From Aquirufa sp. (GTDB taxonomy: Bacteria > Bacteroidota > Bacteroidia > Cytophagales > Spirosomataceae): 64,000 bases of DNA. The notes under the pieces were generated by a model. It was not told the DNA's origin, did not search any database, and worked only from the letters and a program-made list of their open reading frames with translations. The stretch spans positions 49,398-113,397 of the forward strand of contig JBBAKU010000005.1 in NCBI GenBank assembly GCA_040403415.1. Reading direction: 5' to 3'. A program made the translations under genes and the position numbers. Of the stretch, positions 1 to 64,000 are shown piece by piece (positions within the stretch are counted from its first letter, which is position 1; every line of letters starts with the position of its first letter).

Positions 1-213
1 GTTTAATAAACGCATTTTAGCTTCATTAAATTATCAGTTTCTTGATAATTTATGCTCTCATTTACCATTTTACATTGTTTCTCCAAAAACAATCCTACAT
101 TTACCTCGGCCTAAGCGATCGATTAGGTACATCTGTTCCACCCTCCTCAAACAAGTTAATCTAGTCTAATTACTTGTGATTTTTTTGAAACGAAATCAAA
201 ATTTTAATTCCAA

Positions 214-221
214 TATCTTTG
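214..221 (+). promoter_or_regulatory. Bacteroidota sigma70 -7 element TATCTTTG
   Basis: Exact TAnnTTTG match about 55 nt upstream of the small ORF at 277. Confidence 0.45.
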
Positions 222-276
222 ATATATCTGTTTGAACAATGAGATAAATATTTCAACTAACCAGCCTTATAATCAT

Positions 277-372
277 ATGAAAAAGTACAAAGAATTGTTT
301 ATTATATTAATCTGTGGATTAATGGGAATTTTCACCTACAAGGTTTTACGTTTTATTTTTGAGAGATTTTAA
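277..372 (+). CDS. Putative 31-aa small membrane protein (not in ORF track)
   Basis: MKKYKELFIILICGLMGIFTYKVLRFIFERF*: basic N-terminus plus one hydrophobic helix, AT-rich leader, upstream -7 element. Confidence 0.4.
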   Translation: MKKYKELFIILICGLMGIFTYKVLRFIFERF

Positions 373-525
373 AACTATTTATATATCAATCTCCCCTATA
401 CGTTTAAGTAAAAATACTCTCATGAAACGGAGAGAAATGTTTGAAATTGGAGCATTTGTTTGCAATCCTTCAAGAGAAAAAGAATCCTTTGAAAATGCAA
501 CAACCCTAAATAAAAGGTCACAAAT

Positions 526-1626
526 TTAATTCAAATACTTTAACGCAATCTCCTCCCCAATCTGCTCTAAAATCTCAGCGGTCCTCGCGATTGAATCCGC
601 TGCATCTGTAGAACGTGACGCAATCGTAAACACGTCATTTTCATCCAAAAACAGAGGGAAATTAGCAGAACTTTCAAAGGCCCCCGAGACCAAAATAGTT
701 TGCTTAAAGACTTTATCACTACGTTTTACAACTTCAGACACTACTTTGCCGCCCCAAGTAGAGGAATCGATCTTGCCTTCGCCGGTGATAATGAAATCTG
801 CTTTTAAAAGGGCCCGATTAAAGTGGACTTTGTCCATTATCCAGCTGGAACCAGCAACGATTTTAGCGTTTAGGAAATAACGGGAGCCTGCTCCCAGCCC
901 GCCAGCTGCACCAGCACCGGGTTCTGAAGCGATGGATCCGAAGAAGGACGTTATATTATTTAGACCTTTATCTAATTGTTTAATTGCTGTGGCGGTCGCA
1001 CCTTTTTGAGCCGCGAAAACATGGGCTGCTCCATCGCTCCCAGCGAGTGGATTGCTTACGTCTGTAACGACGGTGAAAGTACAATCTATGGCCGATGGAC
1101 TTCCTATAGACGCGATTTTAACTAGATTTTCACCGATAGGTTGAACTGCAGCCCCATCTCCATCCAAAAAAGTCCAACCCATAGCAGCAGCCATTCCAAT
1201 TCCCGCATCATTTGTGGCTGAACCACCGATGTTGAGAATGATTTGGGTGGCGCCGCGTTGTAACGCATCCGCGATCAGCACTCCAGTTCCGAAAGTCGAA
1301 GTTTTAAGTGGATTTCGCTCCTTTATCGTTAAAAGGGCAAGGCCAGAAGCGCGGGCCATTTCGATGTAAGCCGTTTTTTGGTCAGCCAGCCATAAATAAT
1401 CTGCTTGAATGGGACGCATCAACGGATCGAACGTGTCTGCTGTAATCCAAATTCCGCCGTGCAATTGTTGAATCACTTCCAGGGTACCTTCCCCGCCATC
1501 GGCGAGGGGGAGGGTGGTGAAAACGGTTTTGGGACGACATTTCTTAATCCCTTTTTCAAGCGCTTCGCATACTTGCGAGGCAGAAAGAGAGCCTTTGAAC
1601 TTATCAGGAGAGATTAAAATATGCAC
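526..1626 (-). CDS. glxK: Glycerate kinase (GlxK/GarK family)
   Basis: ISPDKFKGSL, PLADGGEGT, GGSATNDAG, GAGAAGGLG and ITGEGKID motifs; likely GTG start at 1626. Confidence 0.92.
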   Translation of the reverse strand: MHILISPDKFKGSLSASQVCEALEKGIKKCRPKTVFTTLPLADGGEGTLEVIQQLHGGIWITADTFDPLMRPIQADYLWLADQKTAYIEMARASGLALLTIKERNPLKTSTFGTGVLIADALQRGATQIILNIGGSATNDAGIGMAAAMGWTFLDGDGAAVQPIGENLVKIASIGSPSAIDCTFTVVTDVSNPLAGSDGAAHVFAAQKGATATAIKQLDKGLNNITSFFGSIASEPGAGAAGGLGAGSRYFLNAKIVAGSSWIMDKVHFNRALLKADFIITGEGKIDSSTWGGKVVSEVVKRSDKVFKQTILVSGAFESSANFPLFLDENDVFTIASRSTDAADSIARTAEILEQIGEEIALKYLN

Positions 1627-1675
1627 AGCGATGGATTTATGCCGCAATTTAGCCACAATTCCTTAAATTTAAGGT

Positions 1676-2056
1676 ATGAGAATACTGACAGCGTTTGCCC
1701 TCTTATTTTTGATATGCGTTTCGTGTACGAATCAACCTGATTTGACCGGTTTCGATGTAGAAAGCTTTAAAAAAGACCGCGGAAGTTGTGGCGGAACGAG
1801 AGAAAAGCAGATCGACTGGCTTAAAACGCATAAAATGACATGGAAAGGAGTTAGCTCTAATGATTTGGAAGACATTCTGGGGAAACCCGATATTCAACAA
1901 TTAGCGGACCGAAACCAGGAATATTACGTGTATTTTTTGGAAAAAGGTCCTCATTGTGATAAAATTACCAATCCGTCTCAGGCGCGAACGATGGCTTTTC
2001 GTTTCAGCGCGATGGGATTAACGACTGAAATTACCTTTCAGCAAGGATTGCCCTGA
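1676..2056 (+). CDS. Lipoprotein, SmpA/OmlA(BamE)-like
   Basis: Lipobox CVSC after a hydrophobic stretch; GVSSNDLEDILGKPD resembles the SmpA/OmlA motif. Confidence 0.6.
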   Translation: MRILTAFALLFLICVSCTNQPDLTGFDVESFKKDRGSCGGTREKQIDWLKTHKMTWKGVSSNDLEDILGKPDIQQLADRNQEYYVYFLEKGPHCDKITNPSQARTMAFRFSAMGLTTEITFQQGLP

Positions 2057-2070
2057 TTAAAACTAAACCT

Positions 2071-2580
2071 ATGAAAAAAATTCTATTCCTATTCTTTATA
2101 AGCATTACTATGTCCCAGGCCCAAACGGCGCCAGCGCTCGATTTCTTCTGTGAACTGAAAGTAAAACTGGATCCTGCCTTAATCGTAGGCGAAACCCCTC
2201 ACGGAACGCGCCGCATTATTCCTATTATCGGTGGAACGGTGGAAGGACCGAAAATCAAGGGTGAAATCCTGAATGGTGGAGCCGATTGGCAAATATTGCG
2301 AGCGGATGGAGTAACCGAATTAGAAGCACATTACCAATTTAGAACGGATGATGGCACCTTGATTTATGTCAAAAATACAGGTATTCGTGCTGCCACTCCC
2401 GAAATCGCGGCACGATTAGCTAAAGGGGAAAAGGTAGATGCGAACGAATACTATTTCCGGGCGATGCCTAAATTCGATGCGCCTAAAGGCAAATACGATT
2501 GGGTCAACAACAGCCTCTTTGTATGTACGGGAGAGCGCTTGCCGGATTACGTGTTGATTCGTGTTTGGAAAGTAATGTAA
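2071..2580 (+). CDS. DUF3237 family protein with predicted Sec signal peptide
   Basis: GETPHGTRRIIPIIGGTVEGP, GGADWQ, TDDG and YYFR..PKF motifs; N-terminus MKKILFLFFISITMSQAQ. Confidence 0.88.
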   Translation: MKKILFLFFISITMSQAQTAPALDFFCELKVKLDPALIVGETPHGTRRIIPIIGGTVEGPKIKGEILNGGADWQILRADGVTELEAHYQFRTDDGTLIYVKNTGIRAATPEIAARLAKGEKVDANEYYFRAMPKFDAPKGKYDWVNNSLFVCTGERLPDYVLIRVWKVM

Positions 2581-3758
2581 TGCCGATGAGAGCGATACAA
2601 GTACTGATTATTTTGATCTGCTTTCTGTGCAACATGCTCGATGGCATGGATGTGTTGATCATTTCTTATACGGCTCCGGCGATTGCGAAGGCCTGGAGTA
2701 TTTCCCCAGCAAATTTAGGGATTGTGTTTAGTTCTGGCCTGGTGGGAATGACGGTGGGAGCGATATTTTTAGCTCCGCTGGCGGATCGTTTTGGGCGGAA
2801 GCCGTTAATGATTCTGGCGGCGGTGATTATGGGAACCTGTATTTATTTGACGTCCTACTCGACAGATGTGAACGTTTTAATGATTTACCGCTTTATCAGT
2901 GGGCTGGGAATCGGGACGATGATGGCGAGTACAGCGGCGATTACGGCGGAATATGCTCCTGCATCTACGCGCGATTTTTGGGTGAGCACGGTGGTGGCGG
3001 GCTATCCGGTGGGAGCCGTGTTAACGGGCATTTCGTCTGCGAAAATTATTGCAGAAAGCGGCTGGGAGCATCTATTTGAATTGGCGGGATATGCCACTTT
3101 TTTAGTGATTCCTATCTTGTTTTTCTTCCTGAAAGAGTCTGATGAATTTAAGGCCAAAGCAAAGCCAGAAGACGCCAAGATCGGCGCCTTGTTTACGTCT
3201 GATTTTAAGTGGAGCACTTGGCAGCTTTGGAGTGCCCTGTTCCTTTCCTTTACGACCCTTTATTTCTTGATGAACTGGATTCCAAAATTGGCCTCAAATG
3301 CTGGCCTATCGATGGAATTAGCCATTTATTCAGGAACGATCTTTAATCTGGGAGCCATCGTGGGTATTCCGGTGCAAGGCTATTTTTCGACGCGTTTTGG
3401 CTTGAAAAAATCGATCGGAGTTTTGTTATTGATTACGGCTGTTTTATTAGGCATTTTTGGACAATTTTCTGGATCTAATTTGATCTTAGTGGTGTTGTTC
3501 TTCCTCGGCTTCGGGGTGCAGGGCAGCTTTGTAGGCTTGTATGCCGTAGCGGCGAGAATGTATCCCACTGCCATCCGATCGACGGGTATTGGCTGGGCGA
3601 TCGGCATGGGTCGTTTAGGTGGTATTTTAGGTCCGATCTTAGGCGGCATTTTAGTGGGACTAGGATTGGGTATGGCCGAAAGCTTTTTGTTCTTCGCCTT
3701 GCCTTCCTTACTTGCCGGAATTATTACGCTAAAAATTAGTTCCCAAACCATTTCCTAA
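2580..3758 (+). CDS. MFS transporter, aromatic acid:H+ symporter (AAHS, PcaK/BenK-like)
   Basis: TM1 LDGMD, LADRFGRK, YPTAIRSTGIGWAIGMGRLG; ATG at 2580 overlaps the upstream stop (TAATG). Confidence 0.88.
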   Translation: MPMRAIQVLIILICFLCNMLDGMDVLIISYTAPAIAKAWSISPANLGIVFSSGLVGMTVGAIFLAPLADRFGRKPLMILAAVIMGTCIYLTSYSTDVNVLMIYRFISGLGIGTMMASTAAITAEYAPASTRDFWVSTVVAGYPVGAVLTGISSAKIIAESGWEHLFELAGYATFLVIPILFFFLKESDEFKAKAKPEDAKIGALFTSDFKWSTWQLWSALFLSFTTLYFLMNWIPKLASNAGLSMELAIYSGTIFNLGAIVGIPVQGYFSTRFGLKKSIGVLLLITAVLLGIFGQFSGSNLILVVLFFLGFGVQGSFVGLYAVAARMYPTAIRSTGIGWAIGMGRLGGILGPILGGILVGLGLGMAESFLFFALPSLLAGIITLKISSQTIS

Positions 3759-4819
3759 TGCGCAAACACAATTTCTTTCCTGGACCGGCGACTCTTCCCT
3801 TTGAGGTTATTCAAGAGGCAGCGGCGGGTTTAGTTGACTACAATGGGATGGGCGTTTCCATTGCGGAAATCAGCCACCGTTCACCCATTTTCACAGATTT
3901 AGTAGACGAGGCGAATGCGCTCGTGAAAAAACTCTATGGCCTTTCGGATGATTGGGCGGTGCTTTGGTTGCCCGGTGGAGCCTCCAGTCAGCTGACGGTT
4001 GCCCCGATGAATCTGACGGAACCTTCGGACAAGATTGCCTTTGTGGACACGGGGTTTTGGGCGGATAGAGCTATCGAAGCGGCGGCGAATGAGGCGAATG
4101 CCTTCTTTTTAGCTTCTTCCAAAGACACGAACTACGACCGAATCCCTAAAATCACAGACGTTCAAGGCGCACGATATTTACACATAGTTTCGAATGAGAC
4201 GATCGACGGAACACAATACCACGCGTTCCCCGACGTCGATGTCCCCTTAGTCGCAGATATGACGTCTGATTTCTTGTCGAGACCTTTGCCGATGGAGAAA
4301 TTTGGGGTGATTTTCGCATCAGCTCAGAAGAATTTTGGGATTGCAGGGATTACCTGTGTGCTAGTCAACAAAGCAGTTTTGCCCGAGAAAAATAGCCGAA
4401 AGGTTCCTAAGATTTTTAACTACCATACGCACATCGCAGAAAATTCACTTTACCATACCATCCCGACTTATCCGGTTTATGTGGCGCTATTGATGCTTCG
4501 GTATATTGATAAAAAAGGTGGACTATCGGAAATGCAACGTTTGAGTCAGCAAAAATCCGCTTTGATTTACAACGAAATCGACCGAAACCCCCTGCTTCAG
4601 GGAATTGTGGCTACCGAAGATCGCTCCGTGATGAACGCCTGCTTTACGAGTCAATCGCCGGAGTTGGATCAAAAAATTAACTTGTTTTTAGAGCGAAATG
4701 ACATTGTGGGAATTAAAGGTTTTCCTACCAAAGGAGGTTTCAGAGCCTCCATCTACAACGGCCAACCGCTAGCCAGCGTGGCTCATTTAGTCGATTTATT
4801 GCAAAACTTGCCCCTATGA
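3758..4819 (+). CDS. SerC-like class V PLP aminotransferase, divergent paralog
   Basis: GPATLP, EISHRS, SNETIDG, AQKN (PLP Lys191) and RASIYN; GHR motif replaced by GFP. Confidence 0.85.
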   Translation: MRKHNFFPGPATLPFEVIQEAAAGLVDYNGMGVSIAEISHRSPIFTDLVDEANALVKKLYGLSDDWAVLWLPGGASSQLTVAPMNLTEPSDKIAFVDTGFWADRAIEAAANEANAFFLASSKDTNYDRIPKITDVQGARYLHIVSNETIDGTQYHAFPDVDVPLVADMTSDFLSRPLPMEKFGVIFASAQKNFGIAGITCVLVNKAVLPEKNSRKVPKIFNYHTHIAENSLYHTIPTYPVYVALLMLRYIDKKGGLSEMQRLSQQKSALIYNEIDRNPLLQGIVATEDRSVMNACFTSQSPELDQKINLFLERNDIVGIKGFPTKGGFRASIYNGQPLASVAHLVDLLQNLPL

Positions 4820-6054
4820 AAATATTAATTGCCGGCGGAGGAATTGGAGGATTAGTGACAGCGATGCGCTTGCATCAGGCCGGGTTTGAAGTGAAGGTTT
4901 TTGAGTCCGTAGAGGAAGTGAAACCGCTTGGGGTGGGAATCAATTTGCTACCTCACGCTGTACGTGTGTTGACAAATATTGGTTTGTTACCGAAAGTCTC
5001 AGCCATTGCGGTAGAGACAAAGGAGTTAATCTATGCGAACCGTTTTGGCCAGTTTTTCTGGTCAGAACCGCGGGGAAAATTCGCTGGATATCGCTGGCCG
5101 CAGTTTTCGATTCACCGCGGGAAATTCCAGGTGATGCTTTGGGAAGAAACCCTAAAAACTATCGGTGACGAGAACATAAAAACGAATTGCCATTTACATT
5201 CTTTTGAAGAAAAGGAGGACAAAATCACGGCTACGTTTATCAACAAGGAAACGGGGCAGATCGTAGCGGAGGAAGAGGGAGATATCTTGATAGGTGCGGA
5301 TGGAATCAATTCCGTTTTGCGTCAAAAATTATGCCCTAATGAGGGTGGAGTCGTATTTTCTGGCAATATTTTATACCGTGGAACAGCTGAGATAAAGCCT
5401 TATAAATCAGGTTCTTCCATGGCTATGATTGGGTCCAACAAGCAGAAAATGGTCATCTATCCCATAGGCGAACCCGACGCAGAGGGGAATCAAGTTATCA
5501 ACTGGGTAGCGAATGTTCGCGAACCGGAAGGGGCAAACATCACGGTGCGCGATTGGAATCGCAAAGTGGAAAAAGGTCCGTTACTGGAACTTTACAAAGA
5601 CTGGAAATTTGACTGGATCGATGTGCCGGAGATGATCGAAAAAACAGATGGCGGCATCTTTGAATTCCCCATGTCAGATAGAAATCCATTGGACAAATGG
5701 TCTTTCTCCCGTGTCACTCTTTTAGGGGATGCGGCGCACCCGATGTACCCCATCGGATCGAATGGCGCATCGCAAGCGATTTTGGATGCGGACGCTTTGG
5801 CCTTAGCTTTGTTAGCAGAAAAAGACGTCATTCAAGCGCTCGTTCATTACGACAAAGAACGCGTCCCTGCCACGGCAAAAGTGGTCCTACAAAATCGCCA
5901 AAAAGGACCCGATTTCATTATGGATTTAATGGAAGATCGTTTCCCAGCTGGCTTTAGTGAGGCCGAAATTCCGCACGAAGAACTAGCACAAATTATGAAT
6001 CAATATAAACAAGTAGCCGGTTTTGACATCCAAAGCCTGAACGCTAAAACGTAG
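4816..6054 (+). CDS. Group A FAD-dependent monooxygenase, PhzS-like
   Basis: GGGIGG, PLGVGINLLP, WSEPRG..AGYRWPQFSIHRG, IGADG, GDAAHPMYPIGSNGASQAI. Confidence 0.88.
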   Translation: MKILIAGGGIGGLVTAMRLHQAGFEVKVFESVEEVKPLGVGINLLPHAVRVLTNIGLLPKVSAIAVETKELIYANRFGQFFWSEPRGKFAGYRWPQFSIHRGKFQVMLWEETLKTIGDENIKTNCHLHSFEEKEDKITATFINKETGQIVAEEEGDILIGADGINSVLRQKLCPNEGGVVFSGNILYRGTAEIKPYKSGSSMAMIGSNKQKMVIYPIGEPDAEGNQVINWVANVREPEGANITVRDWNRKVEKGPLLELYKDWKFDWIDVPEMIEKTDGGIFEFPMSDRNPLDKWSFSRVTLLGDAAHPMYPIGSNGASQAILDADALALALLAEKDVIQALVHYDKERVPATAKVVLQNRQKGPDFIMDLMEDRFPAGFSEAEIPHEELAQIMNQYKQVAGFDIQSLNAKT

Positions 6055-6058
6055 AACT

Positions 6059-6442
6059 ATGAAAAGACGTCACTTTATTGCCTCGGCTGGCTTATTAGCA
6101 AGCACTGGTGTTCCAGCTACTGCAGCGGCTAAAAAACCTTTATTGCACCACGTGTTTTTTTGGCTGAATAACCCGAATTCCGAAGAGGATAAACAACAAT
6201 TAATTAAAGGCTTGAAAGCGCTGAAAGGCATTCCTTCGATCAGGGAAATTCACATCGGGACCTTAGCTTCGACCGAAAAACGCGAGGTGGTGGATACCAG
6301 CTGGGATGTGTCAGAGTTGATGTTTTTCGATGATGAGGCCGGCCAAAAAGTGTATCAAGATCACCCCATCCACGTCGATTTCGTAAAGAATTATGCCCAC
6401 TTGTGGAAGAAAGTAATCGTGTATGATTCGGTGGATGCATAG
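6059..6442 (+). CDS. Dabb family (stress-responsive A/B barrel) protein with Tat signal
   Basis: KRRHFI twin-arginine leader; HHVFFWL and YQDHPIH..FV motifs. Confidence 0.85.
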   Translation: MKRRHFIASAGLLASTGVPATAAAKKPLLHHVFFWLNNPNSEEDKQQLIKGLKALKGIPSIREIHIGTLASTEKREVVDTSWDVSELMFFDDEAGQKVYQDHPIHVDFVKNYAHLWKKVIVYDSVDA

Positions 6443-6555
6443 ATGAATTTGTTCCCAAATCCGTAAACGGAACAAAAACTCGAGATCGTTCTGACTGCGC
6501 GAATGTGAAATCCACTTTCTTTGGAAAAATTAGTAACCCTTTAAAAACCAAAGAA

Positions 6556-7083
6556 ATGAAAAAAATCATTCTATTATTCGCACTTGCGGGATCAATCTTC
6601 GCTTGTACAAAAAAAGAAGACGGTGCAGTAGCATCTGCAAGCACTTCAACTGATCCTTCCGCAGTTTTAGCTGGAGTTGTAATCGATACTTCCGCTAACG
6701 TAGGTTTAGTGATGAAGGCAATTCGTGCGATTGAATCAGGTGATTCTGCCGCTTACCGTGCAACATATGCGCCAGATGTCGTATTTCATGACAATTTAGA
6801 TTCAATGGGTCTTAATGAAAATATGACCATGTTTAAAACAATGGCGGAAAAAGGCATTAAGTTAAAAGTCGAGATGGGGCCAGTTTGGGAAAATCAATTC
6901 GATAAGCCTTCTAAGAAAAAAGGCTATACAAACTATGTCATGAGTAAGAGTACCTTTATCTTCACAAGAGGTGAAAAGCAAACGAAAATGGTCATTTTCG
7001 CAGTAGATGCGATCAAAGATGGCAAGCAAGTCGAAGAGTGGTTACACTATGACAGAAGTGCTTTTGTTGAAATTTCAAAATAA
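6556..7083 (+). CDS. Lipoprotein, NTF2/SnoaL-like fold
   Basis: Lipobox IFAC; YAPDVVFHD and IKDGKQVEEW...D patterns typical of SnoaL-like folds; start moved to MKKII. Confidence 0.65.
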   Translation: MKKIILLFALAGSIFACTKKEDGAVASASTSTDPSAVLAGVVIDTSANVGLVMKAIRAIESGDSAAYRATYAPDVVFHDNLDSMGLNENMTMFKTMAEKGIKLKVEMGPVWENQFDKPSKKKGYTNYVMSKSTFIFTRGEKQTKMVIFAVDAIKDGKQVEEWLHYDRSAFVEISK

Positions 7084-7087
7084 AGGA

Positions 7088-7118
7088 TTGGCGCAGCGTC
7101 CTGCGGACGCTGCGCCAA
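7088..7118. terminator. 14-bp perfect GC-rich hairpin between convergent genes
   Basis: TTGGCGCAGCGTCC-TGC-GGACGCTGCGCCAA followed by CTTTT. Confidence 0.7.
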
Positions 7119-7121
7119 CTT

Positions 7122-7577
7122 TTACTTCATTTCGCCATACGGGATGGTGTTTACGTAAAGCGATAATTCTTTCGCTACCTCCTTCATCAAAATCCAACGC
7201 TCTTGATTCGCTAGCAACATGATTTCGATATTATCCGTTTTCAAGTCTTTCGAGATATAGTAATCTTTACGCGTCTCACTATAATAAGCTGACTTATCAT
7301 CGTTCGTCGTCTCTCGTGTTCTGTTCAATAAATCATTGTTAAAACGGCGGAATTTTTCCGGTGTATCTAAGATTAAAGTGAACCATAGATTTCTGGTGCT
7401 GACAAAGGCCAAAGTCACCTCAAAGTGCTCTTGACCCTCGTCTGAGGTCACTTTGGAATAATTGATTTTGCAGTTTCCGTTGATGATACGGGCTTGAATG
7501 AGTTCTGTTTTAGGTTGTGCAAACGCGCTTACCGCGAACACAAACAACAGGATGAAGCTGAGTGTTATTTTTTTCAT
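7122..7577 (-). CDS. Hypothetical secreted protein
   Basis: Signal peptide MKKITLSFILLFVFAVSAFA-Q; no recognised domain. Confidence 0.65.
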   Translation of the reverse strand: MKKITLSFILLFVFAVSAFAQPKTELIQARIINGNCKINYSKVTSDEGQEHFEVTLAFVSTRNLWFTLILDTPEKFRRFNNDLLNRTRETTNDDKSAYYSETRKDYYISKDLKTDNIEIMLLANQERWILMKEVAKELSLYVNTIPYGEMK

Positions 7578-7683
7578 ATGGGTTTTATTATACGGCAAGG
7601 TAATAAAATAATTTCTCCGTCCTACTCAACCCTAGGACACCGGCATCGGTTTCTTTTCGTACATTCGGTTGAAACCTATTTAT

Positions 7684-10600
7684 ATGAAAAAGTCGATCCT
7701 TGCTTGCTTGCTCTATGTGCTTTCTTTTGTGGCACAAGCGCAGTTCTCCCTACAAAATTTACAAGTTGAATACCAAAAGGCTCCGCTCGGACTTGATGAG
7801 GCACATCCACGCTTTTCATGGCAGATGAATTCGACTGTTCGCAATGCAAAACAAAGCGCCTATCGAATCGTCGTACAGACAGAATCTGGCCAGATTGTTT
7901 GGGATTCCAAAAAGCAAAACACAGACATTTCCATAGGCATTCCATATAACGGTGAAGCCTTACAAGCGAAAACGGGGTACCGCTGGACGCTGGAGGTTTG
8001 GGATTCCGCCAAAAAGAAATCGACACAGAATTCCCATTTCGAAACGAGCCTGATGAATCCAAGTATCGATGCCTGGAAAGGAGCGGAATGGATCGGATCC
8101 AATGACTTGAATTTCTACACGCATTACCTATCTGTTTATAAGTTTCAATACGGAGTTCAAATCGATCAAGGCACGAAAGCAAGCTTTGTTTTTGGGGCAA
8201 ATGACCCGCGACTGCAGAACCGCAATCTGAATATTCAAGACGTGTCTAGCGGCATAAACCAATCTTATGTACGTCTTGAATTAGACCTCTCTGGTCTAGC
8301 TACATCCGATTCAGGCCAAGCTAACTTCCATATTTACCGGGTAGGTTACGACAAAAAAGACCGGGCAGATCAGGCCTTTAAAAGCTTTAAAATTCCATTA
8401 GCTGTCATCCATGCTGGAAATAAATCTCAGAAACATACGGTGTTTGCCGAATGCAATTTTGGCGTATTTGATTTCTACATTGACGCGGTAGACAAAGCCC
8501 ATAAGATTAATCCCACCCCTATAAATGCGAGTCCTTATGCTGCCACAGGCGTGAACCTGAACCCAATCGGGGCTGGAAATAATTTCATTAGTTTTCCGAT
8601 GCTTTCGGAAATCGGGTTTGCCACAGAGGCGGGAGAATCCGCCCGTTTCTCGGAGGTGATCATTCGCAATTTTAGACTGCCTAGCAATCCCTTATTTGAA
8701 GCTTCTCAGAATCCTGGATTATGGAAAGATTTACCTTTTGATGGAAAGACATTTAGCGTTTCTGGAAAATTTAGCGTAGCTAATCCAAGCCGACACGCGG
8801 CGCCGATGTTGCGCACAGAATTTGTAGCGACTACAGGAAAAACAATCAAAAGTGCCCGAATTTATGCCACGGCGCGTGGAATATATGAGCTGTATTTAAA
8901 TGGGAAACGGGTAGGAGACGAGTTCTTTAATCCGGGATTAACTCAATATAATAAAACGCATACCTACCAGGTTTTTGATGTGACATCGCTATTAAACATA
9001 GGTAAAAATGCCTGGGGAGCCTGGTTAAGTGAAGGCTGGTGGAGCGGTAATATTACGTACAGTGGTGATAGTTGGAACTATTTTGGTGATCGTCAATCAC
9101 TGCTAGCTACCTTAGAAATTCGCTATACAGATGGAACTGAGCAGGTTATTCAGACAAATCCGAACACTTGGAAATCGTTCACGGATGGACCCATCCGCGT
9201 GGGAAGTTTCTTCCAAGGTGAAGTGTATGATGCCCGAAAAAATGCAGCGATCGAAGGCTGGTCAGTGACAAATTTCAATGATAAAAACTGGAAGCCGGCT
9301 GCAAAAATCGGCTTAGAGGGAACGAGTTTCGCCCTAGATTACCAAGGGATGAAATTAGTGAATCACTTGGATGATCGCGTAACGGTGCAGCAAGTACTGC
9401 AAGCGAAGTCCATCGCCGAACCTAGAAAAGGCGTCTTTATCTATGATATGGGCCAAAATATGGTCGGATTTCCTAAGATTTTCATCAAAAACGGAAAGCC
9501 GGGACAGGTCATCACGATGCGTTTTGCCGAAGTTTTATACCCCGATTTAGCGGAATATGCCGGCCAAAAAGGAATGATTATGCTCGAGAATATCCGAGCA
9601 GCCTTAGCACAAGATATCCACATTTTGAAAGGTGGAGACGAATACATTCAACCGCGCTTCACTTTCCACGGCTACCGTTACCTGGAAATAACAGGAGTCG
9701 AACAAGCGCCTGAATTGCCGCAGGTAGCCGGAATCGTTCTATCCTCTATTAAAAATATCAGTTCTTCCTACGAGACATCTAACCCCATGGTCAACAAATT
9801 GTGGTCTAACATTACCTGGTCGATGCGCTCGAATTTCTTATCTATTCCCACCGATACGCCTGCGCGTAATGAACGCATGGGCTGGAGCGGTGACATCAAT
9901 GTGTTCTCTAAAACAGCCACGATGATGGCCCCTGTGAATAACTTCATGCGCCGCCACTTACTAGGCATGCGGGATGTGCAGCGTGCCGACGGCCGATTCA
10001 CTGATGTGGCGCCGATGGGCGGAGGTTTTGGCGGAACCTTGTGGGGTAGCGCGGGTATCGTGATTCCCTGGGAAACCTATTTACAATATGGCGACAAGGC
10101 GATGCTGACGGAGCATTATCCGGCGATGAAACGCTATATGACTTTCCTTGATTCGAAAGTCAAAGATGGCATATTAAACGAAGGGCCATTAGGTGATTGG
10201 CTCAGTCCGGAGGGCAATAAAAACGACAACACGCTATTCTGGATGGCCTACCAGGCAGCAGATTTAGCGATCGTTTCGAAAGCTGCCCGTGTTTTAGGAT
10301 TAACCATAGAGGCGGATCAGTATTTAGCCCAAAGCGAAGCCAAAAAAATCGCCTTCAACGAAATTTACGTAGACAAAATCACCTTTAAAACCATCAAATC
10401 TGGCGTAAAAACCGGCTTTATGGGACCGCCAAATGCGAATGCTGCACCGGAAGCGTCGGATAAAGGTCAATTAATGGACACGCAGGCGTCTTATGCGATT
10501 CCTTTGGCATTAAACGTCTTCAACGCAACTAATGCCCCTCACGCGCTGGCACATTTAGTCGAAACCATCACCCGTTCGAATAAAGACGATCAAGGCGAAG

Positions 10601-11190
10601 CCCGTCCACCCTATTCCTTGATGACGGGATTCATCGGGACTGCCTCTATTTCTGAAGCCCTTTCAGCAAATGGAAAACACGACATCGCCTACGGTCTATT
10701 GACCACAAAAACTTACCCCTCTTGGTTGTATTCGGTGGCGAATGGAGCGACCAGTATTTGGGAAAGACTGAACTCCTACACGATCGAAAACGGATTCGGG
10801 GGGAACAACAGCATGAACTCCTTTAACCACTATTCCTTCGGTGCCGTGGCAGCTTGGATGTACACGCATTCGTTAGGGATTCAACGCGATCCAGAAAGTC
10901 CAGGTTATCAACATTTCATATTGCAGCCTACACCTGATCTTTCTGGTAAGATTACGTATGCCAAAGGGAATGTAGAAACCATGTACGGTAACATCAAAAG
11001 CGAGTGGTCGAAGCAAGGAAATAAAACGACTTATCGTTTCACTATTCCGGCGAATACTTCCGCTCAAATTAAGTTAATGGGTCAGAAAATAGTGAAGGGA
11101 TTACCTCCGGTAAAAACAAAAACCAGCGCGGATCGAATCGAATTCGAGCTCGGCGCTGGCCTTTATGAACTAGTGGTGGAAGTAGATTAG
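7684..11190 (+). CDS. Alpha-L-rhamnosidase, GH78, secreted
   Basis: PRFSW, TARGIYE, DMGQNMVG, PRFTFHGYRY, PTDTPARNERMGWSGD, GATSIWERLN, SMNSFNHY. Confidence 0.93.
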   Translation: MKKSILACLLYVLSFVAQAQFSLQNLQVEYQKAPLGLDEAHPRFSWQMNSTVRNAKQSAYRIVVQTESGQIVWDSKKQNTDISIGIPYNGEALQAKTGYRWTLEVWDSAKKKSTQNSHFETSLMNPSIDAWKGAEWIGSNDLNFYTHYLSVYKFQYGVQIDQGTKASFVFGANDPRLQNRNLNIQDVSSGINQSYVRLELDLSGLATSDSGQANFHIYRVGYDKKDRADQAFKSFKIPLAVIHAGNKSQKHTVFAECNFGVFDFYIDAVDKAHKINPTPINASPYAATGVNLNPIGAGNNFISFPMLSEIGFATEAGESARFSEVIIRNFRLPSNPLFEASQNPGLWKDLPFDGKTFSVSGKFSVANPSRHAAPMLRTEFVATTGKTIKSARIYATARGIYELYLNGKRVGDEFFNPGLTQYNKTHTYQVFDVTSLLNIGKNAWGAWLSEGWWSGNITYSGDSWNYFGDRQSLLATLEIRYTDGTEQVIQTNPNTWKSFTDGPIRVGSFFQGEVYDARKNAAIEGWSVTNFNDKNWKPAAKIGLEGTSFALDYQGMKLVNHLDDRVTVQQVLQAKSIAEPRKGVFIYDMGQNMVGFPKIFIKNGKPGQVITMRFAEVLYPDLAEYAGQKGMIMLENIRAALAQDIHILKGGDEYIQPRFTFHGYRYLEITGVEQAPELPQVAGIVLSSIKNISSSYETSNPMVNKLWSNITWSMRSNFLSIPTDTPARNERMGWSGDINVFSKTATMMAPVNNFMRRHLLGMRDVQRADGRFTDVAPMGGGFGGTLWGSAGIVIPWETYLQYGDKAMLTEHYPAMKRYMTFLDSKVKDGILNEGPLGDWLSPEGNKNDNTLFWMAYQAADLAIVSKAARVLGLTIEADQYLAQSEAKKIAFNEIYVDKITFKTIKSGVKTGFMGPPNANAAPEASDKGQLMDTQASYAIPLALNVFNATNAPHALAHLVETITRSNKDDQGEARPPYSLMTGFIGTASISEALSANGKHDIAYGLLTTKTYPSWLYSVANGATSIWERLNSYTIENGFGGNNSMNSFNHYSFGAVAAWMYTHSLGIQRDPESPGYQHFILQPTPDLSGKITYAKGNVETMYGNIKSEWSKQGNKTTYRFTIPANTSAQIKLMGQKIVKGLPPVKTKTSADRIEFELGAGLYELVVEVD

Positions 11191-12830
11191 CCTAGTGCTT
11201 TTCTGCCCACAGCATCGGGGTTATTAACTAATTGACACGTATCATCGAGGATCATGGTTTCCCCATTTTCCTTCGTGTATGGCTTCCAAGCAGGTAATCC
11301 TCCTCCATTCGGGTTACCAGTTTTGATGAAACTCAAGAAAGATTTTGCCATCTTCGAAGACAAGGCTCTCGGTCTTTTACCACCTCCCGTATGGGTTAAC
11401 ATCAGGTCAGTATTGTAGAACCAAAAACAAATATCATCGCAGTGAAATGCACGCATACGTCCGTCAAAAAGCGGTGGTTGCCATCCGAACCAAGACATAT
11501 ACACTGGCGCCTTACGTTGCGACACTTTCGCATCTGCAGCAGCAATGGCTCCTTTTCTATTTGATAGGATCATCGCCCACACTTCGACCGGTTTTGCTTT
11601 AGGGAAGTTTTGGCTATATGCCTCTACTATTTTACCAGCATCCGCTCCGAAGCGGGGCTTAATTTTTTCTACTACTCCCGCTAAAGTAATCTCTTCTAAA
11701 CTCGCATCCGTGCGGCTAGGGCTGGACTCATGGAAGGTCGTATTAATGATCAATGGAATGTCCGCTGAGAAATGATTCGGATCAGAGAAAAACGGTTGAT
11801 CATTCATCGTCACCCCATCCGCTACCGGTGAAAATCCGCCGCGCGAGATGTTCATTTTCTTCGCTTCTTCAGCGAATTTTTCTACCGCACGCGTAGTAAT
11901 ATCAATGTATTCTCTCCACGGAATTTGTTGTAATTTCTCAATTTCACCTGGCTTAAAACCCGCTTCCTCCATCACCTTCAAGCCTAGCTTTTCTGCATAC
12001 TCCTTGTTCACCCCTGTTAAAGAGGTTCCACTCAAGGCCACTGCTTTATGAAACAAGCCTTTTGCCGCTGGCATATTCATTAGGCAGGTTGCTTTTGCTC
12101 CACCTCCAGATTGACCTATAATGGTCACATTATTAGGGTCTCCACCAAAGTTCGCAATGTTATTTTTCACCCATTCAAGCGCTGCCACCATATCTAAGTT
12201 GCCCACATTTCCTGAGTGCGGATGACCGCCCGCTGCCTTTAAATGCGAATATCCGAAGGGTCCTAGACGGTGATTAATCGAACAGAAAACAATGTTGCCT
12301 AAACGGCTCAAATTCTCGCCATGGTAACCATCTTGCTCAATCGCATTCCCATTCGTAAATCCTCCACCATGCAACCAAACGACCACCGGACGCTTTCCTG
12401 AATCAATCGCAGGAGTCCATACATTTAACTTCAAACAATCTTCCGAAACATCATCGTAATTCCAGTGATCCACAAAAGAGGCATAGGCATTTGAATAACG
12501 CTTCTCCATGATTTGAGGAGCCGTATTCCCCCACCAAACACAAGGCTTGATTTCCTTCCACGCAGCAGGTTTAACTGGCGGCATGAATCGGTTTTTACCA
12601 GACGTATCAGCCCCATAAGGAATGCCTAAAAATTGATTGATGCCACGTAACACAAAGCCTCGCACTTTGCCATACTCTGTATTGGCCACCGCGATGTTAT
12701 CGCCAACAAATAAAATTTGATCATCCGTTGATCCCGCCGCAGGGGACGCGTTCAAAGGACTTGAGCCCACACTGAGTGTGGCAGCTCCTAATCCAAGGGA
12801 TTGGATAAAATTTCTACGATTTGATTTCAT
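11187..12830 (-). CDS. Carboxylesterase type B with Tat signal
   Basis: NRRNFI leader; SEDCLKLNVW, HGGGF, nucleophile GQSGG, FHCDD. Confidence 0.92.
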   Translation of the reverse strand: MKSNRRNFIQSLGLGAATLSVGSSPLNASPAAGSTDDQILFVGDNIAVANTEYGKVRGFVLRGINQFLGIPYGADTSGKNRFMPPVKPAAWKEIKPCVWWGNTAPQIMEKRYSNAYASFVDHWNYDDVSEDCLKLNVWTPAIDSGKRPVVVWLHGGGFTNGNAIEQDGYHGENLSRLGNIVFCSINHRLGPFGYSHLKAAGGHPHSGNVGNLDMVAALEWVKNNIANFGGDPNNVTIIGQSGGGAKATCLMNMPAAKGLFHKAVALSGTSLTGVNKEYAEKLGLKVMEEAGFKPGEIEKLQQIPWREYIDITTRAVEKFAEEAKKMNISRGGFSPVADGVTMNDQPFFSDPNHFSADIPLIINTTFHESSPSRTDASLEEITLAGVVEKIKPRFGADAGKIVEAYSQNFPKAKPVEVWAMILSNRKGAIAAADAKVSQRKAPVYMSWFGWQPPLFDGRMRAFHCDDICFWFYNTDLMLTHTGGGKRPRALSSKMAKSFLSFIKTGNPNGGGLPAWKPYTKENGETMILDDTCQLVNNPDAVGRKALG

Positions 12831-12975
12831 ACATTTTATAGGTTTAGATTGACCAAATATACAGATAATGCGATATACATCCTATGCGTGATATTCACAG
12901 AAAACTGTTTGAAAATTATAATCAAAAGCGACAAAAAATGCTCAATTTTGCATTATACTAATCAAGCCTGTTTGA

Positions 12976-13725
12976 ATGATGCATAAAATTGCCTTATTGC
13001 TATTGCTAACCATCTTCGTTGCAAGAGCACAAAAACCCGACAGTACCTACCACATTTCAGGCGCTGCATCAGCTACTAATAATGGTATTTCACTATTACC
13101 GATGTTTACTTTAGGCAAACCGGCATTGATTTTCGATTTATCAGTGGGAAGTAGTCGTTTAGCCTTCGAACCACAGTTTCGATTCTCAATGGAAGGAAAG
13201 CCATGGTCATTCATTTTTTGGTTTAGATACAAAGCCATTAATACGAAGAAATTCAGATTCAATATAGGCGCGCACCCATCGGTGGCTTTTCGAACATCCA
13301 ACTTATTTGATGCACAGGGGAACCCTAAATCAATTTTGGGACATCAACAATATATAGCATCCGAATGGATACCGACCTACCAAGTATCGAAAAATGTCAG
13401 CGTGGGAATGTATTATTTAGTTTCCAAAGGGGTCAGCGATGGGGCGACGAATTGGACGAATTTCTTGACTTTAAATACAACCATATCTAACATTCCCATT
13501 ACCCGAGATGTGTCACTTCGTATTTATCCCCAAATCTATGTATTGAATATGGACGGGAAGCAGGGGTATTATTTCACAGACATGCTGACTTTATCGCATA
13601 AGAAATTACCTTTCACCATTTCCAGCATCATCAACAAACGGTTTAGTTCCGAAATTCCAGGAGATGATTTTGTCTGGAATATTGCCCTGAATTACGCTTT
13701 CAATAAACGCTTGAAACGATATTAA
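12976..13725 (+). CDS. Hypothetical outer-membrane beta-barrel-like protein
   Basis: Signal peptide ending ARA-Q, amphipathic beta strands, LNYAF near the C-terminus. Confidence 0.65.
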   Translation: MMHKIALLLLLTIFVARAQKPDSTYHISGAASATNNGISLLPMFTLGKPALIFDLSVGSSRLAFEPQFRFSMEGKPWSFIFWFRYKAINTKKFRFNIGAHPSVAFRTSNLFDAQGNPKSILGHQQYIASEWIPTYQVSKNVSVGMYYLVSKGVSDGATNWTNFLTLNTTISNIPITRDVSLRIYPQIYVLNMDGKQGYYFTDMLTLSHKKLPFTISSIINKRFSSEIPGDDFVWNIALNYAFNKRLKRY

Positions 13726-13727
13726 AG

Positions 13728-18351
<4,624 letters not shown>

Positions 18352-18475
18352 AGGTTTAGATTTGTCCACAAGGAAAAAAGAATTTCACTGATATACAATA
18401 GGTTAAGCGGAATTATCAGGGCAGGCCATCCTAAATTGCAGAATTCCTTATCTTAGTGCTACGATCTATACCTCT

Positions 18476-20332
18476 ATGAAAAAAATCTTCTTCCTCCTGC
18501 TTAGCTTCGCGGCTTTTTCAGATGTCAAACTCCCATCTTTAGTCAGCAACGGAATGGTGTTGCAACGCGACATGCCAGTGAAAATTTGGGGCTGGGCGAG
18601 TCCGGGCGAGAAAGTAAATGTGACCTTTAAAGGTAAGAAGATCCGGGCTATAGGAGATTCCAAAGGAAACTGGGCTTGCACCTTGCCGGCAACTCCTGCA
18701 GGTGGTCCCTATGAAATTACGATCAACGAAAAGTCAGTGAAAGATGTTCTTTTCGGGGATGTTTGGCTATGCGCTGGACAGTCCAATATGGTCATCAATA
18801 TGGAACGCGTGAAGGAGAAATATCCGGCTGATATTGCCTCCGCGAACAACCCACAAATTCGAAACTTCTTCATTCCCACCGCCATCTCAAAGGTGGATGT
18901 TCGCACCGATTTGCCGGCAAGTACATGGCTTCCCGTGAACCCTGAAAACGTGCTACAAATGGGTGCAGTTTCCTATTTCTTTGCCCGTGATTTGTATGCC
19001 CAATACCACGTACCCATAGGTATTATTAATTCCAGCGTAGGTGGAACGCCCATCGAATCTTGGATCAGCGAGGCGGGATTAAAAGAATTTACAGCCTATG
19101 TAAAAGACACATCACGCCTTTCGCCCCCGTCAGTTATTGCAAAAAAATCCACAGACCGAGGCCTGACCGAAAAATGGGCAAATCCTAGCTATTCGCCCAA
19201 AGGTTGGAAGCGGTTTTCGATCCCTGGTTTTTGGGAAGATCAGGGGTTAAAAGATCTGAACGGCGTGGTTTGGTTCCGAAGAGAAATCGAGATTCCTTCG
19301 TCATTAGCGGGTCTGCCTGCCAAACTTTTTATGGGCCGCATCGTCGATGCAGACCAAGTTTTTGTGAACGGAGAACAAGTAGGGAATATCACCTATCAAT
19401 ATCCGCCCCGCAGATATAAAGTCAAAAATGGCCTACTGAAAGCGGGTAAAAACCTGATCGTCATTCGCGTCACTAACACGGCTGGGAAAGGTGGCTTCGT
19501 GCCGGATAAACAATACGAACTGATCGTAGGCGATCAAACAGTCGATTTGCAAGGGGACTGGAATTACAAGGTAGGCGAAGTTTTCCCTCCAGTAACGGAG
19601 AAGCCCGCTCCCTCTAATTTCACCCCTACCGCTTTCTACAACGCCATGATCGCCCCTTTTACCTCGTATTCCTTAAAGGGATTCGTTTGGTACCAGGGCG
19701 AAACCAATGTGTGGAAACCGGAGGTATATCAACAGCTATTACCGGCTTTAGCCAAAGACTGGCGGGCGCAATTTAAGCAGCCCGACATTCCCTTTTTATA
19801 CGTGCAATTACCCGGCTTCCAAGACCGAACAATGCTCCCTGCAGAAAGTAATATGGCCGTTTTACGGGATGGACAGTTAAAGAGCTTATCCATTCCGCGC
19901 AGTGGGATGGCGGTGACTTTGGATCTAGGCGAGTGGAATGACATTCATCCGTTGACGAAAAAACCGATCGGCGAACGACTCGCTTTAGTCGCGCGCAATA
20001 TAGCTTATGGAGAGAATGTCGTTTCGTCAGGACCTATCTATGAATCCAATCAAATCGAAGGAAACCGCATCCGCATTCGTTTCCGAGAAACGGGAAGTGG
20101 ACTAATCGTTAACAAACAGGACGAAGATGAGCTAATGCAATTTGCCATCGCTGGAAAGGACAAGAAATTCGTGTGGGCGAAGGCGATCATCGAACGTAAT
20201 ACCGTGGTCGTTTGGAGCGATGAAGTAGCGGAACCCCTGTACGTTCGCTATGCCTGGGCGGATAATCCGGAAGGAGCGAATCTACTAAATGCAGAAGGCT
20301 TACCGGCATCGCCTTTTAGAACGGATAATTAA
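18476..20332 (+). CDS. Sialate O-acetylesterase (SASA family)
   Basis: GDVWLCAGQSNM, GGTPIESW, WYQGE, DIHP, RYAW, LPASPFRTD. Confidence 0.92.
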   Translation: MKKIFFLLLSFAAFSDVKLPSLVSNGMVLQRDMPVKIWGWASPGEKVNVTFKGKKIRAIGDSKGNWACTLPATPAGGPYEITINEKSVKDVLFGDVWLCAGQSNMVINMERVKEKYPADIASANNPQIRNFFIPTAISKVDVRTDLPASTWLPVNPENVLQMGAVSYFFARDLYAQYHVPIGIINSSVGGTPIESWISEAGLKEFTAYVKDTSRLSPPSVIAKKSTDRGLTEKWANPSYSPKGWKRFSIPGFWEDQGLKDLNGVVWFRREIEIPSSLAGLPAKLFMGRIVDADQVFVNGEQVGNITYQYPPRRYKVKNGLLKAGKNLIVIRVTNTAGKGGFVPDKQYELIVGDQTVDLQGDWNYKVGEVFPPVTEKPAPSNFTPTAFYNAMIAPFTSYSLKGFVWYQGETNVWKPEVYQQLLPALAKDWRAQFKQPDIPFLYVQLPGFQDRTMLPAESNMAVLRDGQLKSLSIPRSGMAVTLDLGEWNDIHPLTKKPIGERLALVARNIAYGENVVSSGPIYESNQIEGNRIRIRFRETGSGLIVNKQDEDELMQFAIAGKDKKFVWAKAIIERNTVVVWSDEVAEPLYVRYAWADNPEGANLLNAEGLPASPFRTDN

Positions 20333-20355
20333 TTGTATCATTATGCTACAATAAC

Positions 20356-20363
20356 TATCTTTG
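20356..20363 (+). promoter_or_regulatory. Bacteroidota -7 element TATCTTTG
   Basis: TAnnTTTG 22 nt upstream of the GH3 ATG. Confidence 0.6.
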
Positions 20364-20385
20364 GCAAAATTACCCAACTCTCTCT

Positions 20386-22620
20386 ATGAAAAAGATCCTC
20401 GGATTACTCGCGATTTCGACTGTAGCTTTCAGTCAACAGCATTTTATTCAGCAGAAAAATGGCCCTACTCTAGGCTATGATCAGGCCAAAATCATTCAAA
20501 AGGATGGCCTATCATTCAAAGACCTGAATAAAAACGGAAAATTGGATGTGTACGAGGATTGGAGAAAACCGGTAGACGAGCGGGCCAAAGATCTAGCAAA
20601 GCAGTTAAGCGTAGAAGAAATCGCTGGTTTGATGTTATACTCCGGACACCAAGCTGTCCCAGCTAGACCTGATGGCTATTTTGCGGGGACTTATGGCGGC
20701 AAGCCTTTTGATCCAAAGACCATGGATGCCTCAGATTTAACAGATCAACAGAAGAAATTTTTACAAGCCGACAATTTACGTCACGTCTTATTGACGACGG
20801 TTTCGAGCCCAGAGGATGCGGCGAAATGGAACAATAAAATGCAAGCCTTTTGTGAATCAGTGGGCAAAGGAATTCCGGCTAATAACAGCACGGATCCGCG
20901 TCACGGAACTTCCGCGCGTGCAGAATTTAATGCAGCGGCCGGTGGACTTATTTCGATGTGGCCCTCCTCTTTAGGGATGGCGGCGACATTCAAGCCTGCG
21001 CTAATTCAGCAATTCGGACGCATTGCGGCTGCAGAATACCGCGCTCTAGGAATCGCAACAGCTTTATCGCCTCAAGTAGATATCGCAACAGAACCGAGAT
21101 GGGGTCGTTTTGATGGGACTTTTGGGGAAAGTGCTAAATTATCAGCGGCGATGGGCGAAGCGTATTGCAACGGATTCCAAGGTGAAAACTGGGGTGGATT
21201 AAGCGTGAATGCCATGGTCAAACACTGGCCAGGCGGTGGCGCAGGTGAAGCGGGTCGCGACGCGCACTATGCAAACGGGAAGTTTGCAGTTTACCCAGGA
21301 AATAACTTTAACGAACACTTGATTCCGTTTACGGAAGGCGCATTTAAACTAACAGGAAACACGAAGAAGGCAGCGGCCGTAATGCCCTACTACACGATCT
21401 CGTGGAACCAGACAAACGAAAACGTCGCAAACAATTACAACAAATACTTAGTGACGGACCTTTTGCGTAATAAATACGGCTACGATGGCGTCGTTTGCAC
21501 AGACTGGTTAGTGACCGGCGATCACAAGGCGATGGACGTGTTCATCGACGGCAAAGTATGGGGCGTAGAGAACCTGACTATGGCGGAACGTCATTATAAA
21601 GTATTGATGGCGGGAGCCGATCAATTTGGGGGAAATAACGATATGAAACCGATCATCGATGCGTATGCGATGGGAGTGAAAGAGCACGGAGAACCGAAGA
21701 TGCGTGCGCGTATGGAACAATCTGCGGTGCGTTTATTACGCAATATTTTCCAAGTGGGTTTATTCGAAAATCCGTACGTGAATCCGGCAGAAACGAAAGC
21801 GACAGTGGGTAAGCCGGAGTTTATGCAAGCGGGTTTCCAAGCGCAATTGCAATCGATTGTACTCTTGAAAAACAAGGCGAATTTGTTGCCCATTAAAGAG
21901 AAGAAAACGCTCTACATTCCGAAACGTTTCGTGGCAGCGTCCCGTCACTTTTTGGGCTTTCCCATTCCAGCTTCGAATGACTTCCCTATCAACATCGAAT
22001 TGGTACAGAAATACTTTAACGTAACAGACGACGCATCGAAAGCGGACATCGCTTTAGTGTGTATCGAAAATCCGAAAAGTGGTATCGGTTACGATAAAGA
22101 AGATGTGGCCAAAGGCGGTAACGGTTACTTGCCTATCTCACTTCAATACAACGATTACACGGCAAACGATGCGCGTGAGGTAAGTATTGCGGGCGGAGAT
22201 CCTTTGGAAAACTTCACAAATAGAAGCTATAAAGGCAAAACGGTGAAGTCGCGCAACGTGACGGACATCCAATTAATCGAAGAGACCAAAGCGAAAATGA
22301 ACGGCAAACCCGTCATCGTTTCCGTGAACGTTTCGAATCCGATGGTGTTCGCAGAATTTGAAGGAAAAGCAGATGCGATCCTAGCGAGTTTTGGCGTGCA
22401 AGACCAAGCGATCTTAGAAATCTTAGCAGGAAAAGCGGAACCACAAGCCTTGTTGCCGATGCAAATGCCAGCGAATATGAGCATTGTGGAAAAGCAAAAA
22501 GAAGACGTACCATTTGATATGGAATGCCACTTGGACTCGGAGGGACATCGCTATGACTTCGGTTTTGGGATGAACTGGAAAGGGGTGATTCAGGATGGGA
22601 GAGGGAAGCAGTATAGATAG
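20386..22620 (+). CDS. Glycoside hydrolase family 3 (beta-glucosidase/xylosidase)
   Basis: KDLNKNGKLDVYEDWR, EPRWGR, VKHWPG, nucleophile CTDW. Confidence 0.93.
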   Translation: MKKILGLLAISTVAFSQQHFIQQKNGPTLGYDQAKIIQKDGLSFKDLNKNGKLDVYEDWRKPVDERAKDLAKQLSVEEIAGLMLYSGHQAVPARPDGYFAGTYGGKPFDPKTMDASDLTDQQKKFLQADNLRHVLLTTVSSPEDAAKWNNKMQAFCESVGKGIPANNSTDPRHGTSARAEFNAAAGGLISMWPSSLGMAATFKPALIQQFGRIAAAEYRALGIATALSPQVDIATEPRWGRFDGTFGESAKLSAAMGEAYCNGFQGENWGGLSVNAMVKHWPGGGAGEAGRDAHYANGKFAVYPGNNFNEHLIPFTEGAFKLTGNTKKAAAVMPYYTISWNQTNENVANNYNKYLVTDLLRNKYGYDGVVCTDWLVTGDHKAMDVFIDGKVWGVENLTMAERHYKVLMAGADQFGGNNDMKPIIDAYAMGVKEHGEPKMRARMEQSAVRLLRNIFQVGLFENPYVNPAETKATVGKPEFMQAGFQAQLQSIVLLKNKANLLPIKEKKTLYIPKRFVAASRHFLGFPIPASNDFPINIELVQKYFNVTDDASKADIALVCIENPKSGIGYDKEDVAKGGNGYLPISLQYNDYTANDAREVSIAGGDPLENFTNRSYKGKTVKSRNVTDIQLIEETKAKMNGKPVIVSVNVSNPMVFAEFEGKADAILASFGVQDQAILEILAGKAEPQALLPMQMPANMSIVEKQKEDVPFDMECHLDSEGHRYDFGFGMNWKGVIQDGRGKQYR

Positions 22621-22650
22621 TCGCTAGTCACTAGTCGCTAGTCGTCAGTC
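22618..22650. repeat. Heptamer tandem repeat (TAGTCRY) x4-5
   Basis: TAGTCGC TAGTCAC TAGTCGC TAGTCGT CAGTC. Confidence 0.75.
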
Positions 22651-22655
22651 CAGTT

Positions 22656-23327
22656 TTAACTGAGGGACTTGAACAATACATCCTTCAGGTAACGCTCGAC
22701 GAAAACCGATGGGTTCTCTTTTCCTGCATCCGTTAACTTAGGCAAATGCTTACTGAAAAATAACTGCGAATGCGCCGTTTCAATCAAGGTACTGCTGAGT
22801 GAATGCGGGAATTCATAAGCCGGATTGTGCATTTTTATCAATTCAGAAATGCGGGCACAGAGGTCTTTATAAGGCTTGAAAACAGCATCTTCATTAATTT
22901 CTTTAACCTCTTTCACGAGATATACTTTGCTACTTTCGGTGATCACGATTTGGTGTAGATACTGCTTATTGTAATCCGACTGACCTTCACTCTCCGCTAA
23001 AGGATGCGTCAATAATTCAACCAGTCGCTCTAATTTTGCTTTCGAATTGGCCAAAGGTTGCAATTGAAACACCACTAAGTACTCCATATACGACCAATAC
23101 CAATTCAGGATATACAATAACATCCGGTGTTTATTCTCAAAATAACGGTAGATCGACGCCTCCGTCGTATTCATTTCTTTCGCTAACTTCTTAAACGTAA
23201 AATGCTCAAAACCAAGCGTATGAATTAGGTCAATCGCATTTTTCACCATCAGCTTTCCTAATTCCGTACTTTCCGGATCCCGTACATAGATTTTTTCGTT
23301 GACTTTAAAACTGAGTGAATAATCCAT
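22656..23327 (-). CDS. TetR/AcrR family regulator
   Basis: GFEHFTFKKLAKEMNTTEASIYRYFENK HTH; start at MDYS supported by the -7 element at 23349-23356. Confidence 0.92.
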   Translation of the reverse strand: MDYSLSFKVNEKIYVRDPESTELGKLMVKNAIDLIHTLGFEHFTFKKLAKEMNTTEASIYRYFENKHRMLLYILNWYWSYMEYLVVFQLQPLANSKAKLERLVELLTHPLAESEGQSDYNKQYLHQIVITESSKVYLVKEVKEINEDAVFKPYKDLCARISELIKMHNPAYEFPHSLSSTLIETAHSQLFFSKHLPKLTDAGKENPSVFVERYLKDVLFKSLS

Positions 23328-23348
23328 CGTATTACATTTTTGAACACC

Positions 23349-23356
23349 CAAAGTTA
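23349..23356 (-). promoter_or_regulatory. -7 element TAACTTTG for tetR
   Basis: TAnnTTTG on the minus strand 21 nt upstream of the ATG. Confidence 0.6.
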
Positions 23357-23397
23357 GCAATAGAAAAACTACCGTAAAAGATATTTTAACAATTATT

Positions 23398-23418
23398 AAT
23401 AATAGTATTACTATTATT
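23398..23418. promoter_or_regulatory. Putative TetR operator palindrome
   Basis: AATAATAGTA-T-TACTATTATT, perfect 10-bp arms between divergent promoters. Confidence 0.65.
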
Positions 23419-23432
23419 TAAAAAAGTATGTA

Positions 23433-23440
23433 TAGTTTTG
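23433..23440 (+). promoter_or_regulatory. -7 element TAGTTTTG for the exporter operon
   Basis: TAnnTTTG 19 nt upstream of ATG 23460. Confidence 0.6.
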
Positions 23441-23459
23441 CATCAGAAACCGAATTGTT

Positions 23460-25091
23460 ATGCAACAGATTAGTCCATGGAAACGAGTGCAAGCCCTGAT
23501 TCAGGATCACAAGAAGGAGGTCACGTCGATCTACTTGTTTTCGATTTTGGGTGGTATTGTAAATCTTAGTTTACCCCTAGGTGTCCAAACCATCATCGGA
23601 TTAGTGATGGGCGCTACGATGGTGACCTCGATTTATGTACTAATTTTTTTAGTCGTGCTAGGCGTTTTTCTGATGGGTTTATTTCAAATCAATCAGATGA
23701 AAATCATCGAGTCTATTCAGCAGAAAATCTTTGCACAGTATGCCTATACTTTTGCAGATAAGATTCCTCGTTTGGATTTAAAACAGATGGATAAATACTT
23801 CATCCCGGAGAAGGTCAATCGCTTTTTTGATACCTTGAATATTCAAAAAGGCTTCGCAAAATTGCTATTGGATATTCCGGTAGCGACAGTGCAGATTGTT
23901 TTTGGCATTATCTTATTATCGCTGTATCATCCTCTTTTCATCATTTTGGGGCTGATATTACTCCTTTTATTAGGCCTGATTTTATATTACACGTCCCAAA
24001 AAGGGATCGAAACCAGTATTGAAGAATCGAACTTCAAGTATGCGGTGGCGGCCTTTTTTGGGGAGATGGCTCGCACCATCAAGACCTTTAAATTTAGCCA
24101 AGGTTCTGACCTGAATTTGCGCAGAACGGATCAAAATGTAAGCGGATATTTAGGGGCCAGAACGAAGCATTTTCACGTACTCTTATTTCAATATAAATCA
24201 CTTCTCTTTTTCAAGGTTGCCCTAACTACGCTGATGCTAACCTTAGGTTCTTATTTGTTAATCAATCAGCAGTTAAATGTGGGGGAATTTGTCGCGGCAG
24301 AAATCGTCATCATGTTAGTGATAGGGGCGGTCGAAAAACTTATCATTAGCTTAGACAGCGCCTACGATGTAATTACGGGTTTGGAAAAATTAGGCAGCGT
24401 AACAGATAGTCCGCTGGAAAAAAGTGGAGAATTGGAATTGACCACACAGGAGGGAGTAGAAATTGAGATGAAGCATTTTAGCTTTGAATTTGAGGTGGGG
24501 AAACCGGTGTTAGATTCCATTGATCTGCACATAAAATCAGGAGAAAAAATCCAAATTGTGGGATCCGAGGGTTCCGGAAAGTCGCTGTTTATGCGCATTT
24601 TGACAGGAAATTATATTGACTTCAGAGGCACGCTTTTAATGAATAAAGTTCCCATCAAAAATTATAGTTTAGCAAACCTGCGCAAGCACACTGGGATTTT
24701 ATTGCAGGATCAGGAGATTTTTGGAGGAACTGTTTATGAAAACATCAGCTTGGGAAAAGCGGAGATTACGCCTTCCCTCATTTTGGAAACAGCTAAAGAA
24801 CTCGGTATTTCTGATTTTCTGAATCATTTTCCGCTGGGCTTTGATTCGTACATCGAACCGATAGGCAAAAAAACACCGCAAACGATCGTAAAAAAAATCT
24901 TGTTACTTCGCGCGCTTAGTGGAGATAAACGCCTGCTTCTATTAGAAAATCCGTGGAATGGTTTAGAGGCTGAATTAGCGGAAAAACTACGCATGTACTT
25001 AGTACACAAGTCGAACACGACGGTGATCATTTCAACCAATGATCCTACTGGTTTTGAACATAAATTAGTGATCAACAATGGAAAAGTTTAA
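23460..25091 (+). CDS. Type I secretion-like ABC transporter (TMD+NBD) with degenerate ATPase motifs
   Basis: ABC membrane domain; Walker A GSEGSGKS; signature TPQTI; Walker B LLLLEN. Confidence 0.85.
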   Translation: MQQISPWKRVQALIQDHKKEVTSIYLFSILGGIVNLSLPLGVQTIIGLVMGATMVTSIYVLIFLVVLGVFLMGLFQINQMKIIESIQQKIFAQYAYTFADKIPRLDLKQMDKYFIPEKVNRFFDTLNIQKGFAKLLLDIPVATVQIVFGIILLSLYHPLFIILGLILLLLLGLILYYTSQKGIETSIEESNFKYAVAAFFGEMARTIKTFKFSQGSDLNLRRTDQNVSGYLGARTKHFHVLLFQYKSLLFFKVALTTLMLTLGSYLLINQQLNVGEFVAAEIVIMLVIGAVEKLIISLDSAYDVITGLEKLGSVTDSPLEKSGELELTTQEGVEIEMKHFSFEFEVGKPVLDSIDLHIKSGEKIQIVGSEGSGKSLFMRILTGNYIDFRGTLLMNKVPIKNYSLANLRKHTGILLQDQEIFGGTVYENISLGKAEITPSLILETAKELGISDFLNHFPLGFDSYIEPIGKKTPQTIVKKILLLRALSGDKRLLLLENPWNGLEAELAEKLRMYLVHKSNTTVIISTNDPTGFEHKLVINNGKV

Positions 25092-26376
25092 GTCATTTCA
25101 TCAGATTTATCTTCGTGATAAAGGACCCGCAACCAAGCCTTGGCTAATCGGGTTGGGCTTCATTTTACTGGGAATACTTTTCCTGCCTTGGACACAAAAT
25201 ATTCGTTCAAAAGGGCAAATCACTAGTCTTTACCAAGAACAAAAACCCCAAAAAATTTATAGCCCCATTGCGGGTAAAATCAGCCGTTGGTGGGTGAAAG
25301 AAGGGGACTTTGTAGAACAAGGAGATACGCTCGCGAAAATCTCCGAGATTAAAGCCGAATATTTAGATCCGAAATTAATCTCTAGAACCCAAGAGCAATT
25401 AGATGCTAAAAAAGGATCCGTAGCTTACTACGAGCAAAAAGTTCAATCGACAGAGGATCAAATTGCCAATTTACGTTCTTCTAAAACTTTAAAGCAGGAT
25501 CAATTAACGAACAAAATCACAGCCTTACAACAAAAATTGACAGGGGAAAAAGCAGAATTTGAGGCGGCGGCAAATGAATATAATTTAGTGAAAGACCAAT
25601 TCGAACGGAACCAAAAAATGTTCAAAGAGGGCTTGATTTCACAGACACAATTCCAGCAACGCAATGCATCTATGCAGAATGCATTAGCAAAAAAAACAAC
25701 TGCTGAAAATAAGGTCAATCAAACCCTGCAAGAGATTCAAAATACGAAAATTGAGTTGCGTGGAGTGGATCAGGAATACAGCGAAAAAATGAACAAAGCG
25801 GAGGGAGAAAAATTCCAAAGTTTAGGGATGATTGAGACGGGAAAAGGCGAAGTAGCAAAACTGGAAAACCAGGTAACTAGTTACACGATTCGAGATGGGA
25901 TGTACTACATTTTAGCCCCGCAAAGTGGACAGGTCATCAATGCAAAAAAGGCCGGTATTGGAGAGATTCTGAAAGATGGGGAAGAGCTGTTAACCATCGT
26001 CCCATCGAACACAAATTACGCAGTGGAAATGTATGTACGACCGGTGGATTTGCCCTTGGTGTCTCCTGGGCAGGATGTCCGCTTTATTTTTGACGGTTTC
26101 CCAGCCATCATCTTTGCGGGAGGTTGGCCAGATCAAAGCTTCGGAACTTTTGCGGGAAAGGTGCGCGCCGTGGAAAATAACATCGACGAAAAAGGGATGT
26201 TCCGTGTGATTGTGGTGGAAAATCCGAAAGAGAAAAAGTGGCCAAAGCAAATCAAAATGGGTGCAGGTGCGCAAGGAATTGCCTTGTTAAATGATGTGCC
26301 ACTTTGGTACGAACTATGGCGAAATATCAATGGCTTCCCAGCCGATTTTTATACGGTAAAAAAGGATGAAAAATAG
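25078..26376 (+). CDS. HlyD family membrane fusion protein
   Basis: N-terminal TM, lipoyl-like SPIAGKI..VKEGDFVEQGD, long coiled coil, APQSG. Confidence 0.9.
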   Translation: MEKFKSFHQIYLRDKGPATKPWLIGLGFILLGILFLPWTQNIRSKGQITSLYQEQKPQKIYSPIAGKISRWWVKEGDFVEQGDTLAKISEIKAEYLDPKLISRTQEQLDAKKGSVAYYEQKVQSTEDQIANLRSSKTLKQDQLTNKITALQQKLTGEKAEFEAAANEYNLVKDQFERNQKMFKEGLISQTQFQQRNASMQNALAKKTTAENKVNQTLQEIQNTKIELRGVDQEYSEKMNKAEGEKFQSLGMIETGKGEVAKLENQVTSYTIRDGMYYILAPQSGQVINAKKAGIGEILKDGEELLTIVPSNTNYAVEMYVRPVDLPLVSPGQDVRFIFDGFPAIIFAGGWPDQSFGTFAGKVRAVENNIDEKGMFRVIVVENPKEKKWPKQIKMGAGAQGIALLNDVPLWYELWRNINGFPADFYTVKKDEK

Positions 26377-27754
26377 TCTACTAGTCTTCTTATTTCTCAG
26401 CTTTGCAAGCATTGCCCAAACGCCCGTTTTATACCCCGAGGCGTTTCTAAAAATCGTGCAAACCTACCACCCTATCGCGAAGCAGGCCAGCATCGGTGTG
26501 CAAAAATCAGAGGCACAAATCCTGCAGGCTAGGGGGGGATTTGATCCTATTTTGAGTCACTATAGTGCCCAAAAAACGTTTGACGGGAAAAACTATTATA
26601 CCTCCCACGCACCAGAGCTTTCCATTCCTACCTGGTATGGAATTGAACTTCGTTCTGGAGTTGAAAATTTACAAGGAACACGCCTTAATTCGAGTGAAAC
26701 AATAGGCGAAACCAGCTACATTGGAATCAGCGTACCGCTGGCAAAAAACCTCTTAATGGATCAGCGCAGAGCCAGTTTACAACAAGCAAAGCTACTGAAT
26801 CAGATGGCACTGCAGCAACAAAGAAGTGTCTTAAACGACTTGTTTGCAGATGCGATGGCATCTTATTGGAATTGGGTGAAAAATGTGCGCGTTTTGAAAA
26901 TTGTCGACCAAAATCGGAAGATCGCTGAAGCCCGCGTTTCGTTTGTTAAACGCAGTGTAGAATTAGGCGAAAGACCCGCAGTAGACACGCTCGAGGCGAC
27001 TACGCAACTACAGTATTTTGACAACCTATTCCAAGCAAAATGGGTAGAAAGAGAAAATGCGCGATTGTCCTTGTCTGTATACTTATGGCAAGAGAACAAC
27101 ACGCCACAGGAATTACCAGCAGAGGTACAACCTGCGGAGGTTCCGAATGAATTCGCGTGGATCGCGGACTTTGATGTAAACCTTAGCTCCCTTCTAGAGA
27201 AAGCCTACGCAAACCATCCCGATTTAAGTGCGTATCAATACAAAATCGAAGGCCTACAAGTGGAGAAAAAATTGAAGTTCCAAAGCCTGCTACCCAAACT
27301 AGATGTTAGTTATAATGCCTTGTCCAAAGGCCTCACGCCTAGCCTCGAAGCGCGTCCCTTGTTCGAAAATAATTACCAGTATGGAGTTAAATTTGAAATG
27401 CCTCTTCGCCTATCAAAAGGCCGGGCAGATTATGCTTTGGCCAAACTAAAAATCCAAGAAGAGTCGCTTAATCTGGCACAGAAAAAGCAGCAAATCCAAG
27501 TGAAAGTTAGCTCGTATTACAACCAAGTTGAAGCCTTAAAAAAGCAGATCCAGACGCAGGAAAAGGCCCTAAAAAACTACCAAGCACTCGTGAAAGCAGA
27601 AGAAACGCGTTTTTCCAATGGAGAATCTTCTCTCTTCTTAATCAACAGCCGCGAAACGAAAGCGATGGAAGCGGCAGAGAAATTAACCGAGTTAAAAGCC
27701 TACTTGTTTAAAACAATCTATGCGTTGCAAGCAAGTGCGGGGGTATTAATTTAG
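26366..27754 (+). CDS. TolC family outer-membrane protein
   Basis: Signal peptide, HPIAKQ, LLPKLDVSY, GESSLFLINSRE. Confidence 0.88.
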   Translation: MKNSLLVFLFLSFASIAQTPVLYPEAFLKIVQTYHPIAKQASIGVQKSEAQILQARGGFDPILSHYSAQKTFDGKNYYTSHAPELSIPTWYGIELRSGVENLQGTRLNSSETIGETSYIGISVPLAKNLLMDQRRASLQQAKLLNQMALQQQRSVLNDLFADAMASYWNWVKNVRVLKIVDQNRKIAEARVSFVKRSVELGERPAVDTLEATTQLQYFDNLFQAKWVERENARLSLSVYLWQENNTPQELPAEVQPAEVPNEFAWIADFDVNLSSLLEKAYANHPDLSAYQYKIEGLQVEKKLKFQSLLPKLDVSYNALSKGLTPSLEARPLFENNYQYGVKFEMPLRLSKGRADYALAKLKIQEESLNLAQKKQQIQVKVSSYYNQVEALKKQIQTQEKALKNYQALVKAEETRFSNGESSLFLINSRETKAMEAAEKLTELKAYLFKTIYALQASAGVLI

Positions 27755-27766
27755 GATTATTGGGCG

Positions 27767-27774
27767 TACCTTTG
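27767..27774 (+). promoter_or_regulatory. -7 element TACCTTTG
   Basis: TAnnTTTG upstream of the MFS gene at 27801. Confidence 0.6.
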
Positions 27775-27800
27775 CGTCTTCTAAAAATACTCCCTATCTA

Positions 27801-28988
27801 ATGCCCCATTCTGCGAACCGCACGAAAATCATCTTAATACTCGGAATCTTGTCGGCGATTGGACCTTTGTCCATCGACATGTATTTGCCGGCTTTCAAAA
27901 ATATCGCTTTAGCGCTGAACTGTTCGCAAGAAGAGATGGGCTGTACGCTGTCTAGTTTCTTCTTCGGGATTTGTGTGGGACAATTAATTAGCGGTCCGCT
28001 ATTAGATCATTTCGGTCGCAAAAACGTGCTGTACATTGGTTTATCCATTTATGTATTGAGCTCGATTGCCTGCGCTTTTTCCACTTCGATGGAAATGTTA
28101 GTGGTTTTCCGATTGTTCCAAGCCCTCGGTGGTAGCGTAGGTATGGTGGCGCCTAACGCCGTCATTCGCGAGACTTTTGAGGAATCAGAACGACCTAAAA
28201 TTATGTCGTTGATGATCTTGATTTTAGGGGTTTCTCCTATTTTAGCACCCTCGTTAGGTAGCTTATTATTAGTGACTGCGAGCTGGAAAGCCATCTTTTT
28301 AGTACTAGCTGGCATTCTATTAGTCATCATCTTCTTAATCAAATCTTGGTTACCAGAAAAGACGAATCGCGAGCACGGCGGACCGTTCCGAATTACGACC
28401 ATCTTAAAGGCTTATAAGGCACTATTTAAAGAAAAAGAATATCTAGTTTTCGCCTTCACGGGTGCAATCGGCGCCGGAAGTATTTTCACCTTTGTGGGGG
28501 GAGCGCCGTTAACTTTCTTGACTTATTATGGCGTAGATGAATCGCGTTTCGGATTCATTTTCGCGATTGTGGCCTCCGGAATTATCTCCGCGAGTCAGTT
28601 AAATCGGGTGGTATTAAAAAAGTATTCGAGCTTGCAGATTTTGAAGGTGACCTTACCTACACAATTAATTTTAGGCATTTTATTATCGGTACTAGCGAAG
28701 TTAGATCTGCTAACGATGGAATTGAATATCGGACTTTTGTTCCTGATTATGGGTTGCCAAGGTTTCAATTTTCCTAATGTGGCGACACTTGCCTTGCGTC
28801 CCTTTCATCGCGGCGCCGGTACGGCTTCCGCGATGTTAGGATCGATTCAAATGGCTTGGGGAGCAGTTTGCTCCGTATTAGTAGGATTGTTATTCGATGG
28901 AACGCCTTTCACCATGGCCATCCTCATGGTGGGATGTGCGGCGCTAGCAAGCACAATTTTGTTCGGAATAGGACGCCGATTTATTTAG
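27801..28988 (+). CDS. Bcr/CflA family multidrug MFS transporter
   Basis: PLSIDMYLPAF, GPLLDHFGRK, RLFQALGG, SPILAP, AGTASAMLG. Confidence 0.92.
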   Translation: MPHSANRTKIILILGILSAIGPLSIDMYLPAFKNIALALNCSQEEMGCTLSSFFFGICVGQLISGPLLDHFGRKNVLYIGLSIYVLSSIACAFSTSMEMLVVFRLFQALGGSVGMVAPNAVIRETFEESERPKIMSLMILILGVSPILAPSLGSLLLVTASWKAIFLVLAGILLVIIFLIKSWLPEKTNREHGGPFRITTILKAYKALFKEKEYLVFAFTGAIGAGSIFTFVGGAPLTFLTYYGVDESRFGFIFAIVASGIISASQLNRVVLKKYSSLQILKVTLPTQLILGILLSVLAKLDLLTMELNIGLLFLIMGCQGFNFPNVATLALRPFHRGAGTASAMLGSIQMAWGAVCSVLVGLLFDGTPFTMAILMVGCAALASTILFGIGRRFI

Positions 28989-31360
28989 TCGTTCGAGAAT
29001 AAATTATCCAATAATGATTCCTTGAATACGTTCGCAAACGAATAAGCAAAGGTCACAAAAATCGCGCGCGTATCCACCTTGAACGTCCGTTCTAAACTGA
29101 AGTTTGAGGCCGATGCGGTATTCCCGCTGCTTTGCATATTAAAGATATCACTCAGCACGATTCCCAAGCCGCCCTTGCCTTTGAGGATCTTGGTTTGGAA
29201 ACCTAAATCCACATTGTATACAGCCATTCTCGTTCCTTGTGGCATCGCCGTAGGCGAATTATAGGCACCGATAATTTGCAGTTTCGTTTGCTTCGAAAGC
29301 GTGAAATTGTGGATCATTTTTCCATACCAACTCACCACCTCATTTGCCATATCTGAGCTCACGTAGCTGCCGTCAATCTTTTGGTCAAAAATAGACACAC
29401 TCGTATTCACGCTCCAAAACCTCGCCGGAGACAAGTCCACGATTTCCTCTAAACCGTAAGTCGTCGCATTCCCAAAGTTCTGCGGTGTCGTCAGCGCCAC
29501 CCCGTTCGGTTTCAAATCAATAAATGGACGGATAATATTATTCGACAAACGGTAAAAAGCACTGCTCGACAGACTCCAACCCTCGCCTTCTTTGTTGTAT
29601 CCTACCTCGAACGCGTTCACTAATTCGGGTTTCAAATACGGATTTCCCCCGTGCTGATTTAATGAATCGGTGATGTCAATCATCGGGTTTAATTGCCCTA
29701 AACCGGGGCGATTAATGCGGCGACTGTAACTGAATTTCAGGAAGTCGGATTTGTTCAAAAAGTAGGCCAAATTCGCCGTCGGAAACAGATTAAAATAATC
29801 CCGCTTAAACGATATAGACGAATTAGAAATCGACGTTCCTTCATTCATCACTTTCTCCGCGCGCAAACCGATATCGTATTTAAATGAAGCAGACGGCTCC
29901 GATTTGATCTGCACATAGGCCGCATGAATTTGTTCTTTGAAGTCAAAAATGTTACTCAAAGCAGCGTTTTTTACATACCCAGCACCGGTGTACGTTTGGT
30001 TTTGAAAGTCAATATTATTTGCTCTGTAAATTCCTTTATACCCTGTTTCAAGAGTGATAGTAGAAGAAATTGGTTTTGCGTAGTCTACTTTAAAGTTTGT
30101 CGTTTGTGGCTTCGCGTAACTGTACGTGCGCTGTAAAAACGTGGAGCCGTAGCTAGTTCCACTTTCTGTCAATGACTTAGTATTGATATCCGTGTCTTGG
30201 TTATCGCGACCGATGGAGGTACTCGCATTGAAGATTAATTTCTCCTTTTTATCGGCAAACAAATGCTTGTAAGTCCCCGCAAACTCGACGGCTAATCCTT
30301 TCTCTAATTCAATGGATTCCCGAATATTGCGCGAATTAAATGCGCCTAATTGGGTGGAGAATTTAGAGCCCAAAACTTCATCGTTATCCTGGCCTTCGAA
30401 ATTCGATAATACCTCGAAATTGAATAGGTCCTGCGCCGAAGCCGCATAGTCTACATTGAACTTTACATTCTGCGTGCTTTCGCTCCGATTGTCTAAGCGG
30501 TTTTGAAGTAATAAATAATTCAGGGGCTGATCAAAACTCGTCCGCGTCGTATTCGCCTTTCTTGTTCTTTCTGAATAACGCATGTCGTAGGAAAGCCCCA
30601 CATTCCACTTGCCGGCTGAACGATTAAGGCTAAATGCCGCACTTCCCCGGCCTTTTGCCCCAAAACCGCCACCCACCGAAGCCGACACATTCGTACCACT
30701 TTTCGCTGCCTTTTTCAAGGTAATATTAATGATCCCACCTTCTGAATCTGCGTCATATTGCGCAGAGGGATTGTTAATAATCTCCACACTTTCCACACTA
30801 CTGGCCGGAATTAAATCAGTCGATGAAATCCCAGAGGTACGCCCATTAATCAAAATAAGCGGCCCCTTTCCGCGCACCGTAATCGCGCCATCTGGATCCA
30901 CTACTACGGTCGGAATACTCTTCAATAAATCCGTCGCTGAACCACCGGCTTGAGTTAGATTATCTTTCGCTTTGACAATGAAACCTTGGGTTGTTTTTTG
31001 GACTAATTCCCGCTGCGAAACCACTTCTACGGAAGCGAGCATTTTGCTATCTGTCTGTAGCGAAATATCGTTGAGATGCAATTGCTGAGATTCCGCCAGT
31101 GTAACCGAGACTTTAGATGACACAAAACCCATCATCTGCGTTTTCAAGACATATTTCCCCGCTGCTAAACCAGATAATTTAAATACTCCAGCACTATCGG
31201 TGGTCGCGTATTTCAGAATTTTCACTGAATCCGATGCGTTGTACAAGAGCACATTCACAAATTCAACCGGTGCCTTTTTATCGACGATGCGTGATTGAAT
31301 GGAGCTTTGGGAGAAAGCGTGAAATCCGACAAGCAATAAAAAAAATAGTGATTTCTTCAT
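28985..31360 (-). CDS. TonB-dependent receptor / outer-membrane beta-barrel
   Basis: Signal peptide, carboxypeptidase-regulatory-like domain, plug VEIINNPSAQYDA..GGIINI, RRINRP, GNPYLKPE. Confidence 0.9.
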   Translation of the reverse strand: MKKSLFFLLLVGFHAFSQSSIQSRIVDKKAPVEFVNVLLYNASDSVKILKYATTDSAGVFKLSGLAAGKYVLKTQMMGFVSSKVSVTLAESQQLHLNDISLQTDSKMLASVEVVSQRELVQKTTQGFIVKAKDNLTQAGGSATDLLKSIPTVVVDPDGAITVRGKGPLILINGRTSGISSTDLIPASSVESVEIINNPSAQYDADSEGGIINITLKKAAKSGTNVSASVGGGFGAKGRGSAAFSLNRSAGKWNVGLSYDMRYSERTRKANTTRTSFDQPLNYLLLQNRLDNRSESTQNVKFNVDYAASAQDLFNFEVLSNFEGQDNDEVLGSKFSTQLGAFNSRNIRESIELEKGLAVEFAGTYKHLFADKKEKLIFNASTSIGRDNQDTDINTKSLTESGTSYGSTFLQRTYSYAKPQTTNFKVDYAKPISSTITLETGYKGIYRANNIDFQNQTYTGAGYVKNAALSNIFDFKEQIHAAYVQIKSEPSASFKYDIGLRAEKVMNEGTSISNSSISFKRDYFNLFPTANLAYFLNKSDFLKFSYSRRINRPGLGQLNPMIDITDSLNQHGGNPYLKPELVNAFEVGYNKEGEGWSLSSSAFYRLSNNIIRPFIDLKPNGVALTTPQNFGNATTYGLEEIVDLSPARFWSVNTSVSIFDQKIDGSYVSSDMANEVVSWYGKMIHNFTLSKQTKLQIIGAYNSPTAMPQGTRMAVYNVDLGFQTKILKGKGGLGIVLSDIFNMQSSGNTASASNFSLERTFKVDTRAIFVTFAYSFANVFKESLLDNLFSND

Positions 31361-31376
31361 GAGGTTAAAATTCAAC

Positions 31377-31416
31377 AAAAAACGCCATTGATCTAGTTCA
31401 AATGAGACCAATGGCG
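31377..31416 (-). terminator. Intrinsic terminator after czcA
   Basis: Minus strand CGCCATTGGTCT...AGATCAATGGCG followed by TTTTTT. Confidence 0.6.
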
Positions 31417-31432
31417 AATTTAGAACGACTAA

Positions 31433-34400
31433 TTAGTTAGATAAGCGCTTTTTTAAGGCACTGTGGTAGATCAATGGGAACACTAATAAAATAAATAAAG
31501 TGGCGGTAACCAGTCCACCGATGATGACGATGGCCAACGGTTTTTGGCTTTCTGATCCAATTCCAGTACTTATGGCGGCTGGTAGCAAACCAATAGCTGC
31601 CATCATCGCTGTCATAATCACCGGACGCGTCCGCAGTTTCACCGCATTAAAAATAGCCGTCGCTAGATTAGGTTCTACCGTGGACTGATGGTGAATCTCA
31701 GAAATCAAAATCACCCCATTTTGGACACAAATACCAAACAAAGCAATGAATCCAACGCCCGCCGAAATTCCGAAATTCATTCCCGTAAAATGCAGCGCAA
31801 AAATTCCTCCAATCAAGGCAAACGGCACATTAATTAATACGTATCCTGCATCCTTTGCATTCCCAAAAAGTATGAATAAGAGCACAAAAATCAACAATAA
31901 ACTGATCGGAACCACTTGGCCTAATCGCGTGGTCGCACGCACTTGATTTTCAAACTCCCCGGCCCATCCCACGGTATATCCATCCGGCAATTTCACATTG
32001 TTCTTCACCTTTTCTTGAGCCTCCGCGATGGTTCCCCCGAGGTCACGATCCCGTACGGAGAATTTAACGCCAATAAAACGCTTTGTATTATCTCTGTAAA
32101 TGAAAGCTGGGCCAGTTGTTTTTTCTAAATCTGCAATCTCCTTTAACGGAATTTTTGTACCCTTAATGGTCGGAATCATCAAGCGCATAATATCATCATC
32201 TGACTTCCGGTATTCTGCCGCATACCGTAAACGAATGTCAAAACGTTTCTCTCCTTCGTATTTCGAAGTAGCCGTTTTCCCTCCTATCGCCATTTCAATG
32301 ACCGCTTGCGCATCTGCTTTCGTGACACCATAGATGGCCATTTTCTCCTCATCTAATAGAATACTCACCTCCGGCTGACCGATGTTGCGAAGAATCCCTA
32401 CATCCTTTACTCCATCCACATCTTTAATTTGATTAATGACGTTATTAGCAATCTCATCCAGTTTTGCCAGGTCATCCCCGTAAATTTTTACGGCATTCGA
32501 CGCGTTCATTCCCGCCACTGCTTCCGCCACATTATCGATGATGGGTTGGGAATAATTGTAATTAATTCCTTGGTAGTTTTTGAGTTTTTTGTCCATCTCA
32601 TTGACCAAACCATCGATGGTTAACTTACGTTTCCACTCTTCTTTAGGTTTCAAGTTGACCTGCATTTGGACATAATAAAAACCACTCGGATCTGTTCCAT
32701 CATTACTTCGACCTACTTGTGAAAGTACCCCATTCACCTCCGGAAACGTCCGCAATTCATTCCGTAGAATTTTTACCATTTTCACGGTCTCAGGCAAGGA
32801 AGTACTCATCGGTAATTTGGCTTCCACCCAAAGCGCTCCTTCATTCAAGGGGGGTAAAAACTCCGATCCTAACCAACGCGTAGAAAAAACAGAGAAACTA
32901 AACAGCGCGATAGAGAATAAGATCGTTATTTTCTGATGTGCAAAAGTCCAAGTAAAGGCTTTACCTACACTTCGGTTAATGAAATCGATGAAGAAATTGT
33001 GCTTCTCCTTCACATTTTTATTCAATAAAATCGAGCTTAAAACGGGGACTAAAGTCAAGGTAAAAATCAAAGCCCCTAACAACGCGAATCCTAAGGTATA
33101 GGCTAAAGGAGAGAACATTTTTCCCTCCACTTTTTGGAAAGCGAAAATAGGTAGCAAGGCAGAAATGATGATTAATTTCGAGAAGAAAATGGCTTTCCCA
33201 AGTCCCGTACCCGTCTTTTTAATCAAACTCATCTTCGCCAGTTTATTAAATGCCGGCATCCCTACCTGGTTCGCTCGATGATCCAAGGCCACGAATAAAC
33301 CTTCCACCATCACGACAGCACCATCAATAATAATCCCAAAATCTACTGCTCCTAATGACAGCAAATTCGCGGACATTCCTTTTAATTTTAAGCAAAGGAA
33401 AGCAAACAATAAGGCCAACGGAATAATGATGGAAACGATTACCGTCGTCCGCCAATCTGCCATAAAAATGAACACAATCAAGGTTACTAAAATGATTCCT
33501 TCTAATAAATTGTGCATGACCGTTTTAGTACAGTAAGCCATTAAATTATCCCGGTCATAGAAAGTCACCATCTTCACATCTGATGGTAAAACCTTGTCAT
33601 TTAATTCCGCAATTTTTACTTTCAATCGCTCTAAAACATCGCTTGGATTCTCGCCTTTGCGCATCACCACAATCCCTTCCACCACATCATCATTATCATT
33701 TAAACCTACTTGTCCTACACGCGGCATATTGCTGATAATCACATTCGCGACATTCTTCACTAATAGCGGATTCCCGTTATTGTTATCCACAATCGTGTTC
33801 TCGATATCTTCTATTGTTTTAACTAATCCTATCCCGCGAACAACAAACGCCTGTCCGTTTTTTTCAATCACATCACCCCCCACATTCAGATTAGATTTAG
33901 TGATTGCCGTATATAATTCCAAAGGCGTTAAATCGTATTTCTGTAACTTAACAGGATCGATAGCGATTTCATAGGTCTTCTCTCTACCCCCAAAAGCCAC
34001 GACATCAGCTACGCCCGGAACCGCCCGTAATTGCCGGTCAACTGTCCAGTTTTGAATTGTAAGTAATTCTCTCGAATCCCTATCCTTGCTTTGCAAGGTA
34101 TATCGGAAAATTTCACCGGTAGGTCCGTAGGGCGGTTGAACGTCCGGCTCCACTCCTTCCGGAAGCTGAATCGTATTTAAGAGATTATTGACCTGTTGTC
34201 GGGCAAAGAAGTCCTCCACATCATCTTCAAAAATGACCTTGATAACCGATAAACCAAACATCGTGATACTCCGTACATTCGTTTTCCGCTGCACTGAGTT
34301 CATCGCAATTTCGATAGGAGTCGTGACGAACCGCTCCACCTCTTCCGCACTTCGTCCATTCCATTCCGTCACCACAATAATCTGGGTATTGGTCACATCA

Positions 34401-34528
34401 GGGAATGCCTCGATCGGAATGTTCACGTAGCTAATAATACCACCCAAGGTCAAAATACTCACCCAGAAAAAGGTGAAAAATTTATTCTTAAGCGAAAAGG
34501 CCAATAAGTTTTTAATGAATTTATTCAT
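31433..34528 (-). CDS. czcA: CzcA/CusA family heavy-metal efflux RND permease
   Basis: IEAFPDVT, TM4 GAVDFGIIIDGAVVMVE (D-D-E relay), GSEFLPPLNEG, RTRPVIMT. Confidence 0.93.
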   Translation of the reverse strand: MNKFIKNLLAFSLKNKFFTFFWVSILTLGGIISYVNIPIEAFPDVTNTQIIVVTEWNGRSAEEVERFVTTPIEIAMNSVQRKTNVRSITMFGLSVIKVIFEDDVEDFFARQQVNNLLNTIQLPEGVEPDVQPPYGPTGEIFRYTLQSKDRDSRELLTIQNWTVDRQLRAVPGVADVVAFGGREKTYEIAIDPVKLQKYDLTPLELYTAITKSNLNVGGDVIEKNGQAFVVRGIGLVKTIEDIENTIVDNNNGNPLLVKNVANVIISNMPRVGQVGLNDNDDVVEGIVVMRKGENPSDVLERLKVKIAELNDKVLPSDVKMVTFYDRDNLMAYCTKTVMHNLLEGIILVTLIVFIFMADWRTTVIVSIIIPLALLFAFLCLKLKGMSANLLSLGAVDFGIIIDGAVVMVEGLFVALDHRANQVGMPAFNKLAKMSLIKKTGTGLGKAIFFSKLIIISALLPIFAFQKVEGKMFSPLAYTLGFALLGALIFTLTLVPVLSSILLNKNVKEKHNFFIDFINRSVGKAFTWTFAHQKITILFSIALFSFSVFSTRWLGSEFLPPLNEGALWVEAKLPMSTSLPETVKMVKILRNELRTFPEVNGVLSQVGRSNDGTDPSGFYYVQMQVNLKPKEEWKRKLTIDGLVNEMDKKLKNYQGINYNYSQPIIDNVAEAVAGMNASNAVKIYGDDLAKLDEIANNVINQIKDVDGVKDVGILRNIGQPEVSILLDEEKMAIYGVTKADAQAVIEMAIGGKTATSKYEGEKRFDIRLRYAAEYRKSDDDIMRLMIPTIKGTKIPLKEIADLEKTTGPAFIYRDNTKRFIGVKFSVRDRDLGGTIAEAQEKVKNNVKLPDGYTVGWAGEFENQVRATTRLGQVVPISLLLIFVLLFILFGNAKDAGYVLINVPFALIGGIFALHFTGMNFGISAGVGFIALFGICVQNGVILISEIHHQSTVEPNLATAIFNAVKLRTRPVIMTAMMAAIGLLPAAISTGIGSESQKPLAIVIIGGLVTATLFILLVFPLIYHSALKKRLSN

Positions 34529-34537
34529 CTCAATCTG

Positions 34538-35788
34538 TTAAAATTCGGTGTGTACTCTGATTGCCCAAACTGCTACGGGCCCTCTATCTTTATTGTATCC
34601 AGGATTCACAACGTATTGAAAATCCGGTGAAAGTGTCACGCGCGTATTCGGTATTTCAAACGAATAAAACGCCTCTAAAATACCCTCTTGCCCATAATTA
34701 AGATTTCCATCCCCGATCATGAAGCCATTGCCTCCTAGCTTTTGGTAGGTTTGGTGCGAGGCGGACAAGCCATTAGAAACCCAAGCGATGCCTGCGAAAT
34801 CTGTAGGTCTTTTCCATAGTTTACCCCAAAAATGAAAACCCAAAGAAGCCGCCGCATCTATTTCTGTAAACGCCCAGGTCTCATTCTTCCCATCATTCCA
34901 CCCTACCCGGGCGAAAGCACCCCAAAGGTCGCTGTGCGTTAATTCGGCATTCATACCCCAGCCTCTTTTCGTCCGAAAAGGACTACGGCTTAACGTTATA
35001 TCAGGCTTTGTACCCACCTGCATGTTAGCTTGATCATAATTCCCCATCCCTGCCCGATTCTGAAAAGCTAAGAATCGAATAACGCCGGAATAGGTTTCAT
35101 TCACTTTAAATGGCTTTGTGAATTCCACATTAATCCCATTCGCCTGATCATATTGGTAATCTAAATCGGGTCCATTTGCTGAGGTCGGAACCGCGGTAAA
35201 GGAACCTCGCATAGAAAATTTCGGGTTCGAGTATTCCACATAAATTCCAGACGTATAGCCTCTGGTATTCGCAGCATAATCCCAGCTTCCTTGCGCCATC
35301 AAAGACCAGTTCATAAAATGTGCCCGGGGATCATGCGAATAGGTATTAAAATCAAAGTAATCGGCTAACCCAAACTTCCCCACCACAACCTTTAAATTCC
35401 GATCCTTTTTCAGATCAAAATCCTGACTCACAAACAAGCGCGCTAGATAAACAACGGGTTCTGGATTTCCAACTCGGAACGTTTCCCCGTTCGTAAATCC
35501 ACCAAGACCTTTGGCCTGTGACAAACCTTTCCCTCCTGACAATTCCGGATTAAAGGTGACATTAGCCCCTTTCCACAGCGGCATATCAAAAAACAAGGTG
35601 GACGTTAACGACATCGCCCCTTCCTCCACATTCTGCAAACTATTATCGCCAGAATAACGCGCATTAAAGGCATCGTGATATTGGTAAATAGCGGTCTGCT
35701 GAAAATGAAGACGGTAGCTAGACTTCGTCGAATCGGATTGGCTATGTCCTAAAAAAGGCAATAAAAGAAAACAAAACCACTTAGTCAT
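34538..35788 (-). CDS. Carbohydrate-selective porin (OprB family), MnoP-like
   Basis: NPELSGGKGLS...GGFTNGE, FMNWSL..QGSWDYAANTRGY, GDGNLNYG.E, NPGYNKDRGPV, terminal Phe. Confidence 0.82.
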   Translation of the reverse strand: MTKWFCFLLLPFLGHSQSDSTKSSYRLHFQQTAIYQYHDAFNARYSGDNSLQNVEEGAMSLTSTLFFDMPLWKGANVTFNPELSGGKGLSQAKGLGGFTNGETFRVGNPEPVVYLARLFVSQDFDLKKDRNLKVVVGKFGLADYFDFNTYSHDPRAHFMNWSLMAQGSWDYAANTRGYTSGIYVEYSNPKFSMRGSFTAVPTSANGPDLDYQYDQANGINVEFTKPFKVNETYSGVIRFLAFQNRAGMGNYDQANMQVGTKPDITLSRSPFRTKRGWGMNAELTHSDLWGAFARVGWNDGKNETWAFTEIDAAASLGFHFWGKLWKRPTDFAGIAWVSNGLSASHQTYQKLGGNGFMIGDGNLNYGQEGILEAFYSFEIPNTRVTLSPDFQYVVNPGYNKDRGPVAVWAIRVHTEF

Positions 35789-36863
35789 TGAGCGCATCAT
35801 AGATTAACATTCCATTCTTAGAGATTACTTTGTCTCCTTTAGCCAGACCTGAGCTGATGTAGGTAATATCGCCTAAGGATCGATACACTTCGACTAAACG
35901 CGTTTCGATATTTGACCTATCTTTGAAAATCATCACCCAGTTTTTGCTCTTATCAAAAATCACAGACGACGACGGAACCGCAATCATTTGTTCGTGTTCT
36001 GAATAGGCCACGTTCACCGTCGCATTCATCTCTGGCTTTAATTTGTAATTCGCATTCGGAATACGTACACGCACTTTCATCGCTTTTGTATCAGGGTCAA
36101 TTTCCGTGAATATCTTGTCAATTTTCCCTTTGTAGATTTCATCTGGATAACTCAAAGTCGAAACCGATGCATCAAATCCCACTTTCACGCGAGGAATGTC
36201 ACTTTCGTTCACATTCGCCATGGCCCAGACCTCGTTGATTTCTGCAATCGAGAACAATACATCTGATTTATCTGCTCTGATTTGTTCGTTAATGTTAATG
36301 TCTTTTTGGACAATAAATCCATTAATCGAGGCTGTAATATTATATAGAGAACCCTTCTTCAAGTTATAAATACTGAAAACCTCATTGATACGAGCGAGTT
36401 CCGCTTGTTGTCTTTCTAGTTCGCGTTGGGCTGCAATGACATCTTTCTCAGATGACAATTTCCCTTTGAAGAGATCCTTTGCTACCTGCAAGTTTTTCTC
36501 AGCTACGGCGACATCTCCATACGCATCCAAGCGATCACGTTCATAAGCCGCCACTTCTCCGCTTCGAATCACCGCTAACACCTGTCCCTTTTTAACATAA
36601 TCCCCTAATTCCACATTGATTTTAATCACGTTACCTCCCACAATGGAGAATACCTGTGCCTGCTTGTTGTTATCGGCTTGAATCTTGCCAAAAAGCCTCA
36701 AATCATTTTTAACCTCTTTCAGGTCTGCGTTATAAAATTCGCATTTCGCAAGCATCGTATCGCTTAATCGAAACGCAGATGCTTGTTCCGCTTCTTTCTT
36801 TTCTTTCGTACAAGCACTCGCTAAAAAGAGTGCTGCTAATAGGAGAATGGTATTATTTTTCAT
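35781..36863 (-). CDS. czcB: RND efflux periplasmic adaptor (CzcB-like), lipoprotein
   Basis: Lipobox LASAC; VELGDYVKKGQVL and LKPEM motifs. Confidence 0.88.
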   Translation of the reverse strand: MKNNTILLLAALFLASACTKEKKEAEQASAFRLSDTMLAKCEFYNADLKEVKNDLRLFGKIQADNNKQAQVFSIVGGNVIKINVELGDYVKKGQVLAVIRSGEVAAYERDRLDAYGDVAVAEKNLQVAKDLFKGKLSSEKDVIAAQRELERQQAELARINEVFSIYNLKKGSLYNITASINGFIVQKDININEQIRADKSDVLFSIAEINEVWAMANVNESDIPRVKVGFDASVSTLSYPDEIYKGKIDKIFTEIDPDTKAMKVRVRIPNANYKLKPEMNATVNVAYSEHEQMIAVPSSSVIFDKSKNWVMIFKDRSNIETRLVEVYRSLGDITYISSGLAKGDKVISKNGMLIYDALND

Positions 36864-36865
36864 GC

Positions 36866-38113
36866 TTAAAATTGTTCTTTCCCTGTGCTTAATTTAATTT
36901 GTTCGATGGAAGTAGCTAACTGAATTTTCGTTCGCGCCATTTCCGATAAGGCATTGTTATAGGATTCGAAGAAATCGACGAATTCAAGGACGCTGACATT
37001 CCCTTTTTGGAAATTATCCGACATTCCTTTCAGTGTAATTTCAAAATCATCATTATACAATTTCGAATTCTTCATGTATTCCTTGACCGTTTGCTGGTAT
37101 TGCAAATACGTCCCATTTACCTCCGCTATGACTTGACTTTTCAATCCCTCGTATTCGAAATTTTTCGATTGAATTTGGGCCTGTGCCGTTTTAATATTTC
37201 CCTGATTTTTATTCCAAAACATCAAAGGGACCGCAAAACCTAGATTCACTTGTCTTTGAAAAGCACCTCCTCGTTGGTCATAAGACGCAAAAAGGGTGAT
37301 ATCCGGTTTAGCTAATTTCTGTTGTAGCGAAAAATATTGCTGTGCAAATACCAGGTCTTTTTGGCTCATTAATAAGTCAGGACGATTCGCAATGGCTTCC
37401 TGGTAGAGAACTTCGACGTTTACAGGTAGCACAAAAGCGCGAATTTCAGCCTCTGAGACGATGGGCGAGACAATTTTTTTCGTTTGTAAGAGCGTTTGTA
37501 CTTTCACCATTTGGTCAAAATAATCCCCATAAATGGCCGCGCGCTCATTACTCAGGTTCAAATAGACGCCTTTTAAACGGACTAGATCCTTTAACGGAAT
37601 ATTTCCTTTAGGCACCTGATTTTCATAAGCTGAGACAATCTCATCCAATAAACTCAATTGTTTATCGTATTTGCTGATCAAAACCTGTTTTTGACTTAAT
37701 AGAAAAAGTCCCGTGTGTAATTGAAATTTCAATTGGCGCAGTAGATCCTGCAGCGCTAATTCCGCCATTTGGGTGGAGGTTTTTGCCAAATCGATTTGAG
37801 CTTTGCGTTTCCCGCCTAGCAGAATCAATTGCTCTAATTGTACACTTTGTTGTCCACCGGAACCGACATGAAAAGCCTGCTTATTCTCTGGGTCAATGGC
37901 GTTAAAATCTGCCGTTAAAACGGGATTGGGATAGAGCTTGGCTTGAATTTCTTGAGCCTTTTGGGCCACAATGTTCATCGAGGAAGCCATTAATTGAAAA
38001 TTAGCGGCTAAGAACATTTTATCTGCTTGACCGATCGTGATGGAAAGCGTATCTCCTTGTGAAAAACCAGTAAATAGAGTGAAACAGAATAAGATCGATA
38101 GTTTAATGCGCAT
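36866..38113 (-). CDS. czcC: TolC family outer-membrane factor (CzcC-like)
   Basis: QAKLYPNP, NRPDL, WNKNQGNI; first gene of the RND operon. Confidence 0.85.
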   Translation of the reverse strand: MRIKLSILFCFTLFTGFSQGDTLSITIGQADKMFLAANFQLMASSMNIVAQKAQEIQAKLYPNPVLTADFNAIDPENKQAFHVGSGGQQSVQLEQLILLGGKRKAQIDLAKTSTQMAELALQDLLRQLKFQLHTGLFLLSQKQVLISKYDKQLSLLDEIVSAYENQVPKGNIPLKDLVRLKGVYLNLSNERAAIYGDYFDQMVKVQTLLQTKKIVSPIVSEAEIRAFVLPVNVEVLYQEAIANRPDLLMSQKDLVFAQQYFSLQQKLAKPDITLFASYDQRGGAFQRQVNLGFAVPLMFWNKNQGNIKTAQAQIQSKNFEYEGLKSQVIAEVNGTYLQYQQTVKEYMKNSKLYNDDFEITLKGMSDNFQKGNVSVLEFVDFFESYNNALSEMARTKIQLATSIEQIKLSTGKEQF

Positions 38114-38152
38114 AGTATTTTTGGTACAACGCGCGAAGTTGACTAATTCGAA

Positions 38153-38169
38153 CTTAAAAAGGCCTTAAA
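38153..38169 (-). promoter_or_regulatory. Putative OmpR-family response-regulator box
   Basis: Minus strand TTTAAG-N5-TTTAAG (11-bp period) upstream of czcC. Confidence 0.4.
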
Positions 38170-38174
38170 GTCCT

Positions 38175-39545
38175 TTATTTATTTCCTAGAGGGAAAAACA
38201 AGGTGAATTTATTGAGGGCTGTGGAAGGGGATTCGTATTGAACTTCTCCTCCATGTAGCTGAATAATCTTATTAACCAAAACCAGGCCCAGGCCAAAACC
38301 GCGCTTTCCTTGACTATTATCTCCTCTAAAAAAGTGTTGAAATAGGAAAGGAATCTCCTCTGTCGCGATGCTTTTACCTTTGTTAGAAATTTGAATGAGC
38401 AATTTTCCTCGTTGGTTTTTAAAATAGATTTGAGCGCGGTGATCAGAAGCATAATTCACACAATTCAGCAATAAGTTTTGAATCACCATTTTTAATAAGC
38501 GCAGATTCCCCTGCACAGAAAGTCCATGTACGGACTCGATTTTCTCGTCAAATTGCACGTCAAACTTGAACTTCGGATGGATTTTTTTGAGCTCAGAAAC
38601 CCAGTCGAAAACGAGTTCATCTAATCGAACTTCTTGGAAGGTCAGGTTCGAATGCGTCTCTACTTTGGCAATCTCCAGCAAGGCATTAATCATATCCCCT
38701 AAGAGTTTTGTATCCTCTTTTTGTTCCGTGATTCCCTTCTTTAGTAGAGCTAGATCTGGCTCTTTTTCCAAGCGTTCTAAATTAGACACGAGTATGGAAA
38801 TCGGCGTTTTTAATTCGTGGGAAATGTGGTGAACCGCGTGCTTTTGGAATGAAAACGAATCTTGTAATCGCTTCATCAATTCATTGAAACGACTCGTAAG
38901 TAAAAAGATCTCATCTTTCGCTTCTGGAATAGGCAATAAGTGATTTGCCGTCTCCACATTGATAATTTTTAATGCCGCGGCCATGGAAATAATGGGCTTG
39001 GTAATCTGGTTAGCTAAGACAAAAGAACTAATTAAAATGAGCGCTGAAATAAGGCCAAATAAAACCAGCAAAGTATACTTTAAAAAGGCCAATTTAGAAA
39101 ATCCAAAGACGTCATAGGCCTTCGTTATTCCATAAAAGACCTCTTTATTAAAGACAAAATAAACCCCTACCACATCGGTGTCTCCTTCGCGACTTTCTAA
39201 CACCGGTTTTTCTGGACTTAAGTTGTGTAACATATCCGCAGAAAAGGCAATTTTCGTGTCATTTAAACTCGAATAAATGACCTGCTTTTGCGCATTAAAA
39301 AGCAGCGTTCTTTCTTGGTATAACTTGTTAATAGTCAATAGATTCATTGACTGTAACACGTTGTGATTTAGTAGTTTTGCCTCCGATAAATCTGTAATCG
39401 TCGAAATCGTATGGTCCTTAATTCGCTGTTGGTATTCTTCTCTGCGGTAATTAGAGAAAACCGCGAAAATCAGCAAAAAAGCAAAGCCAATCACGGAGAT
39501 AGACAAAGCCGAAAAATAGATGAGAATGCGTTGGCGTATGTTCAT
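38175..39545 (-). CDS. HAMP-domain sensor histidine kinase
   Basis: Two TM helices, HAMP, SHELKTP H-box, FFRG and GFGLGL boxes. Confidence 0.93.
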   Translation of the reverse strand: MNIRQRILIYFSALSISVIGFAFLLIFAVFSNYRREEYQQRIKDHTISTITDLSEAKLLNHNVLQSMNLLTINKLYQERTLLFNAQKQVIYSSLNDTKIAFSADMLHNLSPEKPVLESREGDTDVVGVYFVFNKEVFYGITKAYDVFGFSKLAFLKYTLLVLFGLISALILISSFVLANQITKPIISMAAALKIINVETANHLLPIPEAKDEIFLLTSRFNELMKRLQDSFSFQKHAVHHISHELKTPISILVSNLERLEKEPDLALLKKGITEQKEDTKLLGDMINALLEIAKVETHSNLTFQEVRLDELVFDWVSELKKIHPKFKFDVQFDEKIESVHGLSVQGNLRLLKMVIQNLLLNCVNYASDHRAQIYFKNQRGKLLIQISNKGKSIATEEIPFLFQHFFRGDNSQGKRGFGLGLVLVNKIIQLHGGEVQYESPSTALNKFTLFFPLGNK

Positions 39546-40234
39546 AGGACATCGAGATAATAACCAAAACCAATCTTAGTTTTAATCAATTGTTTAGAAA
39601 AAGGCTTATCAATCTTCTTGCGTAAAAAATTAATATACACTTCAATCGTATTATTGTGTTCATCCAAAGAACCTCCCCAAATCTGTTTATTTAATTCTTT
39701 TTTCGTCACCATTTTACCCTTCGCTTTCACCAGCATGAGCAGTAAATTAAACTCCCTTGGAGTTAAATTAATGTCTTGTTTAGCGCGCGCAACAGCATTC
39801 GTTGACACATTAATGCACAAGTCTTCCACCCAAATCAAAGAAGGCTGTTCTGTCTGCTTATTCGCTCTTTTCAACAATGATTTAATACGCGCTAACACCT
39901 CCACCATGAAGAATGGCTTCGTCAAATAATCGTCCGCCCCCATCTCGAATCCCTTCATTTTATCCTCCAGCTCATCATAAGCCGTCAACATCAAAATAGG
40001 GGTTTGGGTATTGCGTTTTCTAAACTCTTGACAAATATGGTATCCGTCAAAGTCCGGTAAATTCACATCTAAAATGAGCAGATCGAACGAGCCACTTTCT
40101 AGCACGGAGAGTGCTTCATTTCCTGTAAACACACATTGGATTTGAAACCCTTCCTGAGACAGGAAATCAGCTAGATTCTGACTAATGCTGCGATCGTCCT
40201 CAATCAATAAAAGCGTAGGCGCATTTTTCATCAT
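39542..40234 (-). CDS. OmpR family response regulator
   Basis: IEDD, ILDVNLP, GADDYLTKPF, LTPREF, EVYINFLRKKID. Confidence 0.94.
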   Translation of the reverse strand: MMKNAPTLLLIEDDRSISQNLADFLSQEGFQIQCVFTGNEALSVLESGSFDLLILDVNLPDFDGYHICQEFRKRNTQTPILMLTAYDELEDKMKGFEMGADDYLTKPFFMVEVLARIKSLLKRANKQTEQPSLIWVEDLCINVSTNAVARAKQDINLTPREFNLLLMLVKAKGKMVTKKELNKQIWGGSLDEHNNTIEVYINFLRKKIDKPFSKQLIKTKIGFGYYLDVL

Positions 40235-40278
40235 CAGCAGAGAAGGAGTATGCCTCCAATTTATTCATTTTTTCTCAT

Positions 40279-40313
40279 AAAAAGGTGCTGAATCTACTAT
40301 TTCAGCACCCTTT
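40279..40313 (-). terminator. Intrinsic terminator after the porin gene
   Basis: GGTGCTGAA-N8-TTCAGCACC with a T-run on the minus strand. Confidence 0.7.
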
Positions 40314-40317
40314 CTGA

Positions 40318-41661
40318 TTAAATAAACAATTGAAATTGCAGCGTCACCGAATTCAAGCGTTGGCCTTTCACTAGCTCGCCTTGGTTCACTTGGAAGCTCG
40401 GGCGGTTTTGAAAGTCTAGACTTAACTTCGATTTATTGCCTTGAATGTAATAATTGATCCCCGCGTTAAAGGTGTTATTCGAGAAGCCGTTTAATCTATC
40501 ATAGCTTGCCAAAGTCGCAGACGCATACGGCATCCAGCGATTCGACATACTCGCATTTTTCGACGGCAATAAATACCCTATTTGCGTATATACCACCGAT
40601 CCCGTACCGAACATCGGGTAGCTATTTCCATACACCGGACCCTGCCCGTTGATTGAGTTAGCCGACGTCGCTGTGGTCCCATTTGCTGGATTCATCACTC
40701 CATTATAGCGCAAATAATTCGTTCCATAATTCGTGTTAAAATAACCGATGTACGCATTCAGTGCACTGTGTTTTTCCTTGTTCAAAGGAATATCCACGAA
40801 ACTCTCGATCGCCCAATGTGCCATATTTTGGTAGGTGGTATCTGGTGATGCGGCGGCTTTATTCCACATGGCATCCTTTTGGTAAATGAACCCTCCCGCA
40901 ATATTGACAATCTTTTTAGTTCCTAAATACGAACCCGTCATGTACGGAGTGGTATGTGCTTCTTGTTCAAAAAACTGGTAGATCAAGTAAGCTTGGTGTT
41001 GTAAGTTGTGACCCTTCAACGCAAAGTTCGAAACCGGCGCGAGCGCCGGTGGCGTCTGGCCATTCGACGTGATAGGGAAAGGATCACTTAGAATATATCG
41101 GTAATCCCAGTGCCCGATTTGGCCCCTAGCATAGACACTTAATTTGCGCGAAAACTGATCGATTTGATCCACAGTTGTTTGTGCAAATACGGGCACATCC
41201 ATCGTCGTTATCGTCCCGATGCTGGGTTGTGAAAAACGAGATAAGCCTGAAATAATACTCAAGCCTCCACCCACTTTCAATTGATTTTTATCGGAAATCC
41301 GGTATTCGCCTAGGGCATCGTGGAAGAAAGGCGCGATTTTGCGGTTCGAAGTGGAGTTGTATTGGGCGTTGAAATTATTTTGGCCAAACTGAAAATAAAT
41401 AAACGTCCGGTCCGTAATCTGACCGAACAACTGCATCCGCGTTCTGCGCAAACCAATATCCGTGGATTGCGATTCCTGGTTTCCCTCCACGGTAGTACCG
41501 GGATTATTTTCTGTAGAACGTAACCAAACCTGGTTTAATAAAGTGGCCTGAAAATAATGGGTCCCACTTTCGTTCAATTTAAATTTTAACGCTTCATTAT
41601 CTGCTTGCGCAAATGCGGACATTAGGGGGCTGATCAACAAGATCAATATTAATTTTTTCAT
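40318..41661 (-). CDS. Outer-membrane porin-like beta-barrel protein
   Basis: Signal peptide AFA-Q; DIGLRRTR as in phosphate/amide-porin-like barrels; C-terminal LQFQLFI. Confidence 0.7.
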   Translation of the reverse strand: MKKLILILLISPLMSAFAQADNEALKFKLNESGTHYFQATLLNQVWLRSTENNPGTTVEGNQESQSTDIGLRRTRMQLFGQITDRTFIYFQFGQNNFNAQYNSTSNRKIAPFFHDALGEYRISDKNQLKVGGGLSIISGLSRFSQPSIGTITTMDVPVFAQTTVDQIDQFSRKLSVYARGQIGHWDYRYILSDPFPITSNGQTPPALAPVSNFALKGHNLQHQAYLIYQFFEQEAHTTPYMTGSYLGTKKIVNIAGGFIYQKDAMWNKAAASPDTTYQNMAHWAIESFVDIPLNKEKHSALNAYIGYFNTNYGTNYLRYNGVMNPANGTTATSANSINGQGPVYGNSYPMFGTGSVVYTQIGYLLPSKNASMSNRWMPYASATLASYDRLNGFSNNTFNAGINYYIQGNKSKLSLDFQNRPSFQVNQGELVKGQRLNSVTLQFQLFI

Positions 41662-41715
41662 AAAATAGACTGGTTTAAATTAGACGAATTGAATAAAGGA
41701 AATGGTCTAATTGTA

Positions 41716-42036
41716 CTACAGTCTTAAATTATGGAAACGTACATAAGCGGGGGTTTTCGTCTGCAAATTTTGCGCATTCAGAAAAAGCACAAAAAAAGGA
41801 ATAAAAAAGAGGAGTTTAGATTTCCAATCAAACGTAGATGGCAAACTGAAAAATGAAAGGGCTTCATCTTCTACTTCATCCTCTAATTCAATGGCCACCA
41901 TGGCATCAGAATGATCCGTAGTGGTATGTAGGAACGCGCGGGATGATGACTGAAAATGAGGAGACGTAGATACGCGTTCGCCTAGCAGTACAAAACTGCA
42001 AATCACGATAAGCTGTAAAATCCACGCTTTTTTCAT
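41716..42036 (-). CDS. Small hypothetical protein (TM, His/acidic patch, C-terminal YVRFHNLRL)
   Basis: 106-aa ORF co-oriented with neighbours; HTTTDHSD and ELEDEVEDE. Confidence 0.6.
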   Translation of the reverse strand: MKKAWILQLIVICSFVLLGERVSTSPHFQSSSRAFLHTTTDHSDAMVAIELEDEVEDEALSFFSLPSTFDWKSKLLFFIPFFVLFLNAQNLQTKTPAYVRFHNLRL

Positions 42037-42050
42037 AGGGTAAAGGTAGT

Positions 42051-42380
42051 TTATTCTGCCTTTAAAAGTTCAAAATAGCTCACAACAAATTTGTCTCCTT
42101 TCAAGCTGCCCTGCACTTTGGCTTTTCGCACCGCCATACAAAAACCCTTTTCGTCATGAGCGTCACCGTGATCGTCCAGTCCCGTCCCCTCTACCGCATA
42201 CGCCTTGCCTTCGAACTTTACTGCGAGAAAGCAGCCCTTTCCTGGCATCTCGAAATTACAGGATCCACACGAGCATTCTAGGACCAAAACAGGTTTAGAC
42301 GCGTCTAGTTTACCAGCAGGTTTGGTTTGTGCGGCCGCTACGAAGGAAGCCAGAACAAAGAATAAAAGGAGCTTTTTCAT
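42051..42380 (-). CDS. DUF6370-like secreted Cys/His protein
   Basis: Signal peptide; SCGSCNF..GC.LAV, DDHGDAH..GFC. Confidence 0.7.
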   Translation of the reverse strand: MKKLLLFFVLASFVAAAQTKPAGKLDASKPVLVLECSCGSCNFEMPGKGCFLAVKFEGKAYAVEGTGLDDHGDAHDEKGFCMAVRKAKVQGSLKGDKFVVSYFELLKAE

Positions 42381-42474
42381 CTTGTAAAGAAAACCATTTC
42401 TCGCATAATATCCATCATTCATCTCTACATTCGACCGTCAGGCAGAAAAAATGCCCCCTTCGTTTAAATGAATG

Positions 42475-42482
42475 TACCTTTG
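42475..42482 (+). promoter_or_regulatory. -7 element TACCTTTG
   Basis: TAnnTTTG 31 nt upstream of ATG 42514, which supports that start. Confidence 0.6.
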
Positions 42483-42513
42483 TGATACGATTATATTGAA
42501 ATCAATCCACCTA

Positions 42514-45120
42514 ATGAGAAAATTACTTACTTCAGCGCTATTCGCGCTTATTTCCCTTGCTACTTTTGCCCAAGTACCAGGCGGTCCACCCGCAGGAGCT
42601 GGCGCCCGCGGACCGGGAGCTAATTTAAATCAAGGCCACGTCTTTGGAAAAGTCGTAGACGAAACGGGAAAACCGGTTGAATTTGCCTCGGTTGTATTAT
42701 TGAAAACAACAGTAGATCCGGCGACCAAACAAGCGAAAGACATCCTAGTCAAAGCCCAAACAGCCGAACTGAATGGCGACTTTAACTTCAAAGAAATTCC
42801 AGTGAACGCGCGGTTAAAAATCAAAATCTCCTTCGTAGGCTACAAAAATTACGAAGCGGCTGTGGCCTTCGAAATGCCTAAAATGGAACCAGCAGTTCAG
42901 CCCGATATGGCGAAAATGATGGCGGCGTTTGAGAAGGATCTAGGCAATATCAAATTAGCGCAAGAATCGAGAGTATTAGAGAATGTCGTAGTGACAGGGA
43001 CGAAGTCTTTGGTCGAAATGGACATCGATAAAAAATCCTTTAATGTAGCGCAAAACCTAGTAACGACTGGGGGAACCGCGATTGATGTGATGCGTAATAT
43101 TCCATCCGTTCAAGTGGATATCGACGGAAATGTGAAAGTGCGAAATGCGAATCCGACCTTGTTTATCGATGGTCGTCCTACAAGTCTTTCGATGGATCAA
43201 ATCCCGGCTGACATCATCGAGAAAGTGGAAGTAATCACGAATCCTTCTGCGAAATACGACGCCTCTGGAAGTATGGCGGGTATCATCAACATCGTGTTGA
43301 AGAAGAACAAAAAGAATGGTTATAATGGAATGGTGAACGTGGGAGCGGATCGTTTTGGCGGATCGAACATCATGGGAAATTTTACCTATCAGCAAAATAA
43401 ATGGAACTTGACGGCAACCTTGATGAATATGCGCGTGCGCAATAATTCCATCGGAAATAGCATCCGTACGAGTAATTTAGGTGGGATTATTTCGTCAGTT
43501 AGCCAAGAATCAGATAGCAAAATGCAAGGCATGATGTTGTTTCCGCGTGTCTCAGCGGATTATGCGGCAAGCAATCGGACGACGTTGACTTTGGGCGCTT
43601 TCTTTGGTGGAGGTGGTCAATTTAAACCGACAGAGGACACGTATATTTCGAGTTCTGTGAATGGGCTGACTACCTTGAGTCACCGCGTTTCTGAGAGCTC
43701 CCGCGAGTTTAAACCGGCTGGATTCCAAGCAGGATTCAAACATACTTACCCGAAAGCGGGAAGAGAGTTAACAGGGGATTTGAACTACTTTGGCGGAACA
43801 AATAAAGGTGATGGTACGTTTACGACAGATTATGTAAAGAATAATGCCATCACAGGGACACAAATTCAGAAGAACTTAGGCACTGGAACAAACGCCTTTA
43901 TGACCGTTCAATTAGATTATGTAACACCGATTAAAAATGAGGGTACAATCGAAACGGGATTACGTGCGCAGATCAATGATTTAGCAAATGAAAACACGAA
44001 TACCTTAAAACCAGTCGGTTCAGATGTCTACAAGACCATCACGTCTGCTTCTACGAACTACGAGAGTACAAACAAGGTCTACGCGGCTTATTTCTCTATC
44101 TCCGGAAAGGCGAGTAAAACACTTTCCTACAAAATCGGATTACGTGGCGAGAGCTCAGAATACGAGGGGAAATTGTTGAATACAAACCAAACGTTTAGCA
44201 ATAAATACCCGCTCAGCTTGTTCCCATCTATCTTCTTGAAGAAAGAATTATCGAAGACAGATCAGTTGCAATTAAGCATCACCCGACGTGTAAATCGTCC
44301 TAATTTCTTCCAAATCATTCCCTTTGTGGATTACAGCGACAGCTTGAATATTCAACGTGGAAATGCGGATTTGGTACCGGAATTCACAACATCTGGGGAA
44401 CTTTCCTACAGCAAAACACAAGGCGCAGCGACCTTCTTGGTTTCTGGTTATTATAAATACACAGACAATTTGATTACGCGCTATTTGAAACAAGAGACGA
44501 ATCCGATTAGTGGTAAATTAGATTTGATTAACACATTTGTGAACGCGAATTCGAGCATTAACTATGGTTTAGAGTTTACTTACACGAACAAGTTGCAGAC
44601 GTGGTGGGATTTGACGGCGAACGTGAATATGTATAATTCCGAAATCAATATCTCGAACATCGATGCGACGCAGGTGAACGATCCGCTTTGGTCGGTTTTT
44701 GGGAAGTTGAATAACACGTTTATTTTGCCCAAAAAATGGAGCATCCAGCTTTCTGGCGATTACCAAGGCAAGACGAATGTGCCAGTTACGCAGAACCAAG
44801 GAATGCAAGGCCCTCCAGGTATGCAGACCCAAAGTTCATCGCAAGGGTATATTGAGCCCTTCTTTGGCATCGATTTAGCGATCAAAAAGTCGTTCTTAAA
44901 AAATGATATGGCTTCCTTGACCTTAGCCTTTAATGATCTAACCCGTTCACGAGGAAACACCCGCGTTTCATTCGGGGAGGGATTCTCGCAGACCTCTTAC
45001 CGCTTATCGAACCCGCAAATGGTTCGTCTAACGTTCTCGCTTCGTTTCGGTAAATTCGACATGAGCCAACTGAAAAAGAACAATTCCGGTGGCGGAATGG
45101 ACTCGATACAGATGCAATAG
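42514..45120 (+). CDS. TonB-dependent receptor / outer-membrane beta-barrel
   Basis: Signal peptide, IDKKSF, VEVITNPSAKYDA..AGIINIVLKK, RRVNRP, GNADLVPE. Confidence 0.9.
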   Translation: MRKLLTSALFALISLATFAQVPGGPPAGAGARGPGANLNQGHVFGKVVDETGKPVEFASVVLLKTTVDPATKQAKDILVKAQTAELNGDFNFKEIPVNARLKIKISFVGYKNYEAAVAFEMPKMEPAVQPDMAKMMAAFEKDLGNIKLAQESRVLENVVVTGTKSLVEMDIDKKSFNVAQNLVTTGGTAIDVMRNIPSVQVDIDGNVKVRNANPTLFIDGRPTSLSMDQIPADIIEKVEVITNPSAKYDASGSMAGIINIVLKKNKKNGYNGMVNVGADRFGGSNIMGNFTYQQNKWNLTATLMNMRVRNNSIGNSIRTSNLGGIISSVSQESDSKMQGMMLFPRVSADYAASNRTTLTLGAFFGGGGQFKPTEDTYISSSVNGLTTLSHRVSESSREFKPAGFQAGFKHTYPKAGRELTGDLNYFGGTNKGDGTFTTDYVKNNAITGTQIQKNLGTGTNAFMTVQLDYVTPIKNEGTIETGLRAQINDLANENTNTLKPVGSDVYKTITSASTNYESTNKVYAAYFSISGKASKTLSYKIGLRGESSEYEGKLLNTNQTFSNKYPLSLFPSIFLKKELSKTDQLQLSITRRVNRPNFFQIIPFVDYSDSLNIQRGNADLVPEFTTSGELSYSKTQGAATFLVSGYYKYTDNLITRYLKQETNPISGKLDLINTFVNANSSINYGLEFTYTNKLQTWWDLTANVNMYNSEINISNIDATQVNDPLWSVFGKLNNTFILPKKWSIQLSGDYQGKTNVPVTQNQGMQGPPGMQTQSSSQGYIEPFFGIDLAIKKSFLKNDMASLTLAFNDLTRSRGNTRVSFGEGFSQTSYRLSNPQMVRLTFSLRFGKFDMSQLKKNNSGGGMDSIQMQ

Positions 45121-45127
45121 AAAAACG

Positions 45128-45157
45128 AAAGGCCCGAAAATATCGGGCCTTTTTTTA
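45128..45157. terminator. Bidirectional intrinsic terminator
   Basis: AAAGGCCCGA-AAATA-TCGGGCCTTT followed by a T-run, between convergent genes. Confidence 0.85.
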
Positions 45158-45161
45158 TTAA

Positions 45162-46067
45162 CTAAACTGGAAAATTTAATCGCTCATTCACTTTAGCGGC
45201 AATTTCCGCTTTTAAGCGGTTTAAAATGTTCCATTTCGCGTAAGGTCGATAATATGCCAAACTCACTTCACGCGTCAATGTCCCATCCGTTAACTCAATC
45301 AAATAGGATTTTCTAACTTCACTCATTTGGCCTACATACAACGCAGGCAACACCGTTAAACCACTGAATTCATCCACCAGATTTAATAGCGTATCAAACG
45401 TGTTCGATTCCACCGATAAATTAGACGGCAAGGACTTGTTCTTCTTCAAATCACACAGCTGAATGATTTGATCCCGAAGGCAGTGCCCTTCTTGCAGTAG
45501 AAACATCCGTTGTTTCGCTAATTCAGATTTTGCAATGGAACGACTTCCTGATGGCAAATGCCCATAAACACACAAATCTTCCACATACAAAAGCTCCGTT
45601 TCCACCTCCGTCGAGGCGATGGGTGTACTTAAAATACCTACATCTAATTTCCCCTCCCGTAAATCCTTGATCAGCTGATTCGTCGTCACTTCGTATACTT
45701 CCAATTGCAAAAGCGGGTATTTTTCCACCAAATGCTTCAAAATCAGCGGCAACATCGAGCTCGCAATCGTAGGAATGACGCCCATTTTAACGCGTCCCTC
45801 TACTTTTTGGTTAATCGCCTTAGAGGAAGATAAAAGTGCATTGGCATGCGCCACCACTTGCTGAGCCTGAATTAAAATTTCGCGGCCATTTTCGGTGGTC
45901 GCGATGGGATTCGCCTTACGGTCAAAAATCACGATATCCAGCTGCTCTTCTAGCTTTTTCACCATCGCGCTCAAGGTCGCTTGCGTAACATGACAATAAT
46001 CAGCTGCTTTCGAGAAGCTTTTAAATTGATCAACTGCTAGTATGTATTCTAATTGCTGTATATTCAC
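45162..46067 (-). CDS. oxyR: OxyR, H2O2-sensing LysR regulator
   Basis: LysR HTH; GHCLRDQIIQLC redox Cys pair; divergent from katG; GTG start. Confidence 0.9.
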   Translation of the reverse strand: MNIQQLEYILAVDQFKSFSKAADYCHVTQATLSAMVKKLEEQLDIVIFDRKANPIATTENGREILIQAQQVVAHANALLSSSKAINQKVEGRVKMGVIPTIASSMLPLILKHLVEKYPLLQLEVYEVTTNQLIKDLREGKLDVGILSTPIASTEVETELLYVEDLCVYGHLPSGSRSIAKSELAKQRMFLLQEGHCLRDQIIQLCDLKKNKSLPSNLSVESNTFDTLLNLVDEFSGLTVLPALYVGQMSEVRKSYLIELTDGTLTREVSLAYYRPYAKWNILNRLKAEIAAKVNERLNFPV

Positions 46068-46071
46068 TGTT

Positions 46072-46117
46072 ATAGATTTTATCTATGTCAAATATAGAAA
46101 ATTTCAGTTTTCTCTAT
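46072..46117. promoter_or_regulatory. OxyR binding site
   Basis: ATAG-N7-CTAT-N7-ATAG-N7-CAGT (46072-46108) plus an extra CTAT at 46114-46117. Confidence 0.8.
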
Positions 46118-46148
46118 CCATTTTTTGCCACTAATTTCACTCCACTAA

Positions 46149-48476
<2,328 letters not shown>

Positions 48477-48490
48477 GTTGAGTTTAAGGA

Positions 48491-48530
48491 ATGAAAAAAG
48501 CCGGATCTCGTTGAGGTCCGGCTTTTTCAT
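48491..48530. terminator. Bidirectional intrinsic terminator
   Basis: AAAAAGCCGGATCTC-GTT-GAGGTCCGGCTTTTT between convergent genes. Confidence 0.85.
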
Positions 48531-49931
48531 TTACTTTAATTTCATATTCACTGGATCCCACTGAATGATTTTCTTCTGGAAGTAACTTTCATTACAAGCT
48601 AAAGCAGGCGCCGCCGCTCTAAATCCAAAAGTCGCATCTTCTACGACAGACGTCCCGTTGCGAATCGCATCAAAGAAGTGTGTGAAGTGATCCACATGCT
48701 CATCATATCCTGCAGGCGCTCTGAAAATCACGTCCTCTTTCGTAGGACGTTTACGTTGTGCCTCTGTCCATTTTGCGTTGTAATCGCGGGTCATTTCTTC
48801 CTGCATGCTCTTAGGGAGCGTAAACACAGAATCATATCCGCCAAAGCCCGGAGCTTCTGGCATAATGCTGTGCTTCACCGAAATCGTGTTTCCTTTTACA
48901 TCCATTACTCCTTCTGAACCGATCAAACGAATCACCTCTTGGCCACCCGTTCCGCTGACAAAATTGACTTGCAAGGTTAATTGGAAAGCTGGGTGCTCCG
49001 CCGTATTGCCATATTGCATGACACCTGACATCACATCTGGTAAGTTTCGGCCGTCGTTCCAGTGGCTAAATTGCCCGGTAGAGAAGATCGTTTCTGGTCC
49101 ATTCGAGTTTGTCATAAAGTGGGTTCCAGACAATAAGTGGATGAATAAATCGCCCGCTACGCCGGTTCCTACTTCTTTAAAGGCACGCCACCAGAAGAAT
49201 TTCTTCGCATCGAATTCCATTTTCGCGGTTGCCTCGATGAAGCGATTCCAATCGCAGGTCGAAGCATCTGCATCTTTAGGGATGGTATACTGCCAAGCGC
49301 CGATGGAGCTTTGGCGATCGTAGACCGCGTTCACCATATTTAATTTACCGATCTCGCCAGCCGCTAACATTTCTTTCGCTTTCGCTAAGCCGATGCTGCT
49401 CACGCGCTGAGATCCTACTTGTAGGACTTTGCCGTATTTCTTTTGAGCTGCAATCACCTTAGGGCCTTCGTCGATTTTATACACCATCGGTTTTTCGATG
49501 TAGACGTGTTTGCCTTTTGCCAAAGCGTCGATCGTAATGCGTGCGTGCCACACATCGTGTGTTGCGATGATCACTGCATCGATGTCCGAACGGTCTAATA
49601 ATTCTTTGTAATTGCGCGTTGTATACAAGTCTTTGCCGTACAATTCCTTCGCGTTTTCAATGCGACCTGTATATAAATCACAGATTCCAGCTAATTCCAC
49701 CCCTGGCACTTTAAGCGCCGAGGCTAAATCGAAATGCCCTTGAACCCCAAAACCAATCACCCCCAAGCGAATCTTTTCGCCCACCGAGATGCGTTTTTCG
49801 TAGGTCAGAATACGTTCTTCCGCTTTTTGTTGTGCGCCTAGAGAAGCAAAAGGCGAAGAGGCCGCCACGAGGCTCGTGGCGCCAATTTGTTGTAAAAACT
49901 TCCGTCTAGAAGCTTGACTATCTTTGTTCAT
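48531..49931 (-). CDS. Gfo/Idh/MocA oxidoreductase with Tat signal
   Basis: SRRKFL, IGFGVQG, DAVIIAT.D.WH, GKHVYIEKP, QVGSQR. Confidence 0.92.
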   Translation of the reverse strand: MNKDSQASRRKFLQQIGATSLVAASSPFASLGAQQKAEERILTYEKRISVGEKIRLGVIGFGVQGHFDLASALKVPGVELAGICDLYTGRIENAKELYGKDLYTTRNYKELLDRSDIDAVIIATHDVWHARITIDALAKGKHVYIEKPMVYKIDEGPKVIAAQKKYGKVLQVGSQRVSSIGLAKAKEMLAAGEIGKLNMVNAVYDRQSSIGAWQYTIPKDADASTCDWNRFIEATAKMEFDAKKFFWWRAFKEVGTGVAGDLFIHLLSGTHFMTNSNGPETIFSTGQFSHWNDGRNLPDVMSGVMQYGNTAEHPAFQLTLQVNFVSGTGGQEVIRLIGSEGVMDVKGNTISVKHSIMPEAPGFGGYDSVFTLPKSMQEEMTRDYNAKWTEAQRKRPTKEDVIFRAPAGYDEHVDHFTHFFDAIRNGTSVVEDATFGFRAAAPALACNESYFQKKIIQWDPVNMKLK

Positions 49932-49964
49932 ATTAACTAGGTTTTTTGTGAATTTACTCCCTTT

Positions 49965-50882
49965 TTACAAATCTTCCAAAGCATAACGCACATAGGCAAA
50001 CTTCTGGCCATCTGGGCTCCAGGAAGGCACATTAATCGTTCCTTGTCCGCCATAAAAAGCGTCTGTTAAATCTTTCACTGCTTTCGTTTTTAAATCCAAC
50101 AAGCGTAGTTTTACCTGATGTCCAAAGGGGTGGGCCTGCTTTTGGTCCTCCATATAGGTAATAATCGTCGCCACTTGATTGTTAGGCGCTATGTGTGCAA
50201 ACCAGTTCGAATGTGCATCAAAGGTCATCTGTTCCGGCTCAGATCCGTCTGGTTTCATCCGCCAAATCTGCATCATCCCAGACCGATAGGAGTTAATGTA
50301 AATGTGTTTCCCATCTGGCGCATATTCCGGGCCGTCATCTAAACTTTCGTTTGTCGTTAACCGAATCTCTTCCCCACCATTAGTGGACATGGCGTAGATA
50401 TCAAAGTTGCCATTTCTGGAGGCGCAATACACCATCGTCTTCATGTCCGGCGAAACACCGTGCCAATAAGAGGGGGTCAAAGGCGTAAGCTGAACCGGCT
50501 CTCCGCCTTCAGCGCCTACTTTGTAAATAAAGGACGACCCTCCTTTAATTTCTGGCTTCCCGCTCGAAATAAACAAGGTTTTGCCATCAAAAGAATAGCC
50601 GTGATCGTTGTTTGACTTAGCCACAGAACCCGTATTAAGTTCGCCTAATTTTTCGCCTTTCGGGCTGATTTTCTCCAACTTACCGTAGGCATTAATCAGT
50701 AGAAATTTACCGTCGCGCGACCAGTTAGGCGCTTCAAAATGGCGCTTTTCTGTGAGGATTAATTCCGATTTACCAGAGGCTAAATCGTAAACATAAAGAG
50801 AGGAAATAACTTTTTTCCCGGCTGGGATCTGCGCAGAAAGGGGCAGGCTGAATCCCAGCAAAAGGATCGCTATTTTTTTCAT
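49965..50882 (-). CDS. TolB-like (PD40) beta-propeller protein
   Basis: EAPNWSRDG, NNDHG.S.DG, SYWHG.SPD, DGPEYAPDG, GGQGTINVPSWSPDG. Confidence 0.88.
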   Translation of the reverse strand: MKKIAILLLGFSLPLSAQIPAGKKVISSLYVYDLASGKSELILTEKRHFEAPNWSRDGKFLLINAYGKLEKISPKGEKLGELNTGSVAKSNNDHGYSFDGKTLFISSGKPEIKGGSSFIYKVGAEGGEPVQLTPLTPSYWHGVSPDMKTMVYCASRNGNFDIYAMSTNGGEEIRLTTNESLDDGPEYAPDGKHIYINSYRSGMMQIWRMKPDGSEPEQMTFDAHSNWFAHIAPNNQVATIITYMEDQKQAHPFGHQVKLRLLDLKTKAVKDLTDAFYGGQGTINVPSWSPDGQKFAYVRYALEDL

Positions 50883-50918
50883 GTTTCATCGGTTTAGAAA
50901 CATAAGTTAGAAAAATAA

Positions 50919-51269
50919 TTAGCTATTCATATCCTGACCGAAATGAATGATATTCCCACTGTTATCTAGAATGCTGAATTGGCGCATGCCCCAGGCCATC
51001 GTTTGAAGCTTTCCACTGGGGTGCACAATTCCAAGTACTTCGCATTCTTTGTATAAAGCGTCAATCTCATCCACATACACGTAACATCCCGTATTCTTCG
51101 GGATGCTCTCGTCATCGCAACACCACAAATGAATGTTGATTTCGTCGCGCGAAAACATTAAATAGCCATCCCATTTGGCATTACTTATAAAACCCAAACT
51201 CTCATAGAAAGCAACCGTTGCGTCGCGATCTAAATAGGCTAGAATGGGGGTCGCTTTTAATAGGGGCAT
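50919..51269 (-). CDS. VOC/bleomycin-resistance family protein
   Basis: FYESLGF, CYVYVDEIDALY, WGMRQFSILDNSGN. Confidence 0.88.
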   Translation of the reverse strand: MPLLKATPILAYLDRDATVAFYESLGFISNAKWDGYLMFSRDEINIHLWCCDDESIPKNTGCYVYVDEIDALYKECEVLGIVHPSGKLQTMAWGMRQFSILDNSGNIIHFGQDMNS

Positions 51270-51322
51270 AGGGTATATTTTTGACTAATTTACGGTAGAT
51301 TTGTTCCTTATCAAAAATCGAT

Positions 51323-51892
51323 ATGGAAATCATCCTCTTAGGTTTTGGCTGGATAGTGTATTTTTTTATCCATAGTTTCCTGGCTTCTAACGGGGTAAAA
51401 TCAAGCGTTGAAAAATGGATTCCTGCCCTATTCGCCTATTACAGAATTAGCTATAATTTAATCGCCGTCGCGGGTTTAATCCCTCTTTTATGTGGAAGCG
51501 TCTTCCTCCCAGATCCTCTATTATTTGCGTCTGCTTGGCTAGTTCCGCTGGGGATTTTTCTGCTAATCACGGGGCTGTTGCTCTTGTATCTAGCGTTTAA
51601 AGCTTTTGACGGGGCTGAATTTTTAGGCCTTAAGAAAGAGACGAAACCGGAATTAGTGTTTACTGGGATGTATCAATACGTGAGACATCCGCTGTATTTT
51701 GCCACCATTGTCTTAATTCTGGGCCTATTTCTACTCGTTCCCACCCAAAAAATGTTGCTAGTCCTACTGATTTCCTATGGCTATATCCTGATAGGATACC
51801 GCTTAGAGGAGAGAAAACTGGTGGAAGTTTTTGGCGATAAATACCTGGACTACCAAAAAAGGGTAAAAGCGATTATCCCCCGTCTCTATTAA
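51323..51892 (+). CDS. Isoprenylcysteine carboxyl methyltransferase family membrane protein (nurim/MddA-like)
   Basis: IHSFLAS, YRISYN, GMYQYVRHPLY, LEERKL..FG..Y.DYQKRV..IIP. Confidence 0.82.
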   Translation: MEIILLGFGWIVYFFIHSFLASNGVKSSVEKWIPALFAYYRISYNLIAVAGLIPLLCGSVFLPDPLLFASAWLVPLGIFLLITGLLLLYLAFKAFDGAEFLGLKKETKPELVFTGMYQYVRHPLYFATIVLILGLFLLVPTQKMLLVLLISYGYILIGYRLEERKLVEVFGDKYLDYQKRVKAIIPRLY

Positions 51893-52395
51893 AGCAGCAA
51901 CAATACAATCGTTAAAATCGCCCCAGCCAGCGTAAATAACATCGCTTTTTTAAAGATGCTCGTCTTAGGCAAGAACATCCAGAAGGATGAAATCACGAAG
52001 AAAAGCAGGGATAGTCCGAAAAAGATGTTTAGGTAGAACAAGGGGTCATTCGTGGTGGCTTTATGCAATTTCGTCATCTTATTCACGATGGCCGGTTGCT
52101 CAGAAACCGTATAATCTGCCACACCCGTTTTCAGGTTATAGGTGCCTTGTTTAAAGGCAACCACATCGCCTAAGGTTGTGTCCGGTTTTAAGCCGCGCAG
52201 ATGTAGCTCTTTCCCTAATTCCTCGCTCGACAGACCTGGTTTCAAGGTTTGAACCTTGCGCACGTCGCTCTTTAAAAAGCTCGTTTCTCTAAAGATTAAG
52301 ATGATTCCGCTGATGGAATAAACCGCCATAATGCCGGCTAAAAAGAAGCCTAAATAACGGTGGTAGGTACGCATTTTAGTGGACAATTGACTCAT
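51889..52395 (-). CDS. PepSY-associated TM helix protein
   Basis: RTYHRYLGFF..SG, KLHKA, SSFWMF. Confidence 0.75.
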   Translation of the reverse strand: MSQLSTKMRTYHRYLGFFLAGIMAVYSISGIILIFRETSFLKSDVRKVQTLKPGLSSEELGKELHLRGLKPDTTLGDVVAFKQGTYNLKTGVADYTVSEQPAIVNKMTKLHKATTNDPLFYLNIFFGLSLLFFVISSFWMFLPKTSIFKKAMLFTLAGAILTIVLLLL

Positions 52396-52407
52396 ATTAT
52401 TTTTATA

Positions 52408-54549
52408 TTAAACAAACTCTATTTCCAGCGGCAACTTGCGCAAACGCTTCTTCGTCAAAGCAAAGATCGCGTTGCCTAAAGCCGGCGCAAACGGCGGCAA
52501 ACCAGGTTCGCCTACCCCTTTGATTTTAGCCCCCTCGGTAATGATTTCTACAATCACTTCCGGAGCCTCGCTCATGCGCGTCACCGGCGTGGTATCGAAA
52601 TTCTTTTGCTCCACTACCCCGTTTTTCAAGGTGATGGCCGGATGAATCGCTGCACTTAAAGCCATTAAAACGGCACCTTCTACTTGTGCTTTCACGTTAT
52701 CTGGATTCACGACTGTTCCTAAATCGATGACCACGTATACTTTGTCTAAGGACACCGCTCCGTTTTTCGCCAAACTTACTTCGACCGCTTGTGCCGAAAG
52801 TCCCGCAAAAAAGTCCCATTGCGCCACGCCGCGCGCTTTACCTGCCGGCAGCGGTTTGTCCCAGTTTGTGATCTCGCGTAATTTTTTCAACACGCGCTTG
52901 GTATCGGTATTGGTCGATTGCAAATCGATGCGGAAATCTAGCGGATCTTTTTTGGCCTTGTGCGCTAACTCATCAATGAAACATTCGTGTGCAAATGCCA
53001 AAGTCGAACTAGTCACGGAACGCCAAGCCGCCATAGGGACGTGGTAATCCGCAAACACGAAGCTATTCTTCATATTCGGGATGTCGTATTCCTGGGCACT
53101 AATACCTTCGGTCATCATACTATCCAGCTTCGTTTTATCCCAATTAGGCATCGCGCTATCCATAAAACCGGGGCTGATGACCTTGTGTTGGAAAGAAACT
53201 AACTGATTTTTTTCAGACAAACCGCCGATCATTTTAGAGAAAGTCATGGGACGGAAAGGCCCCTGCGTCGTCGTGTCTTCACGAGACCAAATCACTTTCA
53301 CCGGGCTATCCACCTGCTTCGCTACATTAATCGCTTCCACGATGTAATCGAAGTATAATCTTCTGCCAAAGCCTCCGCCAATAAACCCTGCGTGCAGCGT
53401 AATGTCTTCTGGATTAATACCCAAAACCGCCGGCATACTTCCCATCATTCCCGGTCCTGTCACTGAAACAGGCACCTGAGTCGATGTCCAAATCTCTACC
53501 TTTTTACCTTTTACGTGCACCGTGCAGTTCATCGGTTCCAACGGATGATGCGCCACCATGGGCGTCTCATAAAAGGATTCGACCACCTGATTTACCGGAA
53601 TGTCGACTGATCCTTTTTGCTTATCTAAAATGCCCTCCTCTTTCGACAGCGCACGTAATTTGTTCTCGTAATCGCTGGAATTGAATGTATCAAAACCTTT
53701 CGTATCCCAGTCTATTTTCAAGGCTTTTCTCCCTTGAATCGCAGCCCAATAGGTCTTCGCGATGACCGCCACTCCTGTGGAGCTATATTTCCCAATCACG
53801 CGTTCAGCCGAAACTACTTTCACCACACCTGGAACTTTCAGTGCAGCAGTGGCGTCGAACGTTTTCAGCGTACCGCCTATGACAGGGCATCTTTCCACGC
53901 TGGAATATAGCATTCCTGGAACATCTGCATCGATACCGAATTCAGCCTTTCCTGTTACTTTTAATGGGATATCTGGGCGTTTTACGGATTTGCCGAGCAT
54001 TTTGAAGTCTTTCGGATCCTTTAATTTAGGCTCTTTCGGGATCTCTAAAAGAGACGCGGCCTCCGCTAATTCTTCGTATTTCAAAGAGCGATTCGAGGCA
54101 GCGTGTATGACTTTTCCTTCTTTTGCTGTGCAAGATTCTGGGCTAACTCCCCAGGTTTGACTCGCGGCTTTGACTAGCATTTCTTTTGCGGATGCGCCTA
54201 TCTTGCGGTAAGTCAAATAGCCCTCGCGAACGGTTGAACTTCCGCCGGCCCATTGGCCTGCACCGAATTCTTTCTCTCCGCTGGTGTTCTTGATCGTGAT
54301 TTGGTCTAAAGACACTTCCAACTCTTCCGCAATCATCGAGGCAACGGCCTGATAAGAACCCTGTCCCATTTCTGGATTAGGGTTAAAAATGGTGATGCCG
54401 GCGGCGTCAATTTTAATGAAAGGCGTTAGGGATTTTGCCGTGGAAATGACCGCTGTGCTTTCCGCTTTTACGTAGGACAATCCTAACCAAAACGTTAGTC
54501 CCGTTGCCCCTGCTTTTTTGATGAAACTTCTTCTAGATTCGAGTGACAT
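52408..54549 (-). CDS. iorB: Xanthine dehydrogenase family molybdopterin subunit (IorB-like), Tat signal
   Basis: SRRSFIK, EMGQG, GGSS, LEPMNC, GGGFGRR, WRSV, GVGEPG. Confidence 0.9.
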   Translation of the reverse strand: MSLESRRSFIKKAGATGLTFWLGLSYVKAESTAVISTAKSLTPFIKIDAAGITIFNPNPEMGQGSYQAVASMIAEELEVSLDQITIKNTSGEKEFGAGQWAGGSSTVREGYLTYRKIGASAKEMLVKAASQTWGVSPESCTAKEGKVIHAASNRSLKYEELAEAASLLEIPKEPKLKDPKDFKMLGKSVKRPDIPLKVTGKAEFGIDADVPGMLYSSVERCPVIGGTLKTFDATAALKVPGVVKVVSAERVIGKYSSTGVAVIAKTYWAAIQGRKALKIDWDTKGFDTFNSSDYENKLRALSKEEGILDKQKGSVDIPVNQVVESFYETPMVAHHPLEPMNCTVHVKGKKVEIWTSTQVPVSVTGPGMMGSMPAVLGINPEDITLHAGFIGGGFGRRLYFDYIVEAINVAKQVDSPVKVIWSREDTTTQGPFRPMTFSKMIGGLSEKNQLVSFQHKVISPGFMDSAMPNWDKTKLDSMMTEGISAQEYDIPNMKNSFVFADYHVPMAAWRSVTSSTLAFAHECFIDELAHKAKKDPLDFRIDLQSTNTDTKRVLKKLREITNWDKPLPAGKARGVAQWDFFAGLSAQAVEVSLAKNGAVSLDKVYVVIDLGTVVNPDNVKAQVEGAVLMALSAAIHPAITLKNGVVEQKNFDTTPVTRMSEAPEVIVEIITEGAKIKGVGEPGLPPFAPALGNAIFALTKKRLRKLPLEIEFV

Positions 54550-54554
54550 AAGGC

Positions 54555-55046
54555 TTAGGATTTAGTGGATTTGGGCGTGTTTTTGGCAGCGGTTTTGGCA
54601 GCGGTTTGAATGGCTGACTTAATGCGAGAATAGGTCCCGCAACGGCAAATATTTCCGGACATATAATTCTCAATATCGGATTCTGATGGCTTGGGATTTG
54701 ATTTCAACAAAGCGGTGGCTGACATAATTTGGCCAGACTGGCAATAGCCACATTGCGGCACTTGGTGCTCAATCCAAGCCGCTTGAATGATTTTCTCTAA
54801 ACGCGTCGAAGCGCCCTCAATCGTGGTGATTTTCTGTTTCGCGGTGATGCTCCCTACCGGGGTTTGGCAAGAACGAATAGGTTGTCCATCTAGTTGCACA
54901 GTGCAGGCACCACACAGGCCCTGACCACAGCCAAATTTCGTTCCTTTCAATCCCACGATATCGCGGATCGCCCACAACAAGGGCATTTCTGGATCCACCT
55001 CGATGCGGTGAACTTGCTGATTAATCGACAGTTCGATTGTTTTCAT
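54555..55046 (-). CDS. iorA: (2Fe-2S)-binding subunit (IorA-like)
   Basis: GTKFGCGQGLCGAC, QCGYCQSG, NICRCGTY. Confidence 0.92.
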   Translation of the reverse strand: MKTIELSINQQVHRIEVDPEMPLLWAIRDIVGLKGTKFGCGQGLCGACTVQLDGQPIRSCQTPVGSITAKQKITTIEGASTRLEKIIQAAWIEHQVPQCGYCQSGQIMSATALLKSNPKPSESDIENYMSGNICRCGTYSRIKSAIQTAAKTAAKNTPKSTKS

Positions 55047-55105
55047 AGATGTAGAGAATTCGTCTGCTACTAAATTAGCTCCAAATTCTCTAAAATCGAT
55101 ACGCT

Positions 55106-55597
55106 TTATTGTCCTTTCTTCAAATGATCGTATTCCCGTTGTTCTAAAGATCCGACTTCAATTACATACGCTTTCAGGTATTGAATGGCTAAACCTATAC
55201 CCCAGCCTAACATGGGCCAGATAGGCCAAGGCAACACATTAAAGCGGATTTCTCCAGGCATCGTGATATACCAAATGATCCATAAAAAAGGGATTACAAC
55301 GGAATAAGCGCCAAAACTTCTCTTAAATTTCGCTCGCTTTCTCGCAATCGCCCACAATTGTTGGTCTGTACTTTCCATAATATTTCGTGTTTCAGTTTCC
55401 AGATCCGGAGCATACAACAAAGTCAAATTCGCCCCCAAGACATCGCCGATCGCATTCATCGAATACAGGCTAGGTTTACCCTCGTTGCGTTCCATGCGTT
55501 GAACGGTGCGCAAAGCGACGCCACTCTTTTCCGATAATTCGATTTGAGTGAGTCCTTTCGTGGTACGGATTTCTTTTAATTGTTCTCCAAAATTCAT
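55106..55597 (-). CDS. XRE HTH fused to a 2TM domain
   Basis: KGLTQIELSEKSGVALRTVQRME HTH; ARKRAKF...WPIWPMLGWGIGL 2TM signature. Confidence 0.82.
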   Translation of the reverse strand: MNFGEQLKEIRTTKGLTQIELSEKSGVALRTVQRMERNEGKPSLYSMNAIGDVLGANLTLLYAPDLETETRNIMESTDQQLWAIARKRAKFKRSFGAYSVVIPFLWIIWYITMPGEIRFNVLPWPIWPMLGWGIGLAIQYLKAYVIEVGSLEQREYDHLKKGQ

Positions 55598-55656
55598 GGG
55601 CCAAAATTGGGGTTTAAACTGGTCTTAACAAACGCCTTTCGTATGACTTCTTTGCG

Positions 55657-56304
55657 TCATCTTTTAAAATGCTCGATGGCTCTATGCGATCCATCGCAAC
55701 TGGGTTTTCGTTTCGTTAGGCCACAAATGCAGTCTGTTATTCCAATTCCTTTTAAGATATATTTCTCGTTTTTCTCAATACGCGAGGTACGCGTTTCGGA
55801 TTGTTTCCCGTCTGAAAAAAAGCGAAGATAGGCGCGCTGGCGGCCCGGGGTGAGTTTGTCGAAAGCTATTTTTAAGGCAGGTTTTTTATCAAAAATTGCC
55901 GTCAATTCTTCCGGATGAGGGATTTCCGTGGACTTTTCCATTTTCAAACCCATTTTCTCTACCTCAATGGCTTCTAGGATGTAGGCCTTGATGAGGTCTT
56001 CTTTGGCCAAAATCTGCTCCACCGAACTGAACTTCATCCAGCGACCTAATTGCGTGTGTTCGCCGGGTTTAATCAACAGCTTGTCCTCATCTTGCAATAA
56101 CGCACCGGTGAAAAAGTTCAAGGCGCAATGCTCTTTTAGGGGAGAAATAGCGATGAGGTTTTTCGTACCCACCATGTACACGGGTGTCCGCCACTTATAG
56201 GTTTCCACCAGCAAACAGTCGAGCAAAATGCGGCGCAAAAAGGCCATCTCCGCTGACCACTTGTCGGCACTTTGTATGAATTCGTCTACATTCGGATCTT
56301 TCAT
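55657..56304 (-). CDS. YdeI/OmpD-associated family protein with C-terminal CDGSH Fe-S motif
   Basis: KWRTPVY, FFTGALL.D, LTPGRQRAY, KQSETR; CICGLTKRKPSCDGSH. Confidence 0.88.
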   Translation of the reverse strand: MKDPNVDEFIQSADKWSAEMAFLRRILLDCLLVETYKWRTPVYMVGTKNLIAISPLKEHCALNFFTGALLQDEDKLLIKPGEHTQLGRWMKFSSVEQILAKEDLIKAYILEAIEVEKMGLKMEKSTEIPHPEELTAIFDKKPALKIAFDKLTPGRQRAYLRFFSDGKQSETRTSRIEKNEKYILKGIGITDCICGLTKRKPSCDGSHRAIEHFKR

Positions 56305-56358
56305 GTGATTAGAAATGGCTACAGTTTTGCTTTCCTATACAAAGAAAGAAAAAATCCT

Positions 56359-58362
56359 ATGAAATCTCGTGTGCTTATTGCCTTGCTTTTTGCTTCTAGT
56401 TCTTTACTAGCCCAAACGCAACCCGTCATTGTCGCTATGAAAACACCTACTTTACGGGTAGGTAAATTGTCCTTTAAAGACTTAAACAAGAACAATAAAC
56501 TAGACAAATACGAAGACTGGCGCTTGCCTGTGGACGTGCGTGTGAAGGATTTAGTTTCCCAAATGACCGTCGAGGAAAAACTCGGTTTCATGCTGATCAG
56601 CACGACGCGCATGGGCGGGGACCAGGTATTCGCGAATGGAGTGCAGGGAGGAGGCCCTAAAACGCCTATCACCGAAGGATTTAATGAAGAGGATTTAGTC
56701 CAAACGACAAATATGTTCACCCGCAAGCCGTTAGGCGCTCCCAATATGTCTGCGGCGGGAACCACCAAAGGGGTGACACAATACCACCTGCGCCATTTCA
56801 TTTTACGTGCCAATGCATCGCCTGAGATTATGGCCAAATGGTCCAATAACTTGCAAGAACTTTGCGAGTCCACTCGTCTAGGAATTCCGGCGATTGTTGC
56901 TTCGAATCCCCGTAACCATGTGACGACGGATGCGTCTGTTGGTTTAAGTGTGGGCGTTACGGCATTTTCTAAATGGCCAGGTGAATTAGGTTTAGCGGCG
57001 ATGCGCGACTTTGAGTTAACCCGTAAGTTTGCGGAAACGGCTTCAGCCGAATGGCGTTCGGTGGGTCTTCGCAAAGGCTATATGTATATGGCGGATTTAG
57101 CGACTGAACCACGCTGGGGTCGGGTGGAAGGAACATTTGGGGAAGATGCGGATTTGACTTCGAAGATGATTACAGAAATCGTTTTAGGCTTCCAAGGAAA
57201 TAAACTTTCACCATCTTCCGTAGCGATGACTACGAAACACTTCCCAGGCGGTGGCCCGCAAGTGGACGGACAAGATTCACACTTTGATTGGGGCAAGTTT
57301 GCGCATTACCCTGGGGGTATGTTCGATTACCACGTAAAGCCATTTAAGGCAGCGATTGCCGCCGGAACTTCTGCGATCATGCCGTATTATTCTGCTCCAA
57401 AAGGAAAGGAATTCGAGGAGGTGGGATTCTCGTATAACAAAGCGATGATCGGTGATTTATTGCAAGATAAATTAGGCTTCCACGGAATCATCAATTCGGA
57501 TACGGGTCCTATCGAAATGATGCCTTGGGGTGTGGAAAATATCAGCATTCCTGAGCGCTATAAAAAAGCGTTGAATGCTGGGGTTGATATCTTCTCTGGA
57601 GCGGCAGATCCTACGACCTTGATAGAAGTGGTGAAGACTGGATTGGTTTCAGAAGAGCGTATTAATCAATCGGTGGCGAAATTATTAAAAGAGAAATTCG
57701 ACTTAGGTCTTTTTGAGAATCCGTATGTGAATGTGGAGGACGCTGTGAAAACAGTGGGTAACAAAGAAGCGGTGGCTGCTGCGGATTTAGCTTTGCGCAA
57801 ATCGATTGTCTTATTACGCAACGACGATAAGCGTTTACCTTTAGCGAAGAAGACCAAAGTGTACTTCGAGACGTATTTCCAGTCCGGCCGAAACGCAGGT
57901 GAAGCGATCAAGGTATCGAAACCTAATTATCCTGGTTTAGAATTCGTATCCACGAAGGAAGAGGCGGATGTGGTTTTATTGTGGTTAGTTCCTACTTCAG
58001 GAGGATTATTCAGCTCGCAGGGTTCGAAAATCGATTTAAATCTATCTAAGAATCGCATCGATGTGAATCATGTGAATGAGGTATTGAATGCCAAACCGAC
58101 GATCGTGGCGATCAATTACACGAACCCTTGGGTAATAGAAGAAATTGATAAGGGAAAGGCTTCTTCGATCATTGCAACTTTTGGAACGACGCAAGATGCG
58201 CTTCTTGATATCGTGACAGGAGCCTATAGACCTACAGGAAAAATGCCATTTACGACTCCCGTAAATCAGGCGGCGGTAGAGGCGAATAAATCAGACGTTC
58301 CGGGCTATATGGAAGGTCCGGGTTATGGCTTGTTTGCCTTTGGGCATGGATTGAGTTATTAG
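56359..58362 (+). CDS. Glycoside hydrolase family 3
   Basis: KDLNKNNKLDKYEDWR, EPRWGR, TKHFPG, nucleophile NSDT, FGHGLSY. Confidence 0.92.
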   Translation: MKSRVLIALLFASSSLLAQTQPVIVAMKTPTLRVGKLSFKDLNKNNKLDKYEDWRLPVDVRVKDLVSQMTVEEKLGFMLISTTRMGGDQVFANGVQGGGPKTPITEGFNEEDLVQTTNMFTRKPLGAPNMSAAGTTKGVTQYHLRHFILRANASPEIMAKWSNNLQELCESTRLGIPAIVASNPRNHVTTDASVGLSVGVTAFSKWPGELGLAAMRDFELTRKFAETASAEWRSVGLRKGYMYMADLATEPRWGRVEGTFGEDADLTSKMITEIVLGFQGNKLSPSSVAMTTKHFPGGGPQVDGQDSHFDWGKFAHYPGGMFDYHVKPFKAAIAAGTSAIMPYYSAPKGKEFEEVGFSYNKAMIGDLLQDKLGFHGIINSDTGPIEMMPWGVENISIPERYKKALNAGVDIFSGAADPTTLIEVVKTGLVSEERINQSVAKLLKEKFDLGLFENPYVNVEDAVKTVGNKEAVAAADLALRKSIVLLRNDDKRLPLAKKTKVYFETYFQSGRNAGEAIKVSKPNYPGLEFVSTKEEADVVLLWLVPTSGGLFSSQGSKIDLNLSKNRIDVNHVNEVLNAKPTIVAINYTNPWVIEEIDKGKASSIIATFGTTQDALLDIVTGAYRPTGKMPFTTPVNQAAVEANKSDVPGYMEGPGYGLFAFGHGLSY

Positions 58363-58368
58363 AAGAAG

Positions 58369-58391
58369 GGGGCAGAAATGCCCCATTTTTT
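58369..58391 (+). terminator. Intrinsic terminator
   Basis: GGGGCA-GAAA-TGCCCC followed by ATTTTTT. Confidence 0.7.
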
Positions 58392-58419
58392 ATATCTTTG
58401 GTTCAGAACATTGCTAGCT

Positions 58420-58908
58420 ATGAACCCACACTTCCCCGCCTTCAAGCGCATCATCACGAATCCGGTATTATTCAAGTTTTTTGTTTTCCAAAAACTGTCA
58501 GCGGCCTTTTGGGCAGGTCTGTCCATGGCTCATCTCGATGAAGAATCGTGTGGGGTACGGGTGAAGCTTTCGTGGTTTAATCAGAATCCCTTTCGTTCCA
58601 TGTATTTCGCCGTGGAGGCGATGGCGGCGGAGATGAGTTGTGGGATGTTGGCTTTTGGGCAGGTATATAAGCGACAGCCGGCAGTGAGTATGTTAGTGGA
58701 AAAGCTGGAGGCGAAGTTCGTCAAGAAGGCGACCGGGGTGATTATTTTTACCTGTGCCGATGGGCTTGCTTTCCAACAAGTGGTGAATGATGCCCTTGAA
58801 AATAAAGAGGGCTCGAAGCTCCTCTCTACTTCCATTGGTAAAAATCAGGCGGGTGAAATCGTGGCTGAATTCCAGTTCACGTGGACCTTTAAAGCGAAAA
58901 ACTTATAG
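58420..58908 (+). CDS. DUF4442 / hotdog-fold thioesterase-like protein
   Basis: NQNPFRSMYFA..MAAEMS.G, F.KKATG; -7 element TATCTTTG at 58393-58400. Confidence 0.85.
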   Translation: MNPHFPAFKRIITNPVLFKFFVFQKLSAAFWAGLSMAHLDEESCGVRVKLSWFNQNPFRSMYFAVEAMAAEMSCGMLAFGQVYKRQPAVSMLVEKLEAKFVKKATGVIIFTCADGLAFQQVVNDALENKEGSKLLSTSIGKNQAGEIVAEFQFTWTFKAKNL

Positions 58909-59535
58909 GTTGTATTTCAAGCCAACGGTACTGATAACTTGACCGTCTGTAATCGTATAATTGCCAAAGGCTTTGGCCTGAAAATGGGAATTAATGTCAT
59001 AGGTAATCGTCTCAGCAACGCCCGTTAAATCCCCCACAGTTAAGTAATATCCTTGCGTTAAAAATCCCCAGTTCTTGTGGCGGTAATTCGTATTTCCGGA
59101 AATCAACGTCACTTTAAAGTCTGAATTCCGAGCGTTTCCATTCAAGATAAAAGAACCGATACTCATCTTTTTGCTGACAGGATAAGAGAGCGTCAATTCA
59201 CGACCAAAGAAACTCGTCACCGCATAGTCTTCCGTCATTTGAAATGCAGGGATATGGATTCCAGCTGTCGCCTTAAATTTCTTGTCGATAAACCGGTAGC
59301 GTGTAAATAAGGCCACCGTCGTAGGTGTCATACTCTTCATACGCATCATGTACATCAATGAACCTGTTAAACGTTTCTTAGGATTCGTCCCAGCATTGAT
59401 GATAATATTAGGTTCTTTCGAAGTGAAAGCAGGGATAAAAGAGAAGCCTCCGGTGCTCACTTCGATGCTTCCTGTTTGGGCATTCAGGGTGCTGGTCGCG
59501 AAGAGGATAAAGCAAAGTGTTATAAATTGTTTCAT
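58903..59535 (-). CDS. Hypothetical outer-membrane beta-barrel-like protein
   Basis: Signal peptide LNA-Q; C-terminal VGLKYNL; -7 element TACCTTTG at 59564-59571 (minus). Confidence 0.65.
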   Translation of the reverse strand: MKQFITLCFILFATSTLNAQTGSIEVSTGGFSFIPAFTSKEPNIIINAGTNPKKRLTGSLMYMMRMKSMTPTTVALFTRYRFIDKKFKATAGIHIPAFQMTEDYAVTSFFGRELTLSYPVSKKMSIGSFILNGNARNSDFKVTLISGNTNYRHKNWGFLTQGYYLTVGDLTGVAETITYDINSHFQAKAFGNYTITDGQVISTVGLKYNL

Positions 59536-59620
59536 TTTGATACATTAAGGTTAAAAACCGGTGCAAAGGTACGCTTTTTCTTTCTGAAAACATCCTATGG
59601 GTTTTTTCAGTTAGTATTTA

Positions 59621-61084
59621 ATGGCCAAACCCCCTATCAACATCGTCTGGTTCAAACGTGACCTCCGCTTTACGGACCACGAGCCTTTGTACCGGGCTTT
59701 GGATTCTGATATACCGGTGTTTTTGGTTTATTTCTTCGAGCCATCCCTGATCGCATTCCCAGACAGTGATGTCCGCCATTGGCGATTTATCCATGAATCT
59801 TTAGTCGAGATGCAGGGGCGATTAGAGGACCGAAACGGAATCCTTTACCTCTTTCATTCTGAGGTTTTGCCGGTGTTTCAGGCGCTATCGGATCAATATG
59901 AAATTCGCCAAATTTTCTCCCATCAGGAGATTGGAAATGATTTGAGTTTTCAACGGGACAAAGCGGTATCGGCTTTTTGCTCGAGTGCCAGAATTACCTG
60001 GAACGAAACGCCCACAGGCGGCGTGATTCGCCGCTTGAAATCGCGGAAAATGTGGCAACAACGCTGGGAAGAAACCATGCGGCACGAGCCCTATTTTGTG
60101 AGAGAGGATAACTGGAATTTGCTGCGTTTGTCTCCTGAATTTTATGATGCTTTTAAAGGTCCAGAACTGCCACTTGCGTTTAAAACCAGGAATCCCGTTT
60201 TCCAAGAAGGCGGCGAATACTGGGGCTGGAAATACCTGAAAAGTTTCATCGAATCGAGGCACAAAGATTATAGCTTTTCCATCAGCAAACCTGAGGCGAG
60301 TAGACGCGGATGCAGCCGGATTTCTCCTTATTTAGCCTACGGAAATATCAGCATGCGGATGGCTCATACGTTCACGATGCAGCATTATAAGACCGCTGCC
60401 AACAAACGGGCACTTTCCAATTTTACTTCTCGCCTACACTGGCAAGGGCATTTCATGCAGAAGTTTGAGGATGAATCGCGGATGGAATTTGAGCCCGTGA
60501 ATAAGGCCTATCAAGCCCTAGAGAAAGACCGCGATGAGTTCTTGATTCAAGCATGGCAAGAAGGTAAAACAGGGGTTCCCCTCATCGATGCGTGTATGCG
60601 TTGTGTGGTCGCAACAGGTTATTTAAACTTCCGCATGCGGGCAATGGTCGTATCCTTTTTTGTGTTTAATCTATGGCAGGATTGGCGGAATTTAGCGCAT
60701 TTTCTAGCTCGACAATTTCTTGATTACGAACCCGGTATTCATTACCCACAAATCCAAATGCAGGCTGGCGTAACCGGCATTAATACAATCCGAATTTATA
60801 ACCCGATTAAGAATTCTTACGCCCATGATCCAGATGGAATTTTCATTAAAAAATGGGTGCCCGAATTAGCGTCGATTCCGCCTACCTTGATTCACGAACC
60901 TTGGAAATTAAGTGACATGGAACAGACTCTGTATGGGGTGAAAATAGGGGTGGATTATCCCGCTCCGGTCGTGGATTTAAGTGCGACAAGAAAGACGGCG
61001 TCGGATCAAGTTTGGGCGATGCGGAAAACGAAAAAGGCCCGGCAAGAGGGGGCGCGAATCCTCCAAAAACACGTGAACAAATGA
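59621..61084 (+). CDS. Cryptochrome/photolyase family protein (atypical FAD pocket)
   Basis: [49 protein letters not shown]. Confidence 0.9.
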
Positions 61085-62520
61085 GCGCATTCCTGATCTT
61101 TCCACATCAATTGTTTGAAGAAACACTCGCACAAAAAGCAGATGTGTTTTACCTCGTAGAATCCGATTTATTCTTCAAACAATACGCCTTTCACAAACAA
61201 AAAATACTCTTCCACCGGGCGAGCATGCGCGCCTTTGCAGACCGACTTCGCGCGGCTGGAAAAACGGTGGAATACATTGATGCGCAAGATCCACGGGCTT
61301 CAGAAGTTGCGCTGGTTTCTTCCATCGAAGGCGCGATATGCTTGTTCGATCCGAATGATTACTTGCTAGAACGCCGTCTTAGACGCACAGGTGAAATTCA
61401 CTTGCTAGCAAGCCCGAATTTCCTCAATACCGACACCTCACTGCTCGGTACACGCAAGACCTATTTTCAGACAGCTTTCTATACCCAGCAGCGTAAAGAC
61501 CGCGCAATTCTACTCGAGGAAGACGGGAAGCCGATGGGCGGGCAATGGACTTTTGATGCGGATAACCGCAAGAAAATACCGAAGAATACCTTTATTCCAG
61601 CACCCTTTCCAGAAACTGTTCCGAATGAGTATATTCTGGAGGCAATCGACTATGTTGCTAGGCATTTTCCGAACAATCCAGGTTCTTCCGAGCGCCCATT
61701 TTCGGGAGCTTATTACCCCGTGACGCACGCGGAAGCGCAGTCCGCTTTGGATCAATTCATCCAGGAACGGATTCCGCTTTTTGGAGATTACGAAGACGCC
61801 ATTAAGGCGCAAGAAAAGACCTTGTTTCACAGTATTTTAAGCCCACTTATTAACGTGGGATTACTGAATCCGGCACAAGTAATCGAGCGCGTTGCGGCTT
61901 CCGCTGCGCCCTTGAATAGCGTGGAGGGATTCATTCGCCAGGTCGTAGGTTGGCGGGAATTTGTGCAGTTATTGTATCGGAAAATCGGGGTTCAACAGCG
62001 TACGGCGAATTATTGGGGATTTACGAAAGAGATGCCCGCGGCCTTTTACACGGGAACAACGGGAGTGGAACCCATCGACCAAACGATTCGCAAACTCTTA
62101 AAAACGGGCTATAATCACCACATCGAACGCCTGATGGTGCTGGGCAATTTTATGTTATTGTGCGAAATCAAACCCGATGCGGTTTATCGCTGGTTCATGG
62201 AACTGTACATCGATGCATTCGATTGGGTGATGGTGCCTAATATTTATGGGATGTCACAATTCAGCGATGGGGGATTGATGACCACGAAACCCTATATCTG
62301 TGGGTCTAATTATATCTTGAAAATGAGCGATTACCCGAAGGGCGATTGGCAGGAGATTTGGGATGGATTGTTTTGGCGATTCTTAGATAAACAACGCGAA
62401 ACGTTCCGTAAAAATCCGCGCTGGGCGATGCTGATCAGTACCTGGGACAAGATGCCTTTGGAAAAAAGAGAAGCCCACCTTGCGCGCGCGGAGACTTTTT
62501 TAGCTCAGTTGTCGGCTTAA
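61081..62520 (+). CDS. PhrB/CryB-type (6-4) photolyase-related protein lacking Fe-S cysteines
   Basis: [57 protein letters not shown]. Confidence 0.9.
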
Positions 62521-63576
62521 TTTATTCCAAAACGAAAAGAAGCTATTGAACTCCCCTTGCAGACCTGGAGCTAAACTCGGATGCACTTCACGAACACCTT
62601 GAAAATGGGCATTGATCGGGTGATCACGGAAAATACCTTTCAAATTAAGGTCCGCATATTCCCCATAATAGACTTGAATGCCCGGTATATTTTCAGCCAG
62701 CGATAGGATGAACTCGATCGTCTTAGGCGCCATCGGGTGCTTCGCAAAATGGCTCGGTTCTAAGACCAAAATCCGGTTGCCGGCTTCGCCCTCGTGGAAC
62801 GTGGCATCCAATGTGTAATGGGTGTAGATGAAGGTGGGAATTCCATCGATTAATTCCAGCGGTTTCGTCGTGGGCGGGGTAAACAGAAGTGAAGCTTCAA
62901 CCGATCGTTGTAAATGATCGGGAACCGATTGCGAAGGCAAATCCTCGTAATCAAAATCCAAGAAAGTCCCTCTTTGCTGACTCCCCGTATAGCGATTAAT
63001 ATTCTCCTGATTCGCGTAATACAACTTAGTACTGAACGTACCGGCGCACCATTGCCAACTCAGCGCGTTGCTCGCTAAATCGCCGTCCAATAAATGGTAA
63101 TACATCCATTGGGCAGGTTCTAACCAGTGGTATTTAGCCACATTACAAATCGTCGCGGCGAGGTACATTCGGAGGTGATTGTGCAGGTATCCTTTTTCAG
63201 CAAATGTGGCTAAATGAGCATCCAAGGCCTTGATTCCGGTCGTCGATTGCAACACCGCGCGAGGGATACCAAAACGCTCAATTCCCTCTTGTGGATGGCG
63301 AATATCTTCGAAAATAGCATCGCCTTTTTGAAACCAAGTGCGCGTATAAAACTCCCTCCAGGCTAATTCTTGGATGAATTTTTCGCCTTGAGCTAAACCA
63401 ATTCCGCGGTCTTTTAATCGTTTCACTACTTGGGGAACGGTGATAAATCCACGCGATAAATAGGGGGAAAGATAGGAAACACCTCCGGTTATGAAATTCC
63501 GGCTTCGTGCATACTTTTCTGGATCAAATTGATCGATACGTTCATAAACGGCGGCAAGGTTCGTGGGGAAATTCAT
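62500..63576 (-). CDS. Short photolyase with N-terminal FAD domain (NewPHL-like inverted topology)
   Basis: Begins YARSRNF..VSYLSPYL; QELAWRE, GYLHNHLRM, LLDGDLASNALSWQW; no N-terminal antenna domain. Confidence 0.85.
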   Translation of the reverse strand: MNFPTNLAAVYERIDQFDPEKYARSRNFITGGVSYLSPYLSRGFITVPQVVKRLKDRGIGLAQGEKFIQELAWREFYTRTWFQKGDAIFEDIRHPQEGIERFGIPRAVLQSTTGIKALDAHLATFAEKGYLHNHLRMYLAATICNVAKYHWLEPAQWMYYHLLDGDLASNALSWQWCAGTFSTKLYYANQENINRYTGSQQRGTFLDFDYEDLPSQSVPDHLQRSVEASLLFTPPTTKPLELIDGIPTFIYTHYTLDATFHEGEAGNRILVLEPSHFAKHPMAPKTIEFILSLAENIPGIQVYYGEYADLNLKGIFRDHPINAHFQGVREVHPSLAPGLQGEFNSFFSFWNKLSRQLS

Positions 63577-63872
63577 TAGCGCTTACTGATTTTATTCAGG
63601 CTGATGCTGCGTTGCAGCGTGCATTTGAAACGGGGATCTACAGCCACGCGTTTTTGCAGATGTTTAGTGCCGCGACCAGTCATTCGCTTGCGCCACATGC
63701 GGAAACTGGAATCTTTGCTATTCAAACGCATGAATTCGATGACCTCTTTTTCCTTTAGGCCAAACTGAAATTCGATCGCCTCAAAAGGCGTGCGATCTTC
63801 CCAGGCCATTTGAATAATGCGGTCAATATCTTCGTCCGAAAACTTATTTGCTACGTCTACACTTTTCACCAC
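63576..63872 (-). CDS. TIGR03643/DUF2805 family protein
   Basis: IDRIIQMAWEDRTPFEAI..QFGL.E.EVI..MR...SFRMWRKR..GR.TKH. Confidence 0.88.
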   Translation of the reverse strand: MVKSVDVANKFSDEDIDRIIQMAWEDRTPFEAIEFQFGLKEKEVIEFMRLNSKDSSFRMWRKRMTGRGTKHLQKRVAVDPRFKCTLQRSISLNKISKR

Positions 63873-63981
63873 AATAGATGATTTGGTCCCAATTCTTCTC
63901 CCACTTCTTGCGCCAGGCGAAAGGGCGATTACAGATGGGACAGGTTTTGGAGGGTAAATGTTGTTTTTTAACGCCTTGCAT
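63844..63981 (-). CDS. DUF2256 family small Cys-rich protein (45 aa, not in ORF track)
   Basis: MQGVKKQHLPSKTCPICNRPFAWRKKWEKNWDQIIYCGEKCRRSK*. Confidence 0.9.
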   Translation of the reverse strand: MQGVKKQHLPSKTCPICNRPFAWRKKWEKNWDQIIYCGEKCRRSK

Positions 63982-64000
63982 AAAAAAAGGGCTTGCCTAT

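Follow-up and report, generated by a model that had tools for sequence, protein, structure and literature searches.

The window, a stretch of 64,000 nucleotides from the genome of a freshwater Aquirufa sp., contains between positions 2071 and 6442 five open reading frames, all on the plus strand (2071-2580, 2580-3758, 3758-4819, 4816-6054 and 6059-6442). In order, they encode a DUF3237 protein with predicted export, an MFS transporter resembling aromatic acid:H+ symporters (AAHS), a SerC-like aminotransferase, a PhzS-like FAD monooxygenase (FMO) and a dimeric alpha/beta barrel (Dabb) protein with a Tat signal. Base-by-base reading located TAATG stop/start overlaps at 2578-2582 and 3756-3760, an ATGA overlap at 4816-4819 and a 4-nt gap (6055-6058) ahead of the Dabb gene. 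Every position given in the preliminary description for the co-orientation and coupled junctions was thereby confirmed, and its five family assignments held in profile and structure-sequence searches. Judged from this layout, the five genes form a compact operon.

The transcription unit may be longer than 2071-6442, as the lipo126 gene terminates 14 nt upstream of the DUF3237 gene and just one hairpin terminator is strong, that at 7087-7119 (bidirectional; 15-bp stem, 10 G-C pairs), which probably closes the plus-strand unit. This hairpin follows a gene for a SnoaL/NTF2-like lipoprotein (6505-7083, plus strand; weak SnoaL_2/SnoaL matches; true start probably near 6556). A hairpin search found no terminator between the Dabb and lipoprotein genes, and the latter, a possible sixth member, comes after Dabb in all five-gene clusters (60-99% identity). 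The Dabb protein itself (6059-6442, plus strand; PF07876, 9e-20) bears a KRRHF twin-arginine motif at its N-terminus (MKRRHFIASAGLL), from which Tat export is predicted. It is a lineage-specific member, confined to the five-gene version of the cluster in Aquirufa; a 69% identical homologue occupies an unrelated locus of an Aquirufa genome lacking the cluster. Outside the operon, a GH78 alpha-L-rhamnosidase (7669-11190, plus strand; Bac_rhamnosid domains) co-varies with the cluster. No orthologue was found in four Aquirufa genomes without the cluster, and orthologues come after FMO in Sandaracinomonas and at loci L127 and L131.

The DUF3237 (UPF0311) beta-barrel protein (2071-2580, plus strand) matches PF11578 over its full length (profile positions 1-149 of 149, 1e-51). 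It carries an N-terminal Sec-type signal peptide (MKKILFLFFISITMSQAQ) and is predicted to be periplasmic. Its best PDB matches were uncharacterised UPF0311 structures at 115-125 bits (3g7g, 125 bits; also 3c5o), compared with 40 bits for the characterised PhnH and 24 bits for 9m2y, the other solved DUF3237 entry. Homologues linked to an MFS gene have the signal-bearing extension at their N-terminus, and FMO-only pairs lack it; predicted export of DUF3237 is correlated with a neighbouring MFS gene.

For the transporter (2580-3758, plus strand; MFS_1, 2e-50), the best NCBIfam family was TIGR00895 (AAHS), at 322 bits and under the family cut-off of 418.55; the MhpT and PcaK models scored 240 and 224 bits. 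The protein is 62% identical to the MFS at the head of the Sandaracinomonas pca region and 67-75% identical to those of DUF3237-MFS-FMO loci, a context in which it appears to behave as an AAHS transporter despite the sub-threshold score. The group A FAD-dependent monooxygenase (4816-6054, plus strand) belongs to PRK07538 (551 bits; cut-off 400), homologues of which numbered thousands in a protein search. Its best PDB match was PhzS (2rgj/3c96; 276 bits, about 43% identity over 363 amino acids as read by eye), and the FAD fingerprints AGGGIGG, GADGINS and GDAAHPM are present and aligned to PhzS. More distant relatives include NicC, HpxO and MHPCO, and tetracycline destructases were weak matches.

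The gene between transporter and FMO (3758-4819, plus strand) encodes a SerC-family class-V aminotransferase that public records label SerC or phosphoserine aminotransferase. It scored 376 bits against NF003764, over the cut-off of 253, and 357 bits against TIGR01364, under the cut-off of 443.6. The PLP lysine K191, D167 and the alpha-carboxylate arginine R329 did not vary when the protein was aligned with canonical SerC and with phosphoserine aminotransferases (PSATs) from the PDB, and W101 and H40-R41 are also kept. However, the canonical GHR(S/V)xGG reads GFPTKGG and NTPP reads HTIP. Phe-Pro (in the motif F-P-T) replaces the phosphate-binding His-Arg pair across a whole clade, monophyletic in our tree (support 100/100), whose canonical neighbours read HRSV. 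The preliminary description of a "rewired SerC" thus proved apt: with Phe-Pro for the His-Arg dyad and HTIP for NTPP, this is not a normal phosphoserine aminotransferase.

We consider it highly improbable that the protein is nevertheless an ordinary phosphoserine/phosphohydroxythreonine aminotransferase among functionally unrelated neighbours, although it passes an equivalog cut-off, is annotated as SerC, retains all PLP-binding residues and is the only SerC_1-type gene in its genome. In addition to the clade-wide motif loss, that genome has a SerB-SerA fusion with an adjacent PSAT-like aminotransferase gene on contig C3, away from the cluster, and relatives likewise have the fusion with its own adjacent aminotransferase. 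Nor does the gene behave as a housekeeping SerC_1: it has no serA linkage and is not genus-wide, with matches in 7 out of 18 other Aquirufa genomes and none in the remaining 11, several of them 96-99% complete. Larger genomes (Haliscomenobacter and Lewinellaceae) carry a canonical HRSV/NTPP SerC alongside the FPT paralogue, and adjacency to FMO is retained across three different gene orders. By these comparisons the SerC-like gene is a lineage-specific add-on, an accessory paralogue. In many Saprospiraceae the FPT paralogue is solitary or next to GNAT/DinB genes, and one Lewinellaceae genome encodes it but no FMO orthologue; adjacency is the one line of evidence that suggests a part for the enzyme in an aromatic route.

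Other Aquirufa genomes carry all five genes in identical order, with 86-99% protein identity. Of 18 further Aquirufa genomes sampled, 8 have a full-length FMO match, and the module was found in 2 of 400 high-quality Bacteroidota genomes. Within the relatives set, all eight genomes with a full-length FMO match had the SerC-like gene; two FMO fragments located at contig ends were not accompanied by it. Among metagenome loci, a DUF3237 gene lay no more than 3 kb from FMO at 9 of the 10 whose FMO orthologue is 60% or more identical and at 16 of 51 whose FMO is more distant; none of the 51 had a SerC-like gene. DUF3237-MFS-FMO arrangements without SerC-like were seen at L123 and L125, and FMO-DUF3237 at L126 and L127. 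Some FMO-DUF3237 loci (L124, L126) stand amid unrelated genes, and neighbourhoods vary.

On this distribution, the evolutionary core is FMO plus DUF3237, often with an AAHS-type MFS. Co-occurrence of the five families across genomes therefore held for the FMO/DUF3237 pair, seen at nearly all close loci, and failed for the full set, which is confined to one Aquirufa lineage, as is Dabb. The five are not a co-evolving set. As FMO and DUF3237, with or without MFS, are common without the aminotransferase, transamination is better regarded as an add-on than as the central step originally envisaged.

The company kept by FMO orthologues elsewhere bears on the substrate. Orthologues of 63-75% identity adjoin DUF3237 and pca genes, and at least two pca/pob genes are present at 5 of the 10 metagenome loci with close orthologues. 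These five adjoin the protocatechuate/beta-ketoadipate genes pcaHGBL, pobA and pcaIJF, and some add CoA ligase, hydratase, LigW-like, MetE-like and feruloyl-esterase-like genes. In Sandaracinomonas (L041/L131) the order is MFS, AraC, pcaH, pcaG, pcaB, pcaL, pobA, pcaIJ, pcaF, a 3-nt gap, SerC-like, FMO and a hydrolase. At L137/L157, FMO-DUF3237-MFS lies between ECH/CoA-ligase/SDR/LigW-like genes and MetE-like/tannase-like/AraC/pcaHGBL genes, whereas L136/L138 read pobA, pcaIJ, pcaF, ACAD, FMO, DUF3237. Haliscomenobacter L120 has ACAD-FMO-DUF3237-esterase-MFS-SDR-ECH with a divergent MarR gene and a BD-FAE esterase. What recurs at these loci are protocatechuate/4-hydroxybenzoate genes, hydroxycinnamate-type CoA genes, esterases and GH78 rhamnosidases, a company indicative of plant phenolic acids. 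The earlier view of a conserved, undescribed unit tied to aromatic-acid metabolism is supported.

The same neighbourhoods favour a plant phenolic acid over the N-containing aromatic or heterocyclic acid first proposed (aminobenzoate, phenylglycine, kynurenine/kynurenate-like or phenazine-like), which would be taken up, transaminated as a central step and decarboxylatively hydroxylated for nitrogen scavenging. That proposal has some appeal: the closest characterised relative of FMO, PhzS, uses a phenazine carboxylate, the further relatives NicC, HpxO and MHPCO act on N-heterocycles, a PLP aminotransferase is translationally coupled to FMO and accompanies every full-length FMO in the relatives set, and missing downstream ring cleavage fits nitrogen-only scavenging. 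Yet equally similar FMO orthologues at L123-L127 do without an aminotransferase, none of the 51 more distant loci has a SerC-like gene, and at no locus is a neighbour typical of N-heterocycle or aminoaromatic breakdown (deaminase, amidase or molybdenum hydroxylase) present. With nothing in the neighbourhoods pointing to such a substrate, and recurrent neighbours that fit plant phenolics, we consider this route unlikely.

The preliminary description found no ring-cleavage dioxygenase in the window, and widening the search to the whole genome gave the same answer for a ring-cleavage pathway. The genome has no pcaH/G/B/L or pobA. PF00775 was absent from four genomes (G000, G014, G010 and G004; the control, G033, was positive), no homogentisate dioxygenase was found in the five genomes searched, and searches of cluster-bearing Aquirufa revealed no ring-cleavage dioxygenase of either the intradiol (pcaHG-type) or the homogentisate kind. 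The operon therefore probably transforms its substrate and does not mineralise it. The Aquirufa module has no visible downstream pathway.

Two alternatives draw on this absence. In one, the module confers resistance: FMO would inactivate a toxic redox-active aromatic (a phenazine, quinone, antibiotic or plant phenolic), MFS would export it, and exported DUF3237 and Dabb would bind or convert it in the periplasm. The lack of pcaHG-type or homogentisate ring cleavage, the patchy, accessory distribution (2/400 Bacteroidota; FMO in 8/18 other Aquirufa), the tetracycline destructases among group A FMOs (weak matches here) and the MFS score, which falls under the AAHS cut-off so that the protein could instead be an exporter, would all suit it. 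But the module is repeatedly embedded in catabolic pca and CoA-ligase operons, the transporter best matches the importers PcaK and MhpT, and the aminotransferase has no obvious resistance role; we give this reading only a small chance. Less probable still is a small biosynthetic or tailoring cassette in which a hydroxylated aromatic amino acid, such as a DOPA-like compound formed from imported arylpyruvate or aryl-lactate, is made as the precursor of a pigment or signal. An aminotransferase and a ring hydroxylase are the least that such a conversion requires, no catabolic steps are seen to follow, and each cluster-bearing Aquirufa genome has one YgiD-size LigB-family (DOPA-dioxygenase-like) gene. 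That gene is unlinked, however, lying elsewhere in the genome, and a LigB-family gene was present in all five genomes searched; other biosynthetic genes are absent and most homologous loci are catabolic in character.

On balance, we lean towards a peripheral aromatic-acid module that imports and modifies a plant-derived aromatic acid, with FMO and DUF3237 as its core and the SerC-like enzyme added. Gene order, family membership, motif loss, distribution and neighbourhoods are direct observations, from which we infer the substrate class, the order of steps and the direction of transamination. The ancient core would be the PhzS-like FMO and DUF3237, joined in several lineages by an AAHS-type MFS. 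In the periplasm, exported DUF3237 would first carry out a cofactor-free reaction on a carboxylated phenolic of plant origin; if it resembles PhcF/PhcG/PinX, this would be a decarboxylation or ring opening via a quinone methide. MFS would take up the still-acidic product, which cytoplasmic FMO would hydroxylate using NAD(P)H and O2. PhzS, salicylate hydroxylase and NicC hydroxylate by carboxyl replacement, and FMO would probably, in like manner, swap a carboxyl group ortho or para to the phenol for a hydroxyl. The one argument for this order is that an exported DUF3237 acting on the FMO product would make no sense. In pathway-bearing genomes the product would enter the 4-hydroxybenzoate/protocatechuate beta-ketoadipate route; in Aquirufa, the operon most likely serves detoxification or carbon/nitrogen scavenging, not mineralisation.

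The SerC-like enzyme would have arisen as a paralogue that took on a new function and came to be encoded immediately upstream of FMO in Flectobacillaceae and some Saprospiraceae. As PLP chemistry and alpha-carboxylate binding are kept and half of the phosphate site is lost, a non-phosphorylated substrate is most likely. The enzyme most likely interconverts a 2-oxo acid and an amino acid, probably aromatic or hydrophobic, with Glu/2-oxoglutarate, and would offer a side entrance to or exit from the module. A bolder reading, which we hold to be possible but doubtful, is that the FPT SerC is the first PSAT-family enzyme for a non-phosphorylated aromatic amino/2-oxo acid and, with FMO and DUF3237, forms an undescribed entry to 4-hydroxybenzoate/protocatechuate in Bacteroidota. 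Candidate substrates would then include tyrosine/4-hydroxyphenylpyruvate or a hydroxyphenylglycine, and the PRK07538 and UPF0311 families would gain a physiological function.

PRK07538 "flavin-dependent oxidoreductases" and UPF0311 are two large uncharacterised families that here form a conserved pair, and the gene company of the pair gives a testable hypothesis of plant-phenolic/lignin-fragment funnelling in Bacteroidota, a phylum noted for polysaccharide and not aromatic catabolism. The SerC paralogue provides a clear natural case of an enzyme from an essential pathway that has given up its phosphate site and joined another operon. For freshwater ecology, the operon suggests how small-genome Aquirufa cope with phenolics freed during plant-glycan degradation.

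As the preliminary description held, no described pathway matches this gene set; none did so among the known systems compared here. Its statement on DUF3237 decarboxylases was also correct: PhcF/PhcG of Sphingobium SYK-6, and PinX of Novosphingobium too, decarboxylate the lignin-derived dimers DCA-CC and lariciresinoate (PMC12607616, PMC9942872). PhnH of Penicillium herquei is a DUF3237 hydroalkoxylase. All share with the window protein the Pfam family and a small cofactor-free beta-barrel, and relatives of the window cluster adjoin lignin/phenylpropanoid catabolic genes. Uncharacterised UPF0311 proteins (3g7g, 3c5o) resemble the window protein much more strongly than these enzymes do; in contrast to them it is predicted to be exported, and the annotated neighbourhoods contain no GMC oxidase or lignostilbene dioxygenase partners. 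Feruloyl esterases free 8-5' benzofuran diferulic acid from plant cell walls; DCA-CC, which we take to be that form of diferulic acid, would fit the esterase and GH78 neighbours.

With PhzS, the 5-methylphenazine-1-carboxylate 1-monooxygenase of Pseudomonas aeruginosa, the window FMO has fold and PRK07538 subfamily in common. The GxGxxG, GADG and GDAAH motifs are shared with decarboxylating group A hydroxylases of the PhzS type, the same kind as salicylate hydroxylase, NicC, vanillate 1-hydroxylase and 4-hydroxybenzoate 1-hydroxylase. Its partners differ from those of PhzS, being DUF3237, MFS and pca genes; no phenazine genes (phzA-G, phzM) were among the annotated neighbours in the window to 18369 or at the related loci examined, and decarboxylative chemistry is suggested by analogy. 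The aminotransferase shares the class-V fold-type I of PSAT SerC/PdxF (E. coli 1bjn; Bacillus 1w3u, 1w23; 274 bits to solved PSATs), with the PLP Lys, Asp, Trp stack, N-terminal-site His-Arg and alpha-carboxylate Arg in common. It departs from them in its C-terminal phosphate ligands (Phe-Pro, and His-Thr-x-Pro for Asn-Thr-Pro-Pro) and in being an accessory paralogue, unlinked to serA, beside canonical or alternative PSATs. Unlike the protocatechuate branch of the beta-ketoadipate pathway in Pseudomonas and Acinetobacter, which has PcaK and PobA as peripheral functions, the window genome is without those genes, and the SerC-like/FMO/DUF3237 trio is in no described pca regulon. Elsewhere, the module lies in or beside pcaHG-pcaB-pcaL-pobA-pcaIJ-pcaF, and Sandaracinomonas and several metagenome loci have, as in that branch, an AraC regulator and an AAHS-type transporter.

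Five open reading frames, all on the plus strand, occupy positions 2071-6442 of the window (C5:49398-113397 of a 2.26 Mb genome that is 85% complete, and whose nearest named relatives are Aquirufa originis, A. antheringensis and A. esocilacus). Read base by base, their junctions are TAATG at 2578-2582 and 3756-3760, ATGA at 4816-4819, and a 4-nt gap before 6059. The orientation, overlaps and families reported in the preliminary description were thus all confirmed, and the gene overlaps suggest that the five genes are co-transcribed. The transcription unit may be longer, as a gene for a 126-aa lipoprotein stops 14 nt 5' of the DUF3237 gene and the sole strong terminator (7087-7119) is found only 3' of a SnoaL-like lipoprotein gene (6505-7083), itself downstream of the Dabb gene. 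This element looks like a bidirectional terminator: a perfect 15-bp G+C-rich hairpin, flanked on either strand by T-runs, that separates the SnoaL-like gene from a convergent 158-aa open reading frame. Matches to a sigma-70 promoter model, which does not cover Bacteroidota promoters, were at least as frequent in shuffled sequence, and an Rfam scan of window positions 1-8000 (E <= 0.1) returned no riboswitch or leader.

The operon is located in a variable region of the genome. The pair formed by a glycerate kinase gene and the 126-aa lipoprotein gene is kept in other Aquirufa without the cluster, with homology ending at about 2056, and a search of four Aquirufa genomes without the cluster did not find the GH78 gene that follows the operon. 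The latter gene encodes a 1173-aa alpha-L-rhamnosidase convergent with a 547-aa carboxylesterase/BD-FAE-like gene (together 7669-12830). The adjoining glycerate kinase was considered as a sign of a non-phosphorylated serine route; this was rejected because the pair is conserved in genomes without the cluster, and the link is further weakened by several five-gene clusters that have no glycerate kinase. Just 19 nt separate the listed GTG start of this gene (526-1675) from the lipoprotein gene that diverges from it. As its Pfam match starts at residue 13, translation probably begins some 30 nt inside the listed start, leaving space for divergent promoters.

Families were assigned by profile searches and by comparison with solved structures. 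The first protein belongs to DUF3237 (PF11578, 1e-51) and has a predicted N-terminal Sec-type signal peptide, which its solved homologues lack. For the MFS transporter, the best family was that of the aromatic acid:H+ symporters (TIGR00895), at 322 bits against a cut-off of 418, followed by MhpT and PcaK. The third is a SerC-family aminotransferase (NF003764, 376 bits, over the cut-off; TIGR01364, under the cut-off). The fourth is a group A FAD monooxygenase (FMO) of subfamily PRK07538 (551 bits); among solved structures it matches PhzS best (276 bits; about 43% identity, read by eye). The Dabb protein carries the twin-arginine motif KRRHF.

The SerC-like protein was aligned with solved phosphoserine aminotransferases and canonical Bacteroidota SerC. 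It retains the PLP lysine and aspartate, the tryptophan stack, the first of two His-Arg pairs and the alpha-carboxylate arginine, but the second His-Arg pair is gone (GHRSxGG has become GFPTKGG, and NTPP has become HTIP), in agreement with its initial description as a rewired SerC. Since two of the four phosphate ligands are lost while His40-Arg41 is retained, the alignment suggests that the enzyme can still bind glutamate/2-oxoglutarate and that its second substrate lacks a phosphate group and is probably more hydrophobic. In a maximum-likelihood tree, all variants with Phe-Pro-Thr at this site formed one clade (100/100 support), sister to canonical Chitinophagales SerC among the sequences sampled when the tree was midpoint-rooted. 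Large Haliscomenobacter and Lewinellaceae genomes encode a canonical HRSV/NTPP SerC alongside the variant, which occurs in only 7 of 18 other Aquirufa genomes; several of those that lack it are 96-99% complete. The window genome carries its housekeeping serine pathway on contig C3 (L114:171-3159, minus strand). There, a 636-aa SerB-SerA fusion, which combines a HAD-IB phosphatase domain with a phosphoglycerate dehydrogenase matching PRK11790 at 646 bits, is followed 1 nt downstream by a 358-aa distant class-V aminotransferase that scores merely 114-126 bits on SerC models. The same arrangement is present in Sandaracinomonas, A. echingensis and one Spirosomataceae MAG (54-91% identity). By these comparisons the operon gene is a re-tooled paralogue and not the housekeeping enzyme. 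A variant-clade SerC in an Aquirufa MAG (L048:10001-11056) has YHVV in place of FPTV at the phosphate site and is solitary, with no FMO within 10 kb.

We screened 80 loci, drawn from a scan of species-representative genomes for the variant SerC, by tblastn with the window proteins. The complete five-gene order was restricted to the A. antheringensis/originis/esocilacus-like lineage (86-99% identity). In A. echingensis, A. regiilacus and A. avitistagni the order is SerC-like-FMO-DUF3237, the DUF3237 being shorter and devoid of a signal peptide; SerC-like-FMO-DUF3237(-DUF3237)-MFS was found at two loci, and in most Saprospiraceae, Haliscomenobacter and Lewinellaceae the SerC variants were solitary. 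Other loci with FMO orthologues of 65-71% identity have no aminotransferase and read DUF3237-MFS-FMO or FMO-DUF3237. On an Aquirufa-like MAG contig (L035:222-2312), a SerC-like gene of an FPIK variant is directly followed by Dabb and SnoaL-like genes with no FMO; the monooxygenase gene appears to have been lost by natural deletion.

As an FMO orthologue was present in just 2 of 400 high-quality genomes across the phylum, co-occurrence was counted on metagenome loci instead of named genomes. A scan seeded with diverse FMO orthologues yielded another 80 loci, of which only those with enough downstream flank were counted. Where the FMO was at least 60% identical, DUF3237 lay within 3 kb at 9 of 10 loci, while 5 of 10 had a SerC-like gene and 3 of 10 the MFS gene; below 60% identity, DUF3237 was found at 16 of 51 loci and the SerC-like gene at none of 51. 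On this distribution, the ancient unit is FMO plus DUF3237, and the MFS, SerC-like and Dabb genes are successive lineage-specific additions. The five families therefore do not form one co-evolving set, the full order being confined to one Aquirufa lineage. Dabb is the weakest member; a homologue 69% identical and without the RR motif is found at an unrelated locus in a cluster-less Aquirufa genome. DUF3237 has a signal peptide where an MFS gene adjoins it and none in the plain FMO-DUF3237 pairs examined.

Genes flanking the module in relatives point to its metabolic setting. In Sandaracinomonas limnophila (L041) and a metagenome locus (L131), an MFS gene is followed by an AraC regulator, pcaH, pcaG, pcaB, a pcaD/pcaC fusion, a pobA-like hydroxylase, a fused pcaIJ CoA-transferase and a pcaF thiolase, then after a 3-nt gap by the SerC-like gene, the FMO, a dienelactone-hydrolase/BD-FAE-type hydrolase and a GH78 rhamnosidase. 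The MFS and GH78 proteins are 62% and 61% identical, respectively, to the window MFS and to the rhamnosidase after the Aquirufa operon; a GH78 orthologue is likewise 3' of the FMO module at L127. Two further loci (L137/L157) combine AraC, enoyl-CoA hydratase, CoA ligase, SDR, a LigW/ACMSD-type amidohydrolase, FMO, a predicted exported DUF3237, MFS, a short MetE-like protein, a tannase-like hydrolase, AraC and pcaHGBL. At L136/L138, pobA, pcaIJ, CoA ligase, pcaF and acyl-CoA dehydrogenase genes precede the FMO-DUF3237 pair, and a Haliscomenobacter operon comprises acyl-CoA dehydrogenase, FMO, DUF3237, esterase, MFS, SDR and hydratase, with a divergent MarR regulator and BD-FAE esterase. At least two pca/pob genes lay within 10 kb at 5 of 10 close-orthologue FMO loci. 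Such a set of neighbours is characteristic of peripheral routes that funnel plant hydroxycinnamate or lignin-derived acids into protocatechuate. No neighbours typical of N-heterocycle or amino-aromatic catabolism were seen in the examined loci, so the amino-aromatic substrate at the centre of the preliminary description is not favoured.

Several other neighbours were recorded. Short MetE-like (Meth_synt_2) genes of 367-369 aa lie beside FMO-DUF3237-MFS in Haliscomenobacter (L120:15737-16846) and at a metagenome locus (L137:13678-14781). The large aromatic catabolic cluster of the latter contains two small "23S rRNA intervening sequence protein" genes (PF05635; L137:8480-8833 and 11766-12134), one of them between DUF3237 and MFS. 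Directly 5' of FMO-DUF3237 at L126 (4076-9490), 2-oxoacid:ferredoxin oxidoreductase alpha and beta genes are split by HNH endonuclease and Fic/DUF4172 genes, and this interruption makes the oxidoreductase a doubtful FMO partner. An FMN-dependent 2-hydroxyacid dehydrogenase at L127 was set aside as a single case.

In the window genome, 85% complete, no pcaH/G/B/L or pobA and no intradiol, LigB-type or homogentisate dioxygenase was found, in line with the preliminary description, which noted no ring-cleavage dioxygenase in the window. Neither intradiol nor homogentisate dioxygenases were found in three near-complete Aquirufa with the five-gene cluster; the Sandaracinomonas control was positive for the intradiol family. 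Each of the three has just one LigB-family gene, distant from the operon, of about 264-274 aa, the size of YgiD/DOPA-dioxygenase (G014:C1:1661188-1661826, G010:C10:143414-144052 and G004:C1:145096-145707). pcaH was not found in 31 relatives, a set with no positive control among the genomes searched. As the frame MFS ... SerC-like-FMO ... GH78 is common to Aquirufa and Sandaracinomonas, the Aquirufa copy may be a pared-down form of the pca-linked arrangement, or pca genes may have been inserted into the module in Sandaracinomonas. The operon of the window genome most likely transforms its substrate only in part, either detoxifying phenolics freed during glycan degradation or scavenging.

We propose that DUF3237 acts on the incoming compound, in the periplasm where an MFS gene is present and otherwise in the cytoplasm; with either location, it should precede the FMO. 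The MFS transporter would import the still-acidic product, which the FMO would hydroxylate, plausibly displacing a carboxyl group next to a phenol by analogy with PhzS, salicylate hydroxylase and NicC. At the edge of the route, the SerC-like enzyme would turn a non-phosphorylated 2-oxo acid into an amino acid or the reverse.

Characterized DUF3237 proteins include cofactor-free decarboxylases/ring openers of phenolic dimers (PhcF/PhcG and PinX; PMC12607616, PMC9942872). PhnH, of the same family, is a reverse-type hydroalkoxylase. The window protein is far nearer to uncharacterized UPF0311 proteins than to any of these characterized members. DCA-CC, the substrate of PhcF/G, is the 8-5' benzofuran form of diferulic acid and is freed from plant cell walls by feruloyl esterases. 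Esterase, GH78 and GH140-like neighbours would be in keeping with a diferulate-type substrate; given the relationship to UPF0311, this is a lead and not a result.

In the literature searched for DUF3237, UPF0311 and PhzS homologues, no paper reported the five-gene set, as the preliminary description had supposed, nor was there any description of the conserved FMO(PRK07538)-DUF3237 pair, of its exported-DUF3237/MFS variant or of the recruited Phe-Pro-Thr SerC paralogue. The finding provides a good functional handle on two uncharacterized families and a tidy example of an enzyme being recruited. Each protein comes from a known superfamily, and the logic is a known one, that of a transporter and a peripheral hydroxylase feeding a central aromatic pathway.

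Follow-up and report, generated by a model that had tools for sequence, protein, structure and literature searches.

The SerC_1-type gene in the window (the whole 64,000-nucleotide stretch of Aquirufa DNA that was analyzed) encodes a protein, P0001, that is probably a functional, SerC-derived PLP aminotransferase with a new function on a non-phosphorylated, likely aromatic substrate, and that would no longer act as a phosphoserine or phosphohydroxythreonine aminotransferase. Because half of its phosphate site has been lost and its gene lies in an aromatic-compound setting, P0001 probably does a different job from the one its label implies and is mislabeled by annotation pipelines. The features that bear on this reading are collected in Table 1.

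Table 1. The P0001 gene, codons of its key residues, and the surrounding operon (positions in the window)
Feature	Position	Strand	Basis
DUF3237 protein, N-terminal signal peptide MKKILFLFFISITMSQAQ; first gene of the operon	2071–2580	+	Profile (175 bits)
MFS transporter, aromatic acid/H+ symporter type	2582–3758	+	TIGR00895 322, MhpT 241, and PcaK 226 bits, all under cut-offs
P0001, SerC_1-type class V aminotransferase of the "GFP" clade, 353 amino acids	3758–4819	+	Translation, profile matches
H40–R41 codons, half of the anion-binding site still present; supplied by the partner subunit in dimeric PSATs	3875–3880	+	Alignment
K191 codon, Schiff-base lysine	4328–4330	+	Alignment
H233–T234 codons; the canonical Asn-Thr holds the partner subunit's PLP phosphate; the change from N to H is specific to the clade	4454–4459	+	Alignment
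F322–P323 codons (TTTCCT), in place of the phosphate-binding His-Arg of the gate-keeping loop	4721–4726	+	Alignment to solved PSATs
R329 codon, α-carboxylate-binding arginine	4742–4744	+	Alignment, PMC6043687
PhzS-like group A FAD monooxygenase	4816–6054	+	PRK07538 551 bits (cut-off 400); PhzS 2rgj/3c96, E 4e-81
Dabb (stress-responsive A/B barrel) protein, Tat-type signal KRRHFIASAG...AAA	6059–6442	+	Sequence
SnoaL/NTF2-like lipoprotein, MKKIILLFALAGSIFAC lipobox; last gene of the operon	6556–7083	+	Weak SnoaL matches
GC-rich hairpin of 14–15 pairs with T tracts on both strands, bidirectional terminator-like; operon end		7088–7118	.	Sequence

The gate loop of P0001 reads KGFPTKGGFRASIYN, compared with GHRSVGG in solved phosphoserine aminotransferases (PSATs), and HMMER alignments pair its segment ikgfptkggfrasiyn with ikghrsvggfrasiyn or lkghrsvgglrasiyn of those proteins. 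Translation and alignment also bore out the other readings of the original prediction, namely YHTIP from residue 232, FASAQKNFGIAG from residue 186, and the retention of K191, H40–R41, and R329. The residues of the PLP machinery (the Schiff-base K191, D167 at N1, the stacking W101, and T148 at O3′, with roles assigned from PMC6043687) and the α-carboxylate arginine R329 are present in P0001 and invariant or nearly so in the alignment.

The structural premise of the prediction, that two His-Arg pairs bind the substrate phosphate, is supported by the crystal structure of AtPSAT1 with phosphoserine, in which H396 and R397 of the gate-keeping loop (the β13–β14 loop) directly hydrogen bond to the phosphate, H110* and R111* from the other subunit also bind it, and R403 binds the carboxylate (PMC6043687). 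Judged by spacing from R329, the P0001 equivalents of H396/R397, H110/R111, and R403 are F322/P323, H40/R41, and R329, respectively. Of the two His-Arg pairs expected in a functional PSAT (EC 2.6.1.52), the one in the gate loop is replaced by F322–P323 and the other, H40–R41, is invariant in the alignment. Because H40/R41 are retained, P0001 could still accommodate an anionic moiety (phosphate, sulfonate, or carboxylate), perhaps weakly. The second gate-loop residue varies among otherwise ordinary SerC_1 proteins (HK, HA, HG, and YR are found), so the His-Arg pair is no absolute requirement across this family.

P0001 is an evolutionary member of the SerC/PSAT clade of class V (fold type I) aminotransferases. 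It matches PSATs in the PDB with an E value of 1e-80, and its AF2 model (pLDDT 96.2) superimposes on PSATs in Foldseek with a TM score of 0.95 and an rmsd of 1.5 Å. The protein scores above the cut-off of the NCBIfam equivalog NF003764 (376 versus 253 bits) and below that of the strict equivalog TIGR01364 (serC_1; 357.1 versus 443.6 bits). The predicted mislabeling as serC is seen both in the NF003764 match and in the NCBI and JGI records, which name its homologs phosphoserine transaminase.

The variant gate loop is no sporadic mutation. Among the closest 120 database homologs, which extend down to 57% identity, the motif is GFP in 114, GYH in two, and GYP in one, and the remaining three are fragments without the region; because all of them carry a variant motif where the region is present, the change is not a matter of chance. 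Outside the clade, 132 of 180 sequences have His-Arg at this site (207-sequence alignment). Within it, position 322 holds F, Y, or W and position 323 holds P, H, or S (W-S occurs in one Saprospiraceae member), and the variant motif is conserved down to 53% identity. Ten substitutions are specific to the clade, the gate-loop change and nine others, several of which lie next to the PLP phosphate.

In the SerC phylogeny, the variant sequences are monophyletic (SH-aLRT 100, stem 0.28) and nested inside Bacteroidia SerC, with a canonical GHR SerC of Bacteroidia as their sister. They form one cluster at 50% identity, beyond which scores fall from 388 to 278 bits, and their distribution is patchy (Aquirufa, Spirosomataceae, Lewinella, and Saprospiraceae). 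The median dN/dS across Aquirufa is 0.035, indicating strong purifying selection, and the reading frame is intact in all homologs. Together with the retained PLP and α-carboxylate residues and the quality and fold of the model, this low dN/dS supports the prediction that P0001 is an active aminotransferase.

The prediction had called P0001 a SerC paralog and proposed a search for a separate canonical serC with an intact GHR motif elsewhere in the genome. No such gene was found in the host Aquirufa genome (84.6% complete), where the search returned only two distant class V aminotransferases; the same picture was obtained for A. originis, whose copy of the protein is 97% identical to P0001. One of the class V genes (G000:C3, L002:1402–2478, minus strand) encodes a 3ffr-type protein (E 5e-106 to 3ffr) and lies directly downstream of serA (PRK11790, 647 bits), an arrangement that three other genomes also conserve. 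Of the 201 Cytophagales searched, 131 carry the 3ffr-type gene, including 12 of 12 from the same family. SerC_1 genes occur in 11 of the 201, and the ten besides the host gene do not belong to the P0001 clade (nine are GHR and the remaining locus is truncated at the end of its contig). A SerC_1 gene was found neither in a 99%-complete genome of the same genus nor in the 12 same-family genomes searched, and the two of these tested for pdxJ, the same-genus genome and one from the family, both contain it. In addition, one Lewinella MAG carries a GFP-type gene beside a canonical GHR SerC.

The P0001 gene therefore has neither the core-gene distribution nor the serA linkage expected of a functional PSAT; it never adjoins serA. 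The host genome has pdxA and pdxJ and therefore needs a phosphohydroxythreonine aminotransferase. The 3ffr-type enzyme is likely the housekeeping PSAT of the host, as suggested by the depositor's name, the adjacency to serA, and the distribution of the gene, even though its product fails every NCBIfam serC cut-off; our literature search on the function of 3ffr/CHU_0995 found nothing. Because the host has no canonical GHR serC and its housekeeping candidate is a distant 3ffr-type protein, the P0001 gene is better called a laterally acquired SerC derivative than an in-genome paralog. The predicted non-phosphorylated substrate and a role other than that of housekeeping PSAT gain support from the clade-wide replacement of His-Arg, the serA-adjacent class V aminotransferase, and the genomes that have pdxJ and no SerC_1.

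In the window, the P0001 gene lies in an operon in which the stop codon of the MFS gene (probable start, the ATG at 2582) overlaps the aminotransferase start, and the aminotransferase stop overlaps the start of the FAD monooxygenase gene by 4 nucleotides (ATGA). Assignment of this monooxygenase as a kynurenine 3-monooxygenase or urate hydroxylase was rejected, as it scored 276 bits with PhzS versus ∼69 bits for HpxO-like proteins and matched no kynurenine 3-monooxygenase structure. The pair of aminotransferase and FAD monooxygenase genes, with or without the DUF3237 and MFS genes, recurs in shuffled order in Aquirufa lineages, Spirosomataceae, and Saprospiraceae. One genome has the order pobA-pcaIJ-pcaF-aminotransferase-FAD monooxygenase (L081), and in another the aminotransferase gene is near those for a 4,5-DOPA extradiol dioxygenase and an intradiol dioxygenase. 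The DUF3237 protein has a signal peptide in three of three clusters with an MFS gene versus none of five without one.

These neighbors (PhzS-like, DUF3237, AAHS transporter, pobA-pcaIJ-pcaF, and ring-cleavage dioxygenases), the translational coupling to the hydroxylase gene, and the aromatic residue at position 322 are consistent with the predicted aromatic substrate. Four clade members (L016, L017, L064, and L082) have no FAD monooxygenase or DUF3237 neighbor, and two genomes have the FAD-DUF3237 pair without any aminotransferase, which rules out a universal link among the three genes. When the L081 and L080 proteins were used in tblastn searches of the host genome, no homologs of pobA, pcaF, or the ring-cleavage genes were found, so that a full catabolic route, whether by β-ketoadipate or by ring cleavage, is not visible there. 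Literature searches turned up no account of PhzS together with a SerC-like enzyme or of DUF3237 together with aminotransferases.

Other explanations of these data were weighed. It is possible, if unlikely, that P0001 has a new function on a non-aromatic substrate, a small or dicarboxylic aliphatic amino or keto acid such as a ring-fission product, aspartate/oxaloacetate, alanine/pyruvate, or a sulfonated analog such as cysteate, with H40/R41 holding one carboxylate or sulfonate. The invariance of H40/R41 and R329 fits a mono-anionic distal group, the L081 gene comes after pcaIJ-pcaF, which belong to the aliphatic end of the β-ketoadipate route, and some clade members have no aromatic-enzyme neighbor. 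However, the residue that replaces His is always large and aromatic (F, Y, or W), which is better suited to a hydrophobic or aromatic ligand than to a small polar one, and the tightest and most recurrent partner, joined by the stop/start overlap, is an aromatic-ring hydroxylase.

We regard it as improbable that P0001 is still a phosphoserine and/or phosphohydroxythreonine aminotransferase, redundant or condition-specific, in which H40/R41 and other residues, e.g. K325, hold the phosphate. Both phosphate ligands of the gate loop have disappeared together, and most clade members have V in place of K325, although H40/R41 are kept and the equivalents of residue 323 (the R of His-Arg) vary in other SerC_1 proteins. 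The NF003764 match favors such an activity, whereas the score below the TIGR01364 cut-off (357 versus 443.6 bits) does not. The requirement that pdxA and pdxJ impose on the host could be met by this enzyme, but SerC_1 is missing from the same-genus genome and all 12 same-family genomes, with pdxJ in both tested; the Lewinella MAG keeps a canonical GHR copy alongside; the neighbor of serA is the 3ffr-type gene and never the P0001-type gene; and the latter is operonic with aromatic-compound genes. Least credible by far is a decaying or non-catalytic SerC relic with no enzymatic role. Two conserved substrate-binding residues have been lost, and two clade members without FAD and DUF3237 neighbors have changed further, to Y-H, but this reading is contradicted by the low dN/dS, the intact frames, the invariant PLP-binding and catalytic residues, and the conservation of the variant motif itself down to 53% identity.

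For the preferred reading, a SerC-derived aminotransferase with a new, probably aromatic substrate, the sequence change, the clade, its purifying selection, the gene neighborhoods, and the presence of another aminotransferase are observations, from which the loss of phosphoserine activity, the aromatic substrate, and the order of steps are inferred. The P0001 lineage descends from canonical Bacteroidia SerC, but in its gate loop the phosphate-clamping His-Arg has given way to an aromatic F, Y, or W followed by P, H, or S, and the surroundings of the cofactor phosphate were also retuned (N233H, S169T, G188S, and Y186F). The retained H40/R41, R329, and K191 should still permit the usual glutamate/2-oxoglutarate half-reaction, and the second substrate would be a non-phosphorylated, probably aromatic (phenolic) α-amino or α-keto acid. 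In this Aquirufa, the enzyme is predicted to be cytoplasmic and directly coupled to the PhzS-like flavin hydroxylase, acting on a compound taken up by the aromatic acid/H+ symporter, possibly after extracellular processing by the exported DUF3237, Dabb, and SnoaL-like proteins. Synthesis of serine and vitamin B6 would instead proceed via the serA-adjacent 3ffr-type class V aminotransferase.

We suggest, tentatively, that P0001 may be the first PSAT-clade member recruited to a non-phosphorylated aromatic substrate, that with the PhzS-like hydroxylase and a DUF3237 enzyme it may make up a horizontally mobile module, hitherto undescribed, with which freshwater Bacteroidota import and convert a phenolic amino or keto acid of plant or humic origin, and that annotation would then assign "SerC" to the wrong gene and miss the 3ffr-type one. 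A review from 2022 on how aminotransferases evolved presents the PSAT clade with phosphorylated substrates only (PMC9309667); a well-supported branch whose distal pocket has been rebuilt would bring that clade a new specificity and provide a clean natural example of two gate-loop residues switching an aminotransferase from a phospho-substrate to another class. In Cytophagales, what annotation pipelines label serC probably does not encode a serine- or PLP-pathway enzyme, and the probable real enzyme, the serA-adjacent 3ffr-type protein, scores below every curated SerC cut-off. Pathway reconstructions have been reported to contain "missing SerC/PdxF" holes (PMC9997740); misassignment of SerC feeds such holes and could yield false calls of auxotrophy or prototrophy. 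The recurrent aminotransferase-FAD-DUF3237 module also points to an uncharacterized step of aromatic-compound turnover in abundant freshwater Bacteroidota.

Among known systems, the SerC/PSAT enzymes (Bacillus 1w3u/1w23, Entamoeba histolytica 5yb0, Arabidopsis PSAT1 6czz, and Escherichia coli 1bjn) are 36–40% identical to P0001 and share its fold, the Schiff-base Lys, the N1-binding Asp, the stacking Trp, the α-carboxylate Arg, and the N-terminal His-Arg pair. P0001 differs from them in having F-P for the gate-loop His-Arg, His for the Asn that binds the PLP phosphate, and eight more clade-specific changes, and its gene, unlike theirs, is unlinked to serA, is not core, and is operonic with aromatic-compound genes. 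The 3ffr-type "SerC" (Cytophaga hutchinsonii CHU_0995 and the host ortholog) resembles P0001 in its class V fold, length of ∼355 amino acids, and ISHRS motif, but the two are only ∼25% identical, and it is the 3ffr-type gene that neighbors serA and that all the searched genomes of the same family carry. Known relatives of the FAD monooxygenase are PhzS of Pseudomonas aeruginosa (2rgj/3c96), its best match, and related decarboxylative hydroxylases of aromatics, although no phenazine genes are present here; weaker matches are 6-hydroxynicotinate 3-monooxygenase, salicylate hydroxylase, and vanillate 1-hydroxylase. Characterized DUF3237 proteins all act on phenolics and need no cofactor, with PhcF/PhcG and PinX being decarboxylases of lignin-derived phenolic dimers and PhnH a hydroalkoxylase. 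The first gene of the operon encodes a clear member of this family, but unlike the known members its product is predicted to be exported, and it is distant from PhnH (E 2e-9).

In P0001, the SerC_1-type protein encoded at window 3758-4819, alignments to solved phosphoserine aminotransferases (PSATs; E ~1e-80, 36-40% identity) show KGFPTKGGFRASIYN as the counterpart of the PSAT motif KGHRSVGG(F/L)RASIYN. Together with translation of the ORF, they confirm the original prediction that a SerC-type protein has lost a phosphate-binding His-Arg pair; the predicted positions of F322-P323, H40-R41, K191, and R329 are exact. The protein scores 94 bits against Pfam Aminotran_5 and passes NCBIfam NF003764 (376 bits, cut-off 253) but falls below the stricter TIGR01364 (357 bits, cut-off 443.6). 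The premise that His-Arg pairs bind the substrate phosphate is documented by the Arabidopsis PSAT1-phosphoserine structure, where two such pairs hydrogen-bond the phosphate directly: H396/R397, from the mobile "gate-keeping" loop, and the partner subunit's H110*/R111*. R403 binds the carboxylate (PMC6043687). By spacing, F322/P323, H40/R41, and R329 of P0001 correspond to H396/R397, H110*/R111*, and R403, respectively. The AF2 model of P0001 (pLDDT 96.2, very confident) superposed on PSATs with a TM of 0.95 and an rmsd of 1.5 A.

Features of the P0001 operon and of the serA locus (window coordinates unless a locus or contig is named)
Feature	Position	Strand	Basis or remark
DUF3237 protein, gene 1	2071-2580	+	Sec signal peptide; operon gene list
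MFS transporter, aromatic-acid/H+ symporter type, gene 2	stop overlaps AT start	+	TIGR00895, MhpT, PcaK matches, all below cut-offs
Aminotransferase (AT) P0001, SerC_1-type, class V, 353 aa, gene 3	3758-4819	+	ORF translation, profile scores
H40-R41 codons	3875-3880	+	translation
K191 codon	4328-4330	+	translation
F322-P323 codons (TTTCCT)	4721-4726	+	translation
R329 codon	4742-4744	+	translation
PhzS-like group A FAD monooxygenase (FAD), gene 4	start inside ATGA ending AT	+	PRK07538 551 bits; PhzS E 4e-81
Dabb protein, gene 5	6059-6442	+	Tat signal (KRRHF)
SnoaL-like lipoprotein, gene 6	6556-7083	+	lipobox (FAC)
Strong bidirectional hairpin, after gene 6	7088-7118
alpha-L-rhamnosidase, 1173 aa	7669-11190	+
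Esterase/lipase-like protein, 547 aa	11187-12830	-
3ffr-type class V aminotransferase, 358 aa	G000:C3:12375-13448 = L002:1402-2478	-	3ffr match E 5e-106
serA	L002:2480-3931	-	PRK11790, 647 bits

The variant motif was present in all 120 of the nearest database homologues (57-95% identity), most commonly as GFPT[VK]GGFRAS[IM]YN with FASAQKNFG[IML]AG and LYHT.P. When 1.8 billion representatives were searched exhaustively without a profile, this GFP-type clade came up as just one cluster representative at 50% identity (388 bits), and the next scores were those of ordinary SerC (278 bits). The clade was monophyletic in a maximum-likelihood tree (SH-aLRT 100, stem length 0.28) and placed inside Bacteroidia SerC; its sister is a canonical GHR protein, whose family also includes a Lewinella canonical SerC. 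At residue 322 the clade invariably has a large aromatic side chain (F, or Y in two members and W in one from Saprospiraceae), and at 323 it has P, H, or S. Relative to 132 canonical sequences, the clade has fixed residues of its own at ten positions (F70W, F79L, E108A, T144V, S169T, Y186F, G188S, N233H, H322F, and R323P). Three of these, N233, S169, and G188, are counterparts of AtPSAT1 N306*, S243, and G262, which touch the PLP phosphate directly, via water, or via backbone (PMC6043687), suggesting that the cofactor-phosphate and distal-pocket region was rebuilt as a whole.

Across SerC_1, the gate-loop pair is more variable than the textbook motif (HK, YR, HA, HG, HQ, HP, NP, and YK among the 50%-identity representatives P0122-P0271), and this family may contain several further branches of differing specificity. 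A distant SerC_1 protein (P0254, L018:127-1221, 35% identity, on a 2-kb contig of JGI 3300017344) reads KGFPTIGGVRVSIYN; it has the same F-P-T replacement as the clade yet groups with P0125 and P0147, away from the clade in the tree, so the variant seems to have arisen there independently, by convergence.

The original prediction looked to a separate canonical serC elsewhere in the genome, but the assembly containing the window (2.26 Mb, 84.6% complete) has no second SerC_1 gene. Instead, immediately downstream of serA lies a gene for a class V aminotransferase of the type of 3ffr, a Cytophaga hutchinsonii structure titled "phosphoserine aminotransferase SerC." This adjacency is kept in Aquirufa originis, A. 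avitistagni, and one Spirosomataceae MAG. The 3ffr-type gene was found in 131 of the 201 Cytophagales genomes sampled (12 of 12 in the same family) and a SerC_1-type gene in just 11. None of the ten SerC_1 genes besides the window's own belongs to the clade (<=44% identity); nine are GHR, and one locus ends at a contig edge before the motif. Both pdxA and pdxJ are present in the window's genome, and the same-genus representative (99% complete) and one same-family genome contain pdxJ and no SerC_1 gene. The distribution of the 3ffr-type gene, the scarcity of SerC_1, and these pdxJ-positive genomes argue that serine synthesis and DXP-dependent PLP synthesis in this lineage would be independent of a SerC_1 protein. 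The 3ffr-type enzyme is likely the real phosphoserine aminotransferase of this genome.

The GFP-type gene, in turn, is accessory and patchily distributed, and was probably laterally transferred. Its nearest genomic copies are in A. originis (97% protein identity) and A. antheringensis (95%), a search of 400 other Bacteroidota representatives did not find it, and one Lewinella MAG carries it together with a canonical GHR SerC.

The P0001 gene lies in a tightly packed operon (2071-7083). Three of its products, the DUF3237, Dabb, and SnoaL-like proteins, are small barrel-type proteins with predicted export signals. DUF3237 proteins characterised so far are cofactor-less enzymes acting on phenolics, among them the decarboxylases of lignin-derived dimers PhcF/PhcG and PinX, and the hydroalkoxylase PhnH. 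The rhamnosidase and esterase/lipase-like genes just downstream, like the rhamnosidase that follows the AT-FAD pair in locus L081, suggest a setting of plant-glycoside or phenolic-ester utilisation.

Beyond the window, AT-FAD with or without DUF3237 and MFS recurs, with the genes rearranged, in the main Aquirufa group, Aquirufa sp. ROCK2-A2 (73% identity), A. avitistagni (63%), a metagenome contig (64%), a Spirosomataceae MAG (60%), and a Saprospiraceae MAG (53%). L081 reads pobA-pcaIJ-pcaF-AT-FAD-dienelactone-hydrolase-like esterase-rhamnosidase, with pobA (551 bits) and pcaF (616 bits) exceeding their cut-offs, and in another genome the AT is beside a 4,5-DOPA extradiol dioxygenase (345 bits) and an intradiol dioxygenase. 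The DUF3237 signal peptide was present in 3 of 3 clusters with MFS and 0 of 5 without it, suggesting that a first step takes place outside the cytoplasm, before import. By tblastn, the window's genome shows no pobA, pcaF, or ring-cleavage homologues, so the Aquirufa module may transform rather than mineralise an aromatic compound.

FAD-DUF3237 is the tighter core pair and is found also without the AT, in two genomes (L078, G011:C1; L079, G478:C34). In one it adjoins an SDR; in the other it lies between a CBM48-esterase, a BD-FAE-type esterase (feruloyl-esterase-like hydrolases), and an FMN-dependent alpha-hydroxy-acid dehydrogenase. These neighbours hint at hydroxycinnamate-ester or aryl-lactate substrates. 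Conversely, one Aquirufa-like contig has AT-Dabb-SnoaL and no FAD gene. Two contigs of one MAG (L059 and L053; bin-3032, CAJCBY01) differ at this locus, one having DUF3237-MFS-AT-FAD complete and the other AT-Dabb-SnoaL without FAD, which may reflect strain heterogeneity or a recent deletion. The closely related loci L017 (P0060) and L083 (P0045) are built on a common backbone, with Nramp upstream and tail-fibre-like genes downstream. One carries AT(GFP)-FAD-DUF3237; the other has lost FAD and DUF3237, and its AT reads G-Y-H, perhaps a secondary shift following partner-gene loss.

The most economical reading, supported but not proven, is that P0001 is a SerC-derived aminotransferase with a newly acquired function. 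Retention of H40/R41, R329, and K191 would preserve the glutamate/2-oxoglutarate half-reaction, while replacement of the gate-loop His-Arg by an aromatic and a small residue removes two of four phosphate ligands and would provide a hydrophobic lid. That the gene is translationally coupled to one for an aromatic-ring hydroxylase, and that genes of aromatic catabolism turn up around it repeatedly, suggests that the second substrate is an aromatic (phenolic) alpha-amino or alpha-keto acid. In one FAD-DUF3237 cluster the alpha-hydroxy-acid dehydrogenase occupies the place of the AT, which is compatible, speculatively, with an arylpyruvate-type hub. What the substrate is, that phosphoserine activity was lost, and in which order the steps run are all inferences. 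The predicted non-phosphorylated, possibly aromatic substrate gains support, short of proof, from the clade-wide gate-loop change and the gene context.

The association with aromatic genes is not absolute, as such neighbours are missing around four clade members, and a new-function enzyme acting on a non-aromatic anionic substrate is a less likely alternative. Residual or redundant PSAT activity seems improbable for a protein with this gate loop in a genome with a serA-adjacent 3ffr-type gene. That the gene is a relic is scarcely credible, being contradicted by its conservation and by pairwise dN/dS among nine Aquirufa orthologues (median 0.035). Clade conservation, low dN/dS, and the confident PSAT-like model argue instead for a functional enzyme with a catalytic core predicted to be intact; the original call of an active aminotransferase is in this way supported, though not proven.

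As had been anticipated, clade members are probably misnamed: NCBI and JGI call them "3-phosphoserine/phosphohydroxythreonine transaminase." The 3ffr-type enzyme falls well short of every NCBIfam serC cut-off (best, serC_3, 126 bits versus 401) and so would go unnamed in pipelines. A probably mislabelled clade and a probable real enzyme that cut-offs do not catch bear on the "missing SerC/PdxF" holes of PLP pathway surveys (PMC9997740). No description of the GFP-type variant, or of its occurrence together with PhzS-like and DUF3237 genes, turned up in the literature searched. By descent and fold, P0001 belongs to the SerC/PSAT clade, which a 2022 review of aminotransferase evolution describes as acting on phosphorylated substrates only (PMC9309667), but it differs from functional PSATs in its gate-loop residues, its TIGR01364 score, and a gene that has neither core distribution nor serA linkage.
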